Source: Nostoc sp. NMS4 (GTDB lineage Bacteria; Cyanobacteriota; Cyanobacteriia; Cyanobacteriales; Nostocaceae). Taken from it: a DNA stretch of 32,000 nucleotides. Of the stretch, positions 1-32,000 are shown piece by piece. Position 1 is the stretch's first letter. The number at the start of each line of letters is the position of its first letter. The stretch spans positions 7,148 to 39,147 of the forward strand of contig NZ_JABXKI010000226.1 of the NCBI RefSeq assembly GCF_017115095.1, read 5' to 3'. Under the pieces are notes generated by a model. That model saw only the letters and a program-made list of their open reading frames with translations, had not been told where the DNA came from and did no database searches. The translations under genes were made by a program, and so were the position numbers.

Positions 1-108
1 TTATTCATCAAGCCGTTGGTAAAAGATGCGACAGTGGTTGATATGGTAATTGAGATTTATAGCGATCGTAGTTTTGGTGAAGTGTATTGCGATCGGGCTA
101 ATTCGTAA
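1..108 (+). CDS. 3' end of an unidentified ORF entering from upstream (partial)
   Basis: Frame 1 is open from base 1 to TAA at 106-108 (...EVYCDRANS*). The stop sits in an AATTCGTAATT repeat, like the stops at 4188-4190 and 15489-15491. At 35 codons no family can be assigned. Confidence 0.25.
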   Translation, partial: LFIKPLVKDATVVDMVIEIYSDRSFGEVYCDRANS

Positions 109-139
109 TTGTTTTAAAAGTATTGGGCGAATAGAATTC

Positions 140-225
140 GCTACTACACAAACCAAGTCCACCTCCGTGGACTAAGAAAAAATCAAGGTTTTTAACCCAC
201 GGAGGTGGGTAAAGTCTAGTGTAGC
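140..225. repeat. structured palindromic intergenic element (nested hairpins)
   Basis: CCACCTCCGTGG (159-170) is the exact reverse complement of CCACGGAGGTGG (197-208). Each arm is also a local hairpin (GTCCAC-CTCC-GTGGAC 157-172; ACCCAC-GGAG-GTGGGT 195-210). The outer pair CTACAC 144-149 / GTGTAG 219-224 extends the stem. Confidence 0.5.
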
Positions 226-248
226 CGTGACTTCTAGTCGCCAGGGAT

Positions 249-881
249 TTACTGACAAATTGCTTTTAAAACTTGTAGCAAATGAATTGAACGCTCTCTT
301 TCCATTAAATTTAATTCTGGTAACAGATAATAAATCGGGGGATTTCCTTGTTCGATATAGACAAACTGATAACTTCTACCATTAGTCGTTAATCCCCAAA
401 CTGATTTTTGATTATCTAAATTTTTATAAGAGTATGTGAGTAGCTGAGGTAAACCTGTTGATATATCAATCTGACTATTTTTAGATTCAATTAACAATAC
501 CCAAAAATATCCTTGAGGTTTTGTATGTTTAGCCTTACTAATCGCTAAAATATCAAATCTTCCTTTAATTTTGATATCTTCATCTTCAACTTCAATATCA
601 GCAATATTTTCCTCCAAAATAATCTCGATCGGATAGCGATAAAAACCAGCTAATCTTAGTAAAGGCGCAACTGCAAGAAACTTTACCAGACCTTTAGAAA
701 CTTTGCCTATTGTTAGGTATCTATCAAAGTCATGCTGAATTTGTTTGAGTTCCTGCTGTTCTACTTCAGTGAGAGGTTCCAGAGATAAGTAGTTAGAAAA
801 TGAGTCATTGTACTGTCTTTGAAAGCCAAACAGACGCTGAACTTCTTCTAAGGATAAATTACGAGCGTTGAGAATTGTCAT
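249..881 (-). CDS. PD-(D/E)XK nuclease-fold protein (HsdR-N-like), function unknown
   Basis: ORF 249..920. The ATG at 881, preceded by AAGGAAAAA, is preferred over the TTG at 920. The motif RFDILAI, then 19 aa, then LLIESK, followed by GLPQLLTYSY, fits the D...(D/E)xK plus Q..Y signature of restriction-endonuclease-like folds. It lies directly downstream of xisI on the same strand. Confidence 0.6.
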   Translation of the reverse strand: MTILNARNLSLEEVQRLFGFQRQYNDSFSNYLSLEPLTEVEQQELKQIQHDFDRYLTIGKVSKGLVKFLAVAPLLRLAGFYRYPIEIILEENIADIEVEDEDIKIKGRFDILAISKAKHTKPQGYFWVLLIESKNSQIDISTGLPQLLTYSYKNLDNQKSVWGLTTNGRSYQFVYIEQGNPPIYYLLPELNLMERERSIHLLQVLKAICQ

Positions 882-927
882 ATATTTTTCCTTGATTAAA
901 ACGAAAAAATTATCAGTCAATCAAATT

Positions 928-1263
928 TTAACCCACAGCAAAATCTGTAAACTGTCTTTTATAAGGCGAGTGAAATCCTAAGACAATATCTTGTTTGAGA
1001 ACACCTAAAGCAACTAATTCATCACCAATATTAGCTTCCGTTCCATTATGCTGAATCCAAATTTTTTCATTCTTAATATCTAAATGTAATACACAACCAT
1101 ATACACGCCGCTTATTTTGCCAACCCACATATACTAATTGATAGTGGTCATGTTCGGTATCAAAGATAGTTTGTGCTTCCACTTGACTATCTGATTTTTC
1201 ATACTGACTATATGCTGTTAATAATTGCTTAATGTATTTTCTATATTCATCTAAGTTAGCCAT
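928..1263 (-). CDS. xisI: XisI family protein
   Basis: The 111-aa product (MANLDEYRKYIKQLLTAY...HYQLVYVGWQNKRRVYGCVLHLDIKNEKIWIQHNGTE...) matches my recollection of the XisI family. Its start overlaps the stop of the upstream xisH by 13 nt. Confidence 0.85.
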   Translation of the reverse strand: MANLDEYRKYIKQLLTAYSQYEKSDSQVEAQTIFDTEHDHYQLVYVGWQNKRRVYGCVLHLDIKNEKIWIQHNGTEANIGDELVALGVLKQDIVLGFHSPYKRQFTDFAVG

Positions 1264-1667
1264 TTGACAATCACCTCATTTTCGATGTCATAAATTAGCA
1301 AATATAATTTATTTTGTTGAATTATCATCTGAGGGAATGGCAGCTTAAAAAAAGCTTCGTAGGTATCTGAAGGAACCGCTAAATATAAAATGCGTCCTAG
1401 TTGTTCTTGGGAAAGTGCAAAGCGATAGTTAATAAATTGTCCAAGTGCGGTATGAAATTCAGAAATAGTTGATTGTCCAAGAAAACTCTTAACCTCTACA
1501 GCTATTTTTTGCCCTTCTCTCTCAGCTGCAATAATCTTTTCTGCTCCTAAATCAATATATAATTCAACCAAACCCCACTCTATACGTAAAGGATCATCTG
1601 TAATAGTCCAGCCATCTTTTTGTAAGCCTAATTTTACGACATCGTGAAATTTATCTTTTGCTGACAT
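1251..1667 (-). CDS. xisH: XisH family protein (endonuclease-like fold)
   Basis: MSAKDKFHDVVKLGLQKDGWTITDDPL... is the typical XisH N-terminus, so the second ATG (1667) is preferred over the ATG at 1700. The gene is translationally coupled to xisI. Confidence 0.85.
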   Translation of the reverse strand: MSAKDKFHDVVKLGLQKDGWTITDDPLRIEWGLVELYIDLGAEKIIAAEREGQKIAVEVKSFLGQSTISEFHTALGQFINYRFALSQEQLGRILYLAVPSDTYEAFFKLPFPQMIIQQNKLYLLIYDIENEVIVKWLT

Positions 1668-1759
1668 AACATAGTTGATTAGCTTTGTAGAGCATTCCAT
1701 CTATATATTATCCACCTTCTCAAGGTGTGGAACTTAATATGCAAAATTAATTAACCAAG

Positions 1760-1797
1760 TAACGCACCCGCTTCATCTCATCTGTTCAGGTGCGTTA
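1760..1797 (-). terminator. possible intrinsic terminator after the ABC binding-protein/permease gene
   Basis: TAACGCACC (1760-1768) pairs with GGTGCGTTA (1789-1797), giving a 9-bp stem and a 20-nt loop. On the minus strand it is followed by CTTGGTTAATTAATTTT. The loop is long and the U-tract weak. Confidence 0.3.
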
Positions 1798-1828
1798 ATT
1801 TGCGGCATAACCCATTTACATAAAATTA

Positions 1829-3337
1829 TTAAGTATCGTATTTCCTTTGTCCTTTAACTGGATTCATCCACACTTCTAAGCGACTAAACACCTGTGAAGA
1901 AATTAACGTCAAACATAAATAAACCACCGATACACCTGCGTAAATCTCAAAGGCGCGATAGTTGTCAGCAATAATTAACTGTCCTTTACGTACTAATTCT
2001 TCAAAACCAATCACAGAGACTAAGCTAGTATCTTTTAACAAACTGATAAACTCATTACCCAAAGGTGGAATCATCCGCCGGAAAGCTTGGGGAAAAATTA
2101 CATACCTCATAGTTTGCAGAGAACTCAAACCTAATGATTTTGCTGCTTCTGCTTGTCCTGGTTCAATTGATTGAATTCCAGCACGAACAACTTCGGCAAT
2201 GTATGCAGCACTATTCAAACTTAAGGCAATTACCCCAGCACTTAGACGATCAAAAGAAAATGTCAAACCAAGTTCTTGTAAAATTGCTGGTAAACCAAAG
2301 TAAATCATAAAAATTTGCACCAGCAAAGGCGTTCCTCGAAAAAAATCTACATACGCCCTCGCCAACCAACGCACAGGTGCAATATGAGAAAGGCGAACAA
2401 TACCAATTAAGGAACCGCCAATTAAACCAAACATTACAGAAAGTATCGTCAATTGCAACGTTACCAATGCACCCTGCAATAGACTTGGAAAAGCCTGTAA
2501 AAACACCCGAATTGAAGTTAATATTTTAGGTGCGCCAGCGTTAGTTTGATTCTCAAATGGTGATTTAGCTGGTAGTGATGGCGGTTGAACTTTAAACCAT
2601 TTCTGGTAAATTTTGGCATAAGTGCCATTTTTCAACACTCTATCCAAACCATTATTTATTAATGCCAAATTCGGCGATTTTTTGGCTGTAGCAATGCCGT
2701 AAAATTCCTCTGTCAGCAGTTGCTGTACTATTTTAATTCCCTTGAGATTGCCTGTATTAATGGCATATAAAGTCACAGGCGCATCATTAATTACCGCATC
2801 CACATTACCGTTGAGCAATTCTTGCAAAGCTAAAGGTGCTGAATCAAAACTGCGAATTTGCACCCCAGGAACACTCTTAGCCTTTGCAGCCCCAGTTGTA
2901 CCAAGTTGTACAGCAATTTTTTTATTTTTGAGACTGTCAAAACCAGTAATATTTTGATTATCTGCGCGAATTGCGATCGCTAATCCAGCCTTAAAATAGG
3001 GACGGGAAAAAGAAATCGTCTTCGCCCTTTCCTCTGTAATCGTGATCGAACTAATCGCCGCATCTACCGTTTTGGCTTGCAAAGCGGGGATAATGCCATC
3101 AAAAGGCAGACTTTGAAAATTCACTTTAAAGTTAGCAGAAGAAGCGACCGCATTCATCAAATCAATAGAAAACCCCTGCAACTCGCCACCTTTTCCTTGA
3201 AACTCAAAAGGTGGAAACGCCGGTTCGGTAGCAACCCGCAGAGTTTTACCCGCGCTAGGGTTCACAGCACAGCCAGCCAGTAACAAACAGCAAAAACCCA
3301 CAGCCAGACACCAACGCCCAAAACCAAATTTAACCAT
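1829..3337 (-). CDS. polar amino-acid ABC transporter, fused periplasmic substrate-binding domain + permease (BgtB-like), lipoprotein
   Basis: The N-terminal signal carries a lipobox (LLLAGC). A type-3 SBP-like region follows (LRVATEPAFPPFEF..., FSRPYF). The C-terminal half has His/Glu/Gln-type permease TM segments (EAAKSLGLS...FPQAFRRMIPPLGNEFISLLKDTSL). It is divergent from the cognate ATPase gene. Confidence 0.85.
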   Translation of the reverse strand: MVKFGFGRWCLAVGFCCLLLAGCAVNPSAGKTLRVATEPAFPPFEFQGKGGELQGFSIDLMNAVASSANFKVNFQSLPFDGIIPALQAKTVDAAISSITITEERAKTISFSRPYFKAGLAIAIRADNQNITGFDSLKNKKIAVQLGTTGAAKAKSVPGVQIRSFDSAPLALQELLNGNVDAVINDAPVTLYAINTGNLKGIKIVQQLLTEEFYGIATAKKSPNLALINNGLDRVLKNGTYAKIYQKWFKVQPPSLPAKSPFENQTNAGAPKILTSIRVFLQAFPSLLQGALVTLQLTILSVMFGLIGGSLIGIVRLSHIAPVRWLARAYVDFFRGTPLLVQIFMIYFGLPAILQELGLTFSFDRLSAGVIALSLNSAAYIAEVVRAGIQSIEPGQAEAAKSLGLSSLQTMRYVIFPQAFRRMIPPLGNEFISLLKDTSLVSVIGFEELVRKGQLIIADNYRAFEIYAGVSVVYLCLTLISSQVFSRLEVWMNPVKGQRKYDT

Positions 3338-3425
3338 ATTATTTTCTCTTCCCCTCTGCGCTCTCTGCGCCTCTGCGGTTCGTCAAAAACCTTACAATCA
3401 ACTTTAGAGCAGCTTGACACAAGAA

Positions 3426-4190
3426 ATGAACAATACCATCCCTGCGATTATCTTTGACAATATCGAAAAAAACTTTGGTTCCCTAAAAGTTCTCAAAGGA
3501 ATCACCGGCGAAATCAACCGAGGAGAAGTCGTTGCAGTTATCGGTTCCTCCGGCTGTGGTAAAAGTACCCTACTACGCTGCTTCAACCGCCTAGAAACCA
3601 TTGACAAAGGGCGTTTAATCATCAACGGTATCAACTTATCTCGACCCACTGTCAACTATAGCCAACTGCGGCAACTACGAACACAAGTAGGTATGGTTTT
3701 TCAACAATTCAACTTGTTTCCCCATCTGTGCGTCTTAGAAAATATGACACTCGCACCGCGTAAAGTCTTAGGTAAAACACCGAAAGAAAGCGCCCAACTA
3801 GCAGAGTTATATCTCGAAAAAGTTGGCTTATCTGACAAAGCCTCTGCTTATCCCGAACAACTTTCTGGTGGACAAAAGCAACGAGTAGCGATCGCGCGTA
3901 GTTTGTGTATGAATCCCCAAATCATGCTATTTGACGAACCCACCAGCGCCCTAGATCCCGAACTCGTCGGCGAAGTTCTGCAAGTAATGCAGCAATTAGC
4001 CACAGAAGGCATGACAATGGTAGTTGTCACCCATGAAATGCAGTTTGCAAAAGAAGTAGCCCATCAAGTGATATTTTTAGACCAAGGTATTGTCACAGAA
4101 CAAGGCGCAGCCTACGAAGTACTGACTAATCCCCAAAGCGATCGCCTACGTATGTTTCTAAGTCGCCTTAAAATAATTCGTAATTCGTAA
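3426..4190 (+). CDS. polar amino-acid ABC transporter ATP-binding protein (GlnQ/BgtA-like)
   Basis: Walker A is GSSGCGKST, the signature motif is LSGGQKQR and Walker B is [12 protein letters not shown]. The ATG at 3426 (MNNTIPAII) is preferred over the TTG at 3414. The C-terminal IIRNS* is encoded by AATTCGT heptamers. Confidence 0.9.
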
Positions 4191-4266
4191 TGACGCGACG
4201 CTCGAATACTCGCTACCGCTACGCTATCGAAGACTCGCTACCGCTACGCTAACGTAATTCGTAATT
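4175..4266. repeat. AATTCGT-heptamer-bounded dispersed repeat with an internal 19-nt direct duplication
   Basis: The sequence is AATTCGTAATTCGTAATGACGC ... ACTCGCTACCGCTACGCTA (twice, 4208-4226 and 4233-4251) ... AACGTAATTCGTAATT. A related copy lies at 15490-15557. Confidence 0.7.
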
Positions 4267-4281
4267 AAAGGCTTCTTTTAA

Positions 4282-4334
4282 ACTCAGCACTCCTAACTCC
4301 TAACTCCTAACTCAGCACTCAGCACTCAGCACTC
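4282..4334. repeat. STRR-like heptamer tract (ACTCAGC / ACTCCTA)
   Basis: Seven and a half consecutive 7-nt units read directly. The same units recur at 6841-6882 and 17293-17316. Confidence 0.85.
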
Positions 4335-4335
4335 T

Positions 4336-4536
4336 TTAAAGATATTCGCGCAAGAAATCAAAGGGATCGTCCTCCCAACAAGGTTCAGGTATTAGCCAAA
4401 ATAAACTACTGTGGATATCAGCTTCAATTTCATCACCGTCATCTCTATCAAATAGTTCTATCAAAGCTGTCCAATCACGTTCTCTGAGAGATATTAACGA
4501 TGGGGCATATACCTGGAGATTGTTTGAGTAATTCAC
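4336..4536 (-). CDS. small acidic hypothetical protein (uncertain)
   Basis: The ORF is 66-68 codons with no ATG, only TTG (4542) or GTG (4536) starts. The product is Asp/Glu-rich (FDRDDGDEIEADIH...WEDDPFDFLREYL). No family recognised. Confidence 0.3.
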   Translation of the reverse strand: MNYSNNLQVYAPSLISLRERDWTALIELFDRDDGDEIEADIHSSLFWLIPEPCWEDDPFDFLREYL

Positions 4537-4816
4537 GCGCAAAGTTGTGCTTGACAGCCGTAAAAAGTTAGTATAGAAATTTGTAAATAATCAGAGTTTA
4601 GCTTTGATAACCGCAGTTACACTAATTCAAAATACAAAATGCAAAATTAAAAATGTCTGATTTAATCTGGCTTTCTAGGTTTGTATCTGTCACATTATTT
4701 TTTAAAATGGGTATTAAATAATTATTTTTATACTATTAAATATGGACTACTCTCATAAGTGTCTCACAATTTATATAGGACTGCTATAGTATTTATTACA
4801 TAATTACAAGCTGAAT

Positions 4817-5509
4817 TTACTCAGACCGGAAAAATTCTTGGGGCTGAGATTCTACTAATTCCACGCCAAAGACTTCTGCAAAAGATTGTGCTATATAAAA
4901 ACGCACTTCTTGGCAGGTGATACCTGGAATCCATTGGGCTAAACTGCCTACAGGTTTGTCAGAAATACCGCAGGGTACAATGCGCTCAAAGCCTGTCATC
5001 TCTGGACAAACATTTAACGCAAAGCCATGCATAGTAATCCAACGGCTGACTTTAATCCCAATAGCCGCAACTTTTCGCCCTTGCAACCAAACGCCAGTAA
5101 AAGCCGGAATTCTTTCTCCTTCCAATCCATAAACTGCCAATACGCGAATTATTACTTCTTCGAGTTGCCGTAAATACCAATGGAGGTCTTTACGATAACG
5201 TTGCAGATTTAAAATTGGATAGCCCACCAGTTGTCCGGGACAATGGTAAGTAACCTCGCCGCCTCGTTCAACTCGATGCACATCATACTCACCTTTGTCA
5301 ATATCAAATTTGAGAAAATCTAAGTTGCTTCCTTGTCCCAGAGTATAGACAGGTGGATGTTCTAGCAAAATTAACACGTCATCTAGACTGGGATCATGAA
5401 TGCGCTCAGTTAGAAGCGATCGCTGCCATCGATGAGCTTCCAAGTAAGGCATTAATCCTTGATTATAAAACAAACAAAGGTTTTTATGTGGATATCTACT
5501 ATGGATCAT
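4817..5509 (-). CDS. lipB: lipoyl(octanoyl) transferase
   Basis: [40 protein letters not shown] (catalytic Lys region) and VPCG (catalytic Cys) match LipB. The ATG at 5509 is preferred over the TTG at 5521. Confidence 0.9.
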
Positions 5510-6127
5510 GCCAAAAATCAACCGTATAAAGAACTAAATATATTTCAAGTTACAGAATTAGAATCAAAAATTGTCAAGTTTTGCAAAGGATTTTAAAGGA
5601 AAGTCAAGGGAACCTGCATTAGAAAATACAAAGTGCTAGTTTGAATATTAACCTCAATAGGTTTTAGGAGGAATTCTCTGTAATAAGCATCATGCCAAGA
5701 CGATAAGAACGAATGGATTGGCTGATGACTCTTATAACATTGCTTGCATTTCAAACAGAATCAAACTTCCACAAAGCCTTGTATTCTTAAACAACAGCAA
5801 GCAAACCTCAATCGAACACAGAAGGAGCAACTATCAACAGTTCTGTAGGCGTTCTTTTAAAGGAAAAGGTAGTCGTAGGAGCTACAATTAGATTCCCTTA
5901 CTCAAGAGTTCTAAGTGGATATCCAATTGGATACCAGCGCAGAGATGAGGAGGTCAATCAAGGTTATACTTGACAACAACTCAGATGCAGCAAGCTGAGA
6001 GACAGCTTACCAGCAGTAGATACAATATAGTTCACAATTTGTTTTGGCGGAAGTAATAAAACTTACCGCAACTTCTTTTCATACAAAGCAAATTCACACA
6101 TCCAAATATTCAGTGGGAGAGTATTAC

Positions 6128-6775
6128 ATGAAGCTTGTCATCCACGGCAAAAATATTGAAATCACCGATGCGATTCGTGAGTATGTACATCAAAAGATTG
6201 AAAAAGCAGTTAGTCACTTTCAGAGCATTACAAATGAAGTGGATGTGCATCTTAGCGTCGCCCGGAATCCCCGAATTAATACTAGACAAGCGGCTGAAGT
6301 AACTATTTATGCTAATGGTAGCATTATTCGTGCCGAGGAAAGCAGCGAAAGCCTGTATGCCAGCATTGACTTAGTTGCAGATAAAATTGCCCGTCAACTG
6401 CGGAAATACAAAGAACGTCGTCAAGATCAGAAAACTCATACTCTACCAACAGAAACAGTTGTTGAAGAGTTGGTAGTCACAGATTTAATTGGCGATCGCA
6501 CCCCCGAATTGCCCAACGAAGTCGTCCGCACCAAGTATTTTTCCATGCCGCCAATGACCCTTGCAGAAGCCCTGGAACAACTGCAACTAGTGGGACACGA
6601 CTTTTATATGTTCCACAATTCTGAAACTGGAGAGATTAATGTAATTTACGAACGTAACCACGGCGGTTATGGTGTAATCCATCCCCGCAATGGTAACGGA
6701 CACACTAACGGCAAGAATGGCAAGGCAAGCCACGCTAATATTGTCATGCCGGAAAAGTCGCATTCGAGTAAATAG
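6128..6775 (+). CDS. hpf: ribosome hibernation-promoting factor, long form (LrtA-like)
   Basis: [31 protein letters not shown] is the S30AE/sigma-54-modulation N-domain. The C-terminal region [33 protein letters not shown] is the long-HPF dimerisation domain. The ATG at 6128 is preceded by GGGAGAG. Confidence 0.9.
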
Positions 6776-6780
6776 GGACT

Positions 6781-6834
6781 GGGGATGAAGGGAGATGAGG
6801 GAGACAAGGGAGACAAGGGAGACAAGGAGATAAA
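6781..6834. repeat. 9-nt tandem repeat (GGGAGACAA-type, 6 units)
   Basis: GGGGATGAA GGGAGATGA GGGAGACAA GGGAGACAA GGGAGACAA GGAGATAAA, read directly. It lies between the convergent hpf and prxQ genes. The same unit occurs inside ask (28599-28713). Confidence 0.85.
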
Positions 6835-6840
6835 CAAAAG

Positions 6841-6882
6841 TCCTAACTCCTAACTCCTAACTCAGCACTCAGCACTCCTAAC
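6841..6882. repeat. STRR-like heptamer tract (TCCTAAC / TCAGCAC, 6 units)
   Basis: Read directly. It belongs to the same unit family as 4282-4334. Confidence 0.85.
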
Positions 6883-6899
6883 GCCCAATGACCATTCCC

Positions 6900-7358
6900 T
6901 CATTTCGCAAGCTGTTGCAAAGTTTTCAACGCTTCCTCGACGTGACCTTTAAAATTAAACATTGAATCAAACACGTATTGCACAACTCCCTGTTGGTCAA
7001 TAACGTAAGTAACGCGACCAGGGAACAAGCCAAAGGCTGCTGTTGCGCCATATAGCTTACGCACTTGGTCGCTTTTGTCAGTTAACAAAGTAAAAGGTAG
7101 ATTGTATTTCGCAGCAAATCGCTGGTGAGATTCGCTTGAGTCAGCACTTACGCCAACAACTTCAGCACCAGCAGTTTTAAACACTTCATATTGATCGCGA
7201 AAGGCGCAGGATTCAGCAGTACATCCAGGCGTGTCATCTTTGGGATAAAAATATAGGATAACAGCCTTTTTGCCGCGAAAATCTTGGAGGCTAACTGTCG
7301 ATCCGTTTTGAGCAGGTAGAGTGAAATTAGGAGCTGTATCTCCAACTTTGATTGGCAT
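6900..7358 (-). CDS. bcp: peroxiredoxin, BCP/PrxQ type
   Basis: [17 protein letters not shown] carries the peroxidatic Cys and a second Cys 5 residues later, which is typical of BCP/PrxQ. The product is 152 aa with an ATG start. Confidence 0.9.
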
Positions 7359-7469
7359 AACAAGTAGTGGTAAAGACTTAACAAAATTTTACCTTATATT
7401 TAAGTCTAGCTAATTGCTACAGCACTTAGTTAATGCGAAATGCCTTATTAAAAGGAAAAAGCTTGGTAG

Positions 7470-10400
7470 TTAGTCATCATTCTTGATTGTGCCAACTCCT
7501 TGATTATTGTTAAATATGGCGTTTGCAGCACCATAGATATTGACAAAAAATGTTTCATTGGGTTCAACTTTATTATCACCTCTAACGCCAATACTAATAA
7601 CTTTGCTGGTTTCGCCAGCGTTGAAAATAACTGTCCCCAATCCAAAGTTGTAATCCGAGTCAGATTCTTTGGCACTACCATCACTCGTACTGTAATTTAC
7701 AATCACCCGTTGAGAGAATTCATTAGAGAGAGTAACGACAAAATTAGCATTAGTTATCATCCCTGTTGTGCCTTCTTTGACTGATACATCTGCAATGCTA
7801 ATAGCTGGAGGCTGATCATCATTTGTAATAGTAGCCACTCCTAAGCTATCAGTAATCGTAGTGTTTATAGCACCGAAGAGATTGACAGAAAATGTCTCGT
7901 TATTTTCAGCTTTATTATCGCCGATGACACCAATACTAAGAGTTTTGCTAGTTTCGCCAGGATTGAAAACGATCGCCCCAGAAGCAGGGTTGTAATCCGA
8001 GTCAGAAACTTTAGCAGTACCATCACTGGTGTTGTAATTTACAGTAACCTGCTGAAAACTGGGTGCAGAGAGAGTGACGGTAAAGTTAGCATTAGTTGTT
8101 GTGCCTGTGTTACCTTCAACAACTGAGACATCCGAGATACCGATCGTTGTTTGGTTGTCATCATCAATGATATTACCAATACCTAAACTATCTGCGATCG
8201 CAGCATTGCTTGCACCCGAAAGATTGACAGAAAATGTCTCGTCAGTTTCAGTTTGATTATCACCGATGACACCAATATTAAGAGTTTTACTAGTTTCACC
8301 AGGATTGAAAGTAATCGTCCCCTGAGTAAAATTGTAATCAGAGTCAGCAACTTGAGCAGTGCCATCATTTGTGTTGAAATTTACACTAACCTGCTGAGAA
8401 CTAGGATTGGAGAGACTGATAGTAAAGTTAGCGTTAGTGGTTGTACCTGTGTTGCCTTCGGTAACTGAAACATCTGAAATATTGATAGTTGGTTGATTAT
8501 CATCATTGATAATGGTAGCAACTCCTAAACTATCTGCGATCGCGGCGTTTGTTGCACCCGAAAGATTGACAGAAAATGTCTCGTCAGTTTCAAATTGATT
8601 ATCACCGATGACACCAATATTAATAACTTTACTAGTTTCACCAGGATTGAAAATAATCGTTCCCTGAGTAAAATTGTAATCAGAGTCAGCAACTTGAGCA
8701 GTGCCATCATTTGTGTTGAAATTTACACTAACCTGCTGAGAACTAGGATTGGAGAGACTAATAGTAAAGTTAGCGTTAGTTGTTGTACCTGTGTTGCCTT
8801 CACTAACTGAAACATCCGAGATGTTGATAGTTGGTTGATTATCATCATTGATAATGGTAGCAACACCTAAATTATCTGCGATCGCAGCATTGCTTGCACC
8901 CAAAAGATTGACAGAAAATGTCTCGTCAGTTTCAAATTTGTTATCGCCGATGACACCAATACTAATAACTTTACTAGTTTCACCAGGAGCGAAAATAATC
9001 GTTCCCTGAGTAAAATTGTAATCAGAGTCAGCAACTTGAGCAGTGCCATCATTTGTGTTGAAATTTACACTAACCTGCTGAGAACTAGGATTGGAGAGAC
9101 TGATAGTAAAGTTAGCGTTAGTTGTTGTACTTGTGTTGCCTTCGTTAACTGAAACATCCGAGATACTGATAGTTGGTTGGTTGTCATCATCAACGATAGT
9201 ACCAACTCCTAAATTATCTGCGATCGCAGCATTTGTCGCACTTAAAAGATTGACAGAAAATGTTTCGTTGGTTTCAGCTTTGTTATCACCGATGACACCA
9301 ATACTAATAACTTTGCTAGTTTCCCCAGGATTAAAAGTAATTGTCCCTGAAGCCGAATTGTAATCAGAGTCACCAACTTGAGCAGTGCTATCACTCGTGT
9401 TGTAATTTACGGTAATCTGCTGATAACTGGCATTGGAGAGACTGATAGTAAAGTTAGCATTAGTTGTTGTGCTTGTATTGCCTTCGCCAACTGAAACATC
9501 TGAGATAGCGATCGTTGGTTGACTGTCATCATTGATGATAGTAGCAACACCTAAATTATCTGCGATCGCGGCATTTGTTGGAGCTAAAAGATTGACGGAA
9601 AATGTCTCGTCGGTTTCAAATTTGTTATCCCCTACAACACCAATGCTAAGGGTTTTACTCGTTTCACCGGGATTGAAAGTAATCGTACCTTGAGGAGAAT
9701 TATAATCAGAATCAGCAGCATTAGCAGTGCCATCACTCGTGTTGTAATTTACAGTAATCTGCTGTGAACTAGGATTGGAGAGACTGATAGTAAAGTTAGC
9801 GTTAGTTGTTGTACCTGTATTCCCTTCAGTAACTGAGACATCCGAGATGCTGATAGTTGGTTGGCTATCATCATTAATAATGTTTACTGTCGCTGAACTG
9901 TTAGTAATTGTAGAATTTGCCGGTGCAGCTGTGAGGTTGGGGTTACTCAGGTTAACAGTAATGCCTTCATTGAGTTCAAATGTATTGTCACCCAAAACAT
10001 CGACTGTAATTGTTTTTGTGGTTTCCCCAACAGCGAAGCTTAAAGTCCCAGATGCAGCAGTTCCTCCACCCGTCACTTGAATATTGTTATAGTCACTGCC
10101 AAAAGTTGCCGTACCGCCAAAAGCATAATCTACGGTGCTAGCTACGCCAACACCACCACTGCGAGTAACCGTAAAGCTAACAGCTTGAGTCCCGTTATTA
10201 CCTTCATTTAAACTTGAGGTGGCGGTAGAAATTCCATATTGAATCGCATCATTAGCAGCAATATTTAGAGTAGTTTCAGTTATTGTCCCCAAATCAGCCC
10301 CTGTTGGCGTGCCGAAGTTGAGTACAACTGTTTCTGCATTCTCAGGTAAATCGTCTGGGTTAATAGTAAAAGTAATTAGCTGTGTTAAATTTGAGCCTGT

Positions 10401-12866
10401 CGCCTCAGCAGTAAAGGAAATGGTAGCGGGGGAAAAAGTGTAATCGTTGCCACTGGTAGCCGTGCTACTATTTTTTACAACAATAGGAACTGTGACAGCA
10501 GTTTCGGGAGAGGCATCTAAGGTAACAGAAATAGTTACTGTAGTGGCGGTACTATCTTCTGTTGTATTGTATGTAGCAGCACCAAAGTTGACTTTTGGAA
10601 GCACATATTCAAATGCTCCAATGTCAATTCTCCCGCTTTCAACACGGTTAAAATCTGTACCGCGTTGGTCGGTAGTTAAGCCACCATTGTAAGTGGGATT
10701 ACCAGCATTTCTGGCAGGACTGTTAAAGTATAGAGCATGAGTTAGTGTCGAACCACCGTAATCTCCTAATGGTTTGAGTCCGGGGTTGGGATTAATAATA
10801 TCTGTACCCGTGCCCAGAGTCCCAGATATACCAGCAATTTTACCAATCAGGTTGTAAGCGTTACCATTGAAGTTATTACCAAAGACATCGACTCCTTGAT
10901 TGCCTGGGTCAATATTGCCAGCAATGATGCTATTGCTGATGTTCGCCGTACTCCCAGATTTATAAATGCCGCCACCATCACCTTGAGTATTGTTATCACT
11001 ATCAGCAGCGTTGCCAAAAATAGTGCTATTGCTGACTGTGGTATTATTGGTGCTGTAAATGCCACCACCATGAGTTTTTGCTGTATTGCTAGAAATAGTG
11101 CTATTGCTGATGATGACACTACCGTTACTAGCGTTACTGAAAATGCCGCCGCCATTGCTGTTAGCAGTATTGCCAGAAAGAGTACTATTGTTAACTGTGA
11201 CATTGGTGCTGTAGATGCCTCCCCCAAGGTTCGCTATGTTACCAAAAATACTGCTATCGCTGACTATGACACTACTGGTACTAAAAATGCCGCCGCCATT
11301 GCTGTTCGTAGTGTTGCCATAAAAAGTACTATTGCTGACTGTGACAATACTGTTGCTGGAGATGCCGCCACCGTTACTACTAGCTGAATTTCCCCCAGTG
11401 ATGTTTAACCCATCAATTGAGAGGGGGGCAGTGGCATTAAAAACACGGGAAGTATTGTTACCACTGATGGTAAGTTTATTAGCCCCAGTTCCTTGAATAA
11501 TCACTGCTTGAGAAACACTCAATTCCCCAGAAGTAAGGGTAATGGTGTCAGGGGTAGCATCACCAAATATTCCAGTCGTATCAAAGAGGATTGTCTCAAT
11601 CCCTGGATCATTATTGGCATTGATAATAGCTTGTCTTAAGGAGCCAACACCGCTATCATTGGTGTTAGTAACTATATAGATTGTGCCATCTACTTTGACA
11701 GATACATCGTCAATTGCTAGACCATGATCGTTCCCTCCATCATCTATATCTTCCCAACGCAATATAATCTCTTCACCGTTAGCTATTGGGGTAGCCAGGT
11801 TAAATATTACAGGCGCTATGACAGTTCGATTGGCAATTTGATTACCATTCAGGGAACCTACGGTTGCAGTTGCAATTGGCCCGGTGAAATCTAGCGATGT
11901 CACAGGTGTCCATGTTCCTGTTGTTAAATTTGTGAGAGTTGACCCAGTTTGATAACTGAACTTCAGCTGTTGCTGCGATGTATTACCACCATTACGCCAT
12001 TGCTCACCCGTATAATTTACTTGCAACTTCGTAATTGGTGAACCTGTATTATTTTGGAGGCGCAATCCATAATAAATACTTCCTGTAGCAGCGGAAGCTA
12101 CAGAACCAAGTGCGCGGTCTGTGGTTGTACCAAAACTGTACAATCCACCTGTATTATTAGTGCCAGAACCAAGGCTGTAAGTTGTTCTTGTGGAATACCA
12201 GCCGGAAATAGTTGAATCATTAACCCAAGCCGGTGTTCCAGAAGTATTTAATGTGTTGAAGTTTTGAGAATATATACCAGTAAAACTAGCTGGTAAAATC
12301 GATTGGTAAGCCTGTATTACTTCCGGTTTAAATGCCAGGGAAGCCTCAATTTTCCCTGTCTTCACTTCTAAATCCCAGTCGCCACCTAAAGCTGCACTTC
12401 CGGTTTTGCCAGTAGAAGCGGCAACATCTGCTCCAGTAATTTGGCTAATTTGCTGTACAAATTTTGCGCCTTCACCACTGGCTACATCACAGCCATAAAG
12501 TAGGATGTCAGCTTTATCAGTTAAAGCACTTCTCCACTTTTGTAACTGATTTTTGTAGCTGTCCAGGTTGCTAAGATTGAGGCTGCTTGACCCTAGTTGT
12601 AAACTTCCCGTGCTTCCGTGGGAAACAATATGAATTGATTGAACTGAATTTGATTCGCGTTTTGCTAGAAACTCGGTGATTTGTGCTAAACCATCTTTAT
12701 TAGCATCAAGAATAATGACTTCACTGCCGAGCGTGATACCAGCCATCAAGCTTTGGTAATCTATAACTTTTGGATCTATGAAAACAATATTTGTGCTTGC
12801 TTTGAGTATTTTTTTATGAGATTTATTTCTGGTGTTATGATGATGATTTTCTGGCAGAATTATCAT
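7470..12866 (-). CDS. giant multidomain surface/secreted protein: DUF4347-like N-domain, beta-rich module, parallel beta-helix (PbH1-like) region, 9 Calx-beta modules
   Basis: A 1798-aa uninterrupted ORF with an ATG start. The N-terminal IVFIDPKVIDYQSL...IHIVSHGSTGSLQLG resembles DUF4347. GVGSLRQAIINANND plus the repeated GGGI(F/Y)S..S.V.VSNST..GN units indicate a right-handed beta-helix. Nine modules carry the Calx-beta signature (DYN...GT(I/L).F.PGETSK.I.I.V.GD...E.(D/N)ETF.VNL). Confidence 0.9.
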   Translation of the reverse strand: MIILPENHHHNTRNKSHKKILKASTNIVFIDPKVIDYQSLMAGITLGSEVIILDANKDGLAQITEFLAKRESNSVQSIHIVSHGSTGSLQLGSSSLNLSNLDSYKNQLQKWRSALTDKADILLYGCDVASGEGAKFVQQISQITGADVAASTGKTGSAALGGDWDLEVKTGKIEASLAFKPEVIQAYQSILPASFTGIYSQNFNTLNTSGTPAWVNDSTISGWYSTRTTYSLGSGTNNTGGLYSFGTTTDRALGSVASAATGSIYYGLRLQNNTGSPITKLQVNYTGEQWRNGGNTSQQQLKFSYQTGSTLTNLTTGTWTPVTSLDFTGPIATATVGSLNGNQIANRTVIAPVIFNLATPIANGEEIILRWEDIDDGGNDHGLAIDDVSVKVDGTIYIVTNTNDSGVGSLRQAIINANNDPGIETILFDTTGIFGDATPDTITLTSGELSVSQAVIIQGTGANKLTISGNNTSRVFNATAPLSIDGLNITGGNSASSNGGGISSNSIVTVSNSTFYGNTTNSNGGGIFSTSSVIVSDSSIFGNIANLGGGIYSTNVTVNNSTLSGNTANSNGGGIFSNASNGSVIISNSTISSNTAKTHGGGIYSTNNTTVSNSTIFGNAADSDNNTQGDGGGIYKSGSTANISNSIIAGNIDPGNQGVDVFGNNFNGNAYNLIGKIAGISGTLGTGTDIINPNPGLKPLGDYGGSTLTHALYFNSPARNAGNPTYNGGLTTDQRGTDFNRVESGRIDIGAFEYVLPKVNFGAATYNTTEDSTATTVTISVTLDASPETAVTVPIVVKNSSTATSGNDYTFSPATISFTAEATGSNLTQLITFTINPDDLPENAETVVLNFGTPTGADLGTITETTLNIAANDAIQYGISTATSSLNEGNNGTQAVSFTVTRSGGVGVASTVDYAFGGTATFGSDYNNIQVTGGGTAASGTLSFAVGETTKTITVDVLGDNTFELNEGITVNLSNPNLTAAPANSTITNSSATVNIINDDSQPTISISDVSVTEGNTGTTTNANFTISLSNPSSQQITVNYNTSDGTANAADSDYNSPQGTITFNPGETSKTLSIGVVGDNKFETDETFSVNLLAPTNAAIADNLGVATIINDDSQPTIAISDVSVGEGNTSTTTNANFTISLSNASYQQITVNYNTSDSTAQVGDSDYNSASGTITFNPGETSKVISIGVIGDNKAETNETFSVNLLSATNAAIADNLGVGTIVDDDNQPTISISDVSVNEGNTSTTTNANFTISLSNPSSQQVSVNFNTNDGTAQVADSDYNFTQGTIIFAPGETSKVISIGVIGDNKFETDETFSVNLLGASNAAIADNLGVATIINDDNQPTINISDVSVSEGNTGTTTNANFTISLSNPSSQQVSVNFNTNDGTAQVADSDYNFTQGTIIFNPGETSKVINIGVIGDNQFETDETFSVNLSGATNAAIADSLGVATIINDDNQPTINISDVSVTEGNTGTTTNANFTISLSNPSSQQVSVNFNTNDGTAQVADSDYNFTQGTITFNPGETSKTLNIGVIGDNQTETDETFSVNLSGASNAAIADSLGIGNIIDDDNQTTIGISDVSVVEGNTGTTTNANFTVTLSAPSFQQVTVNYNTSDGTAKVSDSDYNPASGAIVFNPGETSKTLSIGVIGDNKAENNETFSVNLFGAINTTITDSLGVATITNDDQPPAISIADVSVKEGTTGMITNANFVVTLSNEFSQRVIVNYSTSDGSAKESDSDYNFGLGTVIFNAGETSKVISIGVRGDNKVEPNETFFVNIYGAANAIFNNNQGVGTIKNDD
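7473..9866. repeat. seven tandem 342-bp (114-codon) repeats encoding Calx-beta modules 3-9
   Basis: Shadow ORFs at 8183-8368, 8525-8710 and 8867-9052 are spaced exactly 342 nt apart. Protein modules 5-7 differ at only a few residues. A HIP1 site (GCGATCGC) recurs in most units. Confidence 0.9.
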
Positions 12867-13393
12867 AATTATTATCCTTAAATATAATTTGTTAGATTTA
12901 GCTAACTAGTATTTTTCGTGCATAACAAAATAGAAAGTGAATGACTATACATTCGCTTTCATACCCTAATTAAATCGGTATTAAACCTTTTATCTAATGA
13001 GACAAAACCGCAATATTTTTAGTTGTTATATAAGCACACACGCCTTGAATAAAGTTAGCTGTTTTTTAATCACAGGTTTGTTTATAGCAATTTATACTAA
13101 CTTTAGTGACAAGACAACTGCATTTACACTTAAATAACCATAGATTGGCTGAAATTTGAGTATATCTAGTTTATTAACAGTTCTGGTGCTACTAATCCTT
13201 TTTGGATAGCGAAAACTGGGGCTTAGGTGCGATCGCGTACTTCTAGTTTCGTACAATCTAGTATGGGCAGAAATCCAAACGGTTCCAGGAACCTTGATGA
13301 AAAACTATATTCAGTAAGTATACCGATAAATTTTGCTTGATTACCTTCATCAACCGGGGTAACTTAAATACTCTCTAACACCAAATTTCGTCT

Positions 13394-14521
13394 ATGCGCC
13401 TGACTTCACTCGATGTTTTTCGTGGCATTACCATCGCTGGAATGATTCTCGTCAATATGGCGAGTGTCGCAGATGATGTATATCCTCCCTTAGCCCACGC
13501 CGATTGGCACGGCTGCACACCAACGGACTTGGTATTTCCTTTCTTTCTCTTCATTGTCGGTGTAGCAATGACTTTCTCGCTGTCAAAATACACTGAAAGC
13601 AATAAACCAACCTCAGCTGTTTACTGGCGGATATTGCGCCGCGCCGCTATTCTCTTTGCCTTGGGATTGCTACTAAATGGCTTTTGGAATCAGGGTATTT
13701 GGACTTTTGATTTGAATAGCATCCGCATTATGGGAGTGTTGCAGCGCATCAGCCTTACCTATCTGCTGGCTTCCCTAGTTGTTCTCAACCTTCCGCGCAA
13801 AGGTCAATGGATACTAGCAGCAGTGCTACTCATTGGCTACTGGCTAATGATGATGTATGTCGCAGTGCCAGAATATGGTGCAGGAGTTTTGACGCGAGAA
13901 GGTAATTTTGGCGCTTATGTTGACCGCCTGATTATTCCCAAAGCACATTTATATAAAGGTGATGGTTTCAACTTTATGGGAGATCCAGAAGGACTTTTCA
14001 GTACTATTCCCGCCATAGTAAGCGTCCTCGCTGGCTACTTCACTGGTCAATGGATACGCACTCAACCTGTACAGTCACGTACAAGTATCGGTTTAGCATT
14101 ATTCGGAGTCGGTTGCTTAATTATCAGTTGGGCGTGGGGGTTGACATTCCCAATTAACAAAAAGCTGTGGACAAGTTCTTATGTAGTATTTACAACAGGT
14201 TGGGCGTTACTATTGCTAGCAGCTTGTTATGAATTTATCGAAGTACGGCTGATGCGTCGCTGGAGTAAACCTTTTGAAATTATGGGCTTAAATGCGATCG
14301 CTCTTTTCGTTGCATCGGTTTTGTTGATTAAAATTTTAGTCAAAACCACTATTGGCACTGGCAAAGACGCTCCCAGTACCTACAATTGGATTTACCAGAA
14401 CTTTTTTGCATCTTGGGCGGGAATGCTGAATGGTTCCCTGCTATTTGCCTTAGTCACCGTGTTGTTGTGGTGGGCTGTTGGTTTTCTGATGTATCGGCAA
14501 CGCTGGTTTCTGAAAGTATAA
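13394..14521 (+). CDS. HGSNAT-like / DUF1624-DUF5009 family membrane acyltransferase
   Basis: RLTSLDVFRGITIAGMILVN, then DWHGCTPTDLVFPFFLFIVGVA, plus about 10 further TM segments, matches the heparan-alpha-glucosaminide N-acetyltransferase-like family pattern. Confidence 0.75.
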   Translation: MRLTSLDVFRGITIAGMILVNMASVADDVYPPLAHADWHGCTPTDLVFPFFLFIVGVAMTFSLSKYTESNKPTSAVYWRILRRAAILFALGLLLNGFWNQGIWTFDLNSIRIMGVLQRISLTYLLASLVVLNLPRKGQWILAAVLLIGYWLMMMYVAVPEYGAGVLTREGNFGAYVDRLIIPKAHLYKGDGFNFMGDPEGLFSTIPAIVSVLAGYFTGQWIRTQPVQSRTSIGLALFGVGCLIISWAWGLTFPINKKLWTSSYVVFTTGWALLLLAACYEFIEVRLMRRWSKPFEIMGLNAIALFVASVLLIKILVKTTIGTGKDAPSTYNWIYQNFFASWAGMLNGSLLFALVTVLLWWAVGFLMYRQRWFLKV

Positions 14522-14792
14522 AAAAGATTTTTGTGGTTATTTACGTTTTAGTGTTTGTAATGTTACAACAGGTGTTAAGTGATAGATTTATAACACTTTA
14601 GGAACAAAGGCAATCGCAACTTTATCAATATCAATATTATTGGCGCGTTAATCTGCGCTTTCTTTAGCGAACCTACTTAAGTCCTGATATTGTTTCTAAG
14701 GGCAGAAGCGTCTACAGACTTATCTGTGCGTTGAAAATTCTTATTTCTTCTAATTCACTAAATTAATCCATAGAAAAATTGTGAGGTAATAG

Positions 14793-15491
14793 ATGCGTCG
14801 CATGAAATTTTGGGTATTTTTGCCAATTGCCCTAATATTCGGCTGCTCAGATCAACTGTTTCAATCTAACCCGTCTGTAGCCAACCCTAATCCAGCAGTA
14901 CAAACTAGTCCAACTTTATTAGCAAAGGCGAGTTACCTTTCACCATTAGAACAACAGGTAATTGTTGAAACAAATAAAGTAAGAATAAATCCGAAAGCAT
15001 ACCTTCCAATTATGGAAAACTATAGAAAGCGCTTTGAGGGGAACCGAGTCAAAATTTCTAATAATACCTATTTGCGAACTCAAGAAGGAGTTAAGGCAGT
15101 TGATGAAGCGATCGCATTTCTCAAATCAGCACGTCCTATGGGAGCGTTGAGTGCATCTAAAGGTATGTCTTTAGGAGCAAAAGACCACGTAAAAGACCAA
15201 GGCCCAAAAGGTGCTATAGGTCATGATGGTAGCGATGGTAGCAACCCATTTACTCGCATCAACCGCTATGGTACATGGCAAACAACCGCAGGGGAAAATA
15301 TCAGTTATGGGCCAAACAGCGCTCAAGATATTGTCATGCAATTAATTATTGATGATGGTGTGCGCGATCGCGGCCATCGAAAAAATATTTTCAACGGCGC
15401 TTTTAAAGTCTCTGGTGTTGCTTATGGAACTCACAAATCATATAGAACAATCTGTGTGATTGACTACGCTGGGGGGTATAGGGAGAAATAA
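14793..15491 (+). CDS. CAP/SCP/PR1-like domain lipoprotein
   Basis: The signal peptide carries a lipobox (LIFGCS). The CAP-domain pattern is present (ETNKVR..., GENISYG...[20 protein letters not shown]). An alternative start lies at 14802. Confidence 0.75.
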
Positions 15492-15557
15492 TTCGTAATT
15501 CGTAATGACGCTCGCGTCTCCCCTTGGGAGAAGACTCGCTAACGCTGCGCTAACGTA
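15490..15557. repeat. second copy of the AATTCGT-bounded dispersed repeat
   Basis: AATTCGTAATTCGTAATGACGC...GAAGACTCGCTAACGCTGCGCTAACGTA parallels 4175-4266. It contains the local palindromes GACGCTCGCGTC and TCTCCCCTTGGGAGA. It lies between convergent genes, so it may act as a bidirectional terminator. Confidence 0.65.
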
Positions 15558-15572
15558 GTTTTGAGTCTAGAT

Positions 15573-17243
15573 TTAGGCTCCGGGTTTGAAATAATCGAAG
15601 AGGCGATCGCCTGAATCTGCGCGAATTAATGCTACAACTACATCTGGTAAGCTGGCTAAACTGGGGTAAACCAAGTAACGCGGTTCCCAACGGGGGCGAA
15701 ACTTCTCTCTGTAGGCGTGTAGTCCCTTGAAATTGTAGAAGCGATTCAAATGGTCGTAAAGATAGTGCAACACTTTTTCCAAGCGGCGCGATTCGGGGTT
15801 GTCTCCAACTCCTGCTAGTGCAGAAAGACCGAAATTAAAGCTGTCGTAACCACCCTCTTTAAAATGCTGGAGCAGGGAAATAAAGAGAAAGTCCATTGTG
15901 CCATTTTCAAGAGATGAGCGATGTCGCATCATGTCAATAGTCGCTTCGTTAAGTTGGTACTCGCGGATAATGTTGGCAAAGGCGCTAATCTGACCTTCAG
16001 GATTATGCACCACAGCAATCTCGCACTCTCGCAGGTAAGCTTCATCAAACCAACCCAAAGAAAATTGTTTTTCTGAACCTTGTACCATCTTCAGCCATTC
16101 ATCACTCACAGGTTTGAGTTGGTGCAATAAATCATTAGCGATGGGTGGTTGGTAAAATTCGATTTGGTAGCCTAGTTTAGTTAAACGACTGATTGATGGT
16201 CTAAAGTTTTTACCGGCTTTACCTTGTAACGTAAAACTTTTTAAATCAACGATCGCTTCTTCTCCAATCTTGAGTACCTTAAACCCCAATGATTTGTAAA
16301 GCTCGACATCATCGGGCATAGTTTGGTAAAAGCCTGGATACCAATCATTGCGCTGGCAAAACTGCCAGAAAGCAATAATTGTCTCTTTGCGGTCTTCAAT
16401 GGGGCCGATGGGATCTCCTAATGCGATCGCACCGCGTCCTTTGGGAACATAAGCAATTACACTATTACCCGAAGGACTGAAATAATAACTTTTATCATTT
16501 AAGAGTGTGAGCGCTGCTAAAGAAGAACATCCATATTGCTCGACGATTTCTGTAACTTTTCTTCGCTCATTTGTAGTTGCGAGATTCCGCCAAAACACAG
16601 GTTGCAAGAGCATTATCATTGCATAAGTAACAGTACCGGCGGCAATAATATAGATAGAATTAGCAAAAAATTCTCCAAATCGGCTCTTTGGTTGCAGTCC
16701 CCAATTATCCTCGGTGAAGAACATCGCTAAAGTCTGAACTATGGCTTCACGCCAATTAAAATTCTCTGAAAATTTGCCATCTAATAAGTAAAATCCTATA
16801 GTTCCGTATGCCAAGGTAAATAATAAAGCGCCAATCAGCACTCTAACTCCCTGTGCAATAGAAGGACGGTCTGATTGCGCTGTGAAAAAATGGCGCATCA
16901 AGATTAATTGCACTAGCAAAACTCCAGAGAGTAGACTTTCTTCATAGTCCAGTCCCTTCAGCAAGTGGCTGCAAATAGAAATTACTAGTAAAGTAATGGT
17001 CAGTAACCAGGCGATTCTTTTTCGGCGTAATAAATTAGTCGCAAGTGTTAGTAAAACAAACCCGGTTAATGCTGCAAATATATGACCACTGGCACGAATT
17101 TCAAATGGTAAAAATTCCTTTAACCAGTGAGTTCGTCCATACAGGTTAGGTGTCACTGCTGATAATAAATTTACTACTCCGACTAAACCTGTTAGGAAAG
17201 CTGCACTCCAAAGTCCAATCCGAGTTTTTAAATTATTAGTCAT
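15573..17243 (-). CDS. aminoacyl-phosphatidylglycerol synthase half of MprF (6 TM + DUF2156/LPG-synthase C-domain)
   Basis: The N-terminal roughly 210 aa contain about 6 TM helices (LLSAVTPNLYGRTHWL..., LRRKRIAW...). The cytoplasmic C-domain resembles the MprF synthase domain (FSPSGNSVIAY...GDPIGP..., YDSFNFGLSALAG, FYNFKGLHAYREKFRPRWEPRYL). Confidence 0.8.
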   Translation of the reverse strand: MTNNLKTRIGLWSAAFLTGLVGVVNLLSAVTPNLYGRTHWLKEFLPFEIRASGHIFAALTGFVLLTLATNLLRRKRIAWLLTITLLVISICSHLLKGLDYEESLLSGVLLVQLILMRHFFTAQSDRPSIAQGVRVLIGALLFTLAYGTIGFYLLDGKFSENFNWREAIVQTLAMFFTEDNWGLQPKSRFGEFFANSIYIIAAGTVTYAMIMLLQPVFWRNLATTNERRKVTEIVEQYGCSSLAALTLLNDKSYYFSPSGNSVIAYVPKGRGAIALGDPIGPIEDRKETIIAFWQFCQRNDWYPGFYQTMPDDVELYKSLGFKVLKIGEEAIVDLKSFTLQGKAGKNFRPSISRLTKLGYQIEFYQPPIANDLLHQLKPVSDEWLKMVQGSEKQFSLGWFDEAYLRECEIAVVHNPEGQISAFANIIREYQLNEATIDMMRHRSSLENGTMDFLFISLLQHFKEGGYDSFNFGLSALAGVGDNPESRRLEKVLHYLYDHLNRFYNFKGLHAYREKFRPRWEPRYLVYPSLASLPDVVVALIRADSGDRLFDYFKPGA

Positions 17244-17282
17244 TTGTCATTTGTCATTTGTCATTTGTCATTTATCATTTGT
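17241..17282. repeat. CATTTGT heptamer array (6 units) abutting and including the MprF-synthase start codon
   Basis: CATTTGT x4, CATTTAT, CATTTGT, read directly. The first CAT is the complement of the ATG at 17243. Confidence 0.9.
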
Positions 17283-17298
17283 TTCGGAGTTAAAACTC

Positions 17299-18207
17299 TT
17301 AACTCCTAACTCCTGACTTTTTAAACTGTTCTCCGACATAGGAGAGTGAATTCTTAAGATGTTTGTGAAAGTAGTTCCAACCTACATCTGCACCAGACAA
17401 ACCATGACCTCCAGGAAATGCATAAAATACGTGAGCAATGCCTAATTTATTTAAGGTTTCGTTGAAGGTTTTGGTAGAAGCTAGCAAATTAATATCATTC
17501 ACACCTGCATCTAGATAAACACGCAATCGCTTCCTATCTTGAACTGGTAGCTGTTGCACAATTTGTTGAGGACTATTTTGTGAACCGCTCTCATCAGTAA
17601 AGTAACCGCTATGGCTAAACAAAATCTGGAAGTTCTTGAAATAGCGTAATCCAATATTAAATGCACCCCATCCCCCAGAAGATAGACCTCCCAGCGCCCA
17701 AAACTGGGGTTCTTCTAAAGTCCGGTAGCGCGACTTGACAACTTGTACTAATTCTGATCCAATCAAAGTTCCCACTTTGCCATTCAGCCCATCAAAATAA
17801 TCAGGATCGTACAAAGGACTAGAACCGCGATTATCATTACCATCAGGTGTAATCACAATCGATGGCGGTAATTTTCGGCTTTGATAAAGTTCATGCAATA
17901 CATCTAAAAGTGCATATTTATCAGCATAAGCCCGAGCATCATCATGACCACCGTGTAGTAAGAATATCACAGGGTAGCGCTTTTGTGGATTTTTGCTATA
18001 ACTAGGGGGCAAAATCACGCCGTAGTTACGGACTGCACCCATTGCTTGGGAGTTGAAGGTTGCTAATTGAAACTTTAGCCCAGTATTTGTCTCTTCTTGG
18101 GGTGGGTCTAGTTGTGGCGCACCTAAGATGAATACATAATAATAACCAGCGCTAGTTAAGAGTGCGATCGCTCCTACCAAGCTAATTAACCATTTATAAA
18201 TCTTCAT
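17299..18207 (-). CDS. exported alpha/beta-hydrolase, putative esterase (PF00756-like), paralog 1
   Basis: N-terminal TM anchor. YPVIFLLHGGHDD. The nucleophile elbow is GGLSSGGWGA. Candidate Asp and His residues lie in YLDAGVNDI and FPGGHG. The C-terminal SGVRS* is encoded by ACTCCTA heptamers. Confidence 0.8.
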   Translation of the reverse strand: MKIYKWLISLVGAIALLTSAGYYYVFILGAPQLDPPQEETNTGLKFQLATFNSQAMGAVRNYGVILPPSYSKNPQKRYPVIFLLHGGHDDARAYADKYALLDVLHELYQSRKLPPSIVITPDGNDNRGSSPLYDPDYFDGLNGKVGTLIGSELVQVVKSRYRTLEEPQFWALGGLSSGGWGAFNIGLRYFKNFQILFSHSGYFTDESGSQNSPQQIVQQLPVQDRKRLRVYLDAGVNDINLLASTKTFNETLNKLGIAHVFYAFPGGHGLSGADVGWNYFHKHLKNSLSYVGEQFKKSGVRS

Positions 18208-18343
18208 ATTCTTTTAGCGATTAAAAAAATCACCTCCATTAGAACTTACTATAATTAATCTGCTGAAAAATTGCACTAGAGTTTTTCACATTGATATGAA
18301 AATATCAACGTTTTGTAGAATTGGATTATTTCTAATAATGGTT

Positions 18344-19321
18344 TTAATTATTTTTAGTCTTTTTCCTTTGATTAATAGTTAAATTATCAGCCATCCTTGC
18401 TGTCTCAGAAGCTCTAAATTGTTCGCCGACAAATACTAATGAATTTGCTAAATGTTCGCGCCAGTATTTCCAAGTGTGACTGCCAGGAAATTGACGAAAC
18501 GAATTATGAATTTTCAGTTTATTTAGGACTTTACTAAATCGATCGGCTTCGGCAATTTCATCAATATCTGATGTACCAGAATCCAGGTAGATTTTTAACC
18601 TTTTTTGAGCTTGTGGAGGAATGGTTTTGATATAAGATATTGGGCTATTTGCTGGACCACTTTTATCATTAAAATAACCACTATGACTAAATAAAATTGA
18701 GAAATGCTCCAGATTGTGTAATCCCACATTGACTGCTCCCCAACCACCAGAAGATAAACCACCTATCGCCCAAAAATTTGGATTATTTATTGTCCGATAA
18801 CGGTTTTGCACAACTTTTACTAACTCATCGCCTATGGCTGTAGAGACTTTACCGTTAGGGCCATCGATATATTCGGGATCTCGATAGGGACTAGAGCCAC
18901 GTTTGTCGTTGCCATCTGGTGTAATGATGATGCTGGGTGGCAACTTACCTGTAGTATAAAGTTGTTCTACTGTCTTGAGAGCTTTTCCCTTACTCTGATT
19001 AAACCAATCAGTGGGGCTTCCGTGTCCACCGTGGAGGAGAAAGATTACAGGATACCTTTGTTTTGGGTTTTGCTCATAGCCAGGAGGTAAAGAAACGCCA
19101 TAAGTGCGACTTGCACCCATTACTTGACTATCGTAGGTTTCAATTTTGTAGGTTAGGAGAGTCGCTGAGTTGCTAGTATTGCGCTGGCTGAGAAGAACGG
19201 AAGGCGTTGTTTGTAAATCTTGTTGTTGCGGTGCTTTTGCGATAACACCTTGGGAGAAATTACAGCCAACTAGGGTTAATACTGAAAATAGCAAGAGAAT
19301 TTTAGATTGTTTGTAGTTCAT
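18344..19321 (-). CDS. exported alpha/beta-hydrolase, putative esterase (PF00756-like), paralog 2, lipoprotein
   Basis: Lipobox LTLVGC. The same YPVIFLLHGGHG / GGLSSGGWGA / YLDSGTSDI / FPGSH pattern. Long blocks are identical to paralog 1 (LPPSI(V/I)ITPDGND.RGSSP, LFSHSGYF). Confidence 0.8.
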   Translation of the reverse strand: MNYKQSKILLLFSVLTLVGCNFSQGVIAKAPQQQDLQTTPSVLLSQRNTSNSATLLTYKIETYDSQVMGASRTYGVSLPPGYEQNPKQRYPVIFLLHGGHGSPTDWFNQSKGKALKTVEQLYTTGKLPPSIIITPDGNDKRGSSPYRDPEYIDGPNGKVSTAIGDELVKVVQNRYRTINNPNFWAIGGLSSGGWGAVNVGLHNLEHFSILFSHSGYFNDKSGPANSPISYIKTIPPQAQKRLKIYLDSGTSDIDEIAEADRFSKVLNKLKIHNSFRQFPGSHTWKYWREHLANSLVFVGEQFRASETARMADNLTINQRKKTKNN

Positions 19322-19475
19322 CTTTGAAAGGCATTGGTTAAACAGGTCATTATTGGGTATTCGGTGCTTGCCTTCAAAAGCTTATGCAAGTGATATGTCA
19401 ATGCTGTGTCAACAGGATGGAAACTTTGCGACTGGTGTAAATTAAAAGTCAAGAGTTAGGATAAGTTTCTTCACG

Positions 19476-20429
19476 ATGCTTAAAAAGCTGCAACTCAATT
19501 TCAGTTCTTTGTTTGGCTTGTTACTGCTAGTGCTTTCCTTGTGGGCGATCGCTAGCGAATTACGTCAGTATAATTATCGTGATATCCTCAACTCTCTAGC
19601 TGCTATTCCCAAAAGCCGTTTAAGTTGGGCAATTTGGCTGACAGCTTTGGGTTATCTAGTGATGATTGGGTACGATATCTTAGGTTTTAACTACATTAAT
19701 CGTTCTTTAAGTTGGAATAAGATCGCTTTCACTAACTTTATTAGCTCTGCATTTAGTAATACTATCGGTTTTGCCTTGCTGACTGGCAGTGCTATCCGTT
19801 ATCGATTTTATGCTAGTTGGGGAGTCTCAGCAGTTGCGATCGCTCAAGTAATTGCTTTCGCCAATTTTACCTTTTGGTTGGGGATGTTTGCCGTTGCTGG
19901 GTTAATATTTGTCATCAACCCTTTGACAATTCCCACACAATTACATTTGCCTTTTGCAACAGTACGTCCCATCGGTGTAATTTTTTTGCTGTTGATTGCT
20001 ATTTACTTATTGGGAAGTATTTTAATTAGACAACCATTAATAATTCGCGGACAAGAATTTCGCTTTCCTTCCTTGCCAATATCTCTAGCTCAAATTGCAA
20101 TTTCTAGCTTTGACTGGATTCTGGCTGCGTTGGTTCTTTACGTAATACTTCCTAGCAATACACCTTTGTCTTATCTAGATTTTTTAGGAATTTATTTACT
20201 AGGAATGTTTGCAGGTGTTGTTAGTAATATTCCTGGCGGTTTGGGTGTTTTTGAAACCGTGATGTTGCTGTTTCTCTCTGATAAAATTTCGGCGGTGGCA
20301 GTTTTGGGGTCATTGTTAGCTTATCGGGGAATATACTACTTTTTACCTTTGCTGCTGGCAGCGTGTTTGCTGGGAATATATGAAATTAGATTTAGAGCCA
20401 ATATTTTAAAAAATATCAATAAATTGTAA
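19476..20429 (+). CDS. LPG_synthase_TM / UPF0104 family membrane protein (flippase-like half of MprF)
   Basis: About 8 TM segments. The conserved C-terminal PGGLGVFE motif is present (SNIPGGLGVFETVML). It is divergent from the esterase-esterase-synthase operon. Confidence 0.75.
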   Translation: MLKKLQLNFSSLFGLLLLVLSLWAIASELRQYNYRDILNSLAAIPKSRLSWAIWLTALGYLVMIGYDILGFNYINRSLSWNKIAFTNFISSAFSNTIGFALLTGSAIRYRFYASWGVSAVAIAQVIAFANFTFWLGMFAVAGLIFVINPLTIPTQLHLPFATVRPIGVIFLLLIAIYLLGSILIRQPLIIRGQEFRFPSLPISLAQIAISSFDWILAALVLYVILPSNTPLSYLDFLGIYLLGMFAGVVSNIPGGLGVFETVMLLFLSDKISAVAVLGSLLAYRGIYYFLPLLLAACLLGIYEIRFRANILKNINKL

Positions 20430-20460
20430 AGTTGAGCTTCAGTATGACTACGAATAACTA

Positions 20461-20491
20461 GATCCCCGACTTCTCGAAGAAGTCGGGGATC
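20461..20491. terminator. perfect 14-bp hairpin (GATCCCCGACTTCT-CGA-AGAAGTCGGGGATC), dispersed-repeat type
   Basis: Read directly, 31 nt after the stop at 20429. There is no U-tract, so terminator function is inferred only from position. Confidence 0.45.
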
Positions 20492-20663
20492 TTAGAATCC
20501 TGGGGTAGTACCTTCACATATCGTGGTGAAAATTCCTAATTTTTGCTGAGGCGATCGCTAAACAAATCCCACAAAAATAGTAACAGTTAGTTGCAAATTT
20601 TGAAGTAGATTTCTATAAATCATCATCAAAATTCCGTTTTACTGTTTGAGGATAGAAATAATC

Positions 20664-21053
20664 ATGAAAAATAAAGTATTGTTTGGTGCCATCTTTATGG
20701 CAACTTGGGTAGGAACATTAATTCCCGGTGCTTTTGCGGCTTCACCCTGTTCTGTGGGACAAAAGGCTGAGGTTCTTTGGAAGCAATCATGGTATCCGGC
20801 AACGGTACTTAAGGTTAATGATGATAAGTGCTATATTACCTACGATGGTTATGATAGTTCTTGGAATGAATGGGTTGGCAGTAGACGCTTTCGGGCATCA
20901 TTTCAAGTTGGAGATGCAGTGAGAATTTTGTGGAAGGGAAAATGGTATGCAGGGCAGGTTTTAGAAGTTAGTAACGATCTTTATAAAATTACTTATGATG
21001 GCTACGATAGCTCTTGGGATGAGTGGGTTGAACCTGCAAGGGTAAGTAGATAG
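20664..21053 (+). CDS. secreted protein with two tandem Tudor/Agenet/SH3-like repeats
   Basis: Signal peptide MKNKVLFGAIFMATWVGTLIPGAFA|AS. There is an internal duplication: AEVLWKQSWYPATVLKVNDDKCYITYDGYDSSWNEWV and VRILWKGKWYAGQVLEVSNDLYKITYDGYDSSWDEWV. The ATG at 20664 is preferred over the TTG at 20646. Confidence 0.7.
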   Translation: MKNKVLFGAIFMATWVGTLIPGAFAASPCSVGQKAEVLWKQSWYPATVLKVNDDKCYITYDGYDSSWNEWVGSRRFRASFQVGDAVRILWKGKWYAGQVLEVSNDLYKITYDGYDSSWDEWVEPARVSR

Positions 21054-21078
21054 GGAATATTTCACTTTTATAAGTTTA

Positions 21079-21125
21079 AAGGGACGATTTCACCTGTTGG
21101 AGTCGTCCCTTAATTTGTTTTATAA
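21079..21125 (+). terminator. intrinsic terminator candidate
   Basis: AAGGGACGA (21079-21087) pairs with TCGTCCCTT (21103-21111). It is followed by AATTTGTTTTATAATTT and lies 25 nt after the stop at 21053. Confidence 0.55.
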
Positions 21126-21213
21126 TTTATTCTATTATTTGCTCTCCATTACGTGTTTAGAGGCTGTTAAACTGAGAGCCATTAAGTAAAATATCGTGTA
21201 ATTTGGCAAACTT

Positions 21214-21588
21214 ATGGAGCCAGTATCACTCACAGCAGGTGCGATCGCAACTTTGGTAATCATCAAAGCCTTTGAAAAAACTGGTGAAATCATCGGCGAA
21301 AAGGCTTGGGATGAAGGTGAAAAGTTGTTAGTTCTGCTGAAACGCAAGGAACCTAGCACGGCGAAGGTTATCGAACAGGCTAAAACACAACCTTTAGATT
21401 ATGGTCAAGCTTATCTCATTGGGCAGCAAGTAGAGGAAGCGGCAAAGAAAGATCCTGAAATTGCTCAAGCTGTTGAAGCATTGGCTAAAGAAGCTCAACC
21501 GCAATTGACTCAAACTATTGAAAACTATAAAGGGATAATCATTAAAGGCGGAAATAATACTGTTTCTGGCAATACTTTTAACTTTTGA
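21214..21588 (+). CDS. helical N-terminal (putative effector) module of an NLR-like protein, ended by an in-frame TGA
   Basis: ATG start. The N-terminal helix is hydrophobic (VSLTAGAIATLVIIKAF), the middle is charged and helical, and the tail is G/N-rich (YKGIIIKGGNNTVSGNTFNF*). It is in the same frame as the NB-ARC ORF, and codons 21589-21648 are open. Confidence 0.6.
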   Translation: MEPVSLTAGAIATLVIIKAFEKTGEIIGEKAWDEGEKLLVLLKRKEPSTAKVIEQAKTQPLDYGQAYLIGQQVEEAAKKDPEIAQAVEALAKEAQPQLTQTIENYKGIIIKGGNNTVSGNTFNF

Positions 21589-21648
21589 CTACAGTCGCCC
21601 GAACGGGAACGGGTAAAGTCAAATCCCTCTACTGAAATACCGCAAAAT

Positions 21649-23733
21649 TTGCCCCTGAGTGGGGTGGTGGAGTTTGTCGGACGTAAGGAAGAACTTCAAA
21701 AACTCCACCAACTTTTGCAGGATAATAAACAAGTAGCTATTGCAGCGATCGCCGGGATGGGTGGAGTTGGTAAAACAGAACTCGCCTTACAATATGCAAT
21801 CAAACGGCGCGAAATATATAACGGTGGGCTTTGCTGGTTGCTAACAAAGACTGGAGATGTGGGCATTCAAGTTGTGCAGTTTGCCAGAACGCAGCTTGAT
21901 TTAAAGCCGCCAGAAGATGTTGATTTACTCGCCCAAGTGCAATATTGTTGGCGGCGTTGGCGTGAAGGTGATGTGCTGCTAGTGCTGGATGATGTCAGCG
22001 ACTACGAGGAAGTCAAACCTTACTTACAGTCGCTACCTTCTCGGTTTAAAGTGCTGATGACTACCCGCCAGAAGTTGGGACGCATCGCACAGTTATCTTT
22101 GGATGTGCTGCAACCAGAGGCGGCGCTGGAATTATTAAATTCTTTACTCAAAGAAACACCGGGGCGAATTGAAAAAGAATTAGCTTTAGCAAATCAGTTG
22201 TGTGAGTGGCTGGGATATTTACCTTTAGGTGTGGAATTAGTCGGGCGCTATCTGGCGCGGAAACAGGATTTATCTTTAGCAGAAATGTTCCGGCGGTTGG
22301 AGAACAAGCGATTAGATGAGCGTTCTCTTTCTAAATCTAAGTCGGAAGCTGACATGACAGCACAACGAGGTGTGTTAGCAGCCTTTGAGTTGAGTTGGCA
22401 GGAATTAGAAGACGACGATAAACAATTGGGTTGTTTATTGAGTTTATTTGCCGCCGCACCTATACCTTGGAAGTTGGTGGAACAGTGTTTACCAGAAGAA
22501 GATGCCGAAGATTTAGAAGAAATTAGAGATGATACCTTGTTGAATCTGCATTTAGTTCAGCGCAAAGGTGAGGGAATTTATCAACTGCATCCACTGCTAC
22601 GGGAGTTTTTTCAATATAAGCTTACAGGTTTAGATAAGGGGGAGGAATTAAAGCGATCGCTTTGTCAGATAATGGTAGCAGTTGCCAAGAATATTCCTGA
22701 AACACCCACCCTTCAGCAAATCACCGCCGTTTCTCCCGACATACCTCATGTAGCTGAAGTAGCGAATAATCTGATTCCATACATCAGCGATGAAGATATA
22801 GCAAGCCTTTTCACCAGCTTGGGTGAATTCTATGAATGTCAGGGGTTGTATGCACAGGCAGCACCTTGGTATGAGAAGTGCTTAGTCGTTACTCAAAAGC
22901 GCTTTGGCTCAGAGCATTTGTCTGTTGCTCAAAGTTTAAATAATCTGGCGTTAATATATCAATTACAAGGATATTACAAAAAGGCTGAGCCTCTTTGTCT
23001 GCAAGCCTTAGAACTTACACAACGCCTATTAGGACAGGAGGATTTATTAGTTGCCACTAGTCTCAATAATCTGGCAGAACTCTACAAATTACAAGGGCGT
23101 TATCAAGAAGCCGAACCCCCATTTTTGCAAGCTTTAGAACTTAGGCAACACCTGCTAGGACAGAAGCATTCATTAGTTGCCACTAGTTTTAACAATCTGG
23201 CAGAACTTTACAAATTACAAGAGCGTTATAGAGAAGCCGAACCTTTTTGCAACAAAGCTTTAGAAATGTACGAAAGCTTGCTAGGACAGGAAAATCTGTT
23301 GTTTGCGACTAGTCTGAACAATCTGGCAACACTCTACTTTTACCAAAAATTTTACATGGAAGCCGAACCCATGTTTTTGCAAGTTTTGGAATTGAGGCAA
23401 CGTCTGCTAGGAAAGGATCATCCTGACGTTGTTCAAAGTCTCAATAATCTGGCAGAACTCTACAAATTACAAGGGCGTTATACAGAAGCAGAAACTCTAT
23501 TACAGCAAGCCTTAGAAATGGGAAAACGCCTTTTGGGACAAGAGCATCCTAACTTTGCCATTAGCCTCAGCAATTTGGCAGGTATCTATATGTTACAAAA
23601 ACGTTATAAAGAAACTGAACCTATATTAAAGCAAGCCTTAGAGATTTGTGAGCATAGCTTAGGAGTAGGTCATCGCTCAACAATAATGGTTCGTAGAAAT
23701 TATGCAATTTTCTTGAGGCAGGCATATCGTTAA
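21649..23733 (+). CDS. NB-ARC (STAND) ATPase with 7 x 42-aa TPR (KLC-like) repeats
   Basis: FVGRKEEL, Walker A GMGGVGKTELA, Walker B VLLVLDDV and the GLPL-like LPLGVELVG are all present. Seven repeats follow of SLNNLAELYKLQGRY.EAEP...QALEL.QRLLGQEH..VA. The only start called is the TTG at 21649. The reading frame stays open upstream to the TGA at 21586-21588. Confidence 0.85.
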   Translation: MPLSGVVEFVGRKEELQKLHQLLQDNKQVAIAAIAGMGGVGKTELALQYAIKRREIYNGGLCWLLTKTGDVGIQVVQFARTQLDLKPPEDVDLLAQVQYCWRRWREGDVLLVLDDVSDYEEVKPYLQSLPSRFKVLMTTRQKLGRIAQLSLDVLQPEAALELLNSLLKETPGRIEKELALANQLCEWLGYLPLGVELVGRYLARKQDLSLAEMFRRLENKRLDERSLSKSKSEADMTAQRGVLAAFELSWQELEDDDKQLGCLLSLFAAAPIPWKLVEQCLPEEDAEDLEEIRDDTLLNLHLVQRKGEGIYQLHPLLREFFQYKLTGLDKGEELKRSLCQIMVAVAKNIPETPTLQQITAVSPDIPHVAEVANNLIPYISDEDIASLFTSLGEFYECQGLYAQAAPWYEKCLVVTQKRFGSEHLSVAQSLNNLALIYQLQGYYKKAEPLCLQALELTQRLLGQEDLLVATSLNNLAELYKLQGRYQEAEPPFLQALELRQHLLGQKHSLVATSFNNLAELYKLQERYREAEPFCNKALEMYESLLGQENLLFATSLNNLATLYFYQKFYMEAEPMFLQVLELRQRLLGKDHPDVVQSLNNLAELYKLQGRYTEAETLLQQALEMGKRLLGQEHPNFAISLSNLAGIYMLQKRYKETEPILKQALEICEHSLGVGHRSTIMVRRNYAIFLRQAYR

Positions 23734-23890
23734 CTCTACGCTCACCTCAGATGCAGTAAAGTTTTAGCTATCAGCTACAAGGTGCTTGGGAGGTGAAAAA
23801 TTAGGGATGATGCGAAAAATAATTTACAAGTTTTGTGCAAAGCGTACTGTAATAAAACTGAAAAGTGCGATGCCTAGACTAAAATTCATA

Positions 23891-24121
23891 TTGAACTAAG
23901 TAAAAATGCCATTCAACTTACTAAAAATGAGCTTTGACTTTCTCAAAAGCAGCTAGGACTTTCTCAAAATAAGCTTTTACTTTCTCATTTTGGTGTTTTC
24001 CGCAAGCAAAAGCAGCTTTTACTTTCTCAAAAGGAGCTTTTGCTTTCTCATTTTAGTGTTTTCCGCAAGCAAAAGCAGCTTTTACTTTCTCAAACCCCAG
24101 TTTGCTTTTTCATTTGAGTAA
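23891..24121. repeat. eleven perfectly phased 21-nt units (consensus TTTTACTTTCTCAAAAGCAGC), including a 63-nt higher-order duplication
   Basis: Unit boundaries were counted at 23891, 23912, 23933, 23954, 23975, 23996, 24017, 24038, 24059, 24080 and 24101. Segment 23975-24037 is nearly identical to 24038-24100. Confidence 0.85.
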
Positions 24122-24176
24122 TTCACGCATTCATTTTGATATACAGCAGATTGCGAGTTGGTGAGGTACAAAAACA

Positions 24177-24350
24177 CCCCACCCTAACCCTCCCCTTGCA
24201 AAGGGGAGGGAACTAGAGTTTCTTGTTTCCCCCCTTGGCAAGGGGGGATTAAGGGGGGTAAAACCCGGATATCAAAGTAACTCCGATTTGTGTGTACACC
24301 GTAGCAATATATCGGGGGGATTAAGGGGGGTAATTCACCGTAGCCCCAAG
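24177..24350. repeat. mosaic G/C-tract hairpin repeat cluster (MITE-like dispersed repeat)
   Basis: CCCCACCCTAACCCTCCCCTT-GCAA-AGGGGAGGGAAC, TTTCCCCCCTTGGCAAGGGGGGATTAAGGGGGGTA, and two CACCGTAGC motifs. Related modules lie at 29250-29460. Confidence 0.75.
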
Positions 24351-24496
24351 CAAGAGAAGGGTATACTTCATTTACTTGCAAAGTGCTGTATATTGAGCCA
24401 AAAGCTATTATGTAGTTGTGAATGATGGAGAGCAATGTTTCCCGCAAGAAAAAATCAGCTACGATAAATCATATAATTCTCTTCACAAACATAGCA

Positions 24497-24715
24497 ATGT
24501 TAATTACATACACTGCAAAATATACAAAAACTAATAGCGGATATATGGGACAACTTATTGAATGGCAAGAAGTCATCACAGAAGGAGAAACCATAGAAGA
24601 ATGTAGAGCTATGTTACAAGATGCAACCAAAGAAATGGTTCTTGCCTATCGTCAACAAAATAAAGAAATTCCCACAGGTGGCTCTTTGCTGGAACAAATT
24701 CCTATAGAGGTTTGA
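24497..24715 (+). CDS. hicB: HicB-like antitoxin (N-terminal HicB fold only)
   Basis: MLITYTAKYTKTNSGYMGQLIEWQEVITEGETIEECRAMLQDATKEMVLAY fits the HicB/UPF0150 pattern. The ATG at 24497 is preferred. It overlaps hicA by 4 nt (TTGA). Confidence 0.7.
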   Translation: MLITYTAKYTKTNSGYMGQLIEWQEVITEGETIEECRAMLQDATKEMVLAYRQQNKEIPTGGSLLEQIPIEV

Positions 24716-24906
24716 GTGTGTCAGTCAAACGAAAAGAGCTAATTAAATACTTAGAGCAAAATGGCTTTTATTTATTAAGGGAAGGAGGAAATCATTCTAT
24801 ATATACTAATGATATCAAAACTCTTCCGGTAAAACGGCATCGTACCATTGATCGGATTACTGCTAATGAAATTTGTAAACAAGCGGGTTTATCACCTAAT
24901 TTTTAA
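24712..24906 (+). CDS. hicA: HicA-like mRNA interferase toxin
   Basis: KRKELIKYLEQNGFYLLREGGNHSIY...LPVKRH..IDRITANEICKQAGL matches the HicA/YcfA pattern. The start is TTG at 24712 or GTG at 24718. Confidence 0.75.
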   Translation: MSVSVKRKELIKYLEQNGFYLLREGGNHSIYTNDIKTLPVKRHRTIDRITANEICKQAGLSPNF

Positions 24907-25089
24907 CTGCCACTTAGAACCGTCGAAGGTAATGAAGTTTTGGGCAGCTTGTAAACTAAGTAAAGGCGACTATTTGCAAATTAAAGAAAAACTATTTGCT
25001 AAAGAAACGGTTGCCAGTTTATATGCCAAAATCAAAGAATATCAAGATGATGAGGCTATACTTTAAAGTGTAAATCTACAAGCGATCGC

Positions 25090-25449
25090 TTAAAAAGGAA
25101 TCCATTCAAACTGATCTATCCATTCTTGTGCCTCAGTAGTCTCCCAAACCAGCAATAGTTCTTGTGCTAATTGCCCTATTGGTATTCTCGGACGCAACCA
25201 GAATAAGCCCCAAATATTTCCACCTTCTGCCCAATGTGCTTCTAAATGAGCCGGCATACTAGCGCGGTTATCTGTCACTAACAGTCGTTGAGATAATTGC
25301 AGATAAACCAACACATCAGGGTCTAAAGTTCCTAATGTTGGTGCATTACTTTCACCCACACGCAAAATATCTATCGCCGGGTTAAGACGAAGAACAGCTA
25401 CTTTCAGGCGCAGTGACAAATTTTCATCGAGCAAAAAAAGAACTTTCAC
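25090..25449 (-). CDS. DUF5615-family PIN-like protein (putative toxin)
   Basis: (M)KVLFLLDENLSLRL...LLVTDNRASM is typical of DUF5615/Mut7-C-like PIN proteins. The GTG start overlaps the upstream DUF433 stop by 1 nt. Confidence 0.7.
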   Translation of the reverse strand: MKVLFLLDENLSLRLKVAVLRLNPAIDILRVGESNAPTLGTLDPDVLVYLQLSQRLLVTDNRASMPAHLEAHWAEGGNIWGLFWLRPRIPIGQLAQELLLVWETTEAQEWIDQFEWIPF

Positions 25450-25841
25450 TAAGCACTTACCTGACGTTCATTTCTTTGATTTTTTAACATTCTGAGGCGC
25501 TGTACCAAAGGTGAAGGATTTGTAAGCGATTCTTGGTAACGCTGTTCACGCCATATTACTAGACGTGACAAATAAGCTTCGATATCGGCGCGATTATGGA
25601 GATAGTAAGTAATAGTAGCGTGAATTTGTTCCAAACTCAAACTAGGTAGATTAGCAGCAATTTCTTCCGGCGTATATCCTTCCAAGTAATAATCAAGTAC
25701 ATTGTCGATGCCAATGCGGTGTCCTTTTAGGCGAATATCATCGGCTGATAAAAAGTCAAAATAATCTTCTAGTTGCATTGGTCTACCCAAATGGAGTTCA
25801 TAATTATCTAGTCTTAAAGCCTTGAATGATGATGTTGTCAA
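25449..25841 (-). CDS. DUF433 domain protein (putative antitoxin partner of DUF5615)
   Basis: IRLKGHRIGIDNVLDYYLEGYTPEEIAANLPSLSLEQIHATITYY is the DUF433 pattern. The start is uncertain (TTG at 25841 or ATG at 25778). Confidence 0.7.
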   Translation of the reverse strand: MTTSSFKALRLDNYELHLGRPMQLEDYFDFLSADDIRLKGHRIGIDNVLDYYLEGYTPEEIAANLPSLSLEQIHATITYYLHNRADIEAYLSRLVIWREQRYQESLTNPSPLVQRLRMLKNQRNERQVSA

Positions 25842-25925
25842 GGCGTAGGCGTAGCCCGCACTTCTCTACGAGAGGCTGCGCCAACGACAAGCTCAGTGAC
25901 CATCGGAGACATCGCTATATAACCA

Positions 25926-26315
25926 TTACTCAAATAAATCAAATCCCTTTTCGCTTCTCAACTTTCTGTCAAAAGTCACTGTTGAACTACAACCAGAATG
26001 TTGAGCAATTACCCCAATTAAATAATCAGAAAAATCTGCACTTCCCTGCTTAAATCTTTGTAATGCTTGATAAACTAAAGAGCGATTTTCTAGCTCAAAT
26101 ACCGAACATTGGAGCATTAATTCGATAGTGTTACTAATTTCTTCTCTACTAAATTGATAAGGATTACTCCGTAAAACCCAAACCAATTCACAAATAACTA
26201 TATTAGCAACAAAACATTGCTCTCCCCCTTCGATAATTTCAGCAGCTTGCTCCCACTGCTTTTCATCATCTTTTGTCAAGTAGCGCACTAAAATATTTGT
26301 ATCAAGTCCAATCAC
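25926..26315 (-). CDS. vapC: PIN-domain toxin VapC
   Basis: (M)IGLDTNILVRYL... has the first PIN acidic residue, followed by ...ICELVWVL...DYLIG...TFD. The GTG start overlaps the vapB stop by 14 nt. Confidence 0.8.
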   Translation of the reverse strand: MIGLDTNILVRYLTKDDEKQWEQAAEIIEGGEQCFVANIVICELVWVLRSNPYQFSREEISNTIELMLQCSVFELENRSLVYQALQRFKQGSADFSDYLIGVIAQHSGCSSTVTFDRKLRSEKGFDLFE

Positions 26316-26547
26316 TTGAGCCTTCTTTAATTGCAGCTTCCATTTCTTCTAAAGTTGCGCTTTTCATTCCCGGACGGTGTAAAATCCCTGATAAACTTTG
26401 GATAGAGATATTCAAGGGAATTAATTTGACTATTCCATTTTCATCAATAACAAAATCAACTTTACTACCTGTATCAAGGTTAAGATAATCTCTAATTTCT
26501 TTAGGAATAGTTACTTGCCCTTTAGTAGTGATAGTCGCACTAGCCAT
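26302..26547 (-). CDS. vapB: AbrB/MazE/SpoVT-type antitoxin VapB
   Basis: TKGQVTIPKEIRDYLNLDTGSKVDF is the swapped-hairpin SpoVT/AbrB motif. The product is 81 aa with an ATG start. Confidence 0.8.
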   Translation of the reverse strand: MASATITTKGQVTIPKEIRDYLNLDTGSKVDFVIDENGIVKLIPLNISIQSLSGILHRPGMKSATLEEMEAAIKEGSSDWT

Positions 26548-26644
26548 TATCCAGGTTCCTTACATAAGTTCCTTACCTGATTATAAAGTCTACTGCGCCT
26601 AACGCACCGCCATAGGTAAATCGGCACAATAAAACCTTTAAAAT

Positions 26645-27214
26645 ATGATAGCTTCGCCCCAACAAAACTACGTCACTGCTGAAGAATACCTCCAAATGGA
26701 GGAACAGAGCGATATCAAGCATGAATATATCGACGGCTACATCTACGCAATGGCTGGAGCGCTAGATCCACATGTTACTATTGCGGGAAACCTGTTCGCT
26801 CTCCTCCGTAATCATGTGCGCGGCTCTGGTTGTCGTGTTTACATCGCTGATATGAAAGCCAGAATTGAATCTCTGAATCGCTTTTATTATCCCGATGTGA
26901 TGGTTACTTGCGATCGCCAAAATCGAGAAACGCCAGGTTATAAAAGATTTCCCTGTTTAATTGTCGAAGTTTTATCTAATTCTACCGAAGCCTTTGACCG
27001 GGGCGACAAATTCGCCGATTATCAAACACTGGAAAGTCTGCAATAGTATGTTTTAATTAATACAAAACGCCAGCGAGTTGAGTGTTTTCGACGCAATGAG
27101 CAGGGGTTGTGGGTTTTACAATCCTACACAGCAGAGCATCAATCATTTCGACTTAACAGCGTGGATTTTGACGAAACAATGGCAGCACTCTACGAAGATG
27201 TAGTTTTTGAATAA
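26645..27214 (+). pseudogene. Uma2 (DUF820) family endonuclease interrupted by an in-frame TAG at 27044-27046
   Basis: The N-terminal part is ...TAEEYLQMEEQSDIKHEYIDGYIYAMAG...YYPDVMVTC...PCLIVEVLSNST...DRGDKFADYQTLESLQ*. The same frame continues YVLINTKRQRVECFRRNEQGLWVLQSY...LYEDVVFE*. That is the expected Uma2 C-terminus (family pattern LQEYVLI...), and the stop replaces the expected Glu codon. Confidence 0.75.
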
Positions 27215-27335
27215 TCAATTATGATAGGGTATTCAATGCGATATTTAGTACACTATATAACTGATAAGCCTTGAATGCTTCCTAACCAGGTGGAAGCGTT
27301 GATGAAAACAGGCACAATTGATTAAATAAAAAGTT

Positions 27336-29216
27336 ATGGCGCTCATAGTTCAGAAATTCGGTGGTACATCTGTCGGTTCAGTGGAACGTATTCAAGCTGT
27401 TGCAGAGCGTGTTTATAAAACTGTTAAAGCTGGAAACTCTATTGTCGTAGTGGTTTCGGCAATGGGCAAAACCACCGATGGACTCGTCAAACTAGCTACC
27501 GAAATTTCTCCAAATCCTAATCGCCGAGAAATGGATATGCTGCTTTCCACTGGCGAACAAGTAACTATTGCCTTACTCAGTATGGCTTTGCAGGAACTCG
27601 GACAACCCGCAATCTCCATGACCGGCGCTCAAGTCGGAATTGTTACTGAAGCCGAACACAGCCGCGCTCGGATTTTACATATTGAAACTACTCGCCTCAA
27701 TCGCCACATAAATGAAGGTAAAGTAGTTGTAGTAGCGGGCTTCCAAGGTATCTCCAGCGCCGGAGAGATGGAAATTACCACTTTGGGGCGTGGTGGTTCT
27801 GACACATCAGCAGTGGCGATCGCAGCTGCATTAAAAGCGAATTTTTGCGAAATTTATACAGACGTTCCAGGGATTCTCACTACAGATCCCCGCTTAGTTG
27901 CCGAAGCTCAGTTGATGGATGCCATCACCTGCGATGAAATGTTGGAATTAGCTAGCTTGGGCGCAAAAGTGCTGCATCCCCGTGCTGTGGAAATTGCCCG
28001 TAACTATGGTGTTCCTCTGGTAGTTAGGTCTAGTTGGACGGATCAACCAGGTACTTGGGTGACATCAGCCAAACCCCAAGGGCGATCGCTAATTAATCTA
28101 GAAATTGCCCGTCCAGTGGATGCTGTAGAATTTGACACCAACCAAGCAAAGGTCGCTTTGTTGCGCGTACCCGACAAACCGGGGGTTGCAGCGAGATTAT
28201 TTGGCGAAATTTCTCGGCAAAAAGTAGACGTAGATTTAATTATTCAATCAGTTCACGAAGGTAACAGTAATGACATTGCCTTTACAGTTACAACGCCAAT
28301 ACTAAAACGTGCAGAAGCAGTAGCAACAGCGATCGCCCCAGCACTGAGGAGTCAATCTCACCCCAAATCTGACGAAGCCGAGGTAATGATCGAAAATAAC
28401 ATTGCCAAAGTCAGCATCGCAGGTGCAGGAATGATTGGCCGTCCTGGTGTCGCTGCAAAGATGTTCGCCACTTTAGCCGAAGCTGGCGTGAATATTCAAA
28501 TGATTTCCACCAGCGAAGTAAAAGTAAGTTGCGTAGTCGATGCCAGCGAATGCGATCGCGCCGTCTTAGCACTCCGCAGCGCCTTTGAAATTGAAGCAGG
28601 GGAAGAGGGGACAAGGGGACAAGGGGGACAAGGAAGACAAGGAAGAATCATTGAACAAACCTCTCCCTTGTCTTCCCCCTCTCCCTTGTCTCCCTTGTCT
28701 TCTTCATCTCCTCCCGTTCGCGGTGTTGCTCTCGATTTGAATCAAGCGCGTCTTGCGATTCGCCAATTACCAGATCGTCCGGGGATGGCGGCGAAATTAT
28801 TTGGATTGTTAGCGCAGCATAATATTAGTGTTGATATGATTATTCAATCTCAGCGTTGCCGAGTAATTAATGGTGTTCCCAGACGAGATATTGCCTTTAC
28901 AGTCTCGCGGATTGATGGGGAAAATGCCAGAGAAATGCTTACCCAAGTAGCAGCAGAGTTAGGATGGGGTGAAGTTGTTTTAGATAGTGCGATCGCTAAG
29001 GTGAGTATTGTCGGTGCAGGTATGGTAGGACAACCTGGTATTGCTGCTAAAATGTTTGAAGCTTTAGCCCAACAGCAAATCAATATTCAAATGATCGCTA
29101 CTTCAGAAATCAAAATTAGTTGTGTTGTGGCGCAAGAGCAAGGTGTTAAAGCTTTGCAAGCTATTCATGCAGCCTTTGAACTGGCTGGTAGTGAGAAATT
29201 TGTCGTACCAGCGTAA
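27336..29216 (+). CDS. lysC: aspartate kinase, cyanobacterial type with duplicated ACT-domain regulatory region
   Basis: MALIVQKFGGTSVGS, VVVVSAMGKTTD and TLGRGGSDTSAVA are present. Two ACT pairs are recognisable (KVSIAGAGMIGRPGVAAKMF... and KVSIVGAGMVGQPGIAAKMF...). Confidence 0.92.
   Translation: MALIVQKFGGTSVGSVERIQAVAERVYKTVKAGNSIVVVVSAMGKTTDGLVKLATEISPNPNRREMDMLLSTGEQVTIALLSMALQELGQPAISMTGAQVGIVTEAEHSRARILHIETTRLNRHINEGKVVVVAGFQGISSAGEMEITTLGRGGSDTSAVAIAAALKANFCEIYTDVPGILTTDPRLVAEAQLMDAITCDEMLELASLGAKVLHPRAVEIARNYGVPLVVRSSWTDQPGTWVTSAKPQGRSLINLEIARPVDAVEFDTNQAKVALLRVPDKPGVAARLFGEISRQKVDVDLIIQSVHEGNSNDIAFTVTTPILKRAEAVATAIAPALRSQSHPKSDEAEVMIENNIAKVSIAGAGMIGRPGVAAKMFATLAEAGVNIQMISTSEVKVSCVVDASECDRAVLALRSAFEIEAGEEGTRGQGGQGRQGRIIEQTSPLSSPSPLSPLSSSSPPVRGVALDLNQARLAIRQLPDRPGMAAKLFGLLAQHNISVDMIIQSQRCRVINGVPRRDIAFTVSRIDGENAREMLTQVAAELGWGEVVLDSAIAKVSIVGAGMVGQPGIAAKMFEALAQQQINIQMIATSEIKISCVVAQEQGVKALQAIHAAFELAGSEKFVVPA
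28599..28713. repeat. imperfect inverted repeat of GGGAGACAA-type units embedded in-frame in the ask inter-ACT linker
   Basis: The purine arm is 28599-28647 (GGGGACAAGG..., GGAAGACAAGG). The pyrimidine arm is 28661-28713 (CCTTGTCTTCC, CCCTTGTCTCCC). It is translated as GEEGTRGQGGQGRQGRIIEQTSPLSSPSPLSPLSSSSPP. Confidence 0.8.
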
Positions 29217-29249
29217 AATCTGAATCAATGAGCTTTCAACCCTAAATCC

Positions 29250-29460
29250 CTCTCCCAAGCTTGGGCTACGGTGTACACCCAACTCAAATTACCCCCCTTA
29301 ATCCCCTCTTATAAAGGGGGGAAACAGAAAATCTAGTTCCCTCCCCTTTATAAGGGGAGGGTTAGGGTGGGGTAAAACCTTGGTTAATCAGCTATTTCAG
29401 ACTTGTGTATACACCGTAGCAAGCTTGGTAGAGGGACTTTGCAATATACACGCCGTAGCA
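29250..29460. repeat. mosaic G/C-tract hairpin repeat cluster, related to 24177-24350
   Basis: The reverse complement of 29288-29373 aligns with 24177-24262 (CCCCACCCTAACCCTCCCCTT..AAGGGGAGGGAACTAGA...GATTAAGGGGGGTAA). Segment 29370-29425 aligns in direct orientation with 24258-24310 (GGGGTAAAACC...TTGTGT.TACACCGTAGCAA). Confidence 0.75.
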
Positions 29461-29572
29461 ACCCGCGCATTGATCTTATTTGAAGTTGCTTAATAAATAA
29501 ATATTTATATTTTAAAATGAGTAGTAATAACACGTAAGCTATAATCGAACAATTTATCAGACTATATTTTTG

Positions 29573-31633
29573 ATGAATAGTCATTTATTAGATGAACACT
29601 ATCGAATAGTAAAAGTTATCAATGGTGGGGAAAAAGGAAAAACCTATCTAGTTGAAGATGTTAATCTTTCTGGCAGTCAATTTATAGTAAAGCAGTTATC
29701 TCCTCCTAATAGCAATCCTCAAGCTTTAACAATCCTACGCCGCTTGTTTACGAGTAAGGCAGCAACTTTAGAAAAACTCGGACAGGAACACAATCAAATT
29801 CAAAAGCTCATTGCTTCTTTTGAAGAAAATGAAGAATTCTATATAGTCCAAGAGTTCATACCTGGTAATCCTTTAACTGACGAAATTATTCAGGGAGAAC
29901 CTCTAACAGAAGACCAAGTAATTACTCTGTTATCAGAGATATTAGAAATTTTGGTTGTTGTACACAGCTATGGCGTAATTCATCGGGATATTAAACCAGC
30001 AAATATTATTCGCCGGGAATCTGATAATAAGTTAGTTTTGGTTAATTTTGGTACTTTTAATGAAGCCATGACTAATACTGTTGATCATCTCGAATATATG
30101 CCGATAGAACAAGTTAACGGCAACCTGAAATATAACAGCGATATATATGCTTTGGGGATTGTTGCGATCGCAGCACTTAAAGGTTTACCGACAAACGAAA
30201 TATCTAATTTGCGAAGTCAGAAAAATAAGCTGACAGGTGAAATACTTTGGCGCGACAAAAATCTCAAAGTTAACGGAAAGTTAGCAAAAATTATTAATCG
30301 AATGGTGCGTTTTAACTATCGTCGGCGCTACCAGTATGCAACCGAAGTTTTAGACGACTTAAAAAATTTAATAAATGTTGATGACAATCAGCAAAAACGG
30401 CATCAGAAAAAATTATTACTAGTTTTGATGGGAATAGCTGGATGTATTACCCTTGGTATTGGAGCGTGGCAATTGAGATTGCCAAAACCTGTAAGTGATG
30501 CTCAAAAACAATTATATCAAGATGGAGTCAATAAATATGAGGCAGGAAACTATGAAGGAGCAGTTGAAGATTTTAATCAGGCAATTAAATTAAATCCGCG
30601 AAATGCTTTAGCTTATAATCGGCGAGGTGATGCTTATTATCGATTAGGAGACTACGAGCAAGCACAAGCAGATTCTAGCCAAGCTATTTTACTCAATCCT
30701 CAAGATGCTAATGCTTATTTTGACCGAGGATTTGCTTTTTCGGAATTAAGCAAATACAAAGAAGCGATCGCAGATTATACTCAAGCAATTAAGCTAAATT
30801 CTAAAGATGCTTATGTTTACTATGGAAGAGGGTTAGCTCGTGTTCAATTGAAGGATAATAAAGGTGCAATTGAAGATTTTAACAAAGCGATCGCTCTCAA
30901 ACCCCAGTATACTGAAGCCTACTTACAGCGAGGAATTCTCCACCGTCGCCTCAAACAAAGACTTGAAGCAATCCAAGATTTTGATAAAGTAATTAAAATT
31001 AATCCTAGTGATGCTAAAGCTTATTATCAAAGGGGTTTAACTCAATCTATTAATAAACAAAAATATGAAGCAATTAAAGATTATACAGATGCAATTAACA
31101 TTAATCCCAAATACATCGAAGCTTATCTTAATCGTGGTGATACTTACAGCGATTTGGGAAATAAAGTAGAAGCTACTGAAGATTACAACACTATTTTACA
31201 GATCGATCCTAAATTTATTGCAGCTTATATTCATAGAGGTATTCACCGCTTTTCTTTTGGAGATTATAAAGGCGCTATTGAAGATTACAGCGCAGCCCTA
31301 AAACTAGATACTAATAATATTGTAGCTTACAACAACCGTGGTAACGCTTATCTCGAACTGGGAAATAAAAAAGCTGCAAATCAGGATTATTCACGAGCGA
31401 TCGCAATTAATGCTAACAACGCCTTAGCCTATTATAACCGGGGTGTGATTCGCACTAAGCAGAAAAATAAATCGGGTGCGATCGCAGATTTCAAAAAAGC
31501 TGCAAAACTATTCCGACAGCAAGGGGAACAAGATAGTTATCAAGATGCACAGCGAGAAATTGCAATTCTGCAAAATCAATCAGCACCAGTGCTAACTACT
31601 CGCCCTAAATCTGGGAAAATAGAAAAAAATTGA
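29573..31633 (+). CDS. membrane-anchored Ser/Thr protein kinase-like domain + about 10 TPR repeats (probable pseudokinase)
   Basis: Kinase fold motifs are present: FIVKQL (beta3 Lys), HRDIKPAN, YMPIEQ. However NFG replaces DFG, Lys replaces the alphaC Glu (FTSKAATLEKLG), and the Gly-loop is degenerate (INGGEKG). One TM helix follows (LLLVLMGIAGCITLGIGAW), then 34-aa TPRs (A.AYYNRG...G....A..D...AI.L.P). Confidence 0.85.
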   Translation: MNSHLLDEHYRIVKVINGGEKGKTYLVEDVNLSGSQFIVKQLSPPNSNPQALTILRRLFTSKAATLEKLGQEHNQIQKLIASFEENEEFYIVQEFIPGNPLTDEIIQGEPLTEDQVITLLSEILEILVVVHSYGVIHRDIKPANIIRRESDNKLVLVNFGTFNEAMTNTVDHLEYMPIEQVNGNLKYNSDIYALGIVAIAALKGLPTNEISNLRSQKNKLTGEILWRDKNLKVNGKLAKIINRMVRFNYRRRYQYATEVLDDLKNLINVDDNQQKRHQKKLLLVLMGIAGCITLGIGAWQLRLPKPVSDAQKQLYQDGVNKYEAGNYEGAVEDFNQAIKLNPRNALAYNRRGDAYYRLGDYEQAQADSSQAILLNPQDANAYFDRGFAFSELSKYKEAIADYTQAIKLNSKDAYVYYGRGLARVQLKDNKGAIEDFNKAIALKPQYTEAYLQRGILHRRLKQRLEAIQDFDKVIKINPSDAKAYYQRGLTQSINKQKYEAIKDYTDAININPKYIEAYLNRGDTYSDLGNKVEATEDYNTILQIDPKFIAAYIHRGIHRFSFGDYKGAIEDYSAALKLDTNNIVAYNNRGNAYLELGNKKAANQDYSRAIAINANNALAYYNRGVIRTKQKNKSGAIADFKKAAKLFRQQGEQDSYQDAQREIAILQNQSAPVLTTRPKSGKIEKN

Positions 31634-31752
31634 GTTACCACTCAATATAGTGTTGACTATCAACCGTCAAAACTCTTAGAGAGTGATTGTGCTATTTAAA
31701 TGTGTTTTATTTTACAAATTTACGACTGGTAATTTATCAAGCTATTTTTAAT

Positions 31753-31788
31753 GGTTTGTAGTAAGCACTTTAGTGCTTATTACAAACC
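31753..31788. repeat. 16-bp stem hairpin repeat (GGTTTGTAGTAAGCAC-TTTA-GTGCTTATTACAAACC)
   Basis: Read directly, with one G-T (G-U wobble) position. It lies 120 nt after the kinase stop. It resembles a dispersed hairpin family, and terminator function is unproven. Confidence 0.5.
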
Positions 31789-31830
31789 ATGAGTCACAGT
31801 ATTTTCTCACGACTCAATTAGGATTGCTAT

Positions 31831-32000
31831 ATGCTAATTCTCCTCACTTTTTATCCAGATAAGCTGGAAATATTCACCCATCGGGATGTCGATACGGTAC
31901 TAGAAAGAATTGATGGTTCTCACAATATTTGGTTGCGTTGTGTTCACTTCCGCGATCGCACCGGAACAGCCAGGATTATCAAGCACTTTGGACTCAATGC
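31831..32000 (+). CDS. 5' end of an ORF running out of the window (possibly a CorA-like transporter N-terminus)
   Basis: From the ATG at 31831: MLILLTFYPDKLEIFTHRDVDTVLERIDGSHNIWLRCVHFRDRTGTARIIKHFGLN.... It is open to the window end. The resemblance to CorA N-domains (..W.......e....l...fgl) is weak. Confidence 0.3.
   Translation, partial: MLILLTFYPDKLEIFTHRDVDTVLERIDGSHNIWLRCVHFRDRTGTARIIKHFGLN

Follow-up and report, generated by a model that had tools for sequence, protein, structure and literature searches.

Within the window, by which we mean the whole stretch of 32,000 nucleotides of Nostoc sp. NMS4 DNA analysed here, a 124-codon ORF (21214-21588) closes with a TGA at 21586-21588, 20 open codons follow, and an NB-ARC/TPR ORF runs on to 23733, all of them in a common frame. 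The question is what this single stop does: whether it is a lesion in one gene, the border between two genes, or a signal that some ribosomes are meant to pass. From the comparison of related loci described below, we conclude that the locus is probably translated as one unit, with a UGA (opal) stop programmed for readthrough. The arrangement itself, one frame across a single TGA with 20 open codons behind it, had been described in an earlier note on this DNA and was borne out by the ORFs of the window. The relevant features, all on the + strand, are the following.

21079..21111, + strand: terminator-like hairpin, a 14-bp stem and then a T-run, which ends the upstream Agenet-domain gene
21214..21585, + strand: small effector ORF with ATG start, 124 aa, Bell-like; MEPVS N-terminus with a hydrophobic helix, predicted helical body (residues 8-107) and C-terminal motif
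21520..21585, + strand: G/N-rich C-terminal motif ENYKGIIIKGGNNTVSGNTFNF, candidate BASS-like amyloid signalling motif, in a single copy at the locus
21586..21588, + strand: in-frame TGA, proposed recoding (readthrough) site, invariant across the cassette loci
21589..21596, + strand: CUA codon (+4 C) and 8-nt spacer CTACAGTC, identified by context conservation
21589..21648, + strand: stop-free 20-codon linker (LQSPERERVKSNPSTEIPQN) between the TGA and the nominal TTG start, translated solely if the TGA is read through
21597..21627, + strand: 31-nt H-type pseudoknot, identified by covariation and synonymous-site constraint
21597-21601 with 21610-21614, + strand: pseudoknot stem S1, 5 bp
21605-21608 with 21624-21627, + strand: pseudoknot stem S2, 4 bp
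21615-21623, + strand: pseudoknot loop 3, A-rich
21649..23733, + strand: NLR-like STAND ATPase ORF, for which the TTG at 21649 is a nominal start only
~21685-22356, + strand: NB-ARC domain, with Walker A at 21754-21777, and TPR sensor at ~22735-23655 (Pfam)

The pseudoknot, the kinship with Bell/BASS amyloid signalling and the contrast with two-gene relatives carrying paired motifs were absent from the earlier note.

Organisation of the locus and the small effector

The hairpin at 21079..21111 marks the 5' limit of the effector-NLR unit, and neither promoter-like nor terminator-like sites were found on the + strand in the interval from the small ORF to the NLR ORF. The NB-ARC and TPR part begins 60 nt downstream of the effector ORF on the same strand. 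Pfam analysis of the 714-aa translation from 21589 identified NB-ARC at residues 33-256 (2.5e-16) and seven TPR_10 repeats (5.5e-78), in agreement with the effector/NB-ARC/TPR logic deduced previously. Membership in the Avs group, which had also been proposed, is unsupported: PADLOC returned its generic TPR model PDLC01169 and two insignificant matches. The suggested defence island comes down to a toxin-antitoxin cluster on one flank of the unit; the genes on the opposite flank are housekeeping genes.

Judged by its homologues, the small protein is a member of a standalone conserved family of ~125 aa. The family comprises 226 homologues, and every one of the 120 listed is standalone and has a length of 87-163 aa. 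Among 1.84e9 representatives, 495 proteins matched, and the best 150 of these 495 are nearly all 65-175 aa long. In the N-terminus, MEPVSLTAGAIATLVIIKAFEKTGE, the positions M1, P3, L6 and A8-L14 are each at least 90% conserved among the homologues; a MEPIS-type N-terminus has been reported for Bell domains (10.1101/2024.11.07.622273). The C-terminal motif ENYKGIIIKGGNNTVSGNTFNF is conserved, invariably protein-terminal and predicted to be disordered (pLDDT <50). AlphaFold2 predicted six helices with a disordered C-terminal tail for the small protein, at modest confidence (pLDDT 63.8). The small ORF had no match in Pfam, NCBIfam or PADLOC, and a sequence-profile search of the PDB returned designed coiled coils only. 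Foldseek comparison of the AlphaFold2 model (pLDDT 63.8) with the PDB gave nothing at E < 1, and plant CC domains appeared at E ~2-6. On the grounds of its motif, size, predicted helices and context, we regard the protein as Bell-like.

Conservation of the TGA, its frame and the downstream pseudoknot

An invariant TGA is shared by 62 genome loci, by 17 metagenome contigs and by 3 finished plasmids, one of which is Acaryochloris marina pREB5. Its carriers span several cyanobacterial orders, and the cultured strains among them include Acaryochloris marina MBIC11017, Nostoc sp. C057, Nostoc punctiforme NIES-2108 and Nostoc sp. ATCC 53789. TGA followed by CTR was present in 62 of the 80 related genome loci, where the small proteins are just 42-97% identical. 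The junction shared by the cassette loci consists of TGA-CTR, an 8-nt spacer and a conserved 31-nt element; in the alignment columns after the TGA, C13 shows at least 90% conservation, T14 never varies and A is usual at position 15, with CT(A/G) in essentially all loci. As a background we used 362 long ORFs from the same loci, which end in TAA (203; 56%), TAG (92; 25%) or TGA (67; 18.5%), and CTA follows none of these 67 TGA stops. UGA is the leakiest stop, and both a +4 C and the context UGA-CUA favour readthrough (PMC7026636; PMC5289835).

The reading frame is conserved as well. Frame 0 is open downstream of the TGA in 61/62 genome loci, for 124-1201 codons, compared to just 9 of the 362 background ORFs that are followed by a long in-frame ORF. 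The downstream genes belong to at least 13 types (among them NB-ARC/TPR, NACHT, nSTAND1+WD40, nSTAND3/5, PsbP-like, TM proteins and small proteins). Frame 0 of the linker contains no stop in 700 codons, compared to 56/665 and 40/665 in the other two frames, and all differences between linker length variants are multiples of 3.

The earlier note had left room for a decaying gene, that is, a once-fused effector-NLR gene interrupted by a nonsense mutation or by a mistake in sequencing or assembly. The window does stem from a metagenome-assembled Nostoc genome, and the small ORF is disrupted in a few related loci (L021, L026, L036). Against this, the identical TGA and context recur in >80 independent sequences, some of them from finished plasmids of strains in culture, and both ORFs are intact and conserved. 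A pseudogene and mis-sequencing are both rejected by the invariance of the TGA in >60 loci, the finished plasmids among them, and by the small ORF being a conserved standalone family. The earlier note had further proposed to look for a sense codon at the TGA position in related loci; the TGA is invariant there, and no sense-codon version was found in protein collections of 5.8e9 and 1.84e9 entries. A junction query (effector + W + NB-ARC) and a profile search of the 1.84e9 representatives likewise recovered no sense-codon fusion; the few long matches have other architectures in which the L-x-SPERERVK linker is missing. We therefore give decay or error next to no probability and, by these comparisons, would call it already refuted.

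Other ways of passing the stop were also considered. A +1 frameshift at U-UUU-GA was rejected, as the shifted frame meets a TAA after 9 codons and TTT is replaced by TTC in most loci. Hopping of ribosomes over the stop is also unlikely: the codon ahead of it differs among loci, which leaves no conserved take-off/landing pair. Reassignment of the genetic code is excluded because at these loci 18.5% of the remaining long ORFs end in TGA.

The 31-nt element is best described as an H-type pseudoknot, with small stems of 5 and 4 bp. Among 56 distinct sequences, 98.2% of cells are paired under this model, noting that in the 17 metagenome sequences some paired columns were fixed beforehand by the collection patterns. 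Double-change cells numbered 18, compared to 4.6 +/- 1.6 after shuffling (0/500), with shuffles uncorrected for phylogeny. Compensatory pairs were CG/UG/UA/GC at columns 24-35, GC/GU/AU/CG at 29-51, CG/UA at 22-37 and GC/GU/AU at 30-50. Third-position entropy within the element is 0.21 bits, compared to 0.6-1.1 in the flanking coding sequence, which corresponds to a 3-5x lower synonymous variation. A nested bulged hairpin (19-24 with 29-36) was rejected, with zero compensatory changes and no excess over shuffles. RNAalifold at default settings gave a 3-bp hairpin only, and Rfam had no match on 21300-21900. In 15 Nostoc loci the linker is 9 nt shorter and the pseudoknot is unable to form; no equivalent pseudoknot was found in this variant. 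Since these loci retain the TGA and keep both ORFs intact, the pseudoknot is not indispensable.

A conserved RNA structure shortly downstream of a UGA also recalls the position of bacterial SECIS elements. Insertion of selenocysteine, or recoding by another special tRNA that a downstream RNA structure would direct, would mean efficient decoding by a dedicated system rather than low-level near-cognate readthrough, and the structure that begins ~9 nt past the UGA is positionally compatible with this. Its fold is, however, a pseudoknot and not a SECIS-type hairpin, Rfam gave no match, the UGA lies in a linker and not at a redox site, and no homologue has Cys or any sense codon in its place. A search of the window and of the 100 loci gave neither tRNA-Sec nor an opal-suppressor tRNA, nor in fact any tRNA. 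The cassette thus differs from bacterial selenoprotein genes in the SECIS hairpin, the Cys homologues and the nearby tRNA-Sec alike, and we consider this explanation highly improbable.

Taken together, conservation extends from the TGA and its sequence context to the reading frame and the pseudoknot. As a leaky TGA and a pseudoknot have been kept in frame at dozens of cyanobacterial loci, the stop is a conserved and probably programmed readthrough signal. Of the explanations offered by the earlier note, low-level TGA readthrough is accordingly the one that the comparative data favour.

Start codons and motif copies of the NLR

The main competitor of programmed readthrough is a pair of ordinary co-transcribed genes. 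The NLR would then initiate independently at TTG/GTG or at ATT/CTG, possibly by termination-reinitiation coupling; the RNA element would serve coupling, mRNA stability or regulation, and the effector and a motif-less NLR would interact in some other way. In most loci, the window included, a TTG or GTG lies 18-27 codons past the TGA and could initiate a motif-less NLR. Strong Shine-Dalgarno sequences are often missing in cyanobacteria. The absence of the pseudoknot from the short-linker variant and the annotation as two genes in both RefSeq and GenBank also fit, and Bell and NLR genes are usually separate and closely spaced (10.1101/2020.01.06.895854).

Inspection of the start codons speaks for a different picture. 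The first canonical start past the TGA in the window is the TTG at 21649, as had been noted before, and the GTG codons at 21664 and 21667 are next; for the identical sequence, RefSeq uses the TTG (694 aa) and GenBank a GTG (689 aa). The position of the TTG is occupied by TTA or CTC in 12 loci. Canonical starts appear only from codon 36-39 onwards in L037, L050, L055, L067 and L076, and only from codon 57, within the P-loop, in Acaryochloris, for which RefSeq uses ATT as the start. Plasmid CP019637.1 has none before codon 103, past its Walker A motif at codon 54. The NLR part is therefore without a conserved start codon. Of the outcome that the earlier note had set against a single gene, namely orthologues with two genes and a conserved start for the NB-ARC part, the two ORFs are indeed present but a conserved independent start is not. 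The linker segment ..EIPQN.. is homologous to an internal stretch of NLRs having their own start, and close NLR relatives carry N-terminal modules of their own (EAD4 and others) before the shared IPxNxPxSG..FVGR segment.

A second difference concerns the amyloid-type motif. In 10 relatives in which the effector ends with TAA or TAG, the NLR is a separate gene with its own ATG start, in a different frame in 9/10, and the effector motif is duplicated in a pre-P-loop region of 69-90 aa. In contrast, this region has 48-55 aa and no motif copy in the TGA loci (n=51). Local alignment of the effector C-terminus with the NLR pre-P-loop region accordingly scored <=19 in the 51 TGA loci and 22-82 in the 10 TAA/TAG relatives. 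The second motif copy is thus missing at the TGA loci.

Two ordinary genes would leave unexplained why frame 0 is kept across at least 13 unrelated partner types and through indels in multiples of 3, and why the stop is consistently TGA-C. Nor would they account for the several loci in which canonical starts are missing up to, or even throughout, the Walker A region, or for the lack in TGA-type NLRs of the motif or adaptor found on all relatives encoded separately. Hence, we consider two separately initiated genes unlikely, though by far not as improbable as a dedicated recoding system.

Proposed readthrough and its relation to known systems

Under programmed readthrough, the majority of ribosomes would terminate at the TGA (21586-21588) and release a free 124-aa Bell-like effector, putatively membrane-targeting, with its C-terminal amyloid-type motif. 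We infer that a minority would actually read the UGA by a near-cognate tRNA, most likely tRNA-Trp; the weak UGA-C(UA) context and the compact H-type pseudoknot 8 nt downstream would assist. These ribosomes would continue through the NB-ARC/TPR ORF to give an 839-aa effector-motif-linker-NLR fusion, with the junction GGNNTVSGNTFNF-X-LQSPER, where X is the residue inserted at the UGA, expected to be Trp. The fusion may act as the sensor: upon activation and oligomerisation of its TPR/NB-ARC part, the clustered motifs would nucleate and, by amyloid templating, convert the plentiful free effector, leading to membrane damage in a presumed defence role of the unit (abortive infection or cell death). 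The readthrough rate would fix the ratio of effector to sensor and hold the dangerous full-length protein rare. As the fusion would template the free effector, a single gene copy of the motif could serve both partners. The motif is internal in the fusion; in the described systems it is N-terminal.

The closest known systems are the Bell/BASS-NLR pairs of filamentous bacteria (Dyrka et al., 10.1101/2020.01.06.895854) and the Bab/Agp antiphage pair (10.1101/2024.11.07.622273). They share with the present locus a helical protein of ~100 aa whose N-terminus is of the MEPIS type and which ends in a short G/N/Q-rich motif, the position of its gene directly upstream of a collinear STAND ATPase gene (NB-ARC/TPR or NACHT), and their occurrence in multicellular cyanobacteria. 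Relatives within the small-protein family (L047, L058, L064, L065, L073) show the textbook arrangement with the paired motif on the NLR N-terminus. By contrast, the NLR has neither a motif of its own nor a conserved start at the window and 61 other loci, a conserved TGA and a pseudoknot link the two ORFs in frame, and the same motif on the adjacent NLR is attainable only via a readthrough fusion. Readthrough or in-frame stops are not mentioned in 10.1101/2020.01.06.895854 or 10.1101/2024.11.07.622273, and we found no report of either in the literature on Bell/NLR and cyanobacterial STAND systems. The predicted product, effector-NOD-repeats, also resembles all-in-one NLRs with HeLo/Bell/CC-type death domains (fungal HELLP-type, plant CC-NLRs, Avast2 with a MEPIS N-terminus), but here the effector would also be freed in excess from the same mRNA, and the full-length protein requires recoding.

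Programmed readthrough is textbook knowledge for viruses and a few eukaryotic genes. Viral readthrough pseudoknots have a spacer of ~8 nt, as found in the window cassette. In viruses, readthrough is stimulated by 3' pseudoknots, and murine leukaemia virus gag-pol shares with the cassette a leaky stop, the C(UA) context, a compact pseudoknot of the H type whose loop 3 is A-rich, and an in-frame downstream ORF without its own start. Gag-pol makes its short and extended products at a fixed ratio (PMC7026636), as the cassette would. Unlike there, the present case would be a cellular gene on a bacterial chromosome or plasmid, with the UGA read by 70S ribosomes against RF2, and stimulation by the pseudoknot is presumed. 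Within bacteria, the UGA of the phage Q-beta coat/A1 gene is read by tRNA-Trp at a few percent, and the minor extended protein cooperates with the major short form. UGA readthrough that yields a minor C-terminal extension in a bacterial cell would thus be common to both, but A1 is a phage product with no known structured stimulator and no link to immunity. We know of essentially no documented programmed readthrough with a structured stimulator in bacterial cellular genes.

More broadly, and with somewhat less assurance than for the locus itself, we lean towards a portable recoding cassette (UGA-CUA, 8-nt spacer, 31-nt pseudoknot) of filamentous and certain other cyanobacteria that joins death effectors (Bell-like pore formers, alpha/beta hydrolases) to many STAND sensors during translation. 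This would be the first widespread case of structure-stimulated programmed readthrough in bacterial cellular genes. Amyloid signalling would moreover be solved with one gene: sensor and effector would share a single motif copy, and co-evolution of two copies would no longer be needed. Termination efficiency would set the stoichiometry, a new wiring of NLR and executioner in which the full-length killer is rare and the inert effector stocked. Because termination efficiency is governed by RF2 and by the pools and modification of tRNAs, the cassette could sense perturbation of translation in phage infection, with a possibly infection-responsive induction. If this holds, the covarying cassette would offer a bacterial model for recoding research, and hundreds of pairs annotated as a hypothetical protein and a truncated NB-ARC protein, with arbitrary starts (ATT, post-Walker A), would be misannotated.

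Two further observations relate to fused products. In L085/L086 and L094, the cassette follows an alpha/beta-hydrolase-like effector without amyloid motif, and fusion is there the only evident link to the NACHT partner. In P0368, a Bell-like part, the motif, a TM segment and a further domain are encoded uninterrupted by a stop, and this unbroken natural fusion implies that such fusion products are viable architectures.

Layout of the effector-NLR locus

The small Bell-like effector ORF and the NB-ARC/TPR STAND ATPase (NLR) ORF share one frame and are separated by a single TGA and 20 open codons; ORF coordinates and Pfam agree with this layout, which the earlier note had described correctly.

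The effector-NLR unit and its surroundings in the window
20646-21053: gene encoding a 135-aa protein, predicted to be secreted, that has two Agenet/Tudor-like repeats; the effector gene is its immediate downstream neighbour
21079-21111: terminator-like hairpin preceding the effector-NLR unit
21214-21588, plus strand: effector ORF, ATG start, 124 codons, TGA at 21586-21588
21589-21648, plus strand: linker, 20 codons, all open
to 23733, plus strand: NLR ORF in the effector's frame, first canonical start TTG at 21649
23890-24094: tandem repeat array immediately 3' of the NLR stop, 21-nt units nested in a 63-nt unit, 2.4 copies, 92% match
24422-24906: UPF0150/HicB-like gene and HicA
25090-25841, minus strand: DUF5615 and DUF433 pair
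25926-26315, minus strand: PIN-domain gene
26645-27046: Uma2 endonuclease

In the 714-aa translation from 21589, Pfam identified NB-ARC (residues 33-256, E 2.5e-16) and seven TPR_10 repeats. The effector ORF had no match in Pfam, NCBIfam or PADLOC. Its AlphaFold2 model is helical with a disordered C-terminal tail, at a modest pLDDT of 63.8 (below 50 for residues 102-124). In Nostoc sp. NMS4, the source of the window, it is annotated as 'hypothetical protein' (WP_292750010.1) and the NLR as 'tetratricopeptide repeat protein', an identical sequence started at TTG in RefSeq (694 aa) and at GTG in GenBank (689 aa).

No separating element was found between the two ORFs. Genes upstream of the unit have housekeeping or envelope functions and those downstream of the NLR form a small toxin-antitoxin-like or mobile-type cluster (24422-27046); thus, the proposed 'defence island' is weakly supported, by its downstream side. 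Agenet/Tudor-like domains, as in the upstream neighbour, are better known from eukaryotic chromatin readers.

Recurrence, stop identity and reading frame of the cassette

The effector family is well conserved. We found 226 homologues at E <= 1e-3; each of the 120 listed is a standalone protein 87-163 aa long. Among 1.84 billion representatives, a profile search gave 495 matches, the best 150 being nearly all 65-175 aa long. Members have the N-terminus MEPVSLTAAAIATLV..KA.EKTGE in common, and a G/N-rich motif, ..ENWQGINIKGGTNTISGNTFNF or ..DKNYGGNVGNVSNDNRNQTFNF, always forms their very C-terminus.

The cassette, consisting of the in-frame TGA, its CTR context, a spacer and a putative RNA structure, occurs once in the window. 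In 62 of 80 related genome loci gathered for comparison (L-numbers), the effector ORF ends in TGA followed by CTR, and in 61 of these 62 the frame stays open for 124-1201 codons or up to the contig end. A metagenome DNA-pattern scan added 17 contigs, and a plasmid search three finished cassettes (Acaryochloris marina MBIC11017 pREB5, Nostocales HT-58-2 pHT582-1 and Nostoc sp. C057 p057_C). This recurrence rules out a misassembly or a nonsense mutation private to the window and refutes the pseudogene or sequencing error considered in the earlier note. The effector ORF is broken by a premature TAA or TAG in L021, L026 and L036, which could be MAG errors or true decay of single copies; L021 and L026 still have the TGA cassette and NLR ORF, and L036 has no P-loop NLR downstream.

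TGA is the stop in every cassette. In the same loci, 362 other long ORFs end in TAA (203), TAG (92) or TGA (67), and CTA follows none of these 67 TGA stops. Frame 0 is kept by the downstream ORF regardless of the domain encoded: NB-ARC/TPR at most loci, other NB-ARC proteins (L074, L091), NACHT (L094), nSTAND1+WD40 (L066), nSTAND3/5 (L077), a PsbP-like domain after a TM segment (L068) or a protein without Pfam match (L029, L069, L082). Distances from TGA to Walker A are 168, 162, 159, 156, 150 or 147 nt, and therefore all indels are multiples of three. Over the first 60 nt past the TGA, frame 0 contains no stop in 700 codons, the other frames 56 and 40 in 665 each.

An independent, conserved NB-ARC start, which would indicate two separate genes, was not borne out. 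The TTG of the window is replaced by TTA or CTC in 12 loci, and the first ATG/GTG/TTG of L037, L050, L055, L067 and L076 comes at codon 36-39, past the conserved FVGRxxEL segment. In Acaryochloris (L098, NC_009930.1) the first canonical start is codon 57, within the P-loop, and RefSeq uses ATT. In pHT582-1 (L099, CP019637.1) it is codon 103 and Walker A lies at codon 54, so that the deposited CDS, annotated from a TTG 49 codons past Walker A, lacks the P-loop. Public annotations of the downstream gene at L098, L099 and the window NLR use arbitrary starts.

Relatives with TAA or TAG stops

The organisation of the locus suggests a strong kinship to Bell/BASS-NLR pairs. Like Bell, Hell and Avast2, the effector has a MEPIS-type N-terminus; it combines a ~100-aa helical domain with a short terminal motif and adjoins an NLR in filamentous cyanobacteria. 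HMM and fold searches do not prove homology of the effector to Bell, and the window locus matches no PADLOC system. In the described systems, the NLR bears the effector's motif and, once activated, templates the effector motif into amyloid, which unleashes a membrane-targeting domain (10.1101/2020.01.06.895854; 10.1101/2024.11.07.622273). This defining feature is absent at the window locus, whose NLR has no motif.

Ten related loci in which the effector ORF ends in TAA or TAG, with a P-loop NLR downstream, represent a natural control. Their NLR is a separate gene with its own ATG, in another frame in nine of the ten, and its pre-P-loop region of 69-90 aa holds a second copy of the effector C-terminal motif (for example, effector ENWKGINIKGGNSTIN matched by NLR ENWNGINIKGGNPVIN; local alignment scores 22-82). 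In contrast, at the 51 TGA loci with a P-loop NLR, only 48-55 residues precede the P-loop, and the motif copy is missing (maximum score 19). In close NLR relatives, the same IPxNxPxSG..FVGR segment follows an N-terminal adaptor of the protein's own (EAD4 and others); thus, TGA-type NLRs alone have a bare N-terminus, unless the effector ORF supplies one.

Since a TTG or GTG lies near the TGA in most loci, a motif-less NLR might also be initiated independently, alone or alongside readthrough. We consider this unlikely, as it leaves unexplained the identity of the TGA, the frame, the missing start, the contrast to TAA/TAG loci and the bare NLR N-terminus.

Among protein-collection matches (P-numbers), ~450-aa fragments of an NB-ARC subfamily close to the window's NLR (P0214, representing 125 sequences, P0207, P0255 and P0248) have a different built-in helical N-domain and then a motif such as GFQTLVTGGIANIGIHLN just before IPENIPRSG..FVGR, possibly another all-in-one amyloid-type architecture.

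A predicted pseudoknot and the proposed readthrough

In the 40 nt past the TGA, nucleotide conservation is far above the protein requirement; Aerosakkonema locus L067, with an effector 51% identical, matches the window at 42 of 42 positions.

Third-codon-position entropy over 35 distinct loci
effector C-terminus: 1.10 bits
NB-ARC: 0.80 and 0.62 bits
spacer and structure: 0.21 bits
rest of linker: 0.23 bits

Unaided, RNAalifold gave only a 3-bp hairpin. Sequence variants point to an H-type pseudoknot with short helices, making up a 31-nt element.

Predicted pseudoknot in the window
spacer from UGA: 8 nt
21597-21601 with 21610-21614: stem S1, G-C-C-Y-G pairing with C-R-G-G-Y
21605-21608 with 21624-21627: stem S2, N-G-G-A pairing with U-C-C-N
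loops: 3, 1 and 9 nt, the 9-nt loop A-rich and almost invariant

In 56 distinct sequences, 98.2% of cells are paired, the metagenome search pattern itself having fixed six paired columns; sliding the partners by one column lowers pairing to 51-53%. Two-sided changes occur in 18 cells compared to 4.6 +/- 1.6 in column shuffles, and the covariation score is 0.225 compared to 0.149 +/- 0.008 (0 of 500 shuffles reach either value), with shuffles that ignore phylogeny. Pair types (columns of alignment A3) are CG, UG, UA (8 sequences) and GC at pair 24-35; GC, GU, AU (3) and CG (3) at 29-51; CG and UA at 22-37; and GC, GU and AU at 30-50. Compensated variants are spread over different effector and partner lineages. 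Protein constraint cannot yield this correlation, because the columns are, for example, Pro third against Arg/Gln second positions. The Acaryochloris cassette keeps all nine pairs via wobbles. No Rfam family matches the region. A nested fold (19-24 with 29-36) was rejected, showing no compensatory change and no excess over shuffles.

Fifteen Nostoc loci (L003, L007-L009, L011, L012, L015, L016, L018, L020, L022-L024, L026, L031) have a 9-nt-shorter linker (TGA CTA AAG TCG CCC CAA GGG GAA TCG ATA GTT TCT), in which S1 cannot form and no substitute structure was found. TGA, frame and intact NLR ORFs are kept; readthrough may be weaker here, or the UGA-CUA context may act alone. Past the pseudoknot (21628-21685), synonymous sites are unusually invariant (GAA ATA CCG CAA AAT), and a longer predicted stem encloses a second conserved hairpin, CCCC-UGAGU-GGGG (about 21652-21668); in L049 the loop is wholly changed and both stems are kept. 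The RNA signal may extend to this hairpin. Floridaenema locus L066 (5418-5500) keeps TGA-CTA-CAG-TCG, the pseudoknot region being replaced by sequence encoding ..QVLGGIVVYVSGGQAIFGA.., a hydrophobic, G-rich stretch ahead of the nSTAND1/WD40 protein (TTG at codon 8) and possibly a signalling motif of another kind.

Among stop codons UGA leaks most, a +4 C, specifically UGA-CUA, favours readthrough, and structures a few nucleotides 3' of the stop stimulate it (PMC7026636; PMC5289835). The cassette fits this recoding grammar and resembles viral signals of stop, spacer and pseudoknot; therefore, the locus is most likely a programmed opal readthrough unit. Recoding by selenocysteine or another dedicated system is very improbable: the structure is a pseudoknot located in the linker, no homologue has Cys, no locus has tRNA-Sec or a suppressor tRNA, and a published survey found none of its cyanobacteria to have the Sec trait (PMC1273633). 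Also considered and rejected were +1 frameshifting, hopping and code reassignment. In literature of incomplete journal coverage, we found no readthrough or in-frame stops for Bell/NLR systems or cyanobacterial STAND genes; if true, readthrough here would be the first for bacterial cellular genes.

Programmed readthrough, at whatever rate and with whichever residue inserted, would yield the free 124-aa effector as major product and an 839-aa effector-motif-linker-NB-ARC-TPR protein as minor product, and would thereby supply the NLR with its motif. A single motif copy would guarantee identical template and substrate, and the excess of effector over sensor would be built in, with the dangerous full-length protein tightly limited. 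Amyloid templating, membrane attack and a role in defence would be expected by analogy to Bell/BASS.

At L085 (minus strand, cassette at 7484 of the reverse complement), L086 and L094, the cassette follows an alpha/beta-hydrolase-like rather than a Bell-like ORF (GHSLGG-type; weak DUF676/PGAP1 similarity, E about 1e-3) without G/N-rich motif, and the frame continues into NACHT proteins that have TM or glycine-zipper regions at the C-terminus. The general function would therefore be a translational effector-sensor fusion, with amyloid templating as its putative special case. Rare uninterrupted natural fusions of the Bell-like domain and motif to a TM segment and C-terminal domain, a coiled-coil region or HEAT repeats (P0368, 412 aa; P0356, 364 aa; P0396, 700 aa), without the L-x-SPERERVK linker, show that extended effector forms are viable.
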